A DNA stretch of 64,000 bases from Clostridia bacterium (GTDB taxonomy: Bacteria; Bacillota; Clostridia; Christensenellales; CAG-138), in NCBI GenBank assembly GCA_016293975.1, contig JAEDCW010000001.1:24069-88068 (forward strand). Direction: 5' to 3'. The notes under the pieces are model-generated. The model was not told the origin of the DNA. It ran no database searches and saw only the letters and a list, made by a program, of their open reading frames with translations. The position numbers and the translations under genes were made by a program. Every line of letters starts with the position of its first letter. Position 1 is the stretch's first letter. This document shows, one piece after another, positions 1-64,000 of this stretch.

Positions 1-71
1 ATACCTCTTGGCGAGCGCATCATTACGCCCTCCATTACCGCTTGTCCGCCTATGTTCGTCTTTTTACTCAT
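1..71 (-). CDS. DUF1385 (YqhQ-like) protein, first 23 codons only; the gene runs off the left edge
   Basis: Reverse-strand ATG at 71 follows GGAGATATT. The translation MSKKTNIGGQAVMEGVMMRSPRG resembles the conserved DUF1385 N-terminus. Confidence 0.6.
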   Translation of the reverse strand, partial: MSKKTNIGGQAVMEGVMMRSPRG

Positions 72-198
72 AATATCTCCTTACAAATACAGTACACCAA
101 TCTAATTGTTGATTATACCATAAACCGAGCACTATGCCCAATCTAATTTGTTATAAATGTGTGTTATAATTAAGGCGAATCCGTGTTTTGGAGTAAAC

Positions 199-1116
199 AT
201 GAAACGCAAACGTATACTCGGAAGTCTGACGCTCGTGCTCGTTGCGCTCATATGGGGAGTCGCATTTACGGCGCAGAGTGAAGCGATGAAATACATCGAA
301 CCATTTACGTTCAACACCGCCCGTTCGCTCATCGCGGGCGTGCTTCTTATACCTGTTGTGCGACTGCTCGATGTGCTAAACAGGAAAGACCCGAATTTCG
401 TTCCGCCTACGGCAAGCAAGCGCACGCTTTTGTTTGCCGGTGTGCTCTGTGGTATAATACTTGCGGTTGCAAGTGCGCTTCAGCAGTTTGGCGTGATGTA
501 CACGAACGTAGGCAAGGCCGGTTTCATCACGGCACTTTACATAGTGTTCGTGCCCGTTGCCGGGCTGGTTTTCCGCAGACGCCCCGGCATACTCGTCTGG
601 ATAGCCGTTATCATTGCGGTCGTGGGAATGTATCTGCTCTGCATGACAGAGAGTTTTACCATAGCTCCCGGCGATACACTCGTGCTTCTGTGTGCGTTGG
701 GTTTTACCGCACATATACTCGTAATAGACCGCTTTTCACAGACCGTGGACTGCGTGCGCATGTCTATGATACAATTCTTCGTGTGCGCACTAATAAGCGG
801 CATTTGCATGATAGTATTTGAGAGACCCGACATCGAAGCTGTACTCTCTGCGTGGCTTCCCATACTCTATGCCGGTGCTCTGTCGTCCGGCGTCGGCTAC
901 ACCCTGCAAATAGTTGCGCAGAAAGATACGCCGCCTGTGCTTGCCTCGCTCCTTATGAGCCTCGAATCGGTGTTTGCGGTGCTCGCGGGCTGGCTAATAC
1001 TCGGTCAGACGCTTACCGCAAAGGAGCTTTGTGGTTGTGGGCTGATGTTTGCCGCGATAATTCTCGCACAGATACCGAAAAAGACAGATATCTGCTCAAC
1101 CAATATTAAGCATTAA
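199..1116 (+). CDS. EamA/DMT-family transporter
   Basis: The ATG at 199 lies 5 nt after GGAG (190-193); an alternative ATG is at 157. About 10 hydrophobic helices form two EamA-like halves. Confidence 0.8.
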   Translation: MKRKRILGSLTLVLVALIWGVAFTAQSEAMKYIEPFTFNTARSLIAGVLLIPVVRLLDVLNRKDPNFVPPTASKRTLLFAGVLCGIILAVASALQQFGVMYTNVGKAGFITALYIVFVPVAGLVFRRRPGILVWIAVIIAVVGMYLLCMTESFTIAPGDTLVLLCALGFTAHILVIDRFSQTVDCVRMSMIQFFVCALISGICMIVFERPDIEAVLSAWLPILYAGALSSGVGYTLQIVAQKDTPPVLASLLMSLESVFAVLAGWLILGQTLTAKELCGCGLMFAAIILAQIPKKTDICSTNIKH

Positions 1117-1123
1117 GGAGGAA

Positions 1124-1804
1124 ATGATGGCACATCCAAACACAAGACGACTGATAGTAATAATAATCGCATCGTTACTCGCGGCACTCTTTTTGCTGTT
1201 TGCCGTGATAAACATAATCGTACTGCTCTCTGCGCAAAGCAGAATAGTTGACATAGAGGAAGCAAAGGCGCTCGGAAGTTTTGACTGCATACTCGTGCTC
1301 GGCGCAGGCGTGTGGCGGAATAATCGCCCGAGCCACGTACTCGAGGACAGGCTCAAAATCGGTATAGAGGCTTACTGCGCAGGCGTATCCGACAAGCTGC
1401 TCATGAGCGGCGACCACGGCAGGAACAACTATGACGAGGTCAACGTTATGAAAAGCTTTGCCATGGATTGCGGCATACCGTCCGAAAACATATTCATGGA
1501 CCATGCAGGCTTTTCTACATATGAGAGCATGTATAGGGCAAGGGATGTTTTCAGCGCACACAGAGTGTTGATAGTTACACAGAAGTTCCATATGTACAGG
1601 GCGCTCTACATAGCAAACGCATTAGGGCTCGAAGCTTACGGCTTAACGAGTGACCTCAGAGAATATGCCAATGCAACGTATTCACAGCTCCGCGAATCGC
1701 TTGCACGGGTGAAGGATTTCTTCATGGTTATATTCAAGCCGCTCCCCACATATTTGGGTGAAGTCCTTCCCGTGAACGGCAATGGAAATGTGACAAACGA
1801 CTAA
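1124..1804 (+). CDS. SanA/YdcF (DUF218) family membrane protein
   Basis: The SD AAGGAGG precedes the start. One N-terminal TM helix is followed by ILVLGAG..LLMSGDHG..DHAGFSTYES..VTQKFHMYRA, collinear with E. coli SanA. Confidence 0.8.
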   Translation: MMAHPNTRRLIVIIIASLLAALFLLFAVINIIVLLSAQSRIVDIEEAKALGSFDCILVLGAGVWRNNRPSHVLEDRLKIGIEAYCAGVSDKLLMSGDHGRNNYDEVNVMKSFAMDCGIPSENIFMDHAGFSTYESMYRARDVFSAHRVLIVTQKFHMYRALYIANALGLEAYGLTSDLREYANATYSQLRESLARVKDFFMVIFKPLPTYLGEVLPVNGNGNVTND

Positions 1805-1835
1805 TATAGCTAAATAGGGCAGGATGTCCCCTAGT

Positions 1836-1870
1836 CGGCGTAAGGCAACGAAAACGCCGCCGCTTTTTTT
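1836..1870 (+). terminator. Possible intrinsic terminator after the sanA-like gene
   Basis: CGGCGT / ACGCCG stem with a 12-nt loop, then CCGC and a T7 run. The stem is short. Confidence 0.4.
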
Positions 1871-2042
1871 CGCTTCGGCAAGCTTATCGTTGATTCGCGG
1901 CCAAATCCACACGCGTGTGACGATACTTGGAATCCATTGAAGCGTTATATTGATACAAACTTACAAAGCACGTCCGAATATGCCAATCGGCCGAATCGCT
2001 TATATGCACACAGACATGAACAAGTATCCGCTATAAATGAAA

Positions 2043-2066
2043 TATAAGGAAGTAACCTTCCTTATA
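2043..2066 (-). terminator. Perfect 10-bp hairpin; candidate terminator of the RR-HK-thyA-folA operon
   Basis: TATAAGGAAG-TAAC-CTTCCTTATA. On the minus strand it is followed by TTTCATTTAT. It lies about 150 nt downstream of the folA stop. Confidence 0.35.
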
Positions 2067-2213
2067 ATTCAAATACACCTTATGAAGTTCTGGAGGATAC
2101 GTCCACCCACATTGCTTTGCTCTCGACCGATTATATCATACATTTTGTGTCTTTTATCACTAAATTTACCATATTTTGTGAATATTCTATGAACATATGC
2201 TTAACATTCCGTG

Positions 2214-2732
2214 TTATCGGGTGCAGATTTCGTCCGCAGCCGTCCTTTTCCACGTCTCTATGCGATAGCACACGTCCTCACACGAAAACTCCTCAGAACA
2301 TTCTGTAAGCGTCCACCCATCGTCTGCATCCAGCTTCGGGAAAAAAGCATCCGCCGACTTTGTGCAGAGCCATCTCGTCAGGTCGCACTCATCGCAGTAT
2401 GGTAGCAGCTGCTCATACACGCTCTGTCCGCCTATTACCCATATATCGCGGTCGCTGTAATCACTGAGCACGGGCATAAGCTCCTCGACAGACCCGACCA
2501 CGATTGCGTCGTCGTCTATACCCTTGCCGTTATGCGTGAGCACAATATTCACCCTGCCCGGCAGAGGCTTTTGGTTTGGCATAGTCATAAATGTCCTGCG
2601 TCCCATAATCACAACGCCGCCCATAGTAAGCCTTCGGAAGCGCTTCATATCGTCTTTGCACCTTATAAGAAGCTCGCCGCCGTTGCCTATTGCGTTATTC
2701 TCGTCGACCGAGGCTATCATCTTCATTCTCAT
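2214..2732 (-). CDS. folA: Dihydrofolate reductase
   Basis: MKMIASVDENNAIG..GRRTFMTMP..VIGGQSVYEQ is a typical DHFR. The start overlaps the thyA stop (ATGA). An alternative ATG is at 2726. Confidence 0.9.
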   Translation of the reverse strand: MRMKMIASVDENNAIGNGGELLIRCKDDMKRFRRLTMGGVVIMGRRTFMTMPNQKPLPGRVNIVLTHNGKGIDDDAIVVGSVEELMPVLSDYSDRDIWVIGGQSVYEQLLPYCDECDLTRWLCTKSADAFFPKLDADDGWTLTECSEEFSCEDVCYRIETWKRTAADEICTR

Positions 2733-3559
2733 ATCGCCACCGGTATCTTTGTGTCGAATTTGTGGGGTTTATAGCCCTCAAGCCTGAGGCTGTCCGACTT
2801 AAACTCATAGAATTCGTGTATGTTCTCGTCTATAACGAGCTTAGGCGCATCTTTCGGCTCTCTCACGATAAGCTCACGAATTATGGGGATATGCCGGTCG
2901 TATATATGTGCGTCCGCTATGCAGTGAACGAGCTCGCCCGCCTTGAGTCCGCTGACCTGGGCCAACATATGTACGAGTGCGGCGTATTGGCATACATTCC
3001 AGTTGTTAGCCGTCAGCATATCCTGTGACCTCTGGTTGAGTATCGCGTTGAGCTTGTCCCCCGTCACATTAAACGTCATAGAGTATGCGCAGGGATACAG
3101 ATTCATCTCCGAAAGATCCGCATGTACATAGATATTCGTCATTATCCTGCGGCTTTGAGGATTATACTTGAGGTCGTAGAGCACCCTGTCTACTTGGTCA
3201 AACATTCCCTCCTTGTATTTGTGCTTGACACCGAGCTGATAGCCGTAAGCCTTACCTATTGAGCCGTCCTCGTCTGCCCACTGGTCCCATATGCCGCTTG
3301 CAAGCTCATGTACGTTGTTCGATTTCTTCTGCCATATCCAAAGCAACTCATCGAGTGCGCTCTTAAAGTATGTGCGTCTGAGCGTGAGTATGGGAAACTC
3401 CTCAGACAAGTCATATCTGTTTACGATTCCGAATGTCTTTATCGTATGTGCGGGCGCCCCGTCGTCCCACTTGGGTCTCACGTCGAGATGCTCGTCGGAA
3501 AAACCCTCGTTCAGAATTTTCTTGCAGTTCTCAATAAACAGCATGTCCGCTCTACTCAT
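2729..3559 (-). CDS. thyA: Thymidylate synthase (ThyA type)
   Basis: 276 aa, with FPILTLRRTYFKSALDELLWIW and the LYPCAYSMTF active-site Cys segment. The start overlaps the kinase stop by 8 nt. Confidence 0.9.
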   Translation of the reverse strand: MSRADMLFIENCKKILNEGFSDEHLDVRPKWDDGAPAHTIKTFGIVNRYDLSEEFPILTLRRTYFKSALDELLWIWQKKSNNVHELASGIWDQWADEDGSIGKAYGYQLGVKHKYKEGMFDQVDRVLYDLKYNPQSRRIMTNIYVHADLSEMNLYPCAYSMTFNVTGDKLNAILNQRSQDMLTANNWNVCQYAALVHMLAQVSGLKAGELVHCIADAHIYDRHIPIIRELIVREPKDAPKLVIDENIHEFYEFKSDSLRLEGYKPHKFDTKIPVAI

Positions 3560-4541
3560 AATCCGTCGCTCCCTTGCTCTCGTTAAAATTAATAGTGATC
3601 AGTGTACATTTGCCCTCTTCACTGTCTATGCTAATTCTCGCGCCGTGCTGTTCTGCAACGTGCTTGACTATGGCAAGTCCAAGCCCCGTCCCGCCCGTAG
3701 CCTTAGAGCGGCTCTTATCGACCCTATAGAAGCGCTCAAATATGCGGTCAAAGTGCTGACTCGGTATGCCTATGCCTGTGTCGCGCACGCTAAGCACCCC
3801 GTCACCAACGGTAACCGTTATGCTGCCCCCGTTTCTGTTGTAGCGTATGGCGTTGTCCATTAGATTAAACACGAGCTCCGTAAGCAGACTGTGGTTTCCC
3901 TGCACAACACAGTTTCCCCCGACTATGTTTATGTCGATGTCGTTCTCTGCCGCACTGTTATATAGTATCTCGGAGCACTCAGTCACGATGTCTTTCAAGT
4001 CCACAGGCTCCATGCTCTCCGCCTTATCCGTCTCGTCAAGCTCGGAAAGCTTAATTATGTCGCTTATGAGCGTGAGCAGTCGCCTCGCTTCCTTTTGTAT
4101 CCTGTGTGCAAAGTCGGAGACGTCGTCCGGCTTCGCCATGCCCGTAGCTATCATCTCCGCATAGCCCGATATCGACGTAAGCGGCGTCTTGAGTTCATGC
4201 GATACATTGGCGGTAAACTCCTGCTTAATGTGCTCCTGAGAAAGTATCCTTGCCTTCTGTTCGGTAAGCTTCTTTGCTATACTCTCGAGTTCCTCGTATC
4301 TCATGCTCGACGCAGCATACGCTGTGTCATCACTCGTCAGCATTGACAGCTCCCTCATCATGCGCCTCGATACGGCTGTTGAAGCCGCCACACCCAATGC
4401 ACAGACCGCTACGAGCGCACAAACGAGTATGATAATCTGTAGATACATTTCCATCCCCGAAACAGCGAAACTCACCCCTATTGCTGTGAGAAATGCAACC
4501 GCCGCAGTGACGGCAGTTATTTGCATAAGCGCCTTTTTCAC
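3552..4541 (-). CDS. Sensor histidine kinase, minimal two-TM type (PhoR/VicK-like catalytic core)
   Basis: H-box SHELKTPLTSISGY, plus N (NLMDNAIRY) and G (DTGIGIP, GTGLGLAIV) boxes. The GTG at 4541 lies 6 nt after GAGGTGG; an alternative ATG is at 4526. The upstream part of the long ORF overlaps the regulator gene and is not coding. Confidence 0.85.
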   Translation of the reverse strand: MKKALMQITAVTAAVAFLTAIGVSFAVSGMEMYLQIIILVCALVAVCALGVAASTAVSRRMMRELSMLTSDDTAYAASSMRYEELESIAKKLTEQKARILSQEHIKQEFTANVSHELKTPLTSISGYAEMIATGMAKPDDVSDFAHRIQKEARRLLTLISDIIKLSELDETDKAESMEPVDLKDIVTECSEILYNSAAENDIDINIVGGNCVVQGNHSLLTELVFNLMDNAIRYNRNGGSITVTVGDGVLSVRDTGIGIPSQHFDRIFERFYRVDKSRSKATGGTGLGLAIVKHVAEQHGARISIDSEEGKCTLITINFNESKGATDYE

Positions 4542-4552
4542 AGTTTTCCACC

Positions 4553-5221
4553 TCAGCCGTCCAGCTTGTATCCGACATTTCTTACGGTAACTATCTGCGC
4601 TCCGCTGTCCCCGAGCTTCTGTCTGAGCGTCTTTATGTGCATATCGACGGTCCTCGTCTCGCCTATGTAGTCGTAGCCCCAAACCGCACCCAATAGCTTC
4701 TCTCTTGTCAATACCACGCCCCTGTTTATTAGCATATGCCTTAAAAGCTCATACTCCTTGTATGTAAGCTCGACAACGGTCTCTCCCGCCTGTACCCTGC
4801 GCTTAGAGTCGTTCATAACTATCGTGCCGCAGGCAATTATTCCGTCATTCTCTTCGGGTGCCGCACGTCTTAAAAGTGCCTTGACACGCGAAACGAGTTC
4901 CATTATTCCGAATGGCTTGGTTATATAGTCGTCCGCACCCATATCGAGACCCCTAACTTTATCTATCTCCGTGGTCTTAGCTGTAACCATAATAATCGGT
5001 ATGCGCTTTGTGCGCTCCGATGCGCGAAGCCTCCTCAGTATGGAAAGACCGTCCTCCCCCGGGAGCATTATGTCGAGCAGTATGAGGTCGGGCGTCTCCC
5101 TTGTAAGAGCCTCGGCTAGCCCCGAGCCGTCCGAGAGCGCGAGAATGTCAAAGCCGCTGTTTCTAAGCGCATAGCTTTCCATTTCACGGATGTCGGTATC
5201 GTCCTCAATTATGTAAATCAT
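4553..5221 (-). CDS. OmpR/PhoB-family response regulator
   Basis: Receiver domain (IEDD..DLILLDIMLPGEDG..TAK) plus a winged-helix C-terminus (RTVDMHIKTLRQKL..VRNVGYKL). An alternative ATG is at 5236. Confidence 0.9.
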   Translation of the reverse strand: MIYIIEDDTDIREMESYALRNSGFDILALSDGSGLAEALTRETPDLILLDIMLPGEDGLSILRRLRASERTKRIPIIMVTAKTTEIDKVRGLDMGADDYITKPFGIMELVSRVKALLRRAAPEENDGIIACGTIVMNDSKRRVQAGETVVELTYKEYELLRHMLINRGVVLTREKLLGAVWGYDYIGETRTVDMHIKTLRQKLGDSGAQIVTVRNVGYKLDG

Positions 5222-5386
5222 GCGAACCCCCATCAATATACGTCAATGTATTTTAACATAACGCACGGTTATTTACACATGATGTGCCATATTTTGTTTT
5301 ATACAGAATAAGACAGAGGTCGCGCTAATATAATCAGATATGGCATCGTTGTGCCTAATAACGAAACCTATCGAAAGGACTCTGCC

Positions 5387-6187
5387 ATGAATCACTCTGT
5401 ATCTGTAAGACTTGTATCCGCACTCGCTGTAATCGTCGTCTTATGCTCATACTTTATCGGCTGTGAGGCATTTCCTCCAAACGCAAGACCGTCAGACCCG
5501 GCTCAACCGTCAGAACCCACGCCCTCACCCGTGCAGTCAAACGGCAAAACCATAGTAATTGACGCAGGGCATGGCGCGCCCGACGGAGGTGCGACCGGAA
5601 AGAACACGGGCGTAATCGAGTCCACGCTTAACCTCAAGGTGGCGTATCTGCTTAAGGCGGAGCTCGAAATGCTCGGCTACAACGTAGTTATGACAAGGAC
5701 GGATGACAACGCGCTTGCCGAAAAAAAAAGAGCCGATATGGCAGAAAGGCTCAGGATAATGAACGGCTCCTCCGCGGATATGGTGGTAAGCGTCCATATG
5801 AACGAGTTTACAGACAGCGCCGTGAATGGTCCTATGGTGTTCTATCACAAGAATTCGCCCGAGGCGCAGAAGCTCGCTAAGTTTGTCATAGATGGCTTAT
5901 GCGACTCCGTAGGAAGGCCCCGCAGGCACGCAAACTCCGGTAACTATTACGTCATAAGGGAAAGCACTCCTGTAGCCATAATAGCTGAGTGCGGCTTTCT
6001 CTCAAACCCCGAAGAGGAGGTGCGCCTGCAGGATGCGGCATATCAAAACCTGTTGGCAAAAGGCATAGCCGCAGGCATTCAGGCGTACTTCATGTCGCTA
6101 GCCTCCCCCTCTCCCACAGACATGCAGGATCTGTCAAACCCCAACGGCACACCTTCAGTATCACCTAACACTTCACCTGCGGCTTGA
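5387..6187 (+). CDS. N-acetylmuramoyl-L-alanine amidase (Amidase_3, CwlD-like)
   Basis: VIDAGHGAPDGGA..VSVHMN..ECGFLSNPEE. The N-terminus is a hydrophobic signal with a Cys. The C-terminal tail is Pro/Ser/Thr-rich. An alternative GTG is at 5351. Confidence 0.8.
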   Translation: MNHSVSVRLVSALAVIVVLCSYFIGCEAFPPNARPSDPAQPSEPTPSPVQSNGKTIVIDAGHGAPDGGATGKNTGVIESTLNLKVAYLLKAELEMLGYNVVMTRTDDNALAEKKRADMAERLRIMNGSSADMVVSVHMNEFTDSAVNGPMVFYHKNSPEAQKLAKFVIDGLCDSVGRPRRHANSGNYYVIRESTPVAIIAECGFLSNPEEEVRLQDAAYQNLLAKGIAAGIQAYFMSLASPSPTDMQDLSNPNGTPSVSPNTSPAA

Positions 6188-6196
6188 GGCATACGG

Positions 6197-6421
6197 TTAA
6201 TCCAAGTATCCCGGGGTCTCCCCCTCGAATATGACCTTGAGAGTGTCCGCGGTATCCTCTCTTTGGTCATAGCAATAACTCAGATACAGCTTGGCGGCAG
6301 CAATTCTGTCTGCCGCCTTTTGCGTATCGTCCATACAAAGCTTTATGAGCGCGTTGAATATGCGCTCCGCTTTTCTGCTCTTACGCGTTTTTTTTAAACA
6401 TTCTGTGACAGTTTGTGACAT
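6197..6421 (-). CDS. Small hypothetical protein; possible C-terminal fragment of a phage small terminase
   Basis: 74 aa with SD GGAG-N6-ATG. AADRIAAAKLYL followed by an acidic ...VIFEGE... end recalls the oligomerisation and C-terminal part of Terminase_2-type TerS (such as SPP1 G1P). No N-terminal HTH is present. Confidence 0.3.
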   Translation of the reverse strand: MSQTVTECLKKTRKSRKAERIFNALIKLCMDDTQKAADRIAAAKLYLSYCYDQREDTADTLKVIFEGETPGYLD

Positions 6422-6476
6422 TTTTTACTCCTATTCGTATTTATGTTATAATTAGTGTATTGAATTGGAGGTACAT

Positions 6477-7745
6477 ATGAAGAAAGCACTATGCCTGATT
6501 GTTGTGATGCTGCTCCTAAGCTCTTGTGTTACGGGAAATGCGGGGCATCCGGATAACATGACCGTTACCCCCAAGCCCACAGAGAGCATACTCCCCGGGA
6601 CATCTCGGGAGCCTGCGTCACAGCCGAGCGATGTAGACTCCTTTTCGCAGACGCTGTACTATCCAGAGGATTCAGATGAGGACACAGCGCAATACAGACT
6701 CACCTATTCAATACCCGTTTTTGAAGACTCTACCCCCGCGGGCGCTGCGATGAACGAGGCTGTTGCGAGGTACATGGATTCATTACTCGTTTTGGTATCG
6801 CAGGAAAGAGTGCCGCGGGCCGACAGAGCCGACGGCGAACCTCTACCCTATACCGATGTAAGTTATGAGCTGAGCTATGCGCGCGGCTACACCAATGTAA
6901 TATTCAACTCAATAAGTTCATACGGCGTCGGGGAAGAACTCGGCATAAGTACGCTCGTACTCGATGGGCGCGGCAATGAGCGTCCCCTCCAATACGTAAG
7001 CGGCGTGTATTCGGGCGAAAACAACGTGGCGCAGGCGATACTCTCCGATGTTGCGAGTGCAGTCGACGGCAACTACTTCCACGATGTAACGATAGAGAGT
7101 GTTTTGCGTGCTATCGACCTCTATAACGGATATACCGTAGAGGATTTCGGTTACAGGATATATGTCCTTCCTGCGAGCCTTGCACCCGAATCGGAAGGTA
7201 TACTGTCATTTGACGTAACTACCGCTGAAGCCGCTCCGGGCTTTGTGGGCGACGTAATATCGGTCGATGCGTTCTATGCGCTTTTGCCGAGGCTCAACTC
7301 GTTGGCAACCGCACTCGCCGTTAACTACGAGAGCTATACCGATGGCATGATATCTCCCTATGCCGCAACCATATACGCCTGCATACGATTAATTGATGAA
7401 AACCCCGGAGTTTCAGGTTCTGTTGTGACGACCCGAGACGAGCTTATTGAGATCATATCTACCTCTCTGGGCATAGAATCAGAGCTCGATTTGTCCGCAT
7501 GGGGTATAAAAGAGAATGCCGATAGTCTCTCCGTCTCCACATCGCACGCGCTCTCCGTGTATGGCGTTGACATAAGCGATGTAACCGCAAGTGACGGCGG
7601 TGTTCTTCTGCTTAAAGGTACACTACACTTCGGCGCTGCCGGTTCCGCCGCTTCGCAAGGCTATGTCTCGACAGTCGAAATCGAGATAATACCGTCTGCG
7701 GCCTCCGAATGCGGCTACATCATATCCGCATTCAAAATTATCTGA
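6477..7745 (+). CDS. Lipoprotein of unknown function (possibly DUF4163/DUF3298-like N-terminal half)
   Basis: GGAGG-N6-ATG. The signal MKKALCLIVVMLLLSSC carries an LSSC lipobox. The remainder is acidic and extracytoplasmic. Confidence 0.6.
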   Translation: MKKALCLIVVMLLLSSCVTGNAGHPDNMTVTPKPTESILPGTSREPASQPSDVDSFSQTLYYPEDSDEDTAQYRLTYSIPVFEDSTPAGAAMNEAVARYMDSLLVLVSQERVPRADRADGEPLPYTDVSYELSYARGYTNVIFNSISSYGVGEELGISTLVLDGRGNERPLQYVSGVYSGENNVAQAILSDVASAVDGNYFHDVTIESVLRAIDLYNGYTVEDFGYRIYVLPASLAPESEGILSFDVTTAEAAPGFVGDVISVDAFYALLPRLNSLATALAVNYESYTDGMISPYAATIYACIRLIDENPGVSGSVVTTRDELIEIISTSLGIESELDLSAWGIKENADSLSVSTSHALSVYGVDISDVTASDGGVLLLKGTLHFGAAGSAASQGYVSTVEIEIIPSAASECGYIISAFKII

Positions 7746-7763
7746 CGTGACGATTACAGCAAA

Positions 7764-7790
7764 AAAACGGCAGTTGCAAACTGCCGTTTT
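7764..7790. terminator. Bidirectional intrinsic terminator
   Basis: AAAACGGCAGTT-GCA-AACTGCCGTTTT is a perfect 12-bp stem with an A-run and a T-run. It sits between the convergent lipoprotein gene and the 50-codon ORF. Confidence 0.85.
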
Positions 7791-7806
7791 AATTTGCGCT
7801 TCGTGC

Positions 7807-7959
7807 TTATAGGTCGTCTGCGTCCTGCACGGGGGCGTCCCAATCTGCCGTAAGCCCCGTATAACTGCCCAGAACATCCGACGGTATCTTTTGCTTGTTT
7901 GTAAATGCGCTTCCGTCAGCTTCATTCCTTACGTCTTTTGTGTTCTTCTTAAAGTCCAT
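7807..7959 (-). CDS. 50-aa hypothetical protein downstream of the portal gene
   Basis: Below the ORF-track size cut-off. GGGAGGTG-N5-ATG. Translation: MDFKKNTKDVRNEADGSAFTNKQKIPSDVLGSYTGLTADWDAPVQDADDL. It ends 16 nt before the terminator. Confidence 0.4.
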   Translation of the reverse strand: MDFKKNTKDVRNEADGSAFTNKQKIPSDVLGSYTGLTADWDAPVQDADDL

Positions 7960-8002
7960 GCAGCACCTCCCTTGGGGCTATTATTGGCCGGATTTCCACG
8001 TT

Positions 8003-9508
8003 TTATCCATGCAGATTTACCTGTGGATACCCTAACCTTGCCTGCTTTTTCATAAGCTCCAATGCCTGCTCCTTTGAATCAAACAGCATGAGCTCAAGCC
8101 CGACATTCGGCGTCAGCATTCCGAGCTTTACGAGCTGTATAATGAGTTCGTTGTGCGCAAGCACGCTGAATCTATTCTGCTTCTGTGCCTTTACCGATAC
8201 ACTCATGCCAAGCGGACGCATTGCGCAGTCGCAACCTTTATGTGCTTCCGTCAAGCCATAAAACTCTATGTGGGCGTCAAGCTCCTGTTCAACCGCCTCG
8301 CAGAAAGCATCATGAACGAGCCTGAGTGCCATTCTCGAACGCTTGCTTGACATCTCCTGAAGCGCGCTTATCGCGCTTGCCGCCGTGACGCCTGCGGTCG
8401 AATTTCCCCGTGAAAACTCGTTTGCGCCTGATTCCTCCTTGACAGACTGTCTCATATTGTCTATGTATCCTATGAGATACGAGGGCAGAGGAGCAGTCGA
8501 GAACCAGCTGATACCCGAAAGGCTGTCGCCCCTGTGTACCTCCTTTGACCAGTCGCATAAGTCATCCGTGTCAAAGCCCGATGCGCCCGTTACAAGCAAT
8601 TTATTGTGCGATGAGAGCAGTGCGTTTTTGAGTACTATCTGGTCGAGTTTATCCGCAAGCTGCTGTCTGTCCGCAAACATATCCGAAACGGACAGTCCCA
8701 AACAACTTCCCTTTTTCGCATAAAGCGGCGTAACCACAAACGGGTATTTACCGTGTCTGTAGTAGCCCTGCGGCTTGATATATCTGCTGTCCTCGAGCAA
8801 CTGACCCCCTGCCAGTTTACACATATGAATTCTGTATATGTCCTGGCTCTCGTCGTATTCGCGCTCCCAGCATTCGATTAGCAGTATGCGCTCAGCTCCC
8901 GTATCCGCATTACCCATGCACAGGTCGTCTGCGGCGTCGGCGTGCATAAGCGCCTCATGCTTCGGGTAATGCGCCTTGTACCACTCACGAAGCTTGGGCG
9001 TGAACTTAAATACCGCACGTGAATCCTGTATGTCGGTGCAAGTTGGGTCAAACATAATGCTTCTGCAGTCTACATGACGTATGAAGCCTCCGCCCGCTCC
9101 ATAGCCGTCCCCCAGGTCACAGCCCGTCTCCTGTATCATGGTACCGCATACGAGCAAATCGTGTATAAGCTCCGCGTATTCTCTTGTATAGCGCGCTCTG
9201 TCGTGGTTTTCCCTAACAGCTTTCGTCAACCTCTCAGCAAGCGCTGTATGTTTGGCGTCGTCTGCCGTTATGACGGCCTCCGGCATTCCATCCATAAGGT
9301 CCGCCTTTATGTTCTCTACTGTCGAGAATATTATCGGCATAACAGGTCTGGGCTCCTTTGCATCGGTCTGCGGGATATCCCTCCACGAATCTCCGAAATA
9401 CATTCTCTCACAGCGCTCCATCCTCTGCCATTCCGACCTGTATGCGTCCGTATACTCGTAAAACAGCTCATAAAGCGCGTCCGCACGCGCTCTTTCATTC
9501 TTTGTCAT
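8003..9508 (-). CDS. Phage portal protein (putative)
   Basis: 501 aa, starting 18 nt after the terL stop with SD AAGGAGGA. The size, position and acidic, helix-rich sequence fit a portal. The call rests on context and general resemblance. Confidence 0.6.
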   Translation of the reverse strand: MTKNERARADALYELFYEYTDAYRSEWQRMERCERMYFGDSWRDIPQTDAKEPRPVMPIIFSTVENIKADLMDGMPEAVITADDAKHTALAERLTKAVRENHDRARYTREYAELIHDLLVCGTMIQETGCDLGDGYGAGGGFIRHVDCRSIMFDPTCTDIQDSRAVFKFTPKLREWYKAHYPKHEALMHADAADDLCMGNADTGAERILLIECWEREYDESQDIYRIHMCKLAGGQLLEDSRYIKPQGYYRHGKYPFVVTPLYAKKGSCLGLSVSDMFADRQQLADKLDQIVLKNALLSSHNKLLVTGASGFDTDDLCDWSKEVHRGDSLSGISWFSTAPLPSYLIGYIDNMRQSVKEESGANEFSRGNSTAGVTAASAISALQEMSSKRSRMALRLVHDAFCEAVEQELDAHIEFYGLTEAHKGCDCAMRPLGMSVSVKAQKQNRFSVLAHNELIIQLVKLGMLTPNVGLELMLFDSKEQALELMKKQARLGYPQVNLHG

Positions 9509-9526
9509 GTCAAAAAGTCCTCCTTA

Positions 9527-10867
9527 CTATATCGACAGATAACCTGCCTTGCTTTGCACAGTATCAAACGGCCCCGGTATGCGAGTCCTCTCCTTAGGTA
9601 TCACCCAAGCCCTCGACGGCCTCGACATTAGCGCATACCTCAGCGCTTCTGCGGCGTGATCCTCTCCGTCTGCGACATCCTCGTTGTTATACTTGTCGAA
9701 CACGAGTGTCGGAAGCGTCCTAATGAGATTCTCACAGCGCTCGAACGTCTGCCACATAGGTATGCCGTCCTCTCCGTGTGCGAGATATCCCCTCATGGTC
9801 TGCCAGCCTGCGACCCTCGAATTGTCCGACGGCGTAAGCGGAACTCCTGCCTTTGCAAACAGCTCTGCTATGGATTCTCCCACAAAGCCGCCCTCGCCCG
9901 TAAGTACAGCGCCTCGCTTTTGCCACATATCGGGAGATGCAACCGTGTACGCTATCGCCTCATCTGCGGTAAGCTCCACGATACGGCTTGCTACCTCGTC
10001 GGCACGGAGCTTGTTTACATACAACTCCCTGTAGGTGATTATTCTTCCCTCGGGACCTATGGCATGCCACAGCACACAGCACGGGTCATGATACCCCCAG
10101 TCCATTGAGCGAAACCGCCTCCATCGTGCCGGAATTGCATGTTCCCTTATGACGTGTTCCGTGCGTGAAAACTCTCCGAAGAACTGTCCGGCAAAGACAT
10201 CCCAGTCGCCGTTCAGATGAGCCCTTCTCAGCTCATACGGAAGCGCTTCAAGCTGTTTGATATACCCCGGATCCGCCTGCATCAATACCCTGTTGTCGTA
10301 AATTCTCGCCGGTATGAAGGCGTAATCCTCGGGTGTCTCTCCCTGCTCGAAGCGCCTGTCGATGAAAAGTCTTTTAACCCAGGCATGACCCACATTTCCG
10401 GGGTTGCAGGTGTAGTACATCCTAGGCTTGAAGTCTCCTCTGCTCGTTCTGTTGCAGGTACACATAAACTGCATCTGCTCAAACGTGAAGTGGGTCGCCT
10501 CCTCAAGCCCTATGACCTCGTACTCCCTGCCCTGATACCTGTATATGTCGTTTGGTGCATCGCAATAGCCAAGCATCAGCCGCGAGTTGTTCGGAAAAAG
10601 GAAAACTCTCTCTGTCGAGTTATACTCCACGATACCGCCAAGCTCATGCAGCAGGGGAATTACATGATTCTCGCGCAGCTCGGGGAGCGTGCGCCTCATA
10701 AGCAGGCAGTTGAGTCCGTCGTGAGCCAAGCAGAGCATAACGAGCTTCCGCCGCATCGCCCAGCTCTTGCCGCCGCCCCTTGCTCCTCCGTACGCGGTGT
10801 GCCTTGTGCGGCTCAGCAGAAACTCCCTCTGCCTCGGATTGGGTTCGCCCCTAAGATACAATTCCAT
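9527..10867 (-). CDS. terL: Phage terminase large subunit
   Basis: Walker A GGARGGGKS, Walker B-like YEVIGLEEAT, and nuclease-domain acidic motifs MDWGYHDP and DGEDHAAEALRY. SD GGGAGGA. Confidence 0.85.
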   Translation of the reverse strand: MELYLRGEPNPRQREFLLSRTRHTAYGGARGGGKSWAMRRKLVMLCLAHDGLNCLLMRRTLPELRENHVIPLLHELGGIVEYNSTERVFLFPNNSRLMLGYCDAPNDIYRYQGREYEVIGLEEATHFTFEQMQFMCTCNRTSRGDFKPRMYYTCNPGNVGHAWVKRLFIDRRFEQGETPEDYAFIPARIYDNRVLMQADPGYIKQLEALPYELRRAHLNGDWDVFAGQFFGEFSRTEHVIREHAIPARWRRFRSMDWGYHDPCCVLWHAIGPEGRIITYRELYVNKLRADEVASRIVELTADEAIAYTVASPDMWQKRGAVLTGEGGFVGESIAELFAKAGVPLTPSDNSRVAGWQTMRGYLAHGEDGIPMWQTFERCENLIRTLPTLVFDKYNNEDVADGEDHAAEALRYALMSRPSRAWVIPKERTRIPGPFDTVQSKAGYLSI

Positions 10868-10980
10868 AGCTTTCCTCCCTGACTTTCATCGCAATCAGCA
10901 TAAAGCACTGTTATATGCACCGTGGTTGCACCTTCCGTGCGTATACGTTGCAAACACGCCTGGACGCCGCAAGGCGATAG

Positions 10981-11011
10981 AAAAAAGACCGCAGTCCTTA
11001 AGACTACGGCC
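10981..11011 (-). terminator. Intrinsic terminator of the chrA pair
   Basis: Minus strand: GGCCGTAGTC-TTAAG-GACTGCGGTC (10 bp, two G-U pairs), then T6. Confidence 0.7.
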
Positions 11012-11034
11012 AAAACGTTATTTATAAATGCTCT

Positions 11035-11616
11035 TTATCTTAACAGATAGTTTATCCCTATACCTGCCGCCGCGCCTATGCTTATAAACACTATCGGATG
11101 TAGCTTCTTAAGCTGCTTTATGTTGGACACGACCAATATTAAAATAAACAGCACTAGCATGGGAATATCGACAGATGTTATAGTTGCACCAAGCCCCGAC
11201 CTCATATCTGCGCTAAAAATCGACACCTTAAGCACCGACATGCCTGCTGCGGCAATAAGTCCCGTCACTACGGGGCGTATTCCCGAAAACACACTGTCCA
11301 CCAAAGGATTTTGTCTGAACTTCTGCAATACCTTCGCGATTATGCTTATCGTAATGAACGATGGCAACACGATTGAGAAAGAAGCTACGAGCGCGCCCGG
11401 TACACCTGCCGCCGCAAAGCCCGAGTACGTTGCAAGGTTTATACCTATCGGTCCGGGCGTAGCCTCCGACACCGCTATCATATCCGTCAGCATCTCATGC
11501 GTCAGCCAATCGTATTTGCCTGCAAGCTCCATTAGAAACGGTATCGTCGCAAGTCCTCCGCCAACAGAAAACAACCCAATCTTGAAGAATTCGAGAAATA
11601 GTGTGAGGAATATCAT
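11035..11616 (-). CDS. chrA: Chromate transporter, short (half-size) CHR family protein
   Basis: 193 aa with the typical FKIGLFSVGGGLATIPF motif. It forms a pair with the adjacent half. Confidence 0.8.
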   Translation of the reverse strand: MIFLTLFLEFFKIGLFSVGGGLATIPFLMELAGKYDWLTHEMLTDMIAVSEATPGPIGINLATYSGFAAAGVPGALVASFSIVLPSFITISIIAKVLQKFRQNPLVDSVFSGIRPVVTGLIAAAGMSVLKVSIFSADMRSGLGATITSVDIPMLVLFILILVVSNIKQLKKLHPIVFISIGAAAGIGINYLLR

Positions 11617-12194
11617 TTGCCTTCTTCCTTTTCTCCGCTTTTATTCGCCGCACCCTTGTCGATGTACATTTTAACAATGCCGAAAAGACCTGCGCCGAGC
11701 ACGACCCAAACGGGCGAAGTGCCGAAAAAAGCAACGAGTGCAAAGCCAACTACGGAAAGCAGTATCCCCCATACGTTCTTAATACTCTTTTTGCACAAAC
11801 CTATGACCGCATTGACGATGAGCGCAGATACCGCCACCCTTATGCCCGAAAATGCGTACTGCACAGCCGGGACGTCTGAAAAGTTCGATAATAACGCCGC
11901 AATCAGCGATATTATGATTATGGACGGTGTGACGACGCCCGCAGTAGTGGCGATTGCCCCAACGACGCCGCGAAGCTTAATGCCCACAAATGTCGCCGTG
12001 TTTACCGCAATAACACCCGGTGTGCACTGACCTATCGCAAAGTATTCGAGAAGCTCCTCCTGAGTTGCCCAGCCGGTTTTATCTACGCATTCCCTTTCAA
12101 GCATAGGCAGCATAGAATACCCACCGCCGAATGTGAGCGCCCCTATCTTTACGAATGCCCAGAACATTTTTGCAATGCTTTCCCTTTTCTCCAT
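11613..12194 (-). CDS. chrA: Chromate transporter, short (half-size) CHR family protein
   Basis: 193 aa with FVKIGALTFGGGYSMLPM. It overlaps the downstream half-gene by 4 nt. Confidence 0.8.
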   Translation of the reverse strand: MEKRESIAKMFWAFVKIGALTFGGGYSMLPMLERECVDKTGWATQEELLEYFAIGQCTPGVIAVNTATFVGIKLRGVVGAIATTAGVVTPSIIIISLIAALLSNFSDVPAVQYAFSGIRVAVSALIVNAVIGLCKKSIKNVWGILLSVVGFALVAFFGTSPVWVVLGAGLFGIVKMYIDKGAANKSGEKEEGK

Positions 12195-12319
12195 ATTTCC
12201 TCCAAAGCTGTTACGGTAATTATATCACGATTTGCAGACCCTAAGCTCACATCTGTCAATGTCGTACGATACAAGTGTCATACAAAACGCGCATAAGTCG
12301 AACATACGCCATAAAACAG

Positions 12320-12342
12320 AAAAAAGACGGGGTTCGCCCGTC
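12320..12342 (-). terminator. Intrinsic terminator of the ECF sigma operon
   Basis: Minus strand: GACGGG-CGAAC-CCCGTC, then T6. Confidence 0.65.
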
Positions 12343-12434
12343 CTTATGTCATACAGCTTAGTAAGTCGCCTTACAGTACCTCGTCATACTATATTATTAG
12401 CAATACACACGAGTTTTCCGTTTGTTTTATGAGG

Positions 12435-12641
12435 TCACGGAAGCTTCTTGTACGCCGGATTAAACGTCTCTGCCTTTTCGGGGAGCGTCTTATACTCATA
12501 TGCTTTTGATTCGATATCGGTTATGCGCCTATCAATGACCTGTCCCCCTCCAATGCTGCCTGCGAGTGTGGCACCCGCAAACACTATTGCCAATGCGAGT
12601 ATCAGTGACAGTGCAATAACAGCAATAATACGTTTTTTCAT
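12435..12641 (-). CDS. Small single-pass membrane protein
   Basis: 68 aa with an MKKRIIAVIALSLILALAIVFAG anchor. It is the last gene before the terminator, downstream of the anti-sigma gene. Confidence 0.5.
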   Translation of the reverse strand: MKKRIIAVIALSLILALAIVFAGATLAGSIGGGQVIDRRITDIESKAYEYKTLPEKAETFNPAYKKLP

Positions 12642-12704
12642 ATGATAACCTCCTTGCTCAGTTGATAGTTATAGAGATACGGGCACGGTCATGCGCCCGT
12701 TTTT

Positions 12705-13490
12705 CTATTTAGTTTCGTTTTCGTTGAGCGTGCCCAGCCCCTTTATGATAGTGTCCACATCGAAACCTTCCGCTTCAACGTACATGAACGCCATTGCGTC
12801 TGTTCTCCAAAGCGCCCGGACGAGACCGTCCGTCTCCTGATCTATAACGCACTCGCCGACTTTAATTTGAACGTCCTGTACACCGGAGCAAAGCGCCACC
12901 ATGTAGTAGTGGGCAGAATCGCGCTCCGTAAGTGTGTACTTCTTCGCAATATCTATCTTGCTCGTCTTCCAGCCGTTTGCAAGCACGCTCTCGGGTATAA
13001 GCCCTTTTTCTCCGAGATCTCCGGCTTTACCTATAAATACTACCTCGGCGTCTTCCGCGAATGGCTTTATCTTCTTGAGATAGCCCGTTATGCTATTGCT
13101 CCTGGCGTTGGCGTCTACTTGGCCGCCGTTGCCACTTCCGCCCTTATACGCTTCATACATGGAATCTATAGTGGTCACATCGACAACCTGATTCGGAGTG
13201 GTCAACGGATTATCGCCATCCGAGTTACATGTCGGTTCAAGTTGTTGCGCATTGTTTACGAGACCGAGCTTCTCTCCGAAACCTCCCATAAACATAGCTC
13301 CCCCGATGCCAAGCAGCATGACAAATGCCGCCGCCATACTCGCGTACTTGATAAGGGACCGCTTGCTACGCACCCTGCGCTTTCTTTCGAGCTCAATCCT
13401 ATCCCTAAGCCCGGCAAAATTCACGTTCCTGTTCGCCTGCTCTGCGGTTTCACTCAACATTTTATCTATTTTGTTCTCATCAAAACCCAT
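12705..13490 (-). CDS. Putative anti-sigma factor (single TM, extracytoplasmic C-terminal domain)
   Basis: It overlaps the sigma gene stop by 11 nt. A short cytoplasmic N-terminus is followed by a basic stretch, the TM AAFVMLLGIGGAMFMGGF, and an outside domain of about 190 aa. Confidence 0.55.
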   Translation of the reverse strand: MGFDENKIDKMLSETAEQANRNVNFAGLRDRIELERKRRVRSKRSLIKYASMAAAFVMLLGIGGAMFMGGFGEKLGLVNNAQQLEPTCNSDGDNPLTTPNQVVDVTTIDSMYEAYKGGSGNGGQVDANARSNSITGYLKKIKPFAEDAEVVFIGKAGDLGEKGLIPESVLANGWKTSKIDIAKKYTLTERDSAHYYMVALCSGVQDVQIKVGECVIDQETDGLVRALWRTDAMAFMYVEAEGFDVDTIIKGLGTLNENETK

Positions 13491-13983
13491 TCTCTTCTCC
13501 CATGAGCTCCATTAACTGCGTTCTTGCCCTCGACATTCGTGACTTTATCGTCCCCTCCGTGAGATTCAACAAATCCGCTATTTCCGAATAGTTCATGCCC
13601 GAAAAATAGTGGAGCATTATCGGCTCGCGGTATATATCTGAGAGCTTACTGACAGCCTGCATCAAAAGCCGTTTTTTTTCGTCATCGAGAATCTGTTCAA
13701 GCGGCGTCAACCCGGTATCCGCTAAGTCAAACGGGGTCTCGTCGTATAGTGTCTCACGCTTTCTCTTCCGTATCAGGTCGAGAGATGCGTTTCTTGCTAC
13801 CCTGTACAGCCAACCCTTTAGCTGGACTTCGTTGTACTTTGAAATTACGCTCATCTTGTCGAGCGCTCGCAAGAACACTTCCTGAGTAATATCAAGTGCC
13901 TCATCACCGTTTTTCACGACGTTGTAGGCCACCCAGTAAACCAGGCGGGAGTATTGCTCATAAATCGAGTCGAAATCCCTCAT
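13480..13983 (-). CDS. ECF-type RNA polymerase sigma-70 family factor
   Basis: Region 2 (YEQYSRLVYWVAYNVV..DITQEVF) and region 4 (YSEIADLLNLTEGTIKSRMSRAR). The ATG at 13983 lies 7 nt after AAGGA. The longer ORF to 14082 is probably not used. Confidence 0.85.
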   Translation of the reverse strand: MRDFDSIYEQYSRLVYWVAYNVVKNGDEALDITQEVFLRALDKMSVISKYNEVQLKGWLYRVARNASLDLIRKRKRETLYDETPFDLADTGLTPLEQILDDEKKRLLMQAVSKLSDIYREPIMLHYFSGMNYSEIADLLNLTEGTIKSRMSRARTQLMELMGEENGF

Positions 13984-14119
13984 TCTTGAATCCTTACTAT
14001 CTAAACGCAGTTTCCCAACGAATAGTTGCGCCCGAGGCGTCTTTTTTTTTGTAATTATACCAGTATTGCCAAAATTGCACAAGTACCGCGCATGAAGCTA
14101 TATATTCTGATATTTGGGG

Positions 14120-14148
14120 TTTAACTACGAATTTCTACATGTTATAAT
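14120..14148 (+). promoter_or_regulatory. Candidate sigma-A promoter of the ornithine cluster
   Basis: TTTAAC-N17-TATAAT with a TGn extended -10 (ATGTTATAAT), 39 nt before the ord start. Confidence 0.45.
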
Positions 14149-14186
14149 CTGGTGAAAATTTCAAATCTTTTTTCGGAGGATAAATC

Positions 14187-15233
14187 ATGGAAAACGTCAA
14201 AGTTGCATTATGGGGATTCGGAGCAATGGGAAGCGGCATTGCAAAGGTTCTTCTTAATAAGAAAGGCGTAGACATCGTCGGCGTTTGCGACATTCATCCC
14301 GACCGTGTCAACAAGAGCATATATGAGCTTCTCGACGAGGACAGAAACGGTCGTTCCGATGTGTTTGTAAATCCCGATATTAAGGCAGTCGTATACGACA
14401 AGTGCTGTGACATCTGCGTCATAGCTACGGATTCGTTCACCAGGAAAGCTTTCGATAAGATAAAGTACGTCGTCGAGCAGGGCATCAACGTAGTCTCGAC
14501 CGCAGAAGAGATGAGCTATCCCAAGGCACAGGAACCCGAACTTGCGGCTGAACTCGACAGGCTCGCAAAGGAAAACGGTGTTTCGATACTTGGTACGGGC
14601 ATCAACCCCGGTCTCATGATGGACCTGCTCGCAATATGCCTCTCAGGCTGTATGACCGACGTCAAAAAGGTCACCTGCCGCAGAGTTAACAGTCTCTCAC
14701 CCTTTGGCCCCGCCGTTATGGAAGAGCAGGGCGTAGGCGTTACAGTCGATGAGTTCGCAAAGGGCGTTGAGAACGGCACGCTCGCAGGTCACGTAGGCTT
14801 TGCGGAGTCCGTGGGCATGATAGCCGAGGCATTGGGCTGGAAGGTGGATAAGTTTGAACAGCAGATGAAGCCCATCGTTACGAGCGTTGACCGTAAGTCT
14901 CCCTACGGCTTTGCTAAGGCAGGCGACGTAGCAGGCGTCAACATGACGGGTCAGGGCTACTGCGACGGCCAGCTCAAGATAGACATGTACCATCCCCAGC
15001 AGATCGAGCCCGAGATGGAAGGTACCCACACCGGCGACTACATCGTTCTCGAGGGCACACCTGCTGTCAATATGGCGATCAACCCCGAGGTCGACGGCGG
15101 CATAGGCACAATCGCAATGGTCGTAAACATGATTCCCCATGTCATCAACGCGAGACCGGGTCTCAAGACCATGCTGGATCTGCCCGTACCGAGAGCTATA
15201 ATGGGCGACTTCAGAGATTATATCGAAAAGTGA
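14187..15233 (+). CDS. ord: 2,4-diaminopentanoate dehydrogenase
   Basis: 348 aa with the N-terminal Rossmann motif VALWGFGAMGSGIA. It is the first gene of the canonical ord-ortAB-oraSE-orr cluster. Confidence 0.8.
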   Translation: MENVKVALWGFGAMGSGIAKVLLNKKGVDIVGVCDIHPDRVNKSIYELLDEDRNGRSDVFVNPDIKAVVYDKCCDICVIATDSFTRKAFDKIKYVVEQGINVVSTAEEMSYPKAQEPELAAELDRLAKENGVSILGTGINPGLMMDLLAICLSGCMTDVKKVTCRRVNSLSPFGPAVMEEQGVGVTVDEFAKGVENGTLAGHVGFAESVGMIAEALGWKVDKFEQQMKPIVTSVDRKSPYGFAKAGDVAGVNMTGQGYCDGQLKIDMYHPQQIEPEMEGTHTGDYIVLEGTPAVNMAINPEVDGGIGTIAMVVNMIPHVINARPGLKTMLDLPVPRAIMGDFRDYIEK

Positions 15234-15254
15234 TTATATAAAACGGAGGATACT

Positions 15255-15557
15255 ATGGCAAAAAAAGGCGATTGGGTCATGATACACAATATCGTGCTTA
15301 AACCCGAGGAGCGCTCTGCCAACCTGCCCGAGGACACAAAGAAAGTGCCTCTTGAGATGTGGGTAAAGGGCTACCTGCAAAGTGATGCAAAGCTCGGCGA
15401 TACTGTAACTGTTATCACACGCACCGGGCGCACAGCCGTAGGTGAGCTTGTCGACGAAGCGCCCCACTACGAACACAGCTTCGGCAGCCTCGTCCCCGAG
15501 GTGCTCAAGATAGGAGATACTGTAAGAAAGATTCTGTTCGGGGGTGAGGCCAAATGA
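15255..15557 (+). CDS. ortA: 2-amino-4-ketopentanoate thiolase, alpha subunit
   Basis: 100 aa. KKGDWVMIHNIVLKPEERSANLPEDTKKVPLEMWVKG is characteristic of OrtA. Confidence 0.85.
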   Translation: MAKKGDWVMIHNIVLKPEERSANLPEDTKKVPLEMWVKGYLQSDAKLGDTVTVITRTGRTAVGELVDEAPHYEHSFGSLVPEVLKIGDTVRKILFGGEAK

Positions 15558-16969
15558 AGGACATGAGCTACAACGGCGTTATGTCTCGTAAAAACGAAAT
15601 AATGCGCACAGCGGTAGGAATGGACTACTCACTCTTTGAGCGCGGAAAAATAGCGTTCGATTACGAAGCCATGATGGCCGCAACAGGCTATGACATAGAC
15701 GAGCTCGTTAGGATTCAGGGTCTTTTCTCTGTCGGCCACACGCCCATAATCGAGCTTAAGAACCTCACCGCATTGGCGAGAAGGTGTGCTCCCGCAGGCA
15801 AGGGCGCAAGGATATTCGTCAAGGACGAGGCGACAAACCCCTCCGGAAGTTTCAAGGCGCGCCGCTCCGCAACGAGCGTGTATCAGGCAAAGACACACGG
15901 CTATAAGGGCATAATTGCCGCAACAAGCGGCAACTACGGTGCGGCGGTAGCATCACACGCGGCAATGGCAGGCCTTAAGTGCATAGTCGTTCAGGAGTGC
16001 TACGACTCCAAGGGTATAGGTCAGCCCGAGATAATCGAAAAGGCAAGAAAGTGCGAGGCGCTCGGCGCAGAAGTAGTACAACTCACCGTAGGTCCGGAAC
16101 TCTTCTATACATTCCTGAAGCTACTCGAGGAGACCGGCTATTTCAACGCATCACTGTACACTCCGTTCGGCATCGCAGGCATAGAAACGCTTGGCTACGA
16201 GATCGTACATCAGTTCAGGGCTAAGCTCGGCAAGGATCCCGACGTAGTTGTCTGCACAAACGCAGGCGGAGGCAATCTTACGGGTACCGCTCGCGGTCTA
16301 AGAAAAGCGGGCTGCTCAGCTAAGGTCGTCGGCGCAAGCGTAAGTCTCGCAGGACTGCACATGGCGTCCGACACGCAGTTCAATAAAAAGTCTTTCACGA
16401 CGGGTCACACGGGCTTCGGCGTCCCGTTTACCACAAACCCCGACCGTTCCGACGTCCCCAGAAGCGCCGGCCGTCCCCTGCGCTACATGGACAGGTATGT
16501 CACGGTCACACAGGGCAGCGTATTCTACATAACCGAATGCCTTGCCTCGCTCGAAGGACTTGAGAAGGGTCCTGCAGGCAACACAGCGCTCGCCGCGGCA
16601 TTCAAGCTCGCTCAGGAAATGGACGAGGATCAGATTATCGTCGTTCAGGAGACAGAATATACCGGTGCCGGCAAGCATATCAATCCCCAGCTCTGGTTTG
16701 CACGCCAGAATGGTATAGACATCCACTTCGGCGACCCAAAGGACGAGGTTCCCGGAAAGAGCATCATACTTCCCGAGCACCCCTCGCTCATCGACGTTAC
16801 GGATGTCGATATGGACCATCTGAGGCATTCGAGAATAAAGAATGCTGTAGGAGATAAGATTTTTGAACTTACAGATACGGATATAGAGTACCTCGTTGCG
16901 GAGACAAACACGGACGAAGCGTATGTCAATGCCGTTCTTGAAGAACTGAAAAAAGGAGCAAAAGCATGA
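15554..16969 (+). CDS. ortB: 2-amino-4-ketopentanoate thiolase, beta subunit (PLP-dependent)
   Basis: 471 aa with a Trp-synthase-beta-like fold (NPSGSFKARR PLP-lysine motif). It overlaps ortA by 4 nt. Confidence 0.85.
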   Translation: MKDMSYNGVMSRKNEIMRTAVGMDYSLFERGKIAFDYEAMMAATGYDIDELVRIQGLFSVGHTPIIELKNLTALARRCAPAGKGARIFVKDEATNPSGSFKARRSATSVYQAKTHGYKGIIAATSGNYGAAVASHAAMAGLKCIVVQECYDSKGIGQPEIIEKARKCEALGAEVVQLTVGPELFYTFLKLLEETGYFNASLYTPFGIAGIETLGYEIVHQFRAKLGKDPDVVVCTNAGGGNLTGTARGLRKAGCSAKVVGASVSLAGLHMASDTQFNKKSFTTGHTGFGVPFTTNPDRSDVPRSAGRPLRYMDRYVTVTQGSVFYITECLASLEGLEKGPAGNTALAAAFKLAQEMDEDQIIVVQETEYTGAGKHINPQLWFARQNGIDIHFGDPKDEVPGKSIILPEHPSLIDVTDVDMDHLRHSRIKNAVGDKIFELTDTDIEYLVAETNTDEAYVNAVLEELKKGAKA

Positions 16970-17334
16970 AAAGAACCGACGATTACGAATCCAGAAGCGC
17001 ACATCTCAAGTCGCTGACGGACGAACAGCTCGAGGCTCGTTTCTGGGAGCTTGCAAACAAGCTCGTGGACCCTATGCTCAAAATGGGCTATGAGTACACG
17101 TCACCCTCGATTGAGCGCTCCGTTCTGCTTAGAATGGGCTTCTCCTCCATCGAGGCAAAGTCCATAGTTGACGGCTGTATTGAGCACAATCTTATAGGTC
17201 ACGGCGCAGGCAATGTAGTTTACAGGCTCTCCGTCGCCACAAAGACCGACATACGCACCGCAGGACTCGCGCTGTGCGAGGGCAAGCTTTGGCAGGAGGC
17301 CGAGGCACAGTTTGAGGGAGGTAACAAACAATGA
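16966..17334 (+). CDS. oraS: D-ornithine 4,5-aminomutase, S subunit
   Basis: 122 aa; the size, position and sequence fit OraS. It overlaps both neighbours by 4 nt. Confidence 0.85.
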   Translation: MKRTDDYESRSAHLKSLTDEQLEARFWELANKLVDPMLKMGYEYTSPSIERSVLLRMGFSSIEAKSIVDGCIEHNLIGHGAGNVVYRLSVATKTDIRTAGLALCEGKLWQEAEAQFEGGNKQ

Positions 17335-19550
17335 GTGATTACAAGCTTACACCCGACAAGCCCATCGATATAGACGAAATACTCAAGGACCTCAAGGATT
17401 ACCGTCCCCGTCGCAGAGGTTGGACATGGCGCAAGCCCGTCGAGAATCTGCACATGGGTCCGTTTGAGTACCACGATTGTACAGAACCCCTCAAGAGCTC
17501 CGTGCCGCTTCCCCCCGCCCATTACTTCGACAATATCGACCCACAGCCCGGCCCCGTCATCACGACCGAGATAGCCTCGGGCAGATTTGAGGACGATATC
17601 AGAAGAATGCGCATGGCGGCACATCACGGCGCAGACCACATAATGGTAATAAGGACCGCAGGTCAGTCGCACTTTGACGGTCTTATCGAGGGTACTCCCC
17701 AAGGTATGGGCGGTGTTCCGATTACACGTAAGCAGGTTCGTGCTCAGCGTAAGGCACTCGACATGATAGAGGACGAAGTAGGTCGTCCCATAAACTACCA
17801 CAGCTACGTTTCAGGCGTTGCAGGCCCCGATATAGCCGTAATGTTTGCCGAAGAGGGCGTAAACGGCGTCCATCAGGACCCTCAGTACAACGTAATTTAC
17901 CGCAACATCAACATGGTGCGCTCATTCGTAGACGCCTGTGAGTCAAAGAAGCTCATAGCTTGGGCAAACATGGCTCAGATAGACGGTGCGCATAACGCTA
18001 ACGCGACGGCGCGCGAAGCGTGGAAGGTAATGCCCGAACTTATGGTTCAGCACGCCATAAACGCGATATTCTCCGCGAGAGTAGGCGTACCCAAGAAGAA
18101 CATCTGCCTCTCGACCGTACCCCCCACAGCTACACCCGCTCCCTGTGTATACATGGACCTTCCCTATGCAGTAGCACTCCGCGAGCTGTTCCACGAGTAC
18201 AGGATGCGCGCTCAGATGAACACCAAGTACATCGAGGCTTCAACGAGAGAAGCAACTGTCACTCATGTTCTCAACATGGTAATATCCAAGCTCACGAGCG
18301 CAGATATACAGTCGACAATCACCCCCGACGAGGGCAGAAATGTACCGTGGCACATTTACAATATAGAAGCTTGCGACACCGCAAAGCAGACACTCGTAGG
18401 TCTCGACGGACTTATGGAGATGGTCGAACTTAAGAAGGACGGTTATCTCAGAGACAAGTCGAGAGAACTCAAGGAGCGTGCAGTGCTCTTCATGGAAGAG
18501 ATGCTCGAGATGGGCGGCTACTTCAAGGCAGTTGAAGAAGGCTTCTTCGTCGATTCGGGTTGCTATCCCGAGAGAAACGGCGACGGCATAGTGAGAAAGA
18601 TCGACGGCGGCATAGGCGCAGGTACAATATTCAAGCGCGAGCCCGACTACATGGCTCCCGTAACCGCTCACTACGGCTACAACAATGTCGCTCAGTACGG
18701 CGAGCAGTACATCGACAACCCCGCGGCGCTTATAGGCGGTTGTACGCTCGAATGCCCCGACAAGATAGTCTACATAGACGAGCTTGACGAGGAGGACAAC
18801 GTAAACGTAAGAATGAGCGCTGCCTCAGACCACAAGCCCGGAAGCGACCTCATCCGTCCCGAGATGGAATGGCTCGCAGACGGTACGGTTATGCTCACGA
18901 TGTTCTTCCCGGCGAGCAAGCGCATTGCCGAGGCAGCGGCACTTGAAGTGGCTCACCGTATGAACCTTACAGAGTGTGAGGTCATAAACCGCGAGATAAT
19001 GCATAACCAAGAGGGCACGAGGATCGAAGTCAAGGGTAAAGTACCGTTCTCCGTGAGAGTAAGCGACCTCGTAATACCCGAGGAGCCCGAAGTCATGAGC
19101 GACGACGAGATTCGCAGTGAGATGGAGCGCAAGCCCATGCGTGTTGTCTGCGGCACAGTCGGTCAGGACGAACACTCCGTAGGTCTGCGCGAGATAATCG
19201 ACATAAAGCACGGCGGCATAGAGAAGTACGGCATCGAAGTACATTACCTCGGCACATCCGTCCCCCCGGAGAAGCTTGTCAACGCCGCAATAGAGCTCAA
19301 TGCCGACGCGATACTCGCTTCGACAATAATCAGCCACGACGACATACACTACAAGAACATCGAGAAGATCGATAGGCTTGCACGTGAGATGGGCGTCCGC
19401 GATAAGCTGATGTTCTGCGCAGGCGGCACTCAGGTAACCCCGGAGCTTGCAAGGACACACGGCGCAGACGAGGGCTTCGGCAGGGGCACAAAGGGCGTAC
19501 ACGTTGCGACATTCCTCGTAAGACGCAGACGTGAGCTCGAAGAGAAATAA
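17331..19550 (+). CDS. oraE: D-ornithine 4,5-aminomutase, E subunit (B12- and PLP-dependent)
   Basis: 739 aa. The C-terminal B12-binding Rossmann domain includes GQDEHSVGL. Confidence 0.9.
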   Translation: MSDYKLTPDKPIDIDEILKDLKDYRPRRRGWTWRKPVENLHMGPFEYHDCTEPLKSSVPLPPAHYFDNIDPQPGPVITTEIASGRFEDDIRRMRMAAHHGADHIMVIRTAGQSHFDGLIEGTPQGMGGVPITRKQVRAQRKALDMIEDEVGRPINYHSYVSGVAGPDIAVMFAEEGVNGVHQDPQYNVIYRNINMVRSFVDACESKKLIAWANMAQIDGAHNANATAREAWKVMPELMVQHAINAIFSARVGVPKKNICLSTVPPTATPAPCVYMDLPYAVALRELFHEYRMRAQMNTKYIEASTREATVTHVLNMVISKLTSADIQSTITPDEGRNVPWHIYNIEACDTAKQTLVGLDGLMEMVELKKDGYLRDKSRELKERAVLFMEEMLEMGGYFKAVEEGFFVDSGCYPERNGDGIVRKIDGGIGAGTIFKREPDYMAPVTAHYGYNNVAQYGEQYIDNPAALIGGCTLECPDKIVYIDELDEEDNVNVRMSAASDHKPGSDLIRPEMEWLADGTVMLTMFFPASKRIAEAAALEVAHRMNLTECEVINREIMHNQEGTRIEVKGKVPFSVRVSDLVIPEEPEVMSDDEIRSEMERKPMRVVCGTVGQDEHSVGLREIIDIKHGGIEKYGIEVHYLGTSVPPEKLVNAAIELNADAILASTIISHDDIHYKNIEKIDRLAREMGVRDKLMFCAGGTQVTPELARTHGADEGFGRGTKGVHVATFLVRRRRELEEK

Positions 19551-19560
19551 TCAACCGACT

Positions 19561-19588
19561 CAGGGGGCAAACAACCCCCTGTTCTTTT
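19561..19588 (+). terminator. Terminator-like hairpin inside the ornithine cluster
   Basis: CAGGGGG-CAAACAA-CCCCCTG followed by TTCTTTT. It ends 3 nt before the next start codon. Confidence 0.55.
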
Positions 19589-19591
19589 GAT

Positions 19592-20950
19592 ATGACAGTA
19601 GATATTCTTGTAGCGGAAATAGGTTCGACGACTACTCTCGTCAATGCTTTCTCGGGCATAGGCTCTTCCTCCCCCCGCTTTTGGGGTCAGGGGCAGGCGC
19701 CTACGTCCGTGCTTGTCGGCGATGTGACGATAGGTCTTTCGGGCGCAATCCGCGACCTTTCACAAAAACTCGGAGAAGAAATCAGTTATTCGGAGATGTT
19801 TGCGACGTCGAGTGCGGCAGGCGGACTTCGCATGAGCGTTCACGGACTCGTGTACGACATGACTGTCCGCGCAGCTCAGGCGGCGGCGCTCGGCGCAGGT
19901 GCGATAGTCCGAAACACGACGGCGGGAAAGCTGTCCGGCTATGACATCGAGGACCTTGTGCATGAAAACCCGAATCTCATAATGCTTGCAGGGGGCACGG
20001 ATTACGGCGAGAAGGCGACTGCCGTATTCAATGCGCGTGCAATCGCCGAATCGGGTCTCAAGACGCCCGTTATCTACGCTGGCAACATCCAATGCAGGCG
20101 CGAGATTGCAGACATATTTAAACAAGCCGGCATACCCTTCTACATGACAGAAAACGTCTACCCGAAGCTCGATATGATTAACATCGAGCCTGCGAGGAAG
20201 ATAATACACGCGGCGTTTGAAGAGCATATTGTCAAGGCTCCCAATATGGAGCATATCCGCGACATGGTGCAGGGCAATATAATCCCCACTCCGGGCGCCG
20301 TAATGGAGGCTTCTCAGCTTCTTTATGCCGAAATAGGCGATCTCGTTGTCGTGGATATAGGCGGCGCTACGACCGACGTGCATTCGGTGACTCCCGGCTC
20401 CGATGAAATCGCGTCTATACAGACATCCCCCGAGCCTATGGCAAAGCGCACCGTCGAGGGCGACCTCGGTTTGTATGTAAACGCCCATAACCTCGTTGAG
20501 ATGATAGGGCGGGACAAGCTCACAAACGAACTCGGTATAGACGTGGATGTCTGCATGGCTAACTATAAGCCCATACCTAAGACGTCCGAGCAAGTTAGAC
20601 TCACATCGAGGCTTTGCGTTGAAGCCGGCATAACCGCGATATCGAGACATGCGGGTGCGCTGAGGCACATCTATTCCCCTCAGGGCAGGCAGACTATCGC
20701 AGAGGGCAAGGACCTTACCAAAATCAGCTATATCGTCGGTACGGGCGGAGCGCTCACAAGGCTTCCCGAAAGAGAGCGCTTGCTCAGGCAAATAGCCGAC
20801 TGCAACAAGCACGGCATGATGCTATTCCCCAAACCGGGCGAGCTTAAGCTCCTGTTTGACGACGATTACACAATGGCTTCCCTTGGGGTGTTGGGCAAAC
20901 GCTTCCCCGAGGACGCCGTAAACCTCATGAGGCAGAGCCTCAAAATATGA
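19592..20950 (+). CDS. GlmL/MutL-like ASKHA-fold protein (putative aminomutase reactivase)
   Basis: 452 aa. The N-terminal LVAEIGSTTT and internal VVDIGGATTD phosphate-binding motifs match glutamate-mutase component L. No SD precedes the ATG. Confidence 0.7.
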   Translation: MTVDILVAEIGSTTTLVNAFSGIGSSSPRFWGQGQAPTSVLVGDVTIGLSGAIRDLSQKLGEEISYSEMFATSSAAGGLRMSVHGLVYDMTVRAAQAAALGAGAIVRNTTAGKLSGYDIEDLVHENPNLIMLAGGTDYGEKATAVFNARAIAESGLKTPVIYAGNIQCRREIADIFKQAGIPFYMTENVYPKLDMINIEPARKIIHAAFEEHIVKAPNMEHIRDMVQGNIIPTPGAVMEASQLLYAEIGDLVVVDIGGATTDVHSVTPGSDEIASIQTSPEPMAKRTVEGDLGLYVNAHNLVEMIGRDKLTNELGIDVDVCMANYKPIPKTSEQVRLTSRLCVEAGITAISRHAGALRHIYSPQGRQTIAEGKDLTKISYIVGTGGALTRLPERERLLRQIADCNKHGMMLFPKPGELKLLFDDDYTMASLGVLGKRFPEDAVNLMRQSLKI

Positions 20951-22041
20951 CGGGAGGACGTATGTACCCAAGAGTAGTTATTAATCTCGATGCGCTCAAA
21001 GCCAATCTCGACAAGCTCAATGAGCTGTGCCACTCCCAGTCGCTCACCACGGCGATAGTCACAAAGGTATTCTGTGCGGACGAAAAAATAACCGAGCTCA
21101 TCGAAAACAGCGATGCGGATATGTTCGCGGATTCGAGGCTTGAAAACTTGGAAGCGATACACACCTCAAAGCCTAAGTTGCTGCTCCGAATCGGTATGCG
21201 ATCCGAGGCAGAGAGGATTGTACAAAGCTGCGACATTAGCATGCAGTCCGAGCTTTCCACGGTGTTTGAATTAAACCAAGCCGCAAAGAAATTGGGCAAA
21301 ATGCATAAATGTGTGCTTATGATAGACTTGGGCGACTTGCGCGAGGGCATTTTCTTTAAGAATCGCGACGAGATAATCGAAACCGCAAGGCAAATACACG
21401 CCTGCTCGAATATCGAGCTGTTCGGAATAGGCACAAACCTCACCTGTTACGGCGGAATACTTCCCGACAATGAAAACCTAGGAGTTTTGTCTGAATTAGC
21501 AGATAGCATATCGAATACACTCGGCATAAAGCTGTCGATGGTATCGGGCGGAAACAGCAGCACTATGACAATGCTCAGTGAAAAGCGCGTACCTGCGGGC
21601 ATTACAAATCTGCGTCTCGGCGAATCGTTTGTGCTCGGCAACGACACGTCCACCGGAGACCCCATGGAGGGCTTTGCCACGGATTCATTCATACTCGAGG
21701 CGGAGATAGTCGAACTCAAACGCAAGCCGAGCAAGCCCATAGGCAAGTGCGGTCCCAACGCGTTCGGCGAGTATCCCGTATTCGAAGACAAGGGCGAGAT
21801 GGTGCGCGCCATTTGCGCAGTGGGCAGACAAGACACCGACCCTGATTCACTCACACCCGTTGATGATAATATATCTATCGTGGGCAGCAGTTCAGACCAT
21901 TTAATTGTTGACTTAACACAAGCTCACAGATACAATGTAGGCGATGTAATCCGCTTTACGCCCGGTTATGGAGCATTGCTCAGAATGTTTACCAGCCGAT
22001 ATGTGAAGCGCGTATATACAAGTAACCAAAACAAAAAATAA
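20947..22041 (+). CDS. orr: Ornithine racemase (PLP-dependent, alanine-racemase fold)
   Basis: 364 aa with the Lys segment AIVTKVF and an Ala_racemase_N-like fold. It is the last core gene of the cluster. An alternative ATG at 20962 follows GGGAGGA. Confidence 0.7.
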   Translation: MTGGRMYPRVVINLDALKANLDKLNELCHSQSLTTAIVTKVFCADEKITELIENSDADMFADSRLENLEAIHTSKPKLLLRIGMRSEAERIVQSCDISMQSELSTVFELNQAAKKLGKMHKCVLMIDLGDLREGIFFKNRDEIIETARQIHACSNIELFGIGTNLTCYGGILPDNENLGVLSELADSISNTLGIKLSMVSGGNSSTMTMLSEKRVPAGITNLRLGESFVLGNDTSTGDPMEGFATDSFILEAEIVELKRKPSKPIGKCGPNAFGEYPVFEDKGEMVRAICAVGRQDTDPDSLTPVDDNISIVGSSSDHLIVDLTQAHRYNVGDVIRFTPGYGALLRMFTSRYVKRVYTSNQNKK

Positions 22042-22066
22042 AACAAACACTTAAGGAGTACCGCTT

Positions 22067-23056
22067 ATGCCAGTAAATCTCAAGGGTCGTCATCTCCTGA
22101 CACTCAAGGACTTCACACCTGAAGAAATTCGTTACATGCTCGACCTCGCACACGAGCTCAAGACCAAGAAGCGTCTTGGCATCCGCAATAAGATGCTCGA
22201 GGGTAAGAACATAGTACTGCTCTTCGACAAGACGTCGACACGCACCCGCTGCGCTTTCGAGGTTGCCGCATTTGATGAAGGTGCACAGGTAACATTCCTT
22301 TCAAACAGCCAGATGGGTAAAAAGGAGTCTCTCGAGGACACCGCAAAGGTGCTCGGCCGCTTCTATGACGGCATTGAGTATCGCGGCTTCAAGCAGGAAG
22401 TTGTAGAGCTTCTGGCAAAGCACGCAGGCGTACCCGTATGGAATGGCCTCACCGATATGTATCACCCCACACAGATACTTGCCGACTTCATGACGATTGA
22501 AGAGCACGTACATAAGCCCATTAACAAGGTCAAGCTCGTGTATGTCGGTGACGCAAGAAACAACATGGGTAACTCACTTATGATCGGTGCCGCAAAGATG
22601 GGCATGACATTCGTAGGTATCGCACCCAAGTCGCTCTTCCCCGACCCCGCACTCGTAGCAGAGATGCAGGAAGTCGCAAAGGAGACAGGCGCAAGCATCA
22701 GCTTCTCAGAAGATATCGCAGCAGTTGAAAGCGCAGACGCCATCTACACAGACGTCTGGGTATCCATGGGCGAAGAGGCTCAGTTTGAAGAGCGTATCCG
22801 CCTGCTTACGCCCTACCGCGTAACAATGGATATGATGAAGATGACACACAACGATAACGTCATTTTCCTGCACTGCCTCCCCTCATTCCACGACCTCGAG
22901 ACATCGGTCGGCCGTGACATCTACGAGAAGTTCGGCATCACAGAGATGGAAGTAACTGACGAGGTATTCCGCTCCAAGTACTCAAAGGTGTTTGACGAAG
23001 CAGAGAACCGCATGCATACGATAAAGGCCGTCATGGTAGCTACCATAGGCCGCTAA
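22067..23056 (+). CDS. argF: Ornithine carbamoyltransferase
   Basis: STRTRCAFE carbamoyl-phosphate motif, HPTQ, and HCLPSF. Confidence 0.9.
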
Positions 23057-23076
23057 GTTTTCAGAAAAGAATCATC

Positions 23077-23111
23077 GGCTCCGCGCTCACTAAAAACGTG
23101 CGGAGCCTTTT
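23077..23111 (+). terminator. Intrinsic terminator after argF
   Basis: GGCTCCGC-N15-GCGGAGCC, then TTTT. It ends 1 nt before the alr SD. Confidence 0.65.
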
Positions 23112-23121
23112 CGGAGGAAAA

Positions 23122-24252
23122 ATGCGTCAGGTGGATGACAATGCCCGAACTTGGGCGGAAATAGACTTATCTGCACTCAAGCACAACCTTGACATTGCAA
23201 GGAATACGGGTAAGCGCGTCATGTGCGTCATAAAGGCGAACGCCTATGGACACGGCGCGATAAAATGCGGTCTGTTCCTGGAAAAAAACGGTGCGGACGC
23301 TTTCGCAGTAGCGTGTCTCAGCGCGGCAATAGATTTGAGGGAAGCGGGAATAACTCTCCCGATACTGGTTTTGGGTAACACCCCTGCCTCATATGCCGAT
23401 TTGCTAGCACACTACAGAATCACACAGACACTCACTGATTTTGACTACGCATGCGGGCTCTCAAGTGAGGCGGTGCGCCAAAATATAGTGGTAGAGTCGC
23501 ATATTAAAATAGATACCGGCATGAGCAGAAGCGGGATACTCGCGCAGAATGCGGCAGAAATCGCCTCTGCAGTCAAATACGCCGAAGAGATGTGCAATTT
23601 GCCCGGGCTGAATGTGACGGGCATGTACACGCACCTCTGCGTCGCAGATACGCCGTCGGAGATTGAATTTACAAAAGCCCAGACCGATAGCTTTCTCGCA
23701 GTCAGAGAAGGTCTGCGTTCGCGCGGCATCGATAATCTCACATGCCACATAGGCAACAGCGCCGCCATTATGAACAACAACACGGAGCTTTGCGACATGG
23801 TGCGCGAGGGGATAATGCTCTACGGATTGTATCCTGACAGTATGCACAGAGAAAGTGGAGACCTAAGACCCGCAATGACATTAAAATCAAAGGTCGTGCA
23901 GCTCAAGACTGTGCCTGCAGGTGCGACTGTGGGCTATGGCAGGACGTTTGCAGCAGAGCGCGATACAAAAGTCGCAATAGTTGCCGCAGGGTACGCCGAC
24001 GGGTATCCGAGAAGGCTTTCGAATCAGGCGTATGTACTGATAAACGGCAAGCGCTATGCGCAAATCGGCAGAGTCTGCATGGATGTTATTATGGTCGATG
24101 TGACGGACTCAGACGTTGCTTTGGGCGATGAAGTCGTGCTTTTCGGTGGCAGTGGAATGAGCATTGAGGAAGTTGCCCAAATTGTGGGAACGATAAATTA
24201 CGAGATAGCTTCCCTTGTCACGCCCAGAGCCACAAAGGTATACAAATACTAG
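23122..24252 (+). CDS. alr: Alanine racemase
   Basis: VIKANAYGHGA PLP-lysine motif. The ATG at 23122 lies 4 nt after GGAGG. The upstream GTG at 23098 lies inside the terminator stem. Confidence 0.9.
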   Translation: MRQVDDNARTWAEIDLSALKHNLDIARNTGKRVMCVIKANAYGHGAIKCGLFLEKNGADAFAVACLSAAIDLREAGITLPILVLGNTPASYADLLAHYRITQTLTDFDYACGLSSEAVRQNIVVESHIKIDTGMSRSGILAQNAAEIASAVKYAEEMCNLPGLNVTGMYTHLCVADTPSEIEFTKAQTDSFLAVREGLRSRGIDNLTCHIGNSAAIMNNNTELCDMVREGIMLYGLYPDSMHRESGDLRPAMTLKSKVVQLKTVPAGATVGYGRTFAAERDTKVAIVAAGYADGYPRRLSNQAYVLINGKRYAQIGRVCMDVIMVDVTDSDVALGDEVVLFGGSGMSIEEVAQIVGTINYEIASLVTPRATKVYKY

Positions 24253-24266
24253 CGCCAATATAAACT

Positions 24267-24290
24267 AAGTCCGCATTTGTGGGCTTTTTT
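24267..24290 (+). terminator. Intrinsic terminator after alr
   Basis: AAGUCCGC / GUGGGCUU stem (two G-U pairs), then T6. Confidence 0.6.
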
Positions 24291-24371
24291 AATTGTGACA
24301 ATGTTGCAACAACTTATGTTTTTGCGTTCAATGCGGCTCCAAATGCATTATAATACCGCAGAGAGGTTAAT

Positions 24372-26321
24372 ATGCAGACAGCATACCACAATTCGAGACA
24401 AAGTAAATACCGCGCCCCTTTCGGTGCAGTAAAAACGAGCGACAAGTTCAGGCTGTCGCTTTCGGTTTCGGATGAACTGAACTCGCAGCTCACATCGGTC
24501 AAGCTGAGAATTTGGATATATGACAGTGAAAGACTTATAGACCCCATTGCCGTTACGCAAGACGGCGACGGTATGCTGTACAGCTTTGAGCTCACCGCTC
24601 CGGAAGAGCCACTGCTCATATGGTATTGCTTTATACTGAAAACTCCGTCGCGCACACTGTACTACGGCGGCGACAGCGGAGAGGGAAGCCTTACCGATTA
24701 CTTTCCGCCGTGCTTCCGTATAACAGTTTACAGCTGGGCGTACACCACTCCCGATTGGTTCAAGAAGGGAATAATCTACCAGATATTCCCCGACAGGTTT
24801 TATAAAAGCGGATACGATACCGTAAAAGCCGGCGCTAATTACCACGCGTCGCTCGGCAGACCTGTCGTAGTGCATGAGAGTTGGAGCGAAAAGCCGCTGT
24901 ACAGACCACTGCCCGGCGAGGTTTACTACAACCCCTGCGATTTTTTTGGAGGCAACTTGCAGGGCATACGTGAAAGGCTCCCCATGCTTGCGGATTTGGG
25001 TGTAAACTGCATATACCTAAACCCTGTAGTCGAATCCCCGAGCAACCACAGATACAATGCCTCCGACTATATGCGCATCGACCCCTTTTTGGGAGACGAC
25101 AATGCGCTCCGTGAGCTTGCAGGCGATGCACGCAAATACGGCATACGCATAATGCTTGACGGCGTTTTCTCTCACACGGGTGACGACAGCGTATACTTCA
25201 ACAAGCGAGGTACATATCCTTCATTGGGGGCGTATCAGTCGCAGGACTCGCCGTATTACAGTTGGTACGATTTCGAGGCCTTCCCCGACAAATATAAGTG
25301 CTGGTGGGGCTTTGAAACGCTTCCCGAGACAAACGAGCTCGATAGCGATTATTCGGAATTCGTGCTTTCGGTATTGGATCACTACGCATCATTGGGAATC
25401 TACTCATGGCGGCTTGATGTCGCAGATGAGCTCCCCGACGAGTTTATAAAAAAGCTACGCAGGCGCATAAAGCAAAATGATCCCGACGGCATACTCTTGG
25501 GAGAAGTCTGGGAGGACGCGATCACAAAGCGCGACGGCTTCGGAAACTGGCGCGGTTATGCCCACGGAGACGAGCTCGACAGCTGTATGGGCTATCCGTT
25601 TCGTCAGGCGGTCGTAGACTACCTCACGGGTGTATGTGACGCAAGAGGGCTTCTCGAAAGGCTCGGCGCCATTTGTGAGAGCTATCCCGAACCATTCCTT
25701 ATGGCGCAGATGAATCTGCTGAGTTCGCATGACACTCAGAGAATACTTTCCGTGCTCGGTGGCTGTCCTCACAGGGATGCTTTGACGCGGGATGAGCAGG
25801 CGGAGTTTACACTGCCGGACGATGCTGTGAAGCTCGCAAAACGCCGTTTCGTGCTTGCAACTATAATACAGATGACATTTGTAGGCGTCCCGAGCCTGTA
25901 TTACGGCGACGAAGCGGGAATGTGCGGACTTGCGGATCCGTTCTGCAGGGGAACATACCCGTGGGGAAAAGAGGATACGCAACTCTATGAGAGCATCAGG
26001 CGTCTCACGCGCGCAAGGTGCGAAAATACTTCGCTGATGTTCGGAGGCATCACAATGTGTGCGTTGAGTGAAAGCGTAATCGCGATTCGCAGAGCCTGGG
26101 GCGATTCACAGGCGATTGCCGTAGTAAACGGACGAGACTGTGAAGCAAATATTTCACTTTGCGCTTCCGATTTCAATGAGCTTGCCGGAGCAGACGATTG
26201 CTGTATCGCCGGATGCTATGAGGACGTGCTGACAGACGGCACGTTCGATGCAAATAACGGTGTGTTAAATTTGACGCTTTCCCCGTATGAGGGCGCGCTT
26301 TTGATAAAAAGGAGAAAATAA
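24372..26321 (+). CDS. Glycoside hydrolase family 13 (neopullulanase / cyclomaltodextrinase-like, intracellular)
   Basis: GH13 regions I-IV: DGVFSHTG, WRLDVADEL, LGEVWED, LLSSHDTQR. An N-terminal E-set-like domain is present. No signal peptide. Confidence 0.85.
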   Translation: MQTAYHNSRQSKYRAPFGAVKTSDKFRLSLSVSDELNSQLTSVKLRIWIYDSERLIDPIAVTQDGDGMLYSFELTAPEEPLLIWYCFILKTPSRTLYYGGDSGEGSLTDYFPPCFRITVYSWAYTTPDWFKKGIIYQIFPDRFYKSGYDTVKAGANYHASLGRPVVVHESWSEKPLYRPLPGEVYYNPCDFFGGNLQGIRERLPMLADLGVNCIYLNPVVESPSNHRYNASDYMRIDPFLGDDNALRELAGDARKYGIRIMLDGVFSHTGDDSVYFNKRGTYPSLGAYQSQDSPYYSWYDFEAFPDKYKCWWGFETLPETNELDSDYSEFVLSVLDHYASLGIYSWRLDVADELPDEFIKKLRRRIKQNDPDGILLGEVWEDAITKRDGFGNWRGYAHGDELDSCMGYPFRQAVVDYLTGVCDARGLLERLGAICESYPEPFLMAQMNLLSSHDTQRILSVLGGCPHRDALTRDEQAEFTLPDDAVKLAKRRFVLATIIQMTFVGVPSLYYGDEAGMCGLADPFCRGTYPWGKEDTQLYESIRRLTRARCENTSLMFGGITMCALSESVIAIRRAWGDSQAIAVVNGRDCEANISLCASDFNELAGADDCCIAGCYEDVLTDGTFDANNGVLNLTLSPYEGALLIKRRK

Positions 26322-26713
26322 TGAGAGGGTCTTACGGTTTAGACAAACTTAACTGGGCAATGCTAATTACCGGTGGCGTGTTCACGATTCTCGCGCTCGT
26401 GTTTGCGAGTTCGGCAAATCCCGTGCTTTACTGGGTTTTCTTCGGTATTTCCTGCGTGTTTCTGGTGTTGGTCTGTCTGCGTATGTTTTCAAAGAATAAG
26501 GCGAAGAGGGCTCAGGAGACGAGGAGCTTTGAGGCATTCTTCGCAAAGCTCAAAAAGACGCTTATACCAAGCGCCGCAACTATCGAGGAGCACAAAAACT
26601 ATCGGTTTTTTGCCTGTCCGCAGTGCTTGCAAAGACTCAGAGTGCCGCGCGGCAAGGGCAAAATACGAATCACTTGCGTAAGATGCGGGCATAAGTTTGT
26701 CAAGCGCACATAA
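26321..26713 (+). CDS. Membrane protein with a C-terminal zinc-ribbon
   Basis: Two TM helices, then CPQC..N14..CVRC. The start overlaps the GH13 stop (TAATG). Confidence 0.55.
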   Translation: MRGSYGLDKLNWAMLITGGVFTILALVFASSANPVLYWVFFGISCVFLVLVCLRMFSKNKAKRAQETRSFEAFFAKLKKTLIPSAATIEEHKNYRFFACPQCLQRLRVPRGKGKIRITCVRCGHKFVKRT

Positions 26714-26718
26714 TCCAC

Positions 26719-26746
26719 TTGACAGAGTTCGATTTGGCATTAAAAT
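26719..26746 (+). promoter_or_regulatory. Candidate sigma-A promoter of DUF1858-queT
   Basis: TTGACA-N16-TAAAAT. Confidence 0.55.
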
Positions 26747-26780
26747 ATAATTGCTATAGGTATTATTGACGGAGGTTATT

Positions 26781-26978
26781 ATGGTTAACAAGAACATGAA
26801 CATAATGGAGATACTGCAGATAGATGAAGCCATCGCAGGAATTCTCATGGACGCAGGTATGCATTGCCTCGGTTGCGTGATGGCGCACTCGGAGGATCTC
26901 GAACAGGCTTGCGCAGTACACGGCATTGACGCAGATAAGCTCGTAGATAAGATCAACGCCTACCTCGAAGCAAAGTAA
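26781..26978 (+). CDS. DUF1858 protein (hybrid-cluster-protein-associated redox disulfide domain)
   Basis: 65 aa. GMHCLGCVMAHSEDLEQACAVHGID matches the DUF1858 CxxC core. The ATG at 26781 lies 6 nt after GGAGG. Confidence 0.7.
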   Translation: MVNKNMNIMEILQIDEAIAGILMDAGMHCLGCVMAHSEDLEQACAVHGIDADKLVDKINAYLEAK

Positions 26979-26985
26979 ATCGCAG

Positions 26986-27471
26986 ATGTCAAAGAGTCTC
27001 AAAGCATGGATAAGATGTGCAGTCATTGCCGCTCTGTATGCGGCATTGACTTTTATTATACCCTGGAGCAGCGGTCTGATGCAGCTTAGGGTCTCTGAGG
27101 CATTGTGCGTACTGCCGTTTTACATGCCGGAAGCAACTGCAGGGCTTTTTATCGGCTGTCTCATGGGAAACCTGTTAGCAGGTTGTATACCCATTGACAT
27201 AGCATTCGGAAGCCTTGCAACGCTTGTCGCGGCGCTTGTCACCGCATACATAGCAAAAAAGGGCGGTTCAAAATGGTTGCTTCCCCTACCCTCTGTCGTC
27301 ATAAATGCGCTCGTTGTCGGAGCGGTACTCTGTTATGGCTACGGTGTTGGTGTGCCGTACTATCTGTGTGCCACATATGTATTCATCGGACAGGCGCTCT
27401 CCTGCTACGGCTTGGGAATGCCGCTGTTCTTTGCGCTTAAAAAGCTTCCCGCCAACTTGTACAAAGGCTGA
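26986..27471 (+). CDS. queT: QueT-family queuosine-precursor transporter (ECF S-component-like)
   Basis: LRVSEALCVLPF..GLFIGCLMGNLL..DIAFGSLATLVAA are signature QueT segments. Confidence 0.75.
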   Translation: MSKSLKAWIRCAVIAALYAALTFIIPWSSGLMQLRVSEALCVLPFYMPEATAGLFIGCLMGNLLAGCIPIDIAFGSLATLVAALVTAYIAKKGGSKWLLPLPSVVINALVVGAVLCYGYGVGVPYYLCATYVFIGQALSCYGLGMPLFFALKKLPANLYKG

Positions 27472-27540
27472 TACAACGCTCAATATCGATGTTGTCGGGT
27501 GTTGCAGCGCCTTTATTTATGCGCATACTAAACGAATTCC

Positions 27541-28779
27541 TCAATCGAGATAATATCTCGGGTTGTACGCTCTGCCGCTTATTCTCAATTCAAAATGCAG
27601 ATGTGGAGTATCGCAGTTGCCGGTATTGCCCACGGTACCTATGACTGCACCTGCTTGCACCTCGTCACCCACGCTCACCGATATCTCGTTTAAGTGGGCA
27701 TATCTCGTCGTAAAGCCGTTGCCGTGGTCAATCTCGACTACAAGCCCATAGCCGCCCCTCTCGGTTGCGCATATGCACACGCCGCCGCTCGACGCGACAA
27801 CGGACGTTCCCGCCTCCGCCTCATAATCGAGTCCCATGTGGAAACCCATGTTATATCTGCCGAAGTTGAGAACGATCTCCCCACTCACAGGCTGTATAAA
27901 TACGAGATCGCCTTGACTTATATCGTGTTCGCCCTCGTATTCTCCGGGCTCGCCGGCCTTAGGCTCGAGCGTGCCCATCCTTATTACCTCGTCTACCCGC
28001 TCTATGAGCGTCTCCTCGGATGAAATCTCCGAGCGGTAGAGCACACCGTTTATGTAAACCAACGACTCTCTGTGCTGTATTGTACCTTCATGCCCAAACG
28101 ATTCGTATATCCGCATACCCTTCAAGAGATTTGGATCGTCTATGTACTTTGTATCGTAAGGTACAAGCGTCGTTGTGATCTGTTCGCTCCTGCTCTCCAC
28201 CTTTAGCGGTGTCTCATCCGATGTCAGCATTATATAAGCCTCGTCACTGCTTATAATCTCGTCATCTTCGTCGGCATCGGCAAACTCCAGATCGTTCAAT
28301 ATGACCGTATGCGCCACATCAGACTGAGTAATAAGCGTGTAGTGTTCCAATACGTCATCTATAACCGATTCCGCCGCTTCCCTGCTTGCAAGCACCGCAA
28401 CAACTTTCCCATCGATGAGTATGCTCGTCTTAATATACCGCACAGGCGCCCATGTAACGTCAGGTGTGTCGGTGGGCGCGGGCGTAATCGTCTGCCCACC
28501 GTGAGCGGACGGCTCCACATTGTCCGCAGGGGCCGCAACCACGTCCGATGTGTCAATATCGGCAAACAGTACTGCAGTTACTATCAGTACGCACATAAAA
28601 ACGGCGACAAGCAACCTTACAAAAAGCTGTATATCGGTAATGCCCTTTCGCATACTCGCATTCACTCGCCTTAAGCGCAGAACTCCACCGTGGGGCACGT
28701 CCCCGGCTGGGTCTTCCGTGCCCGCTGATTTCGCCGTTTCGGGTTCTTTATTGTTGATTTTTTCCTGCAACTCTTCCAT
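27541..28779 (-). CDS. M23-family peptidoglycan metalloendopeptidase, membrane-anchored
   Basis: N-terminal TM. The C-terminus carries HMGLDYEA (HxxxD) and TPHLHFELR (HxH). Confidence 0.85.
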   Translation of the reverse strand: MEELQEKINNKEPETAKSAGTEDPAGDVPHGGVLRLRRVNASMRKGITDIQLFVRLLVAVFMCVLIVTAVLFADIDTSDVVAAPADNVEPSAHGGQTITPAPTDTPDVTWAPVRYIKTSILIDGKVVAVLASREAAESVIDDVLEHYTLITQSDVAHTVILNDLEFADADEDDEIISSDEAYIMLTSDETPLKVESRSEQITTTLVPYDTKYIDDPNLLKGMRIYESFGHEGTIQHRESLVYINGVLYRSEISSEETLIERVDEVIRMGTLEPKAGEPGEYEGEHDISQGDLVFIQPVSGEIVLNFGRYNMGFHMGLDYEAEAGTSVVASSGGVCICATERGGYGLVVEIDHGNGFTTRYAHLNEISVSVGDEVQAGAVIGTVGNTGNCDTPHLHFELRISGRAYNPRYYLD

Positions 28780-28813
28780 ACAGGGATTATACCATAGAAC
28801 CTTGCGTTAGTAT

Positions 28814-30424
28814 CTACAGAATTCTGTAAGCCACATAGAAGTACGTCCTCCAGTAATCCGTGAGGAAGGTTCTCTCGACGACCTTTCCGCGGTTCGCAGA
28901 TGCATCTATCATCATTGAACTCGATGAGGCAATGCCAACGTGTCCCTGCGTTTCGGACATCTTGAATACGAGTACGTCGCCCGCCTTTACCTTGTCTATC
29001 GATGTGATCCTCTGGTACTGGGTCACGTTTCTCCATCCCCTCGAAGTGAGATAAGGCTGTGAAATTCCGGTCTTATTGAGCACCCAGTACACGAATCCGG
29101 AGCAGTCGAATGTATTTGGGCCCTTTCCTCCGAGTACGTATTTTGCACCTTTTTTGGAACGAGCTATCTTGATCATCTTGCTCACGCTCGGACCCTCGCT
29201 CGGCTGACTACCCGTGCCTCCGCCCGAACCGCCGCCTGTGCCACCGATTGTATAGTTTGAGCCCGGCCCTTTGGGATCCGTTCCGGTAAGCTTGTTCATA
29301 GTCTGCTTACCGACCTTTCCGTCGACGGTAAGACTGTTCCTGCGCTGGAACTCTCTTACCGCGACCTCGGTAACAGAACCGAAGTAACCTGTGCAGTGTG
29401 AGTTGTAAAGATAATCGAGGCCCTTCAGTATTATCTGTACGCGCCTTACGTCATCTCCGCTCATGCCTACCATAAGTGCATTTGCCTGTGCGTTGCCCGA
29501 TGTAAGCACCTCTCTCGTCTGAGGCCCCAGATATCCGTCGGGAATGAGGCTGTTTCTCTCCTGAAAACGTTTGACAGCCGCCACAGTATCTTCGCCGTAA
29601 ACGCCGTCGGGTTTGGTCGTAAGATAGCCCAGCTTCTTAAGTATCTCCTGATACTTCAAAACCGCATCACTGCGCGAACCCATGTAATAGAAATTCGCCT
29701 TTGCATCTGAGCTGTAGAGCGCTTCCTTTGTTTCTACTCCGACTTTGCCGTCGACCGTAAGCCCATTATTCTTCTGGAAGAGCTTTACCGCGGCAAGCGT
29801 ATCTGACCCGAAATAGCCGGTAACATCCGAAATATAGTCTAATTCGCGCAGCCTATACTGTATCTCGGTAATATCAGTTCCCTCATCTCCCACAGTCGCC
29901 ATGTATTTCAACGCGTCCGACGACATAAGCTTGTCGTAGCATTCTTGAGTGAGAATACCGTTTGCCTCCAGATCGCTTCTTTTCTGGAAAAGTGTAAGCG
30001 CCTCCTCTGTCGCAGGGCCAAAAAGGCTCGTAGGTTCATCCGTATCCATGTAGCAGAGGCTCATGAGCCTGCTCTGCACAATAGGTATCAACTCTTCGTC
30101 TGTATCTCCCCTTACGATATACAGGGGAGGCTCGGTAGGCTGCGGTTCAACTTCATTCACGCGGCTTCCCGCTGTATCGTCCTGTGCACCCGTTTGTTCA
30201 TCCACGTCGGGAGTATCAAAACTCAGATATGACGGGTTGTCTATCGATGCCCCTTTACTCGTACTATTGGGTATCGCAAACATAAGTACCGCAGTCAGCA
30301 CCAGAGATAAAACACCCACACCTATGCACATAAGCGTGCGGAGTTTTTGCGCCTTAAGCCATTCAGCAGCCTTTTTCGCGCTGTCAGAGACCGCTGTGCC
30401 GGCTTTTTTCAAGAAATCTCCCAT
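28814..30424 (-). CDS. Cell-wall hydrolase: four PG_binding_1 repeats plus a C-terminal NlpC/P60 domain
   Basis: Four repeats of type FQ(K/R)xNxLxxDGxxGxxT. A Gly-rich linker follows, then CSGFVYWVL..GHVGIA (Cys/His catalytic pair). An N-terminal TM anchor is present. Confidence 0.85.
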   Translation of the reverse strand: MGDFLKKAGTAVSDSAKKAAEWLKAQKLRTLMCIGVGVLSLVLTAVLMFAIPNSTSKGASIDNPSYLSFDTPDVDEQTGAQDDTAGSRVNEVEPQPTEPPLYIVRGDTDEELIPIVQSRLMSLCYMDTDEPTSLFGPATEEALTLFQKRSDLEANGILTQECYDKLMSSDALKYMATVGDEGTDITEIQYRLRELDYISDVTGYFGSDTLAAVKLFQKNNGLTVDGKVGVETKEALYSSDAKANFYYMGSRSDAVLKYQEILKKLGYLTTKPDGVYGEDTVAAVKRFQERNSLIPDGYLGPQTREVLTSGNAQANALMVGMSGDDVRRVQIILKGLDYLYNSHCTGYFGSVTEVAVREFQRRNSLTVDGKVGKQTMNKLTGTDPKGPGSNYTIGGTGGGSGGGTGSQPSEGPSVSKMIKIARSKKGAKYVLGGKGPNTFDCSGFVYWVLNKTGISQPYLTSRGWRNVTQYQRITSIDKVKAGDVLVFKMSETQGHVGIASSSSMMIDASANRGKVVERTFLTDYWRTYFYVAYRIL

Positions 30425-30502
30425 GGTGTCTCCTTCGTTTAGATTTTGACTGATTATAGCACATTTTTTCCCGTAACAATTGAACAGAAAGTAAACTTTT
30501 GA

Positions 30503-31015
30503 TTATTTGCTCGGTAAAATATGCCTTATTTGATGTCCCATTGTAAGTATAACCTGTTTAAGGTCTGCGGTTTTCAATTTCAACGACGCCGTGCTCACCA
30601 TGGGATGTACACAGATATATTCGTAATCGTCGAGGTCATCGTCATAACATATACATACCCTTTTGTCGGTATCGTAATATGCCGCAAGCGGAGTTATCGC
30701 GCCTGCCGTTGCATTCAAAAGCTCGTGGAGCTTATCGTCCGTGCCGAAGCTTAAACGCGATACGCCGAGCTGTTTACTTACCTCCGCCGTTCTAAAGCGC
30801 TTATTCGGGTCTATCAGCACTAAGAAAAACTCCGTCCCCTGCCTGTTTGTCAAAAAAAGATTCTTGCAGTGAGGTGCGCCAGTCAGCTTGTCCGCCTCCT
30901 CACAAAGCTCCATGGTGACACAGGGCTCATGATTATAAAGCTCGTAGCTTATTCCTATGTCGTTGAGATATTTCTGTACCTGTATCTGTCTTTCGTCCAT
31001 AATCATCATTATCAC
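30503..31015 (-). CDS. YbaK/ProX-type aminoacyl-tRNA editing domain protein
   Basis: HCKNLFLTNRQG..FLVL..GAITPL matches the YbaK/ProRS-associated domain. The exact ATG within MIMMIM is uncertain. Confidence 0.65.
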   Translation of the reverse strand: MIMMIMDERQIQVQKYLNDIGISYELYNHEPCVTMELCEEADKLTGAPHCKNLFLTNRQGTEFFLVLIDPNKRFRTAEVSKQLGVSRLSFGTDDKLHELLNATAGAITPLAAYYDTDKRVCICYDDDLDDYEYICVHPMVSTASLKLKTADLKQVILTMGHQIRHILPSK

Positions 31016-31018
31016 TCA

Positions 31019-31501
31019 TTACTTATGGTAGGGTTCGTTCAAGTTGATCTTAAACGCCCTGTAAAGCTGTTCAAGCAGCATTATTCTGAAGAGCTGATGG
31101 GTAAACGTCAGCTTTGAGAAGCTCAGCTTAAAGTCCGCGCGCTTTAACACCTCGTCGGACAGACCCAGCGACCCTCCTATGGCAAATGCCAATCTGCTCT
31201 TTCCCTCCGTCATGAGCGCATCTATTCTCTGGGCGAGCTGTTCGCTTGAAAGCGATTGCCCATCTATAGCTGTCGCAATGAGGTATTCCCCGTCTGTCAG
31301 CCTTTCGAGTATGCGCTTGCCCTCCCTCGCCTTTAGCTGTTCCCTCTGTGTATCCGAGAGCTGTTCGGGAGCCTTCTCGTCCGTAATCTCTGCTATCTCA
31401 AGCTTACAGTAACGTGAAAGCCGCTTTGTTAGCTCGTCCACCGCCTGCGAATAGAATTTCTCTTTGAGTTTGCCTACGCAAATGATCTTTACCGCGATCA
31501 T
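31019..31501 (-). CDS. rlmH: 23S rRNA (pseudouridine1915-N3)-methyltransferase
   Basis: MIAVKIICVGKLKEKFY...LAFAIGGSLGLS...FTHQLFRIMLLEQLYRAF is a typical SPOUT RlmH. The start at 31501 overlaps the CPBP gene stop. Confidence 0.9.
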   Translation of the reverse strand: MIAVKIICVGKLKEKFYSQAVDELTKRLSRYCKLEIAEITDEKAPEQLSDTQREQLKAREGKRILERLTDGEYLIATAIDGQSLSSEQLAQRIDALMTEGKSRLAFAIGGSLGLSDEVLKRADFKLSFSKLTFTHQLFRIMLLEQLYRAFKINLNEPYHK

Positions 31502-32475
31502 AGCTGTACAAACGAGAACAGAAACATAGCCACGTTCGCTATGACGAGCACAGCCGCAGTGCATATCATTATATTCCGTGCAGGCGCGCTTAGCTTCGTC
31601 TGCTCGGGTTCAATATCGATAATAGGTGTCTCACCGCTCTCTATATATGCCAGCCTCTTCTCATATGTCCGCTTTTTCGCGATACCCTTTATTGCAAAGA
31701 ACGAGGGTGCGGCGATTATCGCGCCTATAACCATGTAGATGACACCCATCAAAAGCAGTGTCCCTATGTCGACCTGTTCAACAGCCTGTGCGGTCTCCAC
31801 AAGATCGACCAAATCGGAGTTTGACGCAAGTGACAACAGCGATATCGAGATAAAATTGTTGACAAAATGCACTATAATGGCGGGAATGACCGATTTCGTA
31901 TCGTACATGAGCGCCGCCATTATTGCGCCGAGTACGAAGAATGACGGTATCGACGAGGGTGTGATGTGCATTAGCGCAAAGAGCATACCCGAAAGCATTA
32001 TGACCTTTTTTCTGCCTATGTGCCTCCACGATGTCACAAGCACCGACCTGAACATAGTCTCCTCGCAGACCGCCGGAAATACACACATGAGCACGACGAG
32101 AAGCATATACTGCCCCAGTCCGGCTGCGCCCTCTATCCCCTGTGAGTATATCTCGGAGTTTGCACCAAGCGTCTCCATAAGTGCAGTTGTAAAGGCGTTT
32201 ATTCCCGTGCTTATAAAAAACGCGCCCACGCCTAGCGCAATGCTTATGAGTATCGTAGACACACCGGGCGATATAAAGCCAAAATCCCTCGGGTTATTGC
32301 CCTTTATGGCAAACAGCGCCGGTAAAAGCAACGAAACGACGCTTATAAGCAAAGTCGATATCACCAAAAGCCATATGTAGTCCATATTCACGAATGCAAC
32401 CGACACTAACTGCATTATAAAGAAAAGCGCGACGCTGAGCGCCAGCATTAGACTTGCTTTATATTCCCTGCTCAT
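31498..32475 (-). CDS. CPBP-family intramembrane glutamic endopeptidase
   Basis: Motifs EETMFRSVL, FALMH and HFVNN in a polytopic protein. Confidence 0.8.
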   Translation of the reverse strand: MSREYKASLMLALSVALFFIMQLVSVAFVNMDYIWLLVISTLLISVVSLLLPALFAIKGNNPRDFGFISPGVSTILISIALGVGAFFISTGINAFTTALMETLGANSEIYSQGIEGAAGLGQYMLLVVLMCVFPAVCEETMFRSVLVTSWRHIGRKKVIMLSGMLFALMHITPSSIPSFFVLGAIMAALMYDTKSVIPAIIVHFVNNFISISLLSLASNSDLVDLVETAQAVEQVDIGTLLLMGVIYMVIGAIIAAPSFFAIKGIAKKRTYEKRLAYIESGETPIIDIEPEQTKLSAPARNIMICTAAVLVIANVAMFLFSFVQL

Positions 32476-33269
32476 TTTCCCTCCGAAATCTCATATATTG
32501 CGCCTATCCTGTCCCTGTGGGCGATAGACACGTCGAGCATATTCTCATATATGCCGTCCGAATTAAGTATACCCCTAACGGTCTCATAGGCGAGCGGCTC
32601 AAGATTGTTGTCAAGGCTCAGATGCCCCAGCACCGCCGTCTTTAGCCCGTTTCTGAATAGCTTTGTGAGCGCGATGCCGCAGTCGCCGTTTGACAGATGC
32701 CCGTTTTCACCCAGTATCCTTCGCTTTAGCGGATATGGATATCCCCCCGCCTTGAGCATCTCTACATCGTGGTTTGACTCTATAAGCACGAGCGAAGAGC
32801 CGCAAAGTGCGTTTATAAGCCTCGCGTCAACGTGGCCGATATCCGTCACAGTGCTCATCTGAGCGCACTTTGAATAAAACGTATAACCCACTGACTCCGC
32901 CGCGTCATGAGGTGTGCGGAAGGGCAGTATGTTCATGTCATTTATATAAAAATCCGTGTCCGAGGTTATTATTCTCACACACTCGTCGGGTACCTTGCCT
33001 ATGGATTCGGGCATCGCGCGCCATGTCGCCTCGTTTGCATATATCGGGACGGAATACTTTCTCGCCAGCACTCCTATTCCCTTGACATGGTCTATATGCT
33101 CATGCGTCACGAGTACACCGTCGAGCGCATCTGGCGTCATATCGAGCACAGAAAGCGCATTCACTATAGTCTTTGCGCTGAGACCCGCATCGACCAGCAC
33201 CCTCGTCTTATCATCCCACACGAGCGAAGCATTGCCCGAGGAGCCGCTATATAGCGGACAAAACCTCAT
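32472..33269 (-). CDS. MBL-fold metallo-hydrolase (YycJ/WalJ-like)
   Basis: SGSSGNASL..LVTHEHIDHVKG. Confidence 0.8.
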   Translation of the reverse strand: MRFCPLYSGSSGNASLVWDDKTRVLVDAGLSAKTIVNALSVLDMTPDALDGVLVTHEHIDHVKGIGVLARKYSVPIYANEATWRAMPESIGKVPDECVRIITSDTDFYINDMNILPFRTPHDAAESVGYTFYSKCAQMSTVTDIGHVDARLINALCGSSLVLIESNHDVEMLKAGGYPYPLKRRILGENGHLSNGDCGIALTKLFRNGLKTAVLGHLSLDNNLEPLAYETVRGILNSDGIYENMLDVSIAHRDRIGAIYEISEGK

Positions 33270-33478
33270 GTTTACCTTATCCCCTTCATAAATCGTACTG
33301 ATTATTATACTCCATGCACAGCATTAAGGCAAATGCATCGTGCGGTCAAGGTATTTGCGTTTTGCCCGCATTAACGCTCGGTATATTTATCCGCCGGTTT
33401 TACAAAGCTATTGTAGAAAAAGGAGTCAAAATGGTGTAAACTATGAAAAACTCAAGGAGCGTTTGAGCTATTCAAACC

Positions 33479-34117
33479 GTGAAAAGAATGATCATTGTCG
33501 GAATATGCGGAGCGAGCGGAAGCGGAAAGAGTACGCTTGCCAATAGAATTAAAGATTCGCTTACTTGTGAGTCAAGAATAATCGGACAAGACGGTTATTA
33601 CAGGGACCATTCGTCTCTGCCGTTTGAGAGGCGCGTACACATCAACTACGATGCTCCAGAGGTGTTCGACCACGATGAACTGCTCGCAGATATAGTGACA
33701 CTCAGCAACGGCGGCTGTATAACGACAAAGGGCTACGACTATTCTCAGCACATGAGGGCGGACTCCCCCGAGCTTATATCTCCTCCCGATGTGCTGATAC
33801 TTGAGGGCATACACATTTTCCATGACAGAAGGCTCTGCAAGCTCATGTCTCTAAAAGTTTATATGCACGTCGATATAGATGTCTGTCTGCTCAGACGAAT
33901 CCAAAGGGATATAGTCACCAGGGGAAGGTCTATAGACAGCATCGCAGACCAATACATGGCAACCGTAAAGCCCATGTACGAAGAGTATGTAAGTAAATAC
34001 ATAAAGGACGCCGATTTCGCTGTAATGAGGGGTGGACACAACAGCACTGCAATAGATGCCATAAGCGCGTATATTTCCGCAAAGCTTCTGGCAGAAAGAT
34101 TTGAAAAAGAAAATTAA
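33479..34117 (+). CDS. udk: Uridine kinase
   Basis: P-loop GICGASGSGKST, and YDAPEVFDHD..LEGIH. The start is either GTG at 33479 or ATG at 33488. Confidence 0.9.
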   Translation: MKRMIIVGICGASGSGKSTLANRIKDSLTCESRIIGQDGYYRDHSSLPFERRVHINYDAPEVFDHDELLADIVTLSNGGCITTKGYDYSQHMRADSPELISPPDVLILEGIHIFHDRRLCKLMSLKVYMHVDIDVCLLRRIQRDIVTRGRSIDSIADQYMATVKPMYEEYVSKYIKDADFAVMRGGHNSTAIDAISAYISAKLLAERFEKEN

Positions 34118-34222
34118 AAAAGTTTTATAATTACGCAACCTTTTGATCGATACCTGCGTATTATAGACAAATATCCCAAGTAGGTCTTTTCCCCTCCTTT
34201 CTACCTACAAAGTATCAACTAA

Positions 34223-34259
34223 AAAACACTGCTGCTTGCTGACTGGGCGGCAGTGTTTT
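34223..34259. terminator. Bidirectional terminator between udk and psuK
   Basis: AAAACACTGC-N17-GCAGTGTTTT. Confidence 0.7.
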
Positions 34260-34270
34260 ATTAGCTTTAC

Positions 34271-35182
34271 CTATTCGTGCAATGCTCTTCTCAGCACGCC
34301 CTCAAACGAAAGACTCTCGTTTACCGACATTGGACTTTCCATGCATATAGCTGCGGCGGTTTGAGCAAATTTTAGCCTCTCCCTTGCGGACATACCATGC
34401 AGATACGATACGACAAGCGCCGCACTCATGCAGTCGCCCGCTCCCGTTGCGTTTACGATATTACACGGCTGCACATCCAGAAACTCACATTCGTCTCGCG
34501 AACAAAACAGGGCCCCCGATGCTCCCATAGAGATGCAGACATCCGATGCGCCCTTTTCTATTATCTCTTTTGCTGCGGCTACAGCACCATCTTTATCGCA
34601 TACCTCGCGGTCGCAGAGCGCACCTGCCTCAAGTATGTTGGGCTTCAAGTGGATTCCAAACTGCAGTGCGTCCCTTACCCTTAACGCCTTTTCGGCAGAA
34701 ACCGTGTCGACAAACACAGGGCCTTTGCTCAACAATGCCGCATACGCTATCGTCTTTGAGTCGATATTTGCATCAATCACTACGGCGGCGGCTTTTTTTA
34801 TAACCTCAGCGTACCTCGCCACATACGCCCTGTCTATGAGCTCGCATACTCCCATGTCATTTATCGCAAGCCTCATATCCCCAAGCTCATCCTCTATATA
34901 GAGATACGTGGCGGTACGCTCACCCCTGACTGCACGGGTTATGTCTATGCCGCTATTTTTACAGACGCCTTCTATAATGGTAGAATCACCGTCGCATCCC
35001 AAGGCGGTAAGCATTACCACCTGCTCGCCCAAAAGGCTTATGTTACGCGCTATATTTAAGCCTACACCCCCCGCAGACCTCGTTATCGTTCCTATGTTGG
35101 AGTCCCTTTCGATGAGTCTGCCTATAGGACAACCTCTTATATCGACATTTGCTCCGCCGATTATCGCTACATATCTTTCCAT
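34271..35182 (-). CDS. psuK: Pseudouridine kinase (PfkB family)
   Basis: Collinear with E. coli YeiC/PsuK: IIGGANVDI, LAINDM, PVFVDTVSAEKALRVRD, LKPN, NATGAGD. The ATG at 35182 follows GGAGGTTTG and shares TGATG with the GNAT stop. Confidence 0.75.
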   Translation of the reverse strand: MERYVAIIGGANVDIRGCPIGRLIERDSNIGTITRSAGGVGLNIARNISLLGEQVVMLTALGCDGDSTIIEGVCKNSGIDITRAVRGERTATYLYIEDELGDMRLAINDMGVCELIDRAYVARYAEVIKKAAAVVIDANIDSKTIAYAALLSKGPVFVDTVSAEKALRVRDALQFGIHLKPNILEAGALCDREVCDKDGAVAAAKEIIEKGASDVCISMGASGALFCSRDECEFLDVQPCNIVNATGAGDCMSAALVVSYLHGMSARERLKFAQTAAAICMESPMSVNESLSFEGVLRRALHE

Positions 35183-35895
35183 CAAACCTCCGGGAAAAGC
35201 CACGCGACTATGTCGGGTGCTGCCACACAATTCATGTGCTTTTGAAGCTGTACGGATCCCTCGTTGCCCATTACCACCTGACCGTAGGGTGTCAGTCCTT
35301 TGCTTAAGTATTTGTTGAACATAAACGCCTCAAGTGCGCTCCCTATTCCCTTGCGCCTGTACTCCGGCAGTACCTCGAGAAATCCTATCGAGCCATCGGA
35401 ATGCGTCCCTATAAAGCCCGCAAGCTCTCCGCAATAGTATGCACCGTACATGCCCGCGCGAAGTCTGTACTTTATATAATCCAGCTCCTCCACCCTGTGG
35501 TAGTGCTTGTGTACATAGTCCAAGTCCTTCATGCGAAGTCTCTTTATCTCGAGATTAGGACGGTCTATCTCGATAGGTCCGCCGAAATAAGCCATTTGCA
35601 TACAGCACTCAAAATACTTCTCATCGATATTGAAATGATCGCGAAGAAATTCTGCCGTCTCCATAGAGTGTGCTATAATGCCGTCATACTTCTCCAGTAT
35701 ATCTATATGTGCCTTAACAAATTCTGCCGAATCCGCCGCAAGCATCGCTATGTTATCTTTTTTGAGCATGAGTATGACTCCGTGCTCATCGGCATAGAAC
35801 ATGGACGCTTTTCCCGATTTAAGCGCGTTTCTCATGTCCACATACTGGACACGATCTCTGTTGAGAAACTCATCGACATAAGCGTTTTCCGACAT
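35182..35895 (-). CDS. GNAT-family N-acetyltransferase
   Basis: C-terminal acetyl-CoA motif VLPEYRRKGIGSAL. Confidence 0.6.
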   Translation of the reverse strand: MSENAYVDEFLNRDRVQYVDMRNALKSGKASMFYADEHGVILMLKKDNIAMLAADSAEFVKAHIDILEKYDGIIAHSMETAEFLRDHFNIDEKYFECCMQMAYFGGPIEIDRPNLEIKRLRMKDLDYVHKHYHRVEELDYIKYRLRAGMYGAYYCGELAGFIGTHSDGSIGFLEVLPEYRRKGIGSALEAFMFNKYLSKGLTPYGQVVMGNEGSVQLQKHMNCVAAPDIVAWLFPEV

Positions 35896-35960
35896 ATTTT
35901 ACATCCTCCGTACGGTTTACATGATAACGCTGTAAATAGACAAAAACAATACGGGAAAAC

Positions 35961-35986
35961 ATAAAAGGACGCTGTTAACGTCCTTT
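35961..35986 (-). terminator. Intrinsic terminator after rpmE
   Basis: AAAGGACG-N7-CGTCCTTT. On the minus strand it is followed by TTATGTTTT. Confidence 0.65.
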
Positions 35987-36007
35987 ATGTCTTGTCTTTG
36001 ACTAAGA

Positions 36008-36217
36008 TTAGTTCTTCTTTCCGATGCCGTAACGCTTGTTGAAACGGTCTACACGTCCGCCTGTATCAACGAGCTTCTGACGGCCCGTATAGAACGGATG
36101 GCACTTGGAGCAGATTTCTACCTTGAGCTCGCCTTTTACCGAGCCGGATACGAAAGTCTCTCCACAAGCACAACGTACAACGCATTCGCCGTACGAGGGA
36201 TGGATGTCCTTCTTCAT
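36008..36217 (-). CDS. rpmE: 50S ribosomal protein L31 (Zn-ribbon type)
   Basis: [32 protein letters not shown]. An alternative ATG lies 6 nt upstream at 36223. Confidence 0.9.
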
Positions 36218-36331
36218 GTTCATTACTCTCCTATGTTATTTGCTGGGCGCAGGGCGATATGCCGCCCTCCTGCTGCAACGGAGCGCTATAAAAGCGCACC
36301 CCTCGAGCTACAGCAATGCTCGAACTTATAC

Positions 36332-36360
36332 ATTTTATACTGTAACCCGCGTTTTTGCAA
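36332..36360 (-). promoter_or_regulatory. Candidate sigma-A promoter of rpmE
   Basis: Minus strand: TTGCAA-N17-TAAAAT. It leaves a leader of about 100 nt. Confidence 0.55.
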
Positions 36361-36407
36361 TACTTAATTTTGGTATATTACCGAAATTTCTCGCAATTTT
36401 AAGCGTT

Positions 36408-37256
36408 TTAGACCTCGGAGGAGCATATGTGCACGAAATCATGTCCCTCGAGCATTTTCCCCGCAAGCCTTGAGGCTTCAAAGTCGGCATACAACCCTAT
36501 CATAGCAGAGCCCGACCCCGTCATTACCGCTCCCAATGCACCCGTACTTAAAAGCTCCTCCTTGAGCAGAGCCAATTCGGGTCTCTCGGCAAACGCCGCA
36601 CTCTCGAGCGAATTGTTCATGTGACGGGCAAGCGCTATCATATCGCCGCACTCGTATGCCCTCCTTGCCGCATCCGTATCTACAGGCGCACAAGGCAAAT
36701 TAAGCCTCGAAAACAACCTCGCCGTACTTATACCATATGAATCCTTAACCATGACGAGCGGAAGCGCCTTATGCACAACAGGTGTCATAAGCTCGCCCCT
36801 GCCGCGGCATACGGCAGTCTGCCCATGCAAGCAGAAAGGCACGTCTGCACCCACCTCCAGTGCGATTTGATAAAGCTTCTCCTCGCTCAAGAGGCCGTAC
36901 ATTCTCTGCATTCCCCTAAGTACCGCCGCCGCGTCTGCAGAACCCCCTCCGAGACCTGCCTCTGCCGGTATGCGCTTTAATACCCTTATGTCGGCAGCAT
37001 ACGAGCCGCTCTCTCTCATGTAAGCTTTTGCCGCGCGTGTCACGGTATTCTCACTCGGCATACCCGAAATATCGAAGCCGACACTGAGCGTATCCGCACT
37101 CTCCATGTACACCACGTCGCAGAGGTCGTCGACTGTATGCATAAGCGTACACAGCTCGTGATAGCTGTCTTCTCGCTTTCCCTCTACACTGAGCGCAATA
37201 TTAACTTTTGCGGGGGCAAGAAGCTTCATAACCCGTGCGACCTTTCTTTTTCTCAT
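36408..37256 (-). CDS. ispE: 4-diphosphocytidyl-2-C-methyl-D-erythritol kinase
   Basis: LLAPAKVNIALSV start, and the GHMP kinase motif IPAEAGLGGGSADAAA. An alternative ATG is at 37229. Confidence 0.85.
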   Translation of the reverse strand: MRKRKVARVMKLLAPAKVNIALSVEGKREDSYHELCTLMHTVDDLCDVVYMESADTLSVGFDISGMPSENTVTRAAKAYMRESGSYAADIRVLKRIPAEAGLGGGSADAAAVLRGMQRMYGLLSEEKLYQIALEVGADVPFCLHGQTAVCRGRGELMTPVVHKALPLVMVKDSYGISTARLFSRLNLPCAPVDTDAARRAYECGDMIALARHMNNSLESAAFAERPELALLKEELLSTGALGAVMTGSGSAMIGLYADFEASRLAGKMLEGHDFVHICSSEV

Positions 37257-37294
37257 GTTTAGGAATCGGTTTTTTCAGATTATACCATACATAT

Positions 37295-37322
37295 GTTTAA
37301 AAGCGCGATATATGGCAATAAT
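37295..37322 (+). promoter_or_regulatory. Possible forespore (sigma-F-type) promoter of spoIIR
   Basis: GTTTA-N14-GGCAATAAT resembles the B. subtilis sigma-F pattern (G-ATA-like -35, GGnnAnAnT -10). Pattern match only. Confidence 0.3.
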
Positions 37323-37351
37323 CCGTTTAACACAAACGGAGGACTTATACT

Positions 37352-37909
37352 ATGACAAAAAAGCTTACAGCGCTCGCGCTTATGATCTCATTGATACTCT
37401 CTGTAGGACTCTGTCCCTTCACAACGGCATCACAGTCGCAGGGCAGTGACGGCATACTAAGACTTCACATAATCGCAAACAGCGACAGTCGCGATGATCA
37501 GCAGGTGAAACTCGTCGTTAGAGATGCCATACTCGAATATGCGGCGGATAATTTCACGGCGACCGATGCGGACGAAGCCGTATGTGAGGTCATGGCTTGC
37601 GGCGGAGACATACTCATCACAGTCGAAGAGACGCTAAAATCCGAAGGTTTCGACTACGGAGCTCAGCTCAAGCTCGGACGTTACGACTTCCCCGACAGAT
37701 GGTACGGCGACACACTGTATGAGGCGGATGAATACAAAGCGCTCAGGGTGGTCCTCGGCGACGGCGCAGGAGAAAACTGGTGGTGTGTAATATTCCCGCC
37801 TTTGTGCATAGTTGATGCAGCCGAGGGAAAAACTGAACCGGAGGAAGTACAATTTGAAAGTCTTTTCCTCAAAATACTACGAAGTTTATTCGGAGGTGGA
37901 GACAGGTGA
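37352..37909 (+). CDS. spoIIR: Stage II sporulation protein R
   Basis: Signal peptide, then LRLHIIANSDSRDDQQVKLVVRD and NWWCVIFPPLC. Confidence 0.85.
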   Translation: MTKKLTALALMISLILSVGLCPFTTASQSQGSDGILRLHIIANSDSRDDQQVKLVVRDAILEYAADNFTATDADEAVCEVMACGGDILITVEETLKSEGFDYGAQLKLGRYDFPDRWYGDTLYEADEYKALRVVLGDGAGENWWCVIFPPLCIVDAAEGKTEPEEVQFESLFLKILRSLFGGGDR

Positions 37910-38589
37910 GAAAGCGAGTAATCGCGATCATAGTTATTGCCGCGACGGTACTTTTGCTGGCATCAAGTGCGTTCGGCGCAACCCTCAGATACGGGTCAAG
38001 GGGGAAAGACGTGACGACACTCCAGACCAAGTTGAAGCGTTGGGGCTACTACAGCGGAAATGTTGATGGGATATTCGGGCCCCAGACGCAATCCGCTGTT
38101 AAAAGCTTTCAGAAGAAAAACGGCCTCGCTGTGGACGGCATGGTCGGTCCTGCGACCGCAAAGGCACTCGGAATGACATTGAGCGGATCGTCCTCAGGAA
38201 GCTCTTCCGGGTCTTCGGGGTCTTCCGGCTCTGTTAACTCAAGCGATTTGAATCTTTTGGCAAGGCTTGTATACGGCGAGGCGCGCGGAGAACCATATAA
38301 GGGTCAGGTGGCAGTTGCGGCAGTCGTGCTCAACAGAGTCAAGAGCGCATCTTTTCCCAACTCGATAGCCGGGGTTATCTATCAGAGCGGCGCATTCTCC
38401 GTTGTTGCAGACGGACAGATCAATCTTACCCCGAACGAAAACGCATACAATGCCGCACGCGACGCACTCAACGGATGGGACCCGACAAACGGATGTCTCT
38501 ACTACTATAACCCTGACAAGACGTCAAACAAGTGGATGCTTTCAAAACCCATAGCCCTTAGAATAGGCAAGCACGCTTTCTGCAGGTAG
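37906..38589 (+). CDS. sleB: Spore cortex-lytic enzyme SleB (PG_binding_1 plus Hydrolase_2)
   Basis: KRWGYYSGNVDGIFGPQT, a Ser/Gly linker, and LLARLVYGEARGEPYKGQVAVAAVVLNR. The GTG start overlaps the spoIIR stop (GTGA). Confidence 0.85.
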   Translation: MRKRVIAIIVIAATVLLLASSAFGATLRYGSRGKDVTTLQTKLKRWGYYSGNVDGIFGPQTQSAVKSFQKKNGLAVDGMVGPATAKALGMTLSGSSSGSSSGSSGSSGSVNSSDLNLLARLVYGEARGEPYKGQVAVAAVVLNRVKSASFPNSIAGVIYQSGAFSVVADGQINLTPNENAYNAARDALNGWDPTNGCLYYYNPDKTSNKWMLSKPIALRIGKHAFCR

Positions 38590-39924
38590 GTGAGAGTTAT
38601 GAATGCAAAGAAAACAACAGCTATAGTTGTACCCCTGCTCCTGGGCATTGCGCTCATAGGCACAGTGATTTGGGGCGCACGAGCCGAACAGATGGCAGAG
38701 ACCTACAAGACAAATGCAGAGGCCATGTACTCACGCGCCTACTATGAGCTCGCAGATGACCTTGCATCGCTTGAGCTCTCGTTGTCAAAGCTCGTGGCGA
38801 CCAATTCCCACAGCAGGACTATACTGCTCCTCGACGACGTTTGGCGTTACAGCGGATCCTGCACGAGCCTTCTCTCGCAGATACCCGCTTCACATACCGA
38901 CACGGCTGACCTCAACAGCTTCATGATAAGAGTTGGCGATTACTGCCGCTCGTTAACTAAAAAGGTCTTGAGCGGAAAGCCTTTTTCAGAGGAGGATGTC
39001 TCACAGCTTAACTCCATGTATAAAGAGTGCGTTGCTCTCAGCAAAACCGTCAGCGACCGCATAGCAAACGGCGATATGCCGGTTGAAGCCATAGTGTCCG
39101 ATAAGTACTATGAAAGCTCCGACCATGCATTCAAGGGCTCGGACGAGGAGCAAAAATTTCCAACGCTGATGTATGACGGGCCCTTCTCCGAAGGCACTCA
39201 GAAAGCGCAACCCAAGGGGCTTACGGGAAACGATGTCACCGAGGACGAGGCGAAGCAGATAGCAAATGAATTCCTGGGGCTGACAGGCTTTACACTTTCG
39301 AGTGAGTCGGAAGGTACTATACCCTCATACGACTTTGTCTGTACGCTCAGCGACGGACGCACCGTCGACCTCTCCGTATCCAAAAAGGGCGGTCATGTAG
39401 TGTGGTTGCGCACTCAAGCACTAAGCAGCGTTTCGGGCATACCCGACGAGGAGGGTCAAGAACACTTTGAGGAAGCGGGCAAGGCATTTCTCGAAAGCCG
39501 TGGCTATAAAGATATGAAAGCCTCCTACAGTCAGTACATCGGCGGCTATGCGCTCATCAACTACTGTTGGACTATAGACGACGCAATAGTCTACAACGAC
39601 CTCGTAAAGGTCTGGATAGACAGGGAGTCAAACACGGTGATAGGCTTTGACGCGAGGAATTATCTTTTCTCGCACGAGAAGCGCACATTGGACGAAATCG
39701 CAGTAAGTGAGGAGGAAGCGCGGTCACAGCTGTCTAGCGACCTTTCTGTGCAGTCTCACAGGATGGCGATAATACCCATTACGCCGCAGACAGAGAGCTA
39801 CTGTCACGAATTTACCTGTAAGCGCGGAGACACCGACTATGTCGTCTATATATGCGCAAAAACGGGCGACGAGCTCGAAATATTTAAGATAATCCATACT
39901 CCGGAAGGCACTCTCGCGGAGTAA
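38590..39924 (+). CDS. ypeB: Germination protein YpeB
   Basis: It lies immediately after sleB. N-terminal TM, about 440 aa, with C-terminal PepSY-like repeats. An alternative ATG is at 38599. Confidence 0.75.
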   Translation: MRVMNAKKTTAIVVPLLLGIALIGTVIWGARAEQMAETYKTNAEAMYSRAYYELADDLASLELSLSKLVATNSHSRTILLLDDVWRYSGSCTSLLSQIPASHTDTADLNSFMIRVGDYCRSLTKKVLSGKPFSEEDVSQLNSMYKECVALSKTVSDRIANGDMPVEAIVSDKYYESSDHAFKGSDEEQKFPTLMYDGPFSEGTQKAQPKGLTGNDVTEDEAKQIANEFLGLTGFTLSSESEGTIPSYDFVCTLSDGRTVDLSVSKKGGHVVWLRTQALSSVSGIPDEEGQEHFEEAGKAFLESRGYKDMKASYSQYIGGYALINYCWTIDDAIVYNDLVKVWIDRESNTVIGFDARNYLFSHEKRTLDEIAVSEEEARSQLSSDLSVQSHRMAIIPITPQTESYCHEFTCKRGDTDYVVYICAKTGDELEIFKIIHTPEGTLAE

Positions 39925-39946
39925 TCCGCCCAATCCGTACTTTTTC

Positions 39947-39978
39947 GGGACATGCTCAATGTGGTATGTCTCTTTTTT
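39947..39978 (+). terminator. Intrinsic terminator after ypeB
   Basis: GGGACAT-N12-ATGTCTC (one G-U pair), then T6. Confidence 0.65.
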
Positions 39979-40012
39979 GCGCTCTCACAAGGCCGTCGTT
40001 TGTCGCTTTTTC

Positions 40013-40041
40013 TTGCCATGTTACGCTTGTGACTGTATAAT
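40013..40041 (+). promoter_or_regulatory. Candidate sigma-A promoter of pepF
   Basis: TTGCCA-N17-TATAAT with an upstream TG. Confidence 0.6.
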
Positions 40042-40073
40042 AATTCCACAATATCAATCAGGAGGATTACAAT

Positions 40074-41777
40074 ATGAAATTCAGTGAAATGCCATACACA
40101 CGTCCTGACATCGATACGATCGAACAGCGTTCCATGGACTGTCTCGAACGCTTCAAGGCCGCAAAGACTGCGGACGAGGCACTTGCGGCGTTTACGGAGT
40201 TTGCACAGATAACCTCGGATGTTGATACCGTTTTCTCAATCGCATATGTCAGAAACACGATAGACACGCGTGACGAGTTCTACGATGGCGAAATCAACTA
40301 TCTCGATGAGGTCAGCCCCAAATTTGAGGAGATATCGCAGAAGTTCAACGAAGCAATGCTCGAGTCCCCCTTCAGACCACAGCTTGAGGAAAAGCTCGGC
40401 AAGCTTATGTTTATAAACGGCGAAATAAGAAAGAAGACATTCAGCCCCGAGCTCATCGAGGATATGCAGGCGGAAAACAAGCTTTGCACCGAATACGGCA
40501 AACTGCTCGCCTCCGCGCAGATTCCGTTTGAGGGCGAAAACCGCACTCTCAGCCAGATGAGTCCCTTCAAGCAGGTTCCCGATGACGAAGAGCGTCTTGC
40601 GGCATGGAAGGCTGAGGCCTCGTTCTATGTGGAAAACGGCCAGCGTCTCGATGAAATTTACCACGAGCTGGTTCAATTGAGGGACAAGATGGCAAAGAAG
40701 CTCGGTTATGAGAACTACATCACGTTGGGCTACTACAGGATGATGAGAAATAGCTATGACGCAAACGACGTAGACCGTTTCCGTAAGGCCGTGATTAAAT
40801 ACCTCGTTCCCGTGGCGACAAGGCTCTATAAAGAGCAGGCTGAGCGCATCGGCGCAAGCTTCCCGCTCAACTTCTCTGACATGGCTCTCTCGTTCAGAAG
40901 CGGCAACCCCAGGCCCAAGGGCACCCCCGACGACATTCTTGCCCACGGTAAGCAGTTCTATCACGAGCTTTCACCCGAAACAAAGGAGTTCATCGACTTT
41001 ATGTTCGAGAATGAGCTGTTCGACGTGTTGAGCAGACCGGGCAAGTCCGGCGGCGGTTACTGCACGAGCTTCCCCGAGTACAAGTCCCCGTTCATATTCG
41101 CAAACTTCAACGGCACACAGCATGACGTAGAGGTAATGACCCACGAAGCAGGTCACGCATTTGCTGCATATCAGGCGCGTGACATATTCCCCTTGGAGCT
41201 TCAGAGTCCATCGCTCGAGAGCTGTGAGGTTCACTCGATGTCCATGGAATTCTTCGCATGGCCGTGGCAGGAGGGCTGGTTCGGTGACCAGACCGAGAAG
41301 TTCTACTACAGCCATCTGGCAGGCGCGCTCGAATTCATACCATACGGCACTATGGTCGACCACTTCCAGCACATAGTCTACGAGAAGCCGCAGATGACTC
41401 CCGCAGAGAGACACGACACATGGCGTGAGCTGCTCGGCATCTATATGCCTTGGGTTGCGCTGGGCGACGAAATTCCCTTCTACGGCGAAGGCAAGGGCTG
41501 GCAAAGGCAGTCTCACATATATGAGAGACCCTTCTACTACATCGACTACTGCCTCGCACAGACGGTAGCACTCCAGTTCTGGGCAGCTATGCAGAGGGAC
41601 CGCAAGGACGCTTGGGAGAGATACATGAAGTTTGTATCGCTCGCAGGTACGCGCACATTCACAGAACTCGTTGCGGCGGCAGGACTCGACTCCCCTTTCG
41701 GAGACGACGCACTCCATACAGTCGCAAACACAGCAGTAGAGTGGCTCAATAATGTCGACATGACAAATATTAAGTAA
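40074..41777 (+). CDS. pepF: M3B oligoendopeptidase F
   Basis: 567 aa with the HEAGHAF zinc motif. Confidence 0.85.
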   Translation: MKFSEMPYTRPDIDTIEQRSMDCLERFKAAKTADEALAAFTEFAQITSDVDTVFSIAYVRNTIDTRDEFYDGEINYLDEVSPKFEEISQKFNEAMLESPFRPQLEEKLGKLMFINGEIRKKTFSPELIEDMQAENKLCTEYGKLLASAQIPFEGENRTLSQMSPFKQVPDDEERLAAWKAEASFYVENGQRLDEIYHELVQLRDKMAKKLGYENYITLGYYRMMRNSYDANDVDRFRKAVIKYLVPVATRLYKEQAERIGASFPLNFSDMALSFRSGNPRPKGTPDDILAHGKQFYHELSPETKEFIDFMFENELFDVLSRPGKSGGGYCTSFPEYKSPFIFANFNGTQHDVEVMTHEAGHAFAAYQARDIFPLELQSPSLESCEVHSMSMEFFAWPWQEGWFGDQTEKFYYSHLAGALEFIPYGTMVDHFQHIVYEKPQMTPAERHDTWRELLGIYMPWVALGDEIPFYGEGKGWQRQSHIYERPFYYIDYCLAQTVALQFWAAMQRDRKDAWERYMKFVSLAGTRTFTELVAAAGLDSPFGDDALHTVANTAVEWLNNVDMTNIK

Positions 41778-41792
41778 ACCTTGTTTTATCAC

Positions 41793-41825
41793 GAACACCG
41801 CCCAATCGGACGGTGTTCTTTATCT
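41793..41825 (+). terminator. Intrinsic terminator after pepF
   Basis: GAACACCG-N10-CGGTGTTC, then TTTATCT. Confidence 0.7.
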
Positions 41826-41940
41826 ATTCGGTCCATAAATGCCGAAGCCATTTGTGACATTTTTGTAGTAAATTGCCATAAAGCGGAAATAACTCTATTT
41901 TGTGATATAATTCTATAGATAAATTTAAAGGGAGCGTACT

Positions 41941-43206
41941 ATGCCTTCAATAGACAAGCGACAAAGTCGTTACACTCTGATTGTACTGGTAGTTATTGTA
42001 CTCTTTGGATATCTCTTGTTGCACGACCTAAGCGGTGGCACACTGCTGCAGCACAATGCATGGGACAGCTATACGCTTCAAGCGCTTTCGTGGCGCGAAG
42101 GGCGACTCGACCTCGGGCAGGATTACTCTTACCTTGAAATAGCCCAATATGAGGGTAAGTATTACTGCTCTTTCCCACCCGTGCCCACGCTCGTAATGTT
42201 GCCGCTGACCTACATATTCGGTGCAAACACGCCCAACAACATTGTAGTCATGCTGTATGCGATTATCGCCGCAGTTCTCATCTATAAGTCTCTCTTGTTG
42301 GCGTTCATGCGGCCGACAAGTGCGGCCCTGCTTGCGGCATTGGCGGTATTCGGTTCAAACGCCATGTGGATGAGCACGATCGGCGGCGTGTGGTTCCAAG
42401 CACAACTGTTAAACCTCGTACTGCTGAGCGGTGCGTTCTATTGTGCTCTCAAAAACAGGCGCTTTGCGGCGTATGTTCTCGTTGCATTTGCCGTCGGGTG
42501 CAGACCGTTCTCGCTTTTGGCTTTCCCTGTGTTGTTCACAGCATTTGCCATGAAGGACTACAATGCGTCCGGCGCAAAAGGAACAAAGCAGTTCCTGTGT
42601 GTCGCAATTACCCAATGGAAATACCTCATAGCTCCGGCGATAATAGGCATAGCCTATATGATGTTTAACTATGCACGATTCGACAATGTGTTTGAGTTCG
42701 GTCACAATTATCTTCCCGAATTCATTGAGGCGGAAAACGGTCAGTTCAGTCTGACATACATCCCCACGAACCTGTACAATATTCTCCTGCGCTTTGTCGG
42801 CTTTAAGGAGAACCTACAGCTCGACTATCCGATATTCGACGGTTTCTGCTTTATTATTGCAAACCCGATATTCGTGTTCTGCATTATAAGGCTCATTACC
42901 GATATAATCAAGAAGCGAATGGAACCTGTGAGAATAGTGACGAATGTGTGCATGCTCATTATGCTTTTGTTCCTGTGTGCGCATAAGACGTTTGGAGGCT
43001 GGCAGTTTGGCGCACGCTATACTGTCGATATGATACCTCTGGGGATATTCTTCCTCGCTTGGGGAGCAAAGGATATGATAGACGATATACCTCGTTCATA
43101 TCAAGGCGAATCATCGTGGATACTGCGCCCCGCAGATCGCGTGGTTTGTATGCTCGGAATAATTTTCAATATTTATGGAACGCTCGCCCTGAACCTGGCT
43201 GGCTGA
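41941..43206 (+). CDS. Polytopic membrane protein, GT-C-like (ArnT/PMT_2-like) glycosyltransferase candidate
   Basis: 421 aa with at least 10 TM helices. The first outside loop has ...NAWDSYTLQALSWREG...YYCSFPPVPTLVMLP, reminiscent of GT-C enzymes. The family assignment is tentative. Confidence 0.4.
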   Translation: MPSIDKRQSRYTLIVLVVIVLFGYLLLHDLSGGTLLQHNAWDSYTLQALSWREGRLDLGQDYSYLEIAQYEGKYYCSFPPVPTLVMLPLTYIFGANTPNNIVVMLYAIIAAVLIYKSLLLAFMRPTSAALLAALAVFGSNAMWMSTIGGVWFQAQLLNLVLLSGAFYCALKNRRFAAYVLVAFAVGCRPFSLLAFPVLFTAFAMKDYNASGAKGTKQFLCVAITQWKYLIAPAIIGIAYMMFNYARFDNVFEFGHNYLPEFIEAENGQFSLTYIPTNLYNILLRFVGFKENLQLDYPIFDGFCFIIANPIFVFCIIRLITDIIKKRMEPVRIVTNVCMLIMLLFLCAHKTFGGWQFGARYTVDMIPLGIFFLAWGAKDMIDDIPRSYQGESSWILRPADRVVCMLGIIFNIYGTLALNLAG

Positions 43207-43219
43207 TTCGGAGGATAAA

Positions 43220-44167
43220 ATGCATAACAGAGAACCTTTGGCGACTGCCGCCGATAAAAGACAAAAGAACGGCCAGACTGCCCTGCTCATAGCGGCGCTT
43301 GGCGGAATTGTCGCAATAGTATCGCTATTCCTTACCAAGCATATAGGCTGGTGGGGTGTACTCGGCGGTTTCGGCATAGTAGTTGTCGCCATAATTCTTG
43401 CCGCAATCATGGTAGACCCATATGAGAAGCGCTTTTATAAGGCCTACTACAATGAGTATCTCTATCCGGAGCTGAGCTCCGTCACAGACGATGCCAAAAT
43501 CGAGCTTCCAAACGGCTTCACCAAAAAAGAGCTCCGAGACATGAAGATAATATCGTCATTGAGAAAGCACGTATCTCGCTGTGAGCTCGTGTGTACCATC
43601 CGCGGCAAGTCTGTGCGCAGCTCCCATCTGCTCTACGAGAAGAGCCGTACCGTAGGCAAAAAGAGCAAGCTTTCCAAGGAAGCCGTGCCCTCCATGCAGG
43701 CCCAGATAATCACACTGACCGATCTCGACGTTACCGCTCCCGATATGATAATCCGTCCGCGCGGTATATATGCGACCGAGGGCGTGAGATTTAAGAACAA
43801 GAGGCCCGAAATGCTCCTCGTCGGCGCAGGTACGGAGGCGCTTGAAGCCCGTTATGAGGTGCTGTCGAAAGAGATAGACGCCACTGCGGATTTCCTCACG
43901 GACGATTTCTGCGACAAGTTGCTTCAGCTTCGCAATATCGTGCGCTTCATGTCACCAAACAGCGGAATATTCATAGATCTGCGCGGCAACACATGCCACA
44001 TTATGATATCCAACTGGGACAACGGCTGTATGCCCACTATGAAATCGACTATGAGCTCAGCTTACTTTGAGAAGTGCGCCGTTTACACGACTGCGCTTTT
44101 GGATTCTTGTGTGAGGCTCTTTGAGCCGGACAAAGAATTTACATTTAAGCCCGAGGTGGAGCTATGA
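43220..44167 (+). CDS. Membrane-anchored hypothetical protein (DUF3137-like)
   Basis: Two N-terminal TM helices, then a soluble domain of about 230 aa. The DUF3137 resemblance is from memory only. Confidence 0.35.
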   Translation: MHNREPLATAADKRQKNGQTALLIAALGGIVAIVSLFLTKHIGWWGVLGGFGIVVVAIILAAIMVDPYEKRFYKAYYNEYLYPELSSVTDDAKIELPNGFTKKELRDMKIISSLRKHVSRCELVCTIRGKSVRSSHLLYEKSRTVGKKSKLSKEAVPSMQAQIITLTDLDVTAPDMIIRPRGIYATEGVRFKNKRPEMLLVGAGTEALEARYEVLSKEIDATADFLTDDFCDKLLQLRNIVRFMSPNSGIFIDLRGNTCHIMISNWDNGCMPTMKSTMSSAYFEKCAVYTTALLDSCVRLFEPDKEFTFKPEVEL

Positions 44168-45132
44168 ACCGCATAATACTCGGCAACTCGCACTCCCCGT
44201 ACTTCAACCTCGCGCTCGAAGAATGTCTTTTTAACGAGCAGGGCGATGACGGCGTGACGTTGTATCTATGGCAGAATGAGCATACGGTCGTTATAGGCAG
44301 AAACCAAAACGCCTATCGCGAATGCAGGACCCGACTGCTCTCGGAGGAGGGCGGAAACCTCGCGAGGCGAACGACCGGCGGCGGCGCTGTCTACCACGAT
44401 TTGGGCAATCTCAACTTCTCGTTTATCGCCTCAAAACAGAATTACAATCTGAAGAGACAGCTCAGCGTCATAATCGACGCGGTGGGTTCACTCGGCATAA
44501 ACGCCTGCTTCACCGGCAGAAACGACATAACGACTGACGACGGTGCAAAATTCTCCGGCAACGCATTCTTGCATAACCGCACCACGAGCCTCCAACACGG
44601 TACGCTCCTGCTCGATGTATGCATGGACAGGCTCGGCCGATATCTCGCCCCGTCAAAGGAAAAGCTCGCCTCAAAGGGCGTGGACAGCGTGCGCTCGCGA
44701 GTGGTAAACCTAAGGGAAAAGAATCCCGATGTAACCGTGGAATCGATGACTGCCGCACTTATAAGCTCGTTTAAGGCGCAATACGGTGAGACAGAGGTTA
44801 TCCGCGAGAGTGACTTGGATTTATCCGCCGTATACGAGATAGAAAAGCGAAACGCATCCGAGGCTTGGTGTTATGGCGGTACGAGACCCTATGACGTAGT
44901 GCTCTCACACCGCTTCTCCTGGGGTGAGGTCGAAATAAAGCTCAGCACTACGGGTGGCTCACCGCGTTGTACGGACATATCGTCCGACTGCATGGATGTG
45001 GAATTCTTTGAGGACGTCAAGGCGGTATTTATGTCGCTTGAAAATACCTGCGATAACTATAAAGCCGAGCTTTTGGCTATAAATGACGATAGAGCAGCAG
45101 AAATTGCCGATTGGTTTGCGACCGTGCTCTAA
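44164..45132 (+). CDS. lplA: Lipoate-protein ligase A
   Basis: RRTTGGGAVYHDLGNLNFSF and KFSGNAF. It overlaps the upstream gene by 4 nt. Confidence 0.85.
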   Translation: MNRIILGNSHSPYFNLALEECLFNEQGDDGVTLYLWQNEHTVVIGRNQNAYRECRTRLLSEEGGNLARRTTGGGAVYHDLGNLNFSFIASKQNYNLKRQLSVIIDAVGSLGINACFTGRNDITTDDGAKFSGNAFLHNRTTSLQHGTLLLDVCMDRLGRYLAPSKEKLASKGVDSVRSRVVNLREKNPDVTVESMTAALISSFKAQYGETEVIRESDLDLSAVYEIEKRNASEAWCYGGTRPYDVVLSHRFSWGEVEIKLSTTGGSPRCTDISSDCMDVEFFEDVKAVFMSLENTCDNYKAELLAINDDRAAEIADWFATVL

Positions 45133-45175
45133 CTGTGATAGAATATATCGCACGATCCAAATTCGGAGGATAGTA

Positions 45176-46045
45176 ATGATAACGCCTCTTTTGACTGACA
45201 TAATGACAACATTAGTGCCGGATATATCAAAAGTACTTCCTGCATGGCTGATAGCGTTGGTAGATGCCGTTATAGTAGTGCTTCTCGCTTATGTTACGAT
45301 GAGCTTTGTAAAGCTCGCACTGAAAATTGCGTCAGACGTGGTGTCCAAAACAAAGGGCGATGTCGAGGGCAAGCGTCTAAAGACGGCAAGCAGCATAATA
45401 ATAAGCCTCGCAAGGTATATCATATGGTTTGTTGCAATAACCGCGATTATAGGCGAATTGGGCTTAGAGTCGGCAATGACGTCTATACTCGCCGCCGCCG
45501 GAATAGGAGGTCTGTTGCTCAGCGTGGGCGCTCAAAGCCTCGTCAAGGACGTAGTGACAGGCGTTTTCATGCTTTTTGAAAACCAGATAGCAGTCGGTGA
45601 TTTCGTCGAGATAAACTCCGTCAAGGGCACAGTCACCGAGATTACATTAAGAACCACGGTTGTGCGCGGCGTCAAAGGCGAGCTAAACACTATACCCAAC
45701 GGCACAATAACCGTACTCACCAACTATTCGCGCGAGAACTATACGGCGATAATCAACATTGGCATAGCATACGAGGCGGACATAGACCGTGCGCTCGCCA
45801 TAATGCTCGAAGAGGGCAACAAATACGCAGCGGAATCCGACGGAGACGCTTTCGACGCAGAAATAGCAGGCGTGACAGAGCTCGGACAGTCGGCCGTCAA
45901 TCTCCGCATGACACTGGGAGTAAAGCCCCTCTGCCAGTTTGCTGCACAGAACGAACTCATTAAGCGCATCAAAGAGCGCTTTGACCGCGAGGGAATAGAG
46001 ATACCCTACAACCGCATCGTAGTGATAAACAGCGAGGAAAAGTAA
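45176..46045 (+). CDS. Mechanosensitive channel, MscS family
   Basis: Three TM helices, then IAVGDFVEINSVKGTVTEITLRTT. The ATG at 45176 follows GGAGGATAGTA. Confidence 0.85.
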   Translation: MITPLLTDIMTTLVPDISKVLPAWLIALVDAVIVVLLAYVTMSFVKLALKIASDVVSKTKGDVEGKRLKTASSIIISLARYIIWFVAITAIIGELGLESAMTSILAAAGIGGLLLSVGAQSLVKDVVTGVFMLFENQIAVGDFVEINSVKGTVTEITLRTTVVRGVKGELNTIPNGTITVLTNYSRENYTAIINIGIAYEADIDRALAIMLEEGNKYAAESDGDAFDAEIAGVTELGQSAVNLRMTLGVKPLCQFAAQNELIKRIKERFDREGIEIPYNRIVVINSEEK

Positions 46046-46257
46046 TGCTGAACGAATTTGATATCCACGATATCGTAGTAATGCGAAAGCCCCATGCCTG
46101 CGGCACAAACGCATGGGAGATAACTCGCACCGGTGCTGACATTAAGATCAGATGCATACACTGCGGCAGGATAGTCATGCTGGACAGGCTGGACTTCATA
46201 CGAGCCGCAAAAAAAGTAATAGGTAAGGTCGAGACAGATGATCGGCAAAGCAGTTGA
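46045..46257 (+). CDS. DUF951 (YyzM-like) protein
   Basis: DIVVMRKPHACGTNAWEITRTGADIKIRCIHCGRIVM matches the DUF951 pattern. The start shares TAATG with the mscS stop. Confidence 0.8.
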   Translation: MLNEFDIHDIVVMRKPHACGTNAWEITRTGADIKIRCIHCGRIVMLDRLDFIRAAKKVIGKVETDDRQSS

Positions 46258-46831
46258 CAACAAAAGCCTCTGCGAGATGAGGCATTCTGCGGCGAAGAGC
46301 CACGAGAAAGACAGCAACTACAAGAACGCCACTTCGGGCAGTTTCTTTACTGTTATGCTGTTGATAATCTCTCTTGCACTTGCCGTGAGGCTCTTTTTCC
46401 TTGAGCCTACAAGGGTAGACGGCGAATCCATGTTCCCCACCCTCTACAACAACGAAAGGGTTTTGGTCGATAAGACCGCCTATTGGTTTGATACGCCAGA
46501 TCGAGGCGATATAGTTATATGCTACTACCCCGGCTACACGGAGACCTGCGTAAAGCGCGTAATAGCAGTCGGCGGAGAGACCGTAGAAGTCAGAAACGGC
46601 AGAGTGCTGATAAATGGTTCGCCATTAGGCGAGCAAGAATACTGGAATGACATTATGGATTCCGATATGCCCGCACAGGTAGTGCCCGAGGGTTGCATAT
46701 TCGTCATGGGGGACAACAGAAATTACAGCAAGGACAGCAGATTCGCGTCCGTAGGGCCCATACCGCTCAACAGAGTAACAGGAAGAGTTCTCGTATCGTT
46801 CTGGCCTTTAAAATACGCAAGGAGCTTCTAA
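46238..46831 (+). CDS. lepB: Signal peptidase I (active)
   Basis: Box B GESMFPTL (Ser), box D VKRVIAVGGE (Lys), box E GDNRNYSKDSR. An alternative ATG is at 46277. Confidence 0.9.
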   Translation: MIGKAVDNKSLCEMRHSAAKSHEKDSNYKNATSGSFFTVMLLIISLALAVRLFFLEPTRVDGESMFPTLYNNERVLVDKTAYWFDTPDRGDIVICYYPGYTETCVKRVIAVGGETVEVRNGRVLINGSPLGEQEYWNDIMDSDMPAQVVPEGCIFVMGDNRNYSKDSRFASVGPIPLNRVTGRVLVSFWPLKYARSF

Positions 46832-46834
46832 ACC

Positions 46835-47374
46835 ATGGAACAGCTTACACGAGTACAGCTAAACAGCAAATACTACGCAGGTTATAAGGCGATAGACATA
46901 GGTGTGCGCATTTTTGTAGGCCTGTTACTCGCCTGTATCGTTATGTTCGTTCTGTTCAGACCCATGGTCATAGCGGGCGACGGCATGAATCCCGCACTCG
47001 CAAATGGCGATACGGTACTCGTAAGCAGGCTCGCCCCACTCCTCACAACGCCTAAGCGCGGAGAGGCCGTAGCGTACCAAAGAGGTGATACCGTATACGT
47101 CGGCAGGATCATCGCCTCTGAGGGTGAATCCGTGCAAATGGTAAACGGATATGTGTACATAAACGGGGAACTTCTCGACGAACGCACATATGTGGAGATA
47201 AGTGAGGGCAATTTCAGTGAGCTTACCGTAGGCGAGGGCGAGGTGTTTGTACTCTGTGACAACAGAGCCCTTGCAAGCGAGGACTCGAGTTCTCACCTGG
47301 TAAAATACGATGACCTTTGGGGCGTAATCCGCGTGAGGATATATCCCCAGTTGAATATATTCGGCGCAAGCTGA
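46835..47374 (+). CDS. Signal peptidase I paralog lacking the Ser/Lys catalytic dyad
   Basis: Same architecture, but box B is GDGMNPAL (Ser to Gly), box D is VGRIIASEGE (Lys to Gly), and box E is CDNRALASEDSS. Confidence 0.75.
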   Translation: MEQLTRVQLNSKYYAGYKAIDIGVRIFVGLLLACIVMFVLFRPMVIAGDGMNPALANGDTVLVSRLAPLLTTPKRGEAVAYQRGDTVYVGRIIASEGESVQMVNGYVYINGELLDERTYVEISEGNFSELTVGEGEVFVLCDNRALASEDSSSHLVKYDDLWGVIRVRIYPQLNIFGAS

Positions 47375-47406
47375 GATATTAAGCACAAGCATTGTCGACA
47401 TTGAGC

Positions 47407-47442
47407 GGAGCTTTGTATGGATTTATGCAAGCTCCTTTTTGT
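47407..47442 (+). terminator. Intrinsic terminator ending the seven-gene operon
   Basis: GGAGCTT-N15-AAGCTCC, then T5GTT. Confidence 0.7.
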
Positions 47443-47610
47443 TCACACGATTCCACCGCACATGCTCGGCCAACATACCACTTTCTTCACAATGAGCATA
47501 TGGCAGCGCGAGATATATATTCGCTTTAAATGCGCGGATTTTACAGACATTTCACAGTATTCTCAATTAAAACAGCCATCGTTATTCTTCCGATTGATGG
47601 TCCTATGTAC

Positions 47611-47639
47611 TTGTACATACGTGTTAAAAGTGATAAAAT
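47611..47639 (+). promoter_or_regulatory. Candidate sigma-A promoter of the 5'-nucleotidase gene
   Basis: TTGTAC-N17-TAAAAT. Confidence 0.5.
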
Positions 47640-47679
47640 CATAGTATCCTTAAAGGAAAATACTAACAGGAGGCAGATT

Positions 47680-49284
47680 ATGAAAAAGAGAATTTTCGCA
47701 TTCATTATTGCGCTCATCATGGTAGCTGTTTTGATACCTGCAGCATCAGGCGCAGTAGAAGGTGACTATGCAGGCAAACTCGTCATTTTGCACACCAACG
47801 ACGTCCACTCGAGAATCGATGAGAACCTCGGTTACGCCGCTGTATCCGCACTCAAGAAGGAGTATGAGGATGCAGGCGCAGATGTTGTTCTGCTCGATGC
47901 AGGCGATACTATCCACGGCTTGCCCGTAGCCAATCTCTATCAAGGCGAGTCCATCGTCAATATCATGAACGCCGTCGGTTATGACTACTTCACACCCGGT
48001 AACCACGACTTCAACTACGGTTACAACCGTCTTTTGGAGCTCGAAGATGTTGCGACATTTGGGATGCTCTCAGCCAACCTCAAGTATGAGGCGGACGGCA
48101 CAAATGTACTCAACGCCAACGACACATTCGACGCTGCAGGCATGAAAGTCGGTATATTTGCCCTTTCCACACCTTCAACAAGCTACATGACCCATCCCAA
48201 TAACGTTGCGGGTCTGACATTTGCAGATTGTATCGAGACTGCCGCCGCTCAGGTTGCAGAGCTCCAAGCCGAAGGTTGCGACTTCATCATTGCTCTCGGA
48301 CATATCGGTCTTTACAGCAATGCCGGCATAATGAGCGATGAAATCTGCGAGGCAGTCGATGGCATCGACCTCTTCGTAGACGGTCACAGCCACAGCGTTC
48401 TCGAAAACGGACTTGAAGTTAACGGTTCACTCATTGTAAGCACAGGTGATTATCTGAAGAACATCGGCGTAGTCGTAGTAGACCCCGCCACACAGACTGT
48501 TGAAGCTTCACTCGTGAGCGCAGAGTACGAAGGCATAGACCTCGGTATCGTAGCGATGATAGAGGAACTCCGTGCGGAGCTCGATGTAGTCCTCCAGGAG
48601 GTCGTAGGTCAAACACCCATAGAGCTCGACGGTATCCGTGAACACGTTCGTACACGCGAGACCAATCTCGGTAACCTCGCAGCAGACGCCATCAGGTTTA
48701 TTGCAAATGCCGACGTGGCCGTTACAAACGGTGGCGGTATCCGTGCTTCCATCGATGTCGGTGAAATAACACTCGGCGAAGTAATCTCCGTATTCCCCTT
48801 CGGTAACTATGTAGTAGCCAAGGAAGTAACCGGTCAGGATATCCACGATGCACTCGAGCATGCCGTTAGGGTTTACCCCGAGGCCAGCGGCGGCTTCCTG
48901 CAGGTTTCCGGTATGGAGTTCACATTCTACTCCAACAGAGAAGCTTATGACAGAGTAGATCCCGGGAACATACTCATCGGCGGCGAACCCATTGACCTCG
49001 AAGCTACCTACATTCTGGCAACAAACGACTTCCTCGCAGCAGGCGGTGACGGTTTCGAAACACTCAACGGCAGAACAGTCAACGAGTATCCGGGCATGGA
49101 CGAAGTTCTTATCGACTATATCAGCATGCTCAACACATTCGATCCTTACATCACAGTTGAAGGTAGAATCACTGTTGAAGAAGCAGTCATCGATCCGCCC
49201 AAGACCGGCACGATCGCACTCACAGCGGCCGCTATCATCTCAATGCTCGGCGGCGCGGCAATCGTAGTTTGCAAGAAGAAATAA
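47680..49284 (+). CDS. Cell-wall-anchored 5'-nucleotidase / metallophosphoesterase
   Basis: AGGAGG-N6-ATG. Signal peptide, LHTNDVHSRI and GNHDF metallophosphatase motifs, and a C-terminal 5'-nucleotidase domain. A PPKTG + hydrophobic + KKK sorting signal follows. Confidence 0.8.
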   Translation: MKKRIFAFIIALIMVAVLIPAASGAVEGDYAGKLVILHTNDVHSRIDENLGYAAVSALKKEYEDAGADVVLLDAGDTIHGLPVANLYQGESIVNIMNAVGYDYFTPGNHDFNYGYNRLLELEDVATFGMLSANLKYEADGTNVLNANDTFDAAGMKVGIFALSTPSTSYMTHPNNVAGLTFADCIETAAAQVAELQAEGCDFIIALGHIGLYSNAGIMSDEICEAVDGIDLFVDGHSHSVLENGLEVNGSLIVSTGDYLKNIGVVVVDPATQTVEASLVSAEYEGIDLGIVAMIEELRAELDVVLQEVVGQTPIELDGIREHVRTRETNLGNLAADAIRFIANADVAVTNGGGIRASIDVGEITLGEVISVFPFGNYVVAKEVTGQDIHDALEHAVRVYPEASGGFLQVSGMEFTFYSNREAYDRVDPGNILIGGEPIDLEATYILATNDFLAAGGDGFETLNGRTVNEYPGMDEVLIDYISMLNTFDPYITVEGRITVEEAVIDPPKTGTIALTAAAIISMLGGAAIVVCKKK

Positions 49285-49307
49285 GTTTGAACAATACCAA
49301 CACAAAG

Positions 49308-49341
49308 AGGCATGGCTTCCGCCATGCCTTTCTTATTTCTT
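49308..49341 (+). terminator. Intrinsic terminator after the nucleotidase gene
   Basis: AGGCATGGC-TTCC-GCCATGCCT is a perfect 9-bp stem, followed by a T-rich tract. Confidence 0.8.
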
Positions 49342-49421
49342 TCGCAAACAGCTCTGTTCAATGAGCAATCGCCAGACCCCTCTGCCATCAAATCAAATGT
49401 ATGCGGAAGTCAAATACAAAC

Positions 49422-49442
49422 AAAAAGACCGCAGAAACGGCC
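49422..49442 (-). terminator. Intrinsic terminator after the AEC transporter gene
   Basis: Minus strand: GGCCGT-TTCT-GCGGTC (two G-U pairs), then T5. Confidence 0.5.
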
Positions 49443-49464
49443 TTTGACAATGCCATTAATCTGT

Positions 49465-50460
49465 CTACAATAGTGAAATCACAAACATAAGCAACGGCAC
49501 GACCACAAAGCAGGCGAGCGTCGTAAGGCTCATACCCTCCGCAAGGTGCTTTTCATCCGCACCGACATTTCCCGCAACTACTACGGCTTGGGTCATAACG
49601 GGCATTGCACTTTCAATAACAAATGTCTCGCGCGCAATTCCGCCTACGCCCATGAGTGCGCACAGCCCGAGCGTTATCGCAGGAGCGATTAAAAAACGTA
49701 TCACCATCACGGCAGACAGTCCCCTGTCAATTCTTATATTTCTTATGCCTCCCTCGCAGAGCAAAAAGCCTACATAGAGCAGAGCGAGCGGCGTAACTAT
49801 GCCGCTGAGATACGACGACAGGCTCAAAAGCAGTTTTGGCGGCTCAAAGCCTATGAGAAACAGCGGTATAAACACGGCTATTGAAATGAGCGGCGGCGTA
49901 AGCAGCTTTTTTAACTCAACGTGTCCCCCGTTTCCCTCGCCCGACCTCATAAGCAGATAGTTGCCGAGCGTCCAGAATAGCGTCGTGTTTACTATGTAAA
50001 AGAACATCACATACATGACGGCTTCGTCCCCAAAGAGCCCCTTGCACATGGGCAGCCCCACGAATATCGTGTTTGAAAGCGAACACATCACGACAAACCC
50101 GCCCTCCCTGCGCTTTTCAATTTTGAGCAGTCGGCAAAGCAGTATCGAAAACGCAATCGATATGAGCATTGAGCCCAGCGGCAAAAGCAGATAGTAGCCC
50201 ATTGAAGCTATCGATTCACGCGTAAAGTTCGAGAATACGTTATTGAAGCACAATGCAGGCATACCCACGTTGATTATCAGTTTTATTATAAGGCCCTTGT
50301 GCTCGGCTTTCATCCAGCCTTTTCGGCCAAAAAGATAACCCACAGCGACCATCAGCACTATCACGAGCACCGAGGAGAGGGATGTGAACAGCGTATCCAA
50401 ATATCGTACCCCCATAAATACGGGGTGGACATAGAAGCCCACCCCCGAAACATCTATCAC
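49465..50460 (-). CDS. AEC (auxin efflux carrier) family transporter
   Basis: About 10 TM helices with an N-terminal ...VLVIVLMVAVGYLFGRKGW... typical of the family. The start is uncertain (GTG at 50460 or ATG at 50415); no clear SD. Confidence 0.7.
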   Translation of the reverse strand: MIDVSGVGFYVHPVFMGVRYLDTLFTSLSSVLVIVLMVAVGYLFGRKGWMKAEHKGLIIKLIINVGMPALCFNNVFSNFTRESIASMGYYLLLPLGSMLISIAFSILLCRLLKIEKRREGGFVVMCSLSNTIFVGLPMCKGLFGDEAVMYVMFFYIVNTTLFWTLGNYLLMRSGEGNGGHVELKKLLTPPLISIAVFIPLFLIGFEPPKLLLSLSSYLSGIVTPLALLYVGFLLCEGGIRNIRIDRGLSAVMVIRFLIAPAITLGLCALMGVGGIARETFVIESAMPVMTQAVVVAGNVGADEKHLAEGMSLTTLACFVVVPLLMFVISLL

Positions 50461-50464
50461 TTTG

Positions 50465-51805
50465 TTATTTTATACACTTACACTCGAGGTAGTAACGCTT
50501 TTCGTTCGCCTCGCCCATCGAGAATGTCTTTCTGGGAAGTGCTCCGTCAAAAACAACCGTCCTAAAGAGCGCACTCTTGTGCATGGGGGGAAGCAGGAAT
50601 CCCATGTTACCCGGCTTCATACCCAGGTCATACACTACGTCAGCGCCGTGGATGTAGTCTATTGTAATGCCGGAAAGCTCCTTGAGCGTTGCATCGAGTG
50701 CATTCTGTAGAGTGCCGACCTCGAGCTGTGCTGTGGGGTTATGTACCTCAAAGAAACCGTATTTGCCCTCAATGCAGAACGGAAGCAGATGTGCGCCGTC
50801 CTTTGCGTGCTCCGCCATAGCCATCTCGCACTTTTCGAGTGTATCGTAAGACCTCATCTCACAGCCGTCGTTGTCGCATGCGAGCTTTTCGAGCAGGTAA
50901 GAAAGTACCTTATCTGTGTCGCAGTTGAAGAGTACTCTGTGAATCGGCTCGAATATAATTCCCTCGTCGTGTACATTCTCGATCTCAACCAACGCATAAC
51001 GAGCGGGATGATTCTCGATCTCCTCGGGCTTGAGCGTAGCCTTTATGCGCTCCCAGCTCGCCTTGGCTGTAGCAAAGCTGTGGTTACCGTCGCCCATTGC
51101 GAATACCATTACGGGCTTGTCACCGTATTTTGCGGCAAAATCAGCGGGATCTGCGAGCTTTTCGACGGCCTTGATTGTGTCTTCAATCGTCTTCTCGGAA
51201 TCTACAAACCAACCCTCGATATGTCCGCCGTCCTGCATCAGCTCAAAGTCATACAGCTTTTTGAGCTCGTCCGACTTTGCCATGAGAGGCTCGATGACTG
51301 TGCGGTTCGGGTCGTCAATCAGCACGATGATGTGCGGCATTTCAAGGGGTGCGTTCTCTCTTATTCTGAGACGCGGCGGAATACGCTCTACGATAGTGCC
51401 TTCCGTTGCACGGATGAGGGTATCCGAACCCTTTCTGTAATCGTAGCACTCGAGGTCAAGTGCCATGATGAGGCCGTGACGAACATTACCCGCAACGCTC
51501 CTGCGAATGAGCACGAATCCCTGACCGCGATTTACAAGAACGCCGTCCCTTACATACTCGTCCATGCAGTTGTTGATCGCCTTAATCCTGTCGGCCTCGT
51601 CGGGCTTCTCAAGATACATTTCGGGCAGCATCAGTCTGAGTGCAGAGGGTGCGTTGCCTGCGATGTGATCGGTCTCCTCCCAATATTCGGGCTGGGATGT
51701 ATACTGGTCACACGCCACGACTGCCCACTTCGTCAAATCGACATTGTCATTGGGCATCAGCAATTCGGGAACAAAAACGCCTACGCTGTTTGTATATTTT
51801 CTCAT
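50465..51805 (-). CDS. DUF1015 domain protein
   Basis: 446 aa from the ATG at 51805 (GGAGGAATTT-ATG). The overall pattern, including ..AMGDGNHSFATAK.., resembles DUF1015. The longer ORF to 51913 crosses a terminator. Confidence 0.6.
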   Translation of the reverse strand: MRKYTNSVGVFVPELLMPNDNVDLTKWAVVACDQYTSQPEYWEETDHIAGNAPSALRLMLPEMYLEKPDEADRIKAINNCMDEYVRDGVLVNRGQGFVLIRRSVAGNVRHGLIMALDLECYDYRKGSDTLIRATEGTIVERIPPRLRIRENAPLEMPHIIVLIDDPNRTVIEPLMAKSDELKKLYDFELMQDGGHIEGWFVDSEKTIEDTIKAVEKLADPADFAAKYGDKPVMVFAMGDGNHSFATAKASWERIKATLKPEEIENHPARYALVEIENVHDEGIIFEPIHRVLFNCDTDKVLSYLLEKLACDNDGCEMRSYDTLEKCEMAMAEHAKDGAHLLPFCIEGKYGFFEVHNPTAQLEVGTLQNALDATLKELSGITIDYIHGADVVYDLGMKPGNMGFLLPPMHKSALFRTVVFDGALPRKTFSMGEANEKRYYLECKCIK

Positions 51806-51903
51806 AAATTCCTCCGTAAAGGTTTTATTGTTATTAGAATACATCAAAATACAGACAGGGTCAACGCATTTGGGCATTGCAGTCAAGTATATTCTAAGCA
51901 ATG

Positions 51904-51933
51904 AAAAAGGCACAGGCAGATACCTGCGCCTTT
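51904..51933 (-). terminator. Intrinsic terminator after the surface-protein gene
   Basis: AAAGGCGCAGG-N6-CCTGTGCCTTT (10 of 11 bp), then T-rich on the minus strand. Confidence 0.7.
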
Positions 51934-51945
51934 AGCGGTTAATCG

Positions 51946-53466
51946 TTAATCGAGAGGCATACGCTTTTGTCTGTTCGTGGGATTTGAATGCCTGTTCCTT
52001 GCCTTTTTGCGGTTTTTCTTTTCCATCATAACCAGACATATAAGCACCACTGCGGATATGCACGTCAGCACCACGAGTACCGTAAATATGGTCGAAAGCG
52101 TGTTTGTAAGCGTCGTGTTAATCGTCTTGCCTATCTCACCGATACCGCCGTCAGGCGTTGGTGTGGGTTCCAGCCTTTCAAATGGTTTCTGAGCGCTGAG
52201 TGATGCAGTGTAGGTATATGTGTTGCCCGCCTTGTCGTCAAAGTTCAGCGTGAAGTTGAGCATACGCTCCTCTTCTACAAACACGGTTACAGGTATCTCC
52301 ATAACGCCCGGGTCCAGCTGAGGTGTCTTATAGATCTCCCCCATAAGCTCCTCGCTCAGTACTATGTTCGAGAACACCATTGTGCCGTTGTTGTTGAGCT
52401 TAAAGAGTATATCCATTGAACCCTCGCTGTTTACGGGGCTCTTTACGTCAGCGGTAAACTCAACCTTTACAAGTGCTGGATCGACGTACTCCCTTACAGT
52501 ATAGGTCTTAGTCCTATCGCTGTATTCGGAGCCGTTTGCTGTAGTTCCCGTAATCCTGAAGTATACGTTTACGGTCTCCTGCGGCACGATCTTATATGTG
52601 AGCACCTTTTGCTCGCCTATCGCAAGCGTAAATGACTCCTCGTTTAGCTTGTTGCCGTCCTGGTCCTTGACGTTTATGTTCTTTATCTTCTGGTTGCCGT
52701 CGTTTGTCAGTGTTAATGTAAAAGTAACGCCGTCGGGTGTGCTGATTCCCTGCTCGACTACCACGTCGATTGCGGCATTTACCATACCCAGCGTGAGCTG
52801 ATCTCCTGTGTAGGTACTCTCGGTCTCGGAACCATCGAGCATGTACTTGAGTACCGGTTCACTTATAACGGTGGCATTTCCCATCGTGTATACGTATTCT
52901 ATCTCGTGCGTCTGACCGGGCTCAAGCCTAAGTCCCTCTATAAGGGGCTGTCTTGTGATCGCCTTATCCTTCAGCGAAATCTCGCTTGCGCCGACCGTGC
53001 CAAGGTTTCTTATAGTGTAATTGAGCGTTATAGTCTCGCCGGGCTTTGCGTTTGTCTTGCTCGCGGTGCGCTTCACGGTGATGAGAGCTATGTCCGACAT
53101 AGTTATCACGGCGGTAGCTTCACTGCTCTTTGTTTCACCGTTTTCTGTCCATGTAACGGTAAAAGTAAGCGTCTCGCCTATCATGTCCCTTGATACTACC
53201 ATGCGCTGCTGATAGGTATGGCTTTCTCCGGGCTCAAGTGTAGGCTTATCTATGGCAAACGTCAGTCCATGCCCCGAAATGGATATGTGCTCCATGGGGA
53301 ATGTCGAGTCGTTATTGACACTCACAGATACGTCTACGGGTCCCTCTTCACTCAGTGATGGGGGATTTATCGTAACCTGTATAATTGCGGCAAACGAACC
53401 TACGCCTACAAGTAGCGTAGCGAGAGCTACCACTACCCCGGCAATGCCTCTGATCGCTTTTCTCAT
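51946..53466 (-). CDS. Tail-anchored surface protein with 4-5 Ig-like (CARDB/DUF11-like) repeats
   Basis: Signal peptide MRKAIRGIAGVVVALATLLVG. Modules of about 100 aa each carry an L(E/D)PG(E/Q) beta-sandwich signature. C-terminal TM plus a KKNRKKARNRH tail. The ATG at 53466 is preferred. Confidence 0.55.
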   Translation of the reverse strand: MRKAIRGIAGVVVALATLLVGVGSFAAIIQVTINPPSLSEEGPVDVSVSVNNDSTFPMEHISISGHGLTFAIDKPTLEPGESHTYQQRMVVSRDMIGETLTFTVTWTENGETKSSEATAVITMSDIALITVKRTASKTNAKPGETITLNYTIRNLGTVGASEISLKDKAITRQPLIEGLRLEPGQTHEIEYVYTMGNATVISEPVLKYMLDGSETESTYTGDQLTLGMVNAAIDVVVEQGISTPDGVTFTLTLTNDGNQKIKNINVKDQDGNKLNEESFTLAIGEQKVLTYKIVPQETVNVYFRITGTTANGSEYSDRTKTYTVREYVDPALVKVEFTADVKSPVNSEGSMDILFKLNNNGTMVFSNIVLSEELMGEIYKTPQLDPGVMEIPVTVFVEEERMLNFTLNFDDKAGNTYTYTASLSAQKPFERLEPTPTPDGGIGEIGKTINTTLTNTLSTIFTVLVVLTCISAVVLICLVMMEKKNRKKARNRHSNPTNRQKRMPLD

Positions 53467-53581
53467 CCTATGTCTCCCTTTCGTTAGTTGACTGTACACA
53501 GCACACGACAGCATATTATACATACATAAAGGTCAAAGCGCAATCGATGCATCAAAAAATTTACAGCTTGTTAAAAAACGG

Positions 53582-54871
53582 CTATATGATTTCGGCATCC
53601 TCCTGCTCAACCTTGAGCTTTTTTTCCGGATCGACCCTGACAAGCAGTTTATCGACCCTGTGACGCATAACGGTTTTTACGGTTATTTTCACATACTCGT
53701 ACTCAAATGTATCTCCGGGCTTAGGGTATCCGCCGATCATTTCGACTGCCCAGCCTCCTACCGTAGCGTTATTGTCCTCAAACTCGTCCTCGTCAAGCTC
53801 CATCTCGTCGAGGAAGTCGTATATGTTCATATCTCCATCTATGACATACGTATTTTCGCCGAGCTCTTCTATCTCCTCTTCGATTGTATCCGACTCGTCC
53901 CAAATATCACCTACGAGCTCTTCAAGCACGTCCTCCATCGTTATTACACCCATCGTACCACCGTATTCGTCGGTTACTACCACCATATGGCACTGCTCCT
54001 TCTGCATCTTGTCGAGCACCTGCGGCAGCAGCATGGTCTTGTGTACGAAAGTGGCGGGCATTACCGCGCTCCTCACGTCGAGATGTTCTCCCCTTGCAAG
54101 GAGCTTGAGCGCATGGTTTAGGTGCAGTATGCCTATGATATTATCTATCGTATCCTCGTATACGGGTATTCGGGTGTACGGCGACTCGGTTATCGTCTTT
54201 ATAATGGTTGCGTAGTCGTCGTCTATGTCGATTGTTACGAGGTCTATCCTGTGCGTCAGCACTTCAAACGCCTCTACCTCATCGAACTCGATAGAATTCT
54301 GGAAAAGCTCGCTCGAGCTCTCGTCGAGTACTCCCTCGTCCTCTGCCGTCTCAAGCATTATCTCGAGGTCATCCTCTGTAACGCTCGGGCCCTCCGATAC
54401 CTGTTTCTGCCAAAGCTTTGATACGAGCTTTAAAAACAGCAGTACGAGCCATACGGCCGGATAGAGCAGTATCATAAGTATTCTGAGGGGCAAAGCGGTT
54501 ATGACAGAGAAGCTCTCTGCGGCTGCCGACGCCACTACCTTCGGAAGTATCTCGCCGAAAGTGAGTATGAGCAGAGTCATCACAACCGTCGCCACCCACT
54601 CGTAACCCGCAGGCAGCAGGTGCATAACTATCAATGTCGCAATCGACGAAGCAGCTATGTTTACGAGGTTATTTCCTATTAAGATAGTGGACAGCGCTTG
54701 GTCATACTGTTCCTTGTTCTTTACCGCTAACCTACGGCAAAGCGTATTCTTATCGGCTGTACCCGATTTAAGCCTTGTGAGGCTCGCAGAGGCATATGAC
54801 AACTCGGTACCGGAGAAGAACGCCGAACAGCATATCAGAAGAACTATAGCTACGTAATTAAGCCATTCCAT
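53582..54871 (-). CDS. CNNM/hemolysin-family protein (DUF21 + CBS pair + CorC_HlyC)
   Basis: A four-TM DUF21 N-terminus, a CBS pair, and a C-terminal CorC_HlyC segment (..TVGGWAVEMIGGYPKPGDTFEY..). Confidence 0.8.
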   Translation of the reverse strand: MEWLNYVAIVLLICCSAFFSGTELSYASASLTRLKSGTADKNTLCRRLAVKNKEQYDQALSTILIGNNLVNIAASSIATLIVMHLLPAGYEWVATVVMTLLILTFGEILPKVVASAAAESFSVITALPLRILMILLYPAVWLVLLFLKLVSKLWQKQVSEGPSVTEDDLEIMLETAEDEGVLDESSSELFQNSIEFDEVEAFEVLTHRIDLVTIDIDDDYATIIKTITESPYTRIPVYEDTIDNIIGILHLNHALKLLARGEHLDVRSAVMPATFVHKTMLLPQVLDKMQKEQCHMVVVTDEYGGTMGVITMEDVLEELVGDIWDESDTIEEEIEELGENTYVIDGDMNIYDFLDEMELDEDEFEDNNATVGGWAVEMIGGYPKPGDTFEYEYVKITVKTVMRHRVDKLLVRVDPEKKLKVEQEDAEII

Positions 54872-54872
54872 A

Positions 54873-55952
54873 CTATTCCTCCTGACCTATGGATTCGTCT
54901 CTGTCCTCGGAAGGATCGTCCTCGTCGTATATCTCGCCTACGAGTTCCTCGAGAATGTCCTCGACCGTTATGATTCCGACGGGTTTTTTGTCCGCCCCTG
55001 CGACTATTGCGATGTGCGTCTTGTTTGCGCTGAGCTTTTCAAGCAGGTCGTCTATCGGATCATCCGGCGCTACGATAAACGGAGTATCCATCGCAGTCTT
55101 TATCTTGAGCTTTCCCGATGTGCGGATATAGGACTTGAGGAAGCGCCTTATGTGCATGATGCCTGCCACAGCGCCTGTGGGGTCGGTCACGGGAAGTCGC
55201 GAATGTATGCTCCCCTCAACAACAGCAAGCATCTCTGCCGGTGTCATAGTCGTGCTAAGCGTCTGCACATCGTTCCAAGGCGTGAGCACGTCGCTTACCA
55301 CACTCTCTTTATAGTCGAGCGCAGACTGCAAAAGCTCTCCCGTCTCCTCGCCCAACGCACCTTCTTCTATACTCGCCTCGATACTGTCGTAAAGCTCGTC
55401 CTCGGTAACGGTGGGAAGCTCCTCCTCCGCAGTTGCCACGTGAGACGCTATACTGCCGCTGAACTTATTGAATAGTATTGTCATGGGCGTAAGCAGCTTC
55501 ATCAGGAATATGAGCGAGCCTGCAACCGCGAGCGCAAACCTCTCGTTGCACGCCTTTGCGTAATACTTCGGAAGCATCTCTGAAATCAAAAACACTATTA
55601 CCGTCGTGACCATAGTGGCAATAGAAACCGCGCCGTCGCCCCAGGTAACCACGGCGATAACCGTAGATATGGTGGCACAGCCTATATGCATAAGGTTATT
55701 TCCTACGAGCAGTGTGGCAAGTGCTTTGTCAAAATTGTCGAGAATATAGAGTACACGCTTGGCTCTTTTGTCTGAATCCTCCGCAAGACTCATCATCCTG
55801 ATTCTGTTTGTAGAGGCAAGTGCCATCTCAGCGCCGGCAAAGTAAGCTCCCCCAAAAATCATCAGAATATAACATACTATGAGTACCGCAACTGACGACG
55901 GTGATACCGAAGTGTTTGCAATTAACAAGGGTATTGGACTGTCCGCGTCCAT
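54873..55952 (-). CDS. CNNM/hemolysin-family paralog (DUF21 + CBS pair, no CorC_HlyC)
   Basis: The same N-terminal architecture. It ends in an acidic tail directly after the CBS pair. One nucleotide separates it from the paralog. Confidence 0.8.
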   Translation of the reverse strand: MDADSPIPLLIANTSVSPSSVAVLIVCYILMIFGGAYFAGAEMALASTNRIRMMSLAEDSDKRAKRVLYILDNFDKALATLLVGNNLMHIGCATISTVIAVVTWGDGAVSIATMVTTVIVFLISEMLPKYYAKACNERFALAVAGSLIFLMKLLTPMTILFNKFSGSIASHVATAEEELPTVTEDELYDSIEASIEEGALGEETGELLQSALDYKESVVSDVLTPWNDVQTLSTTMTPAEMLAVVEGSIHSRLPVTDPTGAVAGIMHIRRFLKSYIRTSGKLKIKTAMDTPFIVAPDDPIDDLLEKLSANKTHIAIVAGADKKPVGIITVEDILEELVGEIYDEDDPSEDRDESIGQEE

Positions 55953-56126
55953 TATCTATCCATCTCCTTATAATAATAAAGTGAAAGTATTATATCATTT
56001 AACAATACCCCGCGCAACTATGTGCTTACAGCCTCGAAAAAAACAAAAGATTTCGCACAAATGCAAAATATATGGTAAAATAAATTTTCAAACGGCTCAA
56101 ATCGCCCCATTCGGCACAGAAATAGC

Positions 56127-56156
56127 TTGACATGAGCGCTTGCATTTCTATATAAT
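56127..56156 (+). promoter_or_regulatory. Candidate sigma-A promoter of the rpmH operon
   Basis: TTGACA-N18-TATAAT. Confidence 0.6.
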
Positions 56157-56263
56157 GCTGTGTCTGCTAAATGTAGAAGTATGCAAAGTAGGGCATTCGT
56201 CGGATGTGCCGAGTGCACCGGACGCATATGCTTTATAAACTTATAGTGAATCGAGGTGTAGGT

Positions 56264-56398
56264 ATGCTTCAGACTTATCAGCCTAAGAAAAGGCAGCGTA
56301 AAAAGGTACACGGCTTCCGTCAGCGCATGAAGACAAAGAACGGCAGGAACGTCCTTGCACGCAGAAGGCTCAAGGGCAGAAGGAAACTCTCTGCTTAA
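56264..56398 (+). CDS. rpmH: 50S ribosomal protein L34
   Basis: [44 protein letters not shown]. The ATG at 56264 follows GAGGTGTAGGT. Confidence 0.95.
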
Positions 56399-56531
56399 GC
56401 AAATTTGAGAATGGTCAAATTCGGTGGGGCGATTAACAACCGCCCCAATGAGACCCAAACAGGACGGATGCCGTTTGTTTCATCCATGAGGGTGTGATAA
56501 ACGGCTTTATTCATAGTAAAAGAGGTAATCG

Positions 56532-56882
56532 TTGAAGCGTTGCTACTCCCTGAAGCGGAACAAGGAATTTCGTCGTGTATACCGCATAGGAAAAACCCAG
56601 AAATGCAGGACTCTCGTGCTTATATACACAAAAAGCTGCGGCCCTGCAAATAGGTTTGGTTTCAGCGTGAGCAAGAAGCTCGGCAACAGTGTAATACGAA
56701 ACAGGATAAAGCGCCGCCTGAGAGAGGCTGTACGTCTGCAATTCGACGATATAAAGACCTCGTACAATTTCATATTTATCGCCCGTGGCGCCGTCCTCAC
56801 GGAAAGCTTCCCCGCCCTTATGTCGCAGGTACGACTGGTGCTCGACAGGGCAGGATTGATTAAGGATGTTGCGGAAAAATGA
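56532..56882 (+). CDS. rnpA: Ribonuclease P protein component
   Basis: [16 protein letters not shown]...[27 protein letters not shown] start. Confidence 0.9.
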
Positions 56883-57208
56883 AGCGAGTGCTGCTTTGGC
56901 TCATTGCCTTCTACAAGCGTCGGATATCACCGGCGTTGCCGTCCGCATGCCGCTTTTACCCGACTTGCTCGGAATACGCCTATAGCGCAATCTCAAAATT
57001 CGGTGCTTTTCTTGGCACTATATTGGCAATTTTCCGCCTGCTTCGATGCAACCCGTTTTCACGGGGCGGATACGACCCTGTGCCCGATACATTCATCGGC
57101 GCATTTTCAAAAAAGACCCGCGAGATGAACGACAAGCTTGAATGGGATTTTTCCGACGACGAATCAGGCTCCTCCGAGGACAAAATCACGCATTGCCGCG
57201 AGCAATGA
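56879..57208 (+). CDS. yidD: Membrane protein insertion efficiency factor YidD (with a C-terminal extension of about 35 aa)
   Basis: [45 protein letters not shown]. Confidence 0.9.
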
Positions 57209-57244
57209 TACTCACGGGTAGTACATCGAAAGAGAGGGAGCACC

Positions 57245-58282
57245 TTGCAAGGAGATTTTTTTCTTACCAACTGGTTTTTAGAGGGCATGAAGTGGGTTTA
57301 TTACAACCTAACTTCCATGAATGTCACCCTTACGATCGTCATCTGCACGCTCATACTCAGAGCATTTTCGATTTTCGGTGATATAAGCTCTCGTAAGTCA
57401 TCAAGAAAGATGGCTTTGATACAGCCGCAGATTCAAAAGCTGCAGAAGAAATATGCGAACGACCCTCAGAAGCTCAGAGCGGAGCAGAGCAAGCTGATGA
57501 AGCAGGAAGGCGTGAGCATGTGGGGCGGTTGCCTGCCTATGCTCATAACCATGCCCCTGTTCTTCTGCTTCTTCGCCGCATTCCGCTATTGGGCATCTGA
57601 GCATATGATTGAGCTCTTGCTCACGGCAAACACGGATATGGAAGCCGCAAAGGAGATGTTCACAAACTTCAAATTCCTTTGGGTATGTAACATATGGGAA
57701 GCTGACAGCGCGCTGATCCCTGTACTCTCAAAGGCGGAAACATTCCTTGCCACGAAGAATATGGCTAACCTCTTGTACTTTGTTGAGCATCCCGAGGCGA
57801 TAAAGGTATTCGAAGAACTCGGAATGGCTATACAGACAAGCTCCGTAGTCAACGGCGAAGTAGTCAATACATGGCAATTTATTGCAAGTGATAACGCAAT
57901 AGCTACATACAATAATTTGACCGCTCCGCTTATGGAGATGTATCCCGGATACACAAACGGCTGGTTTATCTGGCCCATTATTACGGGCGGACTCATGATG
58001 CTGAGCTCACTGCTCTCACAGCCCAGGCCGAAGAAGGGCGAGCAGTTGACCGAACAGGAAAAGCAGACGCAGAAGACGTCCAAGATTATGATGTACATAT
58101 TTCCCGCATTCTGCTTGATAGCCTGCTTGTCATCGTCCACGGCATTCGCCGTATACTGGAGCTTCTCGAGCTTGCTCATGGTAGTTATCAACCTCATTCT
58201 CAACAAAGCATTCCCGAGAACGGTTGCTCCCGTTGAGCCCACACCCGAGGAAAACTTTGCCGCAAAGATCGGCAGAAAATAA
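57245..58282 (+). CDS. yidC: YidC/Oxa1-family membrane protein insertase
   Basis: LTIVICTLILRA..QPQIQKLQKKYANDPQKL..GGCLPMLITMPLFF. The TTG start at 57245 follows GAGGGAG; an alternative ATG is at 57287. Confidence 0.85.
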   Translation: MQGDFFLTNWFLEGMKWVYYNLTSMNVTLTIVICTLILRAFSIFGDISSRKSSRKMALIQPQIQKLQKKYANDPQKLRAEQSKLMKQEGVSMWGGCLPMLITMPLFFCFFAAFRYWASEHMIELLLTANTDMEAAKEMFTNFKFLWVCNIWEADSALIPVLSKAETFLATKNMANLLYFVEHPEAIKVFEELGMAIQTSSVVNGEVVNTWQFIASDNAIATYNNLTAPLMEMYPGYTNGWFIWPIITGGLMMLSSLLSQPRPKKGEQLTEQEKQTQKTSKIMMYIFPAFCLIACLSSSTAFAVYWSFSSLLMVVINLILNKAFPRTVAPVEPTPEENFAAKIGRK

Positions 58283-58304
58283 TCGTCCCTTAATAGGAGG
58301 AATA

Positions 58305-59354
58305 ATGAAGTTTTTGGAAGTTTCCGACAAGACCGTAGATAGTGCAATATTTAAAGGTCTTAACGAGCTTGGACTCTCAATCGACGAGGTGGAGATAGAG
58401 ATCGTACAACAGGACACGCGCGGCATACTTGGTATAGGCAAAAAAGATGCTATCGTCCGCCTTACCCAGAAGCCCGAAGATGAAGTGATAATTCCCGACT
58501 TTGCAGAGCTTGCAAGGGAAGGCCGCCGTGAAAGAAGCGACGACAGGCGCAAAAGCGGCAATACAGACAGAAACAGAAACGACCGTCCGTGCAACGACCG
58601 CAGAGGCGACAAGCGCCCCGAAGGCCGCGAAGCAAGGCCTGGAGCGCCCAAGCAAGACAGACCTCCCAAGCAGGAGCATCGTCCGCAGGTACAGAAACCC
58701 CAGCCCATACATGAGATAAGCGAAAGCATCTGCGATACGGTCGCCCCCACAGAGGTCGCAGTACCGACCCCCGCAATCGGGGAAAAGAAGTTTGAACTCA
58801 CCATAGAGAACGCCGCGAACGAAGAAGGCGCGATATTCCTCAAAGGTATGCTCACTAGAATGGGCATAGAGTGTGAAATGCTCGCAGGCGGAGACGAGAA
58901 CGAGCTTGCCATTCAGATATCAAGCCCCTCAATGGCACTTATAATCGGCCACAGGGGCGAGACGCTCGACTCACTGCAGTACCTCACATCCCTCGTGGTC
59001 AATAAGAACCGCAAGGAAGACGGCTATCGCAGGGTAACAGTAGACATCGAAGGCTATAGACAGAAGCGTGAGGAAACACTCGTAAAGCTCGCAAGGCGCG
59101 TAGCGCAGCAGGTCAAGCAGACAGGCAGACCTCGCACACTTGAGCCTATGAACCCCTACGAGCGCAGAATACTGCACTCAACGCTCCAGTCGAGCGTCTA
59201 TGTAACGACACACAGCGTAGGCGATGAACCCAACAGGCGCGTCGTTGTATCTCCAAAGCGCAGGCGTCCGAGCAGCTACAGGTCCTGCGGAAACAACCGT
59301 CCGACGCAGGCAAATGCTCCTCGCATTGAATCAAACGGAGCAGTAACAGAATAA
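58305..59354 (+). CDS. jag: Jag/KhpB RNA-binding protein (Jag_N + KH + R3H) with a long basic low-complexity insert
   Basis: AGGAGGAATA-ATG. N-terminal KTVDSAIFKGLNELGL, and C-terminal R3H LEPMNPYERRILH. An R/D/K/P-rich linker of about 70 aa is present. Confidence 0.85.
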   Translation: MKFLEVSDKTVDSAIFKGLNELGLSIDEVEIEIVQQDTRGILGIGKKDAIVRLTQKPEDEVIIPDFAELAREGRRERSDDRRKSGNTDRNRNDRPCNDRRGDKRPEGREARPGAPKQDRPPKQEHRPQVQKPQPIHEISESICDTVAPTEVAVPTPAIGEKKFELTIENAANEEGAIFLKGMLTRMGIECEMLAGGDENELAIQISSPSMALIIGHRGETLDSLQYLTSLVVNKNRKEDGYRRVTVDIEGYRQKREETLVKLARRVAQQVKQTGRPRTLEPMNPYERRILHSTLQSSVYVTTHSVGDEPNRRVVVSPKRRRPSSYRSCGNNRPTQANAPRIESNGAVTE

Positions 59355-59366
59355 ACAAACCGGGTA

Positions 59367-59394
59367 AGGGTCGCAGTAGCGACCCTTTTGTTAT
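59367..59394 (+). terminator. Intrinsic terminator ending the rpmH-jag operon
   Basis: AGGGTCGC-AGTA-GCGACCCT, then TTTGTT. Confidence 0.8.
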
Positions 59395-59570
59395 GTCCTA
59401 TCTCCTCTCAAATACCCTCAAACGAGCGGTGTATGTCCGGTGCAAGTATTTTCACTGTTCCCCGGCGCAGATTCTGCATACGGGCATAGTTGTCGCCAAA
59501 CCAACGCCAGACAGTTTTCTGTCACAGCCCACATAGCTGCGTACTTTTTATGCTCTATGGCGATAGACGC

Positions 59571-59597
59571 AAACTAAAGAGCCGCTCATTGCGGCTC
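59571..59597 (-). terminator. Intrinsic terminator after the membrane-protein gene
   Basis: Minus strand: GAGCCGC-AATGA-GCGGCTC, then TTTAGTTT. Confidence 0.6.
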
Positions 59598-59643
59598 ATA
59601 ACTGTTACACATTTGCGCTTCAAAAAGCAGTCGTGCTATGCTA

Positions 59644-60219
59644 TTATATTAGGAACATCAGTATCGCACTCATGCTGAATACGGGTATAAGCGAGCCTAC
59701 ACCGAGCTGCTCCAATGTATGCCGCTTGGTGACCAGCGACGACCACCATACGAGTCCTAGTATTATCACTCCGAGTGCATACCACGGGCTTACCTTGAAA
59801 ACGAGCATTGCCATAGGTCCTGCTACTCCGCAGGCGTGTCCGCTCGGCTTAAACTTGATTATGTATGACAGTACGCCAATGAGTATTCCCGAGATTACAT
59901 ACGTGAGGCATATGAGCAGCTCGGTGTCGGTACAGCCGTCGATAAAAAGCAGAAGCAGCAGTATGAGGTAACCTACGACTGAGAATATAACTGCAAGTTT
60001 TCTCTGAGACTTGCGTCCTTTGGCCCTTAGGGCAGGTATAATATACCATACGGGATAAGCCAAAAGCGGCAATACGCTTAAGCAGAATATCATAGTTGCA
60101 CAGTGCCATGCGTTTCCCATAAGCTCGGGTTTTACCAACCACATTATGAGCACAAGTGCAAGTGCCGGTATCGGAGCTACTGTAGTAAGCCTTATTGTCA
60201 TTGCAAGTTTGTTCTTCAT
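59644..60219 (-). CDS. Polytopic membrane protein, possibly a PAP2-superfamily phosphatase
   Basis: 191 aa with 5-6 TM helices. KPSGHACGVAG and ..TKRHTLEQLGVG loosely fit PAP2 motifs C2 (PSGH) and C3 (SRxxxxxHxxxQ/D). Tentative. Confidence 0.35.
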   Translation of the reverse strand: MKNKLAMTIRLTTVAPIPALALVLIMWLVKPELMGNAWHCATMIFCLSVLPLLAYPVWYIIPALRAKGRKSQRKLAVIFSVVGYLILLLLLFIDGCTDTELLICLTYVISGILIGVLSYIIKFKPSGHACGVAGPMAMLVFKVSPWYALGVIILGLVWWSSLVTKRHTLEQLGVGSLIPVFSMSAILMFLI

Positions 60220-60358
60220 TCAACCCTCCTCTGTGTTGCTGCCACCATGATACTCAAACACCCCGATAGAGTCACTCTACGCATAGAAAGCGGGCTCTAC
60301 GCAAAATATCTGCCACTCTACTCAGAGTAGAGTGCATTCTATGTTGAGGAGGATTACC

Positions 60359-60994
60359 TTGATTCACGATGAAAATACGCTCAAAGAGGTCATAGCAACC
60401 AACATATCGCATTACAGAAGGCTCAATGGCGACACGCAGGCAAAGCTTGCGGAGAAGCTAAGCTATTCCGATAAATCAGTATCCAAGTGGGAGCGTGCAG
60501 AGGCTGTCCCCGACGTTTTTGTGCTCGTGAAAATAGCCGACCTCTACAATGTAACCGTGTCTGACCTTTTAAACGAGGCGACACCACACAGGGAAGCTTC
60601 CGATGTCGAGGCGCTCACGCAGAAGCAGGACGCAAAGAGGCACACGCTCGTGCTGACACTCTCTTGCGGGCTCGCCATGCTCATTGCAACGATAGTCTTC
60701 TTCATACTGAGCATACTCAACGTACCTGTTCCTAATTTGTGGATGTGCTTTATATACGCGCTCCCCGTAATGTTTATAGTGTGCGTCGTGTTTACGGCGA
60801 TATGGTTTGGACTTTATCTGCAATGCATAAGCGTGAGCCTACTCATATGGTCGCTTGCAGTGTCTCTGCATTTATCGTTTATGGTGGATGGGGCGTACCT
60901 CATATACTTGGTGGCAGGCGTACTGCAGGTGCTGTGTCTGCTGTGGTATCTGCTTATCAGGGTAAAACACGTACCCATAGAGAAAAGCAAATAA
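60359..60994 (+). CDS. XRE-family HTH regulator fused to a four-TM membrane domain
   Basis: HTH NGDTQAKLAEKLSYSDKSVSKWERAEAVP, then four hydrophobic helices. The TTG at 60359 lies 6 nt after GAGGAGG; alternatives are ATG at 60341 and GTG at 60332. Confidence 0.75.
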   Translation: MIHDENTLKEVIATNISHYRRLNGDTQAKLAEKLSYSDKSVSKWERAEAVPDVFVLVKIADLYNVTVSDLLNEATPHREASDVEALTQKQDAKRHTLVLTLSCGLAMLIATIVFFILSILNVPVPNLWMCFIYALPVMFIVCVVFTAIWFGLYLQCISVSLLIWSLAVSLHLSFMVDGAYLIYLVAGVLQVLCLLWYLLIRVKHVPIEKSK

Positions 60995-61010
60995 ACGAAA
61001 AACAATCGAC

Positions 61011-61031
61011 CGGAGCTCTTGCTCCGTTTTT
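61011..61031 (+). terminator. Intrinsic terminator after the XRE gene
   Basis: CGGAGC-TCTT-GCTCCG, then T5. Confidence 0.7.
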
Positions 61032-61040
61032 CATTGCAGT

Positions 61041-61062
61041 AAAAAGCAGCCTTTCGGCTGCT
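61041..61062 (-). terminator. Intrinsic terminator after the PIG-L fusion gene
   Basis: Minus strand: AGCAGCC-GAAA-GGCTGCT, then T5. Confidence 0.7.
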
Positions 61063-61083
61063 TGTGTGTATTGTGCTGTTTAA

Positions 61084-63651
61084 TTACGGTGCTGTCGTAG
61101 GCGGAGCTGTGGGTTCAGGCGTCGGCTGAGTTGTGGGATTAGGCGTCTCTGTTCCACCACCGCCCGAATCCGTGGGTTCCATAGTGCGCACGGGGACATA
61201 AATGTTGCCGTTATTGTATATCGGGTCGTTAAGCGTCGGTACCGATTCGGATACTCCCCAAAGCAGACCGTCCGGCCAAAACCGCTGTGTGTCCAAACCG
61301 ATTATACCTATGTGCTGGTTCAGATTCTCACCCAAGAATACCATGGCCGTAGAATCACCGCCGTCGAGGTTATACGCCTGCGTGCATCCGTATTCGAGCA
61401 TGAGTTCGGCAAAGTCCTTCATCCACATTCCGCGGCTGTAGCCCTTCTGCCTTCCGTCAACGGTTATGGCGATGAAATAGCCGGGTTCCACCATTCCGAC
61501 ACCACAGCGGGGGTTAATGTGGTTCACCCTGCTCTTATCTACGTCCTCGGGTATGATGCCGTCCTTAACGAGTGTCGGGCCGAACGAGTACGTGTCCTTT
61601 ACTCCCATCTCGATGAGCTCGTCCGCAGTCACTTCGCCACCCTCGAATATCTTCATCGACAAATCGGGCATGAATGCCATTGTATCAGTCTTTTTATTGC
61701 CCTTAGAGTAAATCTTTCCGTTTCTGATCAATATGCCCTTTAGCTCGACCTCGTTGTTTATGAGATTGTCTCCGGTTATGCCCAATACCGCCTTGTATCT
61801 TCTGCAGAATTTCCAGGGCATGAGCCTCGTCACGCCATCCTCTGCGGCACTTCCAAAGCCGGAGAAATAGGCATCCTCTTCGATCATTCTTATGTGCGCA
61901 ACGCAGTATACGAGCGGTTCTTCGGTGTCTACTACCCTGTCGATAATTATGGAGAGCTTGTCTGTCCTATACTCCCAATGGTTATTCTCCTTGTCGACTA
62001 CTATTATCTCGCCGTACTCGTTGCACTGATCACTGTTTTCCGGGTTCACGAAATACTGCGCCCACGGATGCGGTGTCGGCGTAGGCTCGGGCGTAGGTGT
62101 GGGTTCAGGCGTAGGTTCGGGAGTGGGCTCGGGAGTTCTTATGATAGTCTCACCGGGCGTAGGTTGTATAACGGGCACAGTCTTACAGCTCGTAAGCAGC
62201 ACTACTATCATAATAACGATGGGCAGTAATCCAAGTACTATACCCAATGTGGTCTGCCCCTTCTTTTTTAGAGGCGGCAACACGAATACAAACAGTATGG
62301 CACTTACGATTACAGCCGCTATAGCGATTATCAGCTTTATACCCTTCAAAAGATTATCCTCCTCACCGGCAATCGGCGTAATTGTACTTATCGGTTCGAC
62401 CGTGGCGGTCGGTGTAGGCTCGGGCGTGGACGGCGGTGTGGGCTCAGGCGTAGGCTCGGGCGTAGGTGCAACGTATGTCGTCAGCGATTCCTCAGGGATG
62501 TTCTCGAACATATCGTCCTTTGCGACATCCTTACCCACAGTAGTGAATGCAAGCCCGTATTTAGCACAGCTGTACTTTCCCGTATCGTCTACGTAAAACC
62601 AGTATTGATGCTGTGATTTGTGGCAATCGTAAGACGCCACCGCGATGTCAAATGCCGTCTTTCCGCCAAACGCCTCGAGGGGCTGTCTGAGATCGAGCTC
62701 GATCGCGTCCTCGGCGTACATGTGCAGATAGAGCTTTTTGACCTGCCACGCGCCGTAGAGTTCGTATGACTCTTTAAAGCGCGACGAGTCTGCCGCGACC
62801 TCCATGGCTTTCCTTACCATCGCGGATGTCAGCCTGTGAGCACCGTGACCGTACTCGCCGTTGACATCGTGAGTTATAACTACCTCGGGCTTAAAACGCC
62901 TAAGCTGTGTCACTATGCGCTCGAGCACGGTATCCTCACCCCATGCAGCGGCAGCATCGGCATAGTTATTGGAATACTTGTCCTTAAAGCCGAGGAAAAC
63001 CGGATAGTTTCTTACCCCACTCGTCCAAAGCCCTGCGAGAGCTTCATCCTGCCTCAGGCGTTTTTGGTGGGACATGTACACTACCTGCGTCTTGAGTCCG
63101 AGTTCGCCGGTATAATAGGGCATCACTCCGCCGAAAAACAGATGCTCATCGTCGGGGTGTGCGGTAAAAATCATCAAGTCCGCTTTCTCTGCAGGCGCAT
63201 CCCACGTCTGCACGTTACTTGGCAATTCACCGAGCGAATACACCGCGAGCTTGCCAAGCCTTTTCGACTCCTCAAGGCTCAAAACGACCTTCGCCGCATC
63301 TGCATCGACCTGCAAAAACATACAGAGCATAGGTTCGTTGTATTCGGTTCTGCTTATGGATACGCCCGAGTTGCTGTATTGTTCAAATGTAAATTTTTCC
63401 GGAAGCGTCGTCCACTCTATGTAAATGCCCGAACACTTGTTATCGCCGAAAAATACCGTAAGCGGTGCGCTTTCCTTGACCGTACAGTAGGTGTCGATAT
63501 CCTCGTCATAGATATTACCGATCTTTACGTTGTCGCCTATGCTGATGTCACACAGTGTGGTTATGTCTCCGGCATGTCCATCCGCAAGCACTGTCGGAAA
63601 ACCCAATAAGAAAATGAACGCAAGCAGGGCGCAAATCGTCTTCTTAATCAT
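61084..63651 (-). CDS. Secreted, membrane-tethered fusion: beta-rich N-domain + PIG-L/LmbE deacetylase + TM hairpin + phosphodiester glycosidase (DUF2233/NAGPA-like)
   Basis: The ATG at 63651 follows GAAAGG-N8. Signal MIKKTICALLAFIFLLGFPTVLA. PIG-L motifs are IFTAHPDDEHLFFGG and GEYGHGAH. Three (P-T/E-P)n linkers and two central TM helices are present. The C-terminal domain carries AYNLDGGDSTAMVF. Confidence 0.7.
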   Translation of the reverse strand: MIKKTICALLAFIFLLGFPTVLADGHAGDITTLCDISIGDNVKIGNIYDEDIDTYCTVKESAPLTVFFGDNKCSGIYIEWTTLPEKFTFEQYSNSGVSISRTEYNEPMLCMFLQVDADAAKVVLSLEESKRLGKLAVYSLGELPSNVQTWDAPAEKADLMIFTAHPDDEHLFFGGVMPYYTGELGLKTQVVYMSHQKRLRQDEALAGLWTSGVRNYPVFLGFKDKYSNNYADAAAAWGEDTVLERIVTQLRRFKPEVVITHDVNGEYGHGAHRLTSAMVRKAMEVAADSSRFKESYELYGAWQVKKLYLHMYAEDAIELDLRQPLEAFGGKTAFDIAVASYDCHKSQHQYWFYVDDTGKYSCAKYGLAFTTVGKDVAKDDMFENIPEESLTTYVAPTPEPTPEPTPPSTPEPTPTATVEPISTITPIAGEEDNLLKGIKLIIAIAAVIVSAILFVFVLPPLKKKGQTTLGIVLGLLPIVIMIVVLLTSCKTVPVIQPTPGETIIRTPEPTPEPTPEPTPTPEPTPTPHPWAQYFVNPENSDQCNEYGEIIVVDKENNHWEYRTDKLSIIIDRVVDTEEPLVYCVAHIRMIEEDAYFSGFGSAAEDGVTRLMPWKFCRRYKAVLGITGDNLINNEVELKGILIRNGKIYSKGNKKTDTMAFMPDLSMKIFEGGEVTADELIEMGVKDTYSFGPTLVKDGIIPEDVDKSRVNHINPRCGVGMVEPGYFIAITVDGRQKGYSRGMWMKDFAELMLEYGCTQAYNLDGGDSTAMVFLGENLNQHIGIIGLDTQRFWPDGLLWGVSESVPTLNDPIYNNGNIYVPVRTMEPTDSGGGGTETPNPTTQPTPEPTAPPTTAP
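62068..62163 (-). repeat. Imperfect tandem repeat encoding the TPEPTPEPTPEPTPTPEPTPTP linker
   Basis: Reiterated GGYTCRGGYGTRGG units on the plus strand. Similar tracts lie at 62404-62469 and 61087-61182 in the same gene. Confidence 0.7.
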
Positions 63652-63798
63652 CTTACAAACCTTTCTATATTGCGAAATAAATATAACAAACCGCACTATG
63701 TTTGTCAACCGGCATAGTATGACGAAACGCGATAAATAAGCCATATATTGAGAATACATAGCATATTTGGTATAATCTAAAAAAAACGGAGGTTGCGT

Positions 63799-64000
63799 AT
63801 GCAGGATATCTGGAAAACCTCAGATTCTGCTAATCTACTGAAGCTTTACTCGTACAGAATCATGCTTGTCAGAAAGCCTATGAGCTATGCGCTGGACAAG
63901 CTTGTTGAGTTTGCACAAGACCTCGATAACGGCGATATAGAGTTGTGCGAAAAGCACTATTACGAGCTCTACTCCCACCTCGTCACAAACGGCTGTAGGC
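63799..64000 (+). CDS. Hypothetical protein, N-terminal 67 codons; the gene runs off the right edge
   Basis: GGAGGTTGCGT-ATG at 63799. The frame is open to the window end (MQDIWKTSDSANLLKLYSYRIMLVRKPMSYALDKLVEF...). Family not recognised. Confidence 0.5.
   Translation, partial: MQDIWKTSDSANLLKLYSYRIMLVRKPMSYALDKLVEFAQDLDNGDIELCEKHYYELYSHLVTNGCR

Follow-up and report, generated by a model that had tools for sequence, protein, structure and literature searches.

The closest described system is FpGTA of Faecalibacterium prausnitzii, a podovirus-like, chromosomally fixed GTA-like element of gut Clostridia, in which a second operon for tail-fibre, holin and endolysin lies 125 kb off (Borodovich et al. 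2026, Nat Commun, PMC12946183). Its authors leave undecided whether it delivers DNA or acts as a PBSX-like particle, and the same study describes GTA-like packaging in Christensenellaceae (fragments of ~4.1 kb in HGM11616 and ~6.3 kb in QANA01), assigned to no gene cluster and linked to genera other than the species studied here (PMC12946183). RcGTA and other alphaproteobacterial GTAs are built from domesticated, vertically inherited head-tail genes that are under purifying selection and scattered over several loci, with a TerS without DNA-binding specificity and small capsids filled with random host DNA; they are siphovirus-like and of the HK97-type lineage. Phage satellites (cf-PICIs, and SaPIs with TerS) are likewise chromosomal elements that supply some of the packaging or capsid functions, but they bring integrase, replication and excision genes of their own, differ from strain to strain and rely on a helper. 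The Christensenellales, from which the DNA studied here comes, are a prevalent and heritable part of the gut microbiota in humans and animals.

Within the window, by which we mean the whole 64-kb stretch of DNA that was analysed, lies a five-gene module consisting of TerL, portal, s50, a lipoprotein gene on the opposite strand and the 74-aa, TerS-like s74. Its parts and borders are as follows:

6197-6421, minus strand: s74, candidate small terminase, 74 aa, with the motifs ...DRIAAAKL.L.Y... and ...L.V.FEG.P.Y
6465-7745, plus strand: lipoprotein-like gene, 426 aa, with signal peptide and lipobox
7764-7790, minus strand: intrinsic terminator of the TerL-portal-s50 unit, 12-bp stem, 3-nt loop and T-run
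7807-7959, minus strand: s50, conserved small protein, a 50-codon ORF with the invariant C-terminal residues ...GSYTG...PVQDADDL
8003-9508, minus strand: P22/SU10-like portal, 501 aa, 18 nt downstream of TerL
9527-10867, minus strand: TerL, terminase large subunit, 446 aa, with ATPase and RNase H-like nuclease domains
10868-10986, minus strand: leader of the TerL operon with its presumed promoter, in the gap separating the chrA terminator from TerL
10987-11011: chrA terminator

We consider it likely that s74, TerL, portal and s50 form the module that packages DNA in a domesticated, multi-locus GTA-like system of podovirus origin and of the FpGTA kind, which is spread through the Christensenellales and inherited chromosomally. 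Such a system would supply, in hundreds of species, a candidate gene set for the Christensenellales GTA-like packaging to which genes had previously not been assigned. It resembles FpGTA in being a podovirus-like, putatively GTA-like gene set that is chromosomally fixed in gut Clostridia, and in both the genes are distributed over several loci. The order, ORF count and capsid family (the last by NCBI family name) of FpGTA operon I agree with those of the class C clusters among the relatives of our locus. The two differ in host order, Oscillospirales for FpGTA and Christensenellales here, and in the position of the split, which here cuts the head module itself, so that TerL-portal has no linkage to scaffold or capsid genes. 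The putative TerS here has shrunk to ~60-90 aa and is often downstream or divergent, and the module adds the conserved s50 and the interleaved lipoprotein gene. With the alphaproteobacterial GTAs it shares domestication, selection, vertical inheritance and dispersal, and it would share the TerS lacking DNA-binding specificity and the small capsids with random host DNA; those GTAs differ in having an independent origin and in keeping TerL, portal and capsid together in one main cluster, and their CtrA/GafA regulation does not apply here. A literature search for orphan or domesticated terminase-portal pairs returned nothing relevant.

The ORF list agrees with the initial annotation on the lengths, spacing and intactness of TerL and portal, and its assignments, which had been made without database searches, are supported by Pfam and PHROG matches for both proteins. 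TerL exceeds curated profile cut-offs across both of its domains (Terminase_6N, 44.3 bits against a cut-off of 22; Terminase_3, 32.1 against 23.2; Terminase_6C, 22.8 against 22.6) and is matched by PHROG 979 at E 8.5e-46 (~1e-46) and by PHROG 2 at 1e-38. A PBSX-type subfamily was rejected, the NCBIfam TIGR01547 score of 60.7 falling below the cut-off of 105. The nuclease domain gave a profile match to the P22 gp2 TerL nuclease (4DKW) at E 1.4e-3; single-protein sequence searches of the PDB gave no match, and no close TerL was found among INPHARED phages, where the top match had 48% identity. The motifs singled out earlier are invariant over 20 homologues: Walker A at G27-S35 (GGARGGGKS), E122/E123 within VIGLEEAT, and the acidic nuclease residues D256, D313 and D403. 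The roles of these residues are assigned by analogy, E122/E123 as Walker B/catalytic glutamate and the three aspartates as nuclease acids. The portal gave full-length profile matches above the cut-offs of P22_portal (77.5 bits; cut-off 26.1) and SU10_portal (48.0 bits; cut-off 30) and is matched by PHROG 156 at E 1.2e-35 (~1e-35). It is complete up to the conserved C-terminal helix, with only the variable tail short, and it adjoins TerL in essentially every locus whose DNA extent allows the check. Direct reading of the sequence agrees with the reported strong SD sites (GGGAGG 5' of TerL, AAGGAGG 5' of portal and GGGAGG 5' of s50) and with the terminators on either side.

While TerL, portal and the 50-codon ORF stand as first described, that description stopped short of the lipoprotein gene and s74. 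For s50 there are 23 distinct homologues in class A loci, mostly immediately 3' of portal; it has no match in Pfam, PHROG, NCBIfam or PADLOC and no detectable relationship to scaffold protein. Homologues of the lipoprotein (25-48% identity, in the length class of 422-426 aa) occupy the same position in ~28 class A loci. The gene is preceded by a sigma-70-like promoter of its own (6424-6452), its product matches no family in Pfam, PHROG or NCBIfam and nothing in the PDB, and it is probably an interleaved host gene that is a conserved neighbour within the module. For s74 we found 45 distinct homologues, placed downstream or divergently upstream of a TerL-portal pair that is always present. The window's own s74 has no match in Pfam, PHROG, NCBIfam or PADLOC, and one homologue weakly matches the TerS family PHROG 641 (E 1.5e-3). 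By hhalign, s74 aligns only with the last ~35 residues of the class C TerS, at E 1.1e-3 and a probability of 20%, against E 0.35-0.4 for control families. With short alignments and E-values of ~1e-3, s74 may tentatively be taken as a candidate TerS that lacks the DNA-binding domain. The region at 10868-10986 is presumed to act as promoter and leader of the TerL operon; its minus strand has no good sigma-70 consensus, and it holds TATAAC and a direct repeat, TGCAAC...TGCAAC. Rfam gave no RNA family within 5-13 kb.

The initial annotation had offered two explanations for intact packaging genes, a very recent deletion or retention under selection. GTDB species genomes yielded ~466 related loci, every one from Christensenellales or Clostridia MAGs. 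Dozens of Christensenellales species have the module, with differing flanking genes, the TerL of other species' modules being 65-73% identical to that of the window, and none of the 85 TerL ORFs examined is disrupted. Across the gene-context classes A, A', B and C, dN/dS is 0.16, 0.15, 0.16 and 0.14 for TerL and 0.21, 0.20, 0.17 and 0.13 for portal. These values are alike, so the isolated pairs are as constrained as the capsid-adjacent ones. The topology of the TerL tree follows the same context classes. Within the species the locus is fixed: the exact TerL protein was found in 565 index blocks, at the same locus on each contig read, and identity over the locus is 99.4-100%, like that of the flanking housekeeping genes. 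Taken with the co-divergence described below, dN/dS, the TerL tree and fixation point to long retention under purifying selection and inheritance with the host lineage. A prophage remnant that is decaying after a recent deletion and has survived by chance would explain why packaging genes stand alone in the window, flanked on both sides by ordinary host genes and terminators. Such a remnant is nonetheless extremely improbable, both neutral decay and a very recent deletion being refuted by the intact TerL ORFs, the dN/dS of 0.16-0.21, the invariant catalytic motifs, the spread over many species at 65-73% TerL identity and the identity of the locus in every sampled strain, and retention under selection is supported.

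When the layouts of the related loci are compared, the splitting of the gene set becomes apparent. Compact clusters of 10 ORFs amid host genes (L078-85, L089-91) have as borders either yaaT with a DAGK-like gene or IspDF with MreB. In others (L086-88) the blocks are interrupted by iscRSU or EamA genes; a search for a promoter motif common to the L086 blocks found only 9-mers at chance level. Within 10 kb of many capsid blocks there is neither a TerL nor a portal gene, and two loci (L005, L041), whose TerLs are nested in the class A clade, have tail/lysis blocks 5 kb upstream. Viral contigs of 35-48 kb in IMG/VR encode TerL relatives of 56-62% identity, always beside scaffold-MCP-adaptor genes, and this arrangement is the viral ancestor state. 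The podophages concerned (those of IMG/VR and L081), temperate or lytic and with a P22/SU10-like portal and an N4-gp56-type capsid, have the TerL, portal, MCP, adaptor and c18 families in common with the present system at 43-78% identity, and they are the likely viral ancestors. They differ in being complete genomes with contiguous structural modules and many extra genes, whereas the window locus has packaging genes only, amid housekeeping genes. The layouts form a natural series in which to study a virus that was dismantled yet kept by its host. The set being broken into blocks, a packaging motor may sit tens of kb or more from its capsid genes, and prophage or GTA finders based on clustering will miss or mislabel such split loci.

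Our searches agree with the earlier statement that the 64 kb contain no virion genes beyond this pair. With the capsid, scaffold, adaptor, tail, fibre, TerS and activator families of relatives as queries, tblastn found none in the window, the only matches being weak lysin-domain ones to host cell-wall hydrolases. The 10 kb past the left window edge contain housekeeping genes only, which leaves no head, neck or lysis gene within 74 kb around the TerL-portal locus. Neither was a regulator identified in the window: the Act2-like activator that lies beside TerL in many relatives, and for which no relationship to TerS was detected, is absent. The flanks consist of chrA, an amidase gene, a two-component system and thyA/folA, and neither they nor the module include integrase, replication or excision genes. 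Virion genes thus stand amid host genes, with no replication, integration or lysogeny modules. The helper-dependent satellite proposed earlier is not supported, given these absences, the fixed position on each species contig read and a TerL tree that follows context classes; we found no PICI-, SaPI- or P4-like genes at the locus.

A packaging pair that stands alone in a new role, with no resident capsid, would also account for 64 kb plus 10 kb lacking a capsid gene. Its portal would enter the foreign procapsids of infecting or resident podophages of the same family, and its own TerL and s74 would either fill them with host DNA or obstruct the packaging of phage DNA, in satellite-like piracy or anti-phage defence. 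In keeping with this, true phages with a related TerL exist in IMG/VR (the 56-62% identical ones), one MAG has, besides a class A pair, a separate phage-like cluster that is of the same family and encodes a TerL and a portal of its own, and s50 and s74 are confined to the TerL-portal block. Against it, selection on TerL and portal equals that in capsid-adjacent loci, capsid-only blocks occur in matching clades, one such block fits the window species, and the locus is fixed and free of integrase and replication genes. PADLOC models recognised no known anti-phage defence system, the sole match being a spurious HerA (E 0.078) and the other four module proteins giving none. We regard a stand-alone pair as quite unlikely. 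The same low likelihood attaches to its more specific form, in which TerL-portal-s50-s74, uncoupled from the capsid genes physically and perhaps also in its regulation, is an autonomous, packaging-motor-based unit of piracy or defence and not a classical GTA, for instance loading host DNA into the procapsids of incoming related podophages or poisoning them; in that form s50 might use its invariant PVQDADDL tail as a docking or control peptide.

For the multi-locus GTA-like system that we favour, the capsid block of the window species should lie elsewhere in the genome, and a candidate is available. Divergence of TerL and MCP co-varies in 27 genomes in which the two are physically linked (r 0.87, slope 0.95), MCP-only loci form clades that mirror the TerL-only clades, and tetranucleotide matching joins particular MCP-only and TerL-only loci at r 0.95-0.98. 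A capsid/neck/holin block located on contigs other than the window's (L270-L272; layout of L270: scaffold-MCP-c4-holin, EamA, c55-adaptor-c18-c60) has a tetranucleotide r of 0.942 with the window, compared with 0.90-0.94 for pieces within the window and 0.82 for the next best foreign locus. The window TerL and the L270 MCP are reciprocal best fits by distance profile (RMS 0.029), and their protein clusters are of similar size, with 69 members for MCP against 67 for TerL and 61 for portal. We saw no contig bearing a window-type TerL locus together with an L270-type capsid block, and no lysin or fibre gene in L270. Composition, distance congruence and cluster size indicate that this block probably belongs to the genome of the window species. 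Other candidates were rejected. The prevalent capsid block of the L105/L181 type belongs to another species, with accessions out of range, a tetranucleotide r of 0.66 with the window and no stretch in common, at the nucleotide level, with those A' TerL loci that were compared; the populous capsid clusters P0188 and P0182 were likewise assigned to other species. The description of the locus as an orphan therefore holds for the 64-kb window and probably not for the genome. The suggestion of a domesticated packaging motor was right in spirit, except that the motor has most likely acquired no new stand-alone role and still serves a domesticated capsid.

Under the GTA-like reading, the ancestral compact form has ten genes, namely TerS, TerL, portal, scaffold, an N4-gp56-type MCP, a small protein, an SU10-like adaptor, a neck/nozzle protein of ~475 aa, a second small protein and c4, and in many lineages it has been split into blocks by host genes. 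In the window species the packaging block is by itself, between chrA and the amidase gene. On induction the blocks may be co-expressed, the portal nucleating a small procapsid from the products of the distant capsid and scaffold genes, after which TerL would dock onto the portal and pump DNA in by headful packaging. In this scheme s74 would assist TerL, having kept the TerL-binding C-terminal part of TerS; its DNA-recognition domain is missing, so packaging would not be sequence-specific. The holin would finally free the particles. Co-expression, particle formation and the packaging of host DNA are thus predictions from gene content, which the gene set makes testable by knock-outs, particle proteomics and induction studies.

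The same architecture would also be expected of a multi-locus domesticated particle that is not a GTA, either killer- or tailocin-like (PBSX-type) or promoting lysis or vesicles, in which DNA is packaged and not delivered. The holin in the capsid block is compatible with it, as is the choice between delivery and PBSX-like action left undecided for FpGTA (PMC12946183). The present data do not separate such a particle from a true GTA. Very short-tailed, podovirus-like particles are unlikely agents of contractile killing, and overall we judge this reading unlikely, though not negligible.

One further point concerns the MAG mentioned above, RGIG7280, where L028 is the class A pair and L081 the separate and larger phage-like cluster, an arrangement that leaves room for a helper or interference relationship.

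The initial annotation described phage terminase and portal genes of 446 and 501 codons, 18 nt apart and followed by a 50-codon open reading frame (ORF), and re-reading the ORFs gave the same picture, with a strong Shine-Dalgarno site before each of the three:

9527-10867, minus strand: TerL, 446 aa
8003-9508, minus strand: portal, 501 aa, 18 nt downstream of TerL
7807-7959, minus strand: s50, the 50-codon ORF
7764-7790: terminator of the TerL-portal-s50 unit, 12-bp stem
10987-11011: chrA terminator; the TerL unit begins ~120 nt past it

Profile searches bear out both assignments: with curated cut-offs exceeded, TerL matches Terminase_6N, Terminase_3 and Terminase_6C, the portal matches P22_portal and SU10_portal, and each has strong PHROG matches. 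In TerL, the Walker A motif, the EE of VIGLEEAT and a trio of acidic nuclease residues do not vary across 20 homologues, and the portal sequence is complete, its variable tail alone being short. Judged by sequence, both proteins are members of their families. The 64-kb window holds no homologue of capsid, scaffold, adaptor, tail, fibre or TerS, and the same virion families were likewise not found in the 10 kb past its left edge. The pair belongs to a conserved module that recurs with other flanks. Public annotation of another species, whose TerL is 68% identical, gives TerL, portal, a small ORF, a 426-aa opposite-strand gene and a 72-aa ORF, set among flanking genes that differ from those of the window. 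Scanning one genome per GTDB species returned ~466 related loci, every one of them from Christensenellales or Clostridia MAGs, and TerL-portal adjacency is essentially universal (85 loci). In one sublineage (L028-L032, L061) of class A, the gene-context class of the window, the TerL-portal gap is 350-700 bp, against the usual ~20-50 bp.

The intactness of the pair had been taken to imply either a very recent deletion or retention under selection. TerL ORFs are intact in 85 of 85 loci, and the dN/dS comparison (Nei-Gojobori, pairs with unsaturated dS only) gives class A values of 0.16 (TerL) and 0.21 (portal), near the values for loci with adjacent capsid genes (0.14-0.16 and 0.13-0.20, respectively). 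The exact window TerL protein occurs in 565 indexed blocks of public assemblies, the chrA to amidase context is identical in every contig read (NCBI GCA_034176115.1 included), and nucleotide identity across the locus is 99.4-100%, as in neighbouring housekeeping genes. Because the ORFs are intact, dN/dS is low, the locus is fixed and identity is this high, both a recent deletion and neutral decay are excluded, and it is the selection-based part of the earlier interpretation that was right. That the locus is a neutral remnant is most improbable.

Clustering of flanking ORFs and family-wise tblastn gave a series of architectures, in which, by gene content, relatives carry one ancestral gene set in several arrangements (c4, c18, c55 and c60 are clustered ORF families; MCP, major capsid protein):

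Class C (Christensenella and others): ten contiguous ORFs, ~8.5 kb, bounded directly by host genes
Class B: scaffold, capsid, c4, fibre, lysin, holin; then EamA on the other strand; then TerL-portal
Class A' with capsid, and L086-88: three blocks, with iscR-iscS-nifU and EamA in between
Class B' (L005, L041): activator-like gene and TerL-portal, with a tail/lysis block 5 kb upstream
Class A (window): packaging module alone
L270-272: ACPS; scaffold, MCP, c4-like, holin; EamA (minus strand); c55, adaptor, c18, c60; housekeeping genes

The class C order is TerS, TerL, portal, scaffold, N4-gp56-type capsid, small protein, SU10-like adaptor, ~475-aa structural protein, small protein and c4. The adaptor block is absent from the class B neighbourhood, and in the TerL tree class B' nests within the clade of class A. 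On 35-48-kb IMG/VR viral contigs, TerL relatives (56-62% identity) always adjoin scaffold, capsid and adaptor genes, an adjacency that, on this comparison, is the state of the viral ancestor; among deposited phages, the nearest TerL shares only 48% identity. The compact ten-ORF cluster of L079, L083, L084 and L085 lies at one site, between a PSP1/yaaT-like and a DAGK-like gene, shared by at least four species-level Christensenella-type genomes. An opposite-strand EamA-family transporter gene turns up repeatedly within or next to the GTA-like blocks of many species (L098, L086, L181, L268, L270), where it separates either holin from TerL or lysin/holin from the adaptor block; the window homologue (157-1116, plus strand) is 5 kb from the module. 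MAG RGIG7280 carries both a class A module (L028, JAFYOP010000007.1) and a larger phage-like cluster of the same family (L081, JAFYOP010000004.1) with its own TerS, portal, shorter 314-aa capsid and TerL, the last 58% identical to that of the window; L081 may represent either a second element or a phage resident in the genome.

A search for cognate capsid genes had been proposed, and a capsid-centred scan of metagenome contigs found, in several species, many loci that have scaffold, capsid, c4, lysin/holin, adaptor and c18 genes, with neither TerL nor portal closer than 10 kb. These form two clades mirroring the class A and A' TerL clades, and tetranucleotide profiles pair them with particular TerL-only loci (r 0.95-0.98), one such pairing being that of L154 and the class A species of L001 type. 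In 27 genomes where TerL and capsid are physically linked, the divergence of one tracks that of the other (r 0.87, slope 0.95). Seeding a search with the class-A-type capsid of L154 yielded cluster P0395 (74% identity), whose 69 member sequences compare with 67 for the window TerL cluster and 61 for the portal cluster. The tetranucleotide correlation of L270, a capsid/neck/holin block, with the window is 0.942, equal to that of 13-kb window pieces with the rest of the window (0.90-0.94), whereas every other foreign locus reaches at most 0.82; the loci that L270 matches best are precisely the eight from the window species. In an independent comparison of distance profiles to the linked genomes, the window TerL and the L270 capsid each fit the other best (RMS 0.029). 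Composition and distance fit together are strong circumstantial evidence that the window species carries a head/neck/holin block elsewhere in its genome; no contig joining the window TerL locus to an L270-type capsid block was seen.

A comparable element, FpGTA, has been described in Faecalibacterium by Borodovich et al. 2026 (PMC12946183). Ten ORFs spanning 10.5 kb make up its Operon I (a TerS lacking a DNA-binding domain, TerL, portal, scaffold, capsid and hypotheticals), a second operon, of 5.5 kb, encodes fibre, holin and lysin at a distance of 125 kb, and the 40-nm, podovirus-like particles hold ~8.5-kb host DNA fragments (PMC12946183). By gene order and by the family name of its capsid protein, Operon I is like class C. 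The same study saw GTA-like packaging, its genes not named, in the Christensenellaceae genera QANA01 (~6.3 kb) and HGM11616 (~4.1 kb) (PMC12946183); our literature search found no other paper mentioning FpGTA or linking N4-gp56 capsids to GTAs. In architecture and in selection the window locus fits the FpGTA-like class, and it is probably the packaging part of a GTA-like element that derives from a podovirus and is spread over several loci. A particle system that does not transfer DNA is an unlikely reading, and that the motor acts autonomously, in piracy or defence, is somewhat less likely still.

The small ORFs of the module, s50 and s74 (74 aa), are real proteins. The C-terminal end of s50 is an invariant GSYTG...PVQDADDL motif, and s74 carries DRIAAAKLLLDY and LxVVFEGxPxEY. 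The likeness of s74 to the small terminase of compact relatives is confined to the C-terminal end of that terminase (hhalign E 1.1e-3, against 0.35-0.4 for control families), and a homologue has a weak PHROG 641 match; we tentatively regard s74 as TerS minus its DNA-binding part. P(V/T)QDADDL-stop also closes unrelated small ORFs, such as one of 88 aa, within a few kb of the class B capsid block (L098:3808-4074, minus strand; L099; L148; L144, ~2466, minus strand), and may serve several small proteins near these elements as a short tag for docking or degradation.

Upstream of TerL (window 10868-10986, minus strand) lies the direct repeat TGCAAC-N20-TGCAAC, together with a TATAAC box; a -35 element is not recognisable in that interval, and the promoter may be activator-dependent. 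A ~180-aa sigma/late-activator-like gene (PHROG 36) adjoins TerL in many relatives and is absent from the window. Many relatives have a promoter-like site and, after it, a short leader whose GC hairpin and T-run directly precede the TerL (or scaffold) RBS (50-130 nt upstream of TerL in L018, L022, L028, L030, L033, L048 and L055; also L086:9155-9561), suggesting attenuation or antitermination control; the window TerL leader is without a GC hairpin of this kind.

Elsewhere in the window, 14187-20950 (plus strand) is an ornithine/lysine aminomutase-type fermentation cluster, according to Pfam labels on identical public contigs (DAP_DH_C, OrtA, PALP, OAM alpha, Lys-AminoMut_A/B12-binding, MutL-like). 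ORFs resembling rnpA, yidD, yidC and jag (56532-59354, plus strand) suggest that the window lies near the replication origin. Several public contigs of the species break ~3 kb beyond the right edge of the window, a hint that a repeat, for instance an rRNA operon, lies at that point.
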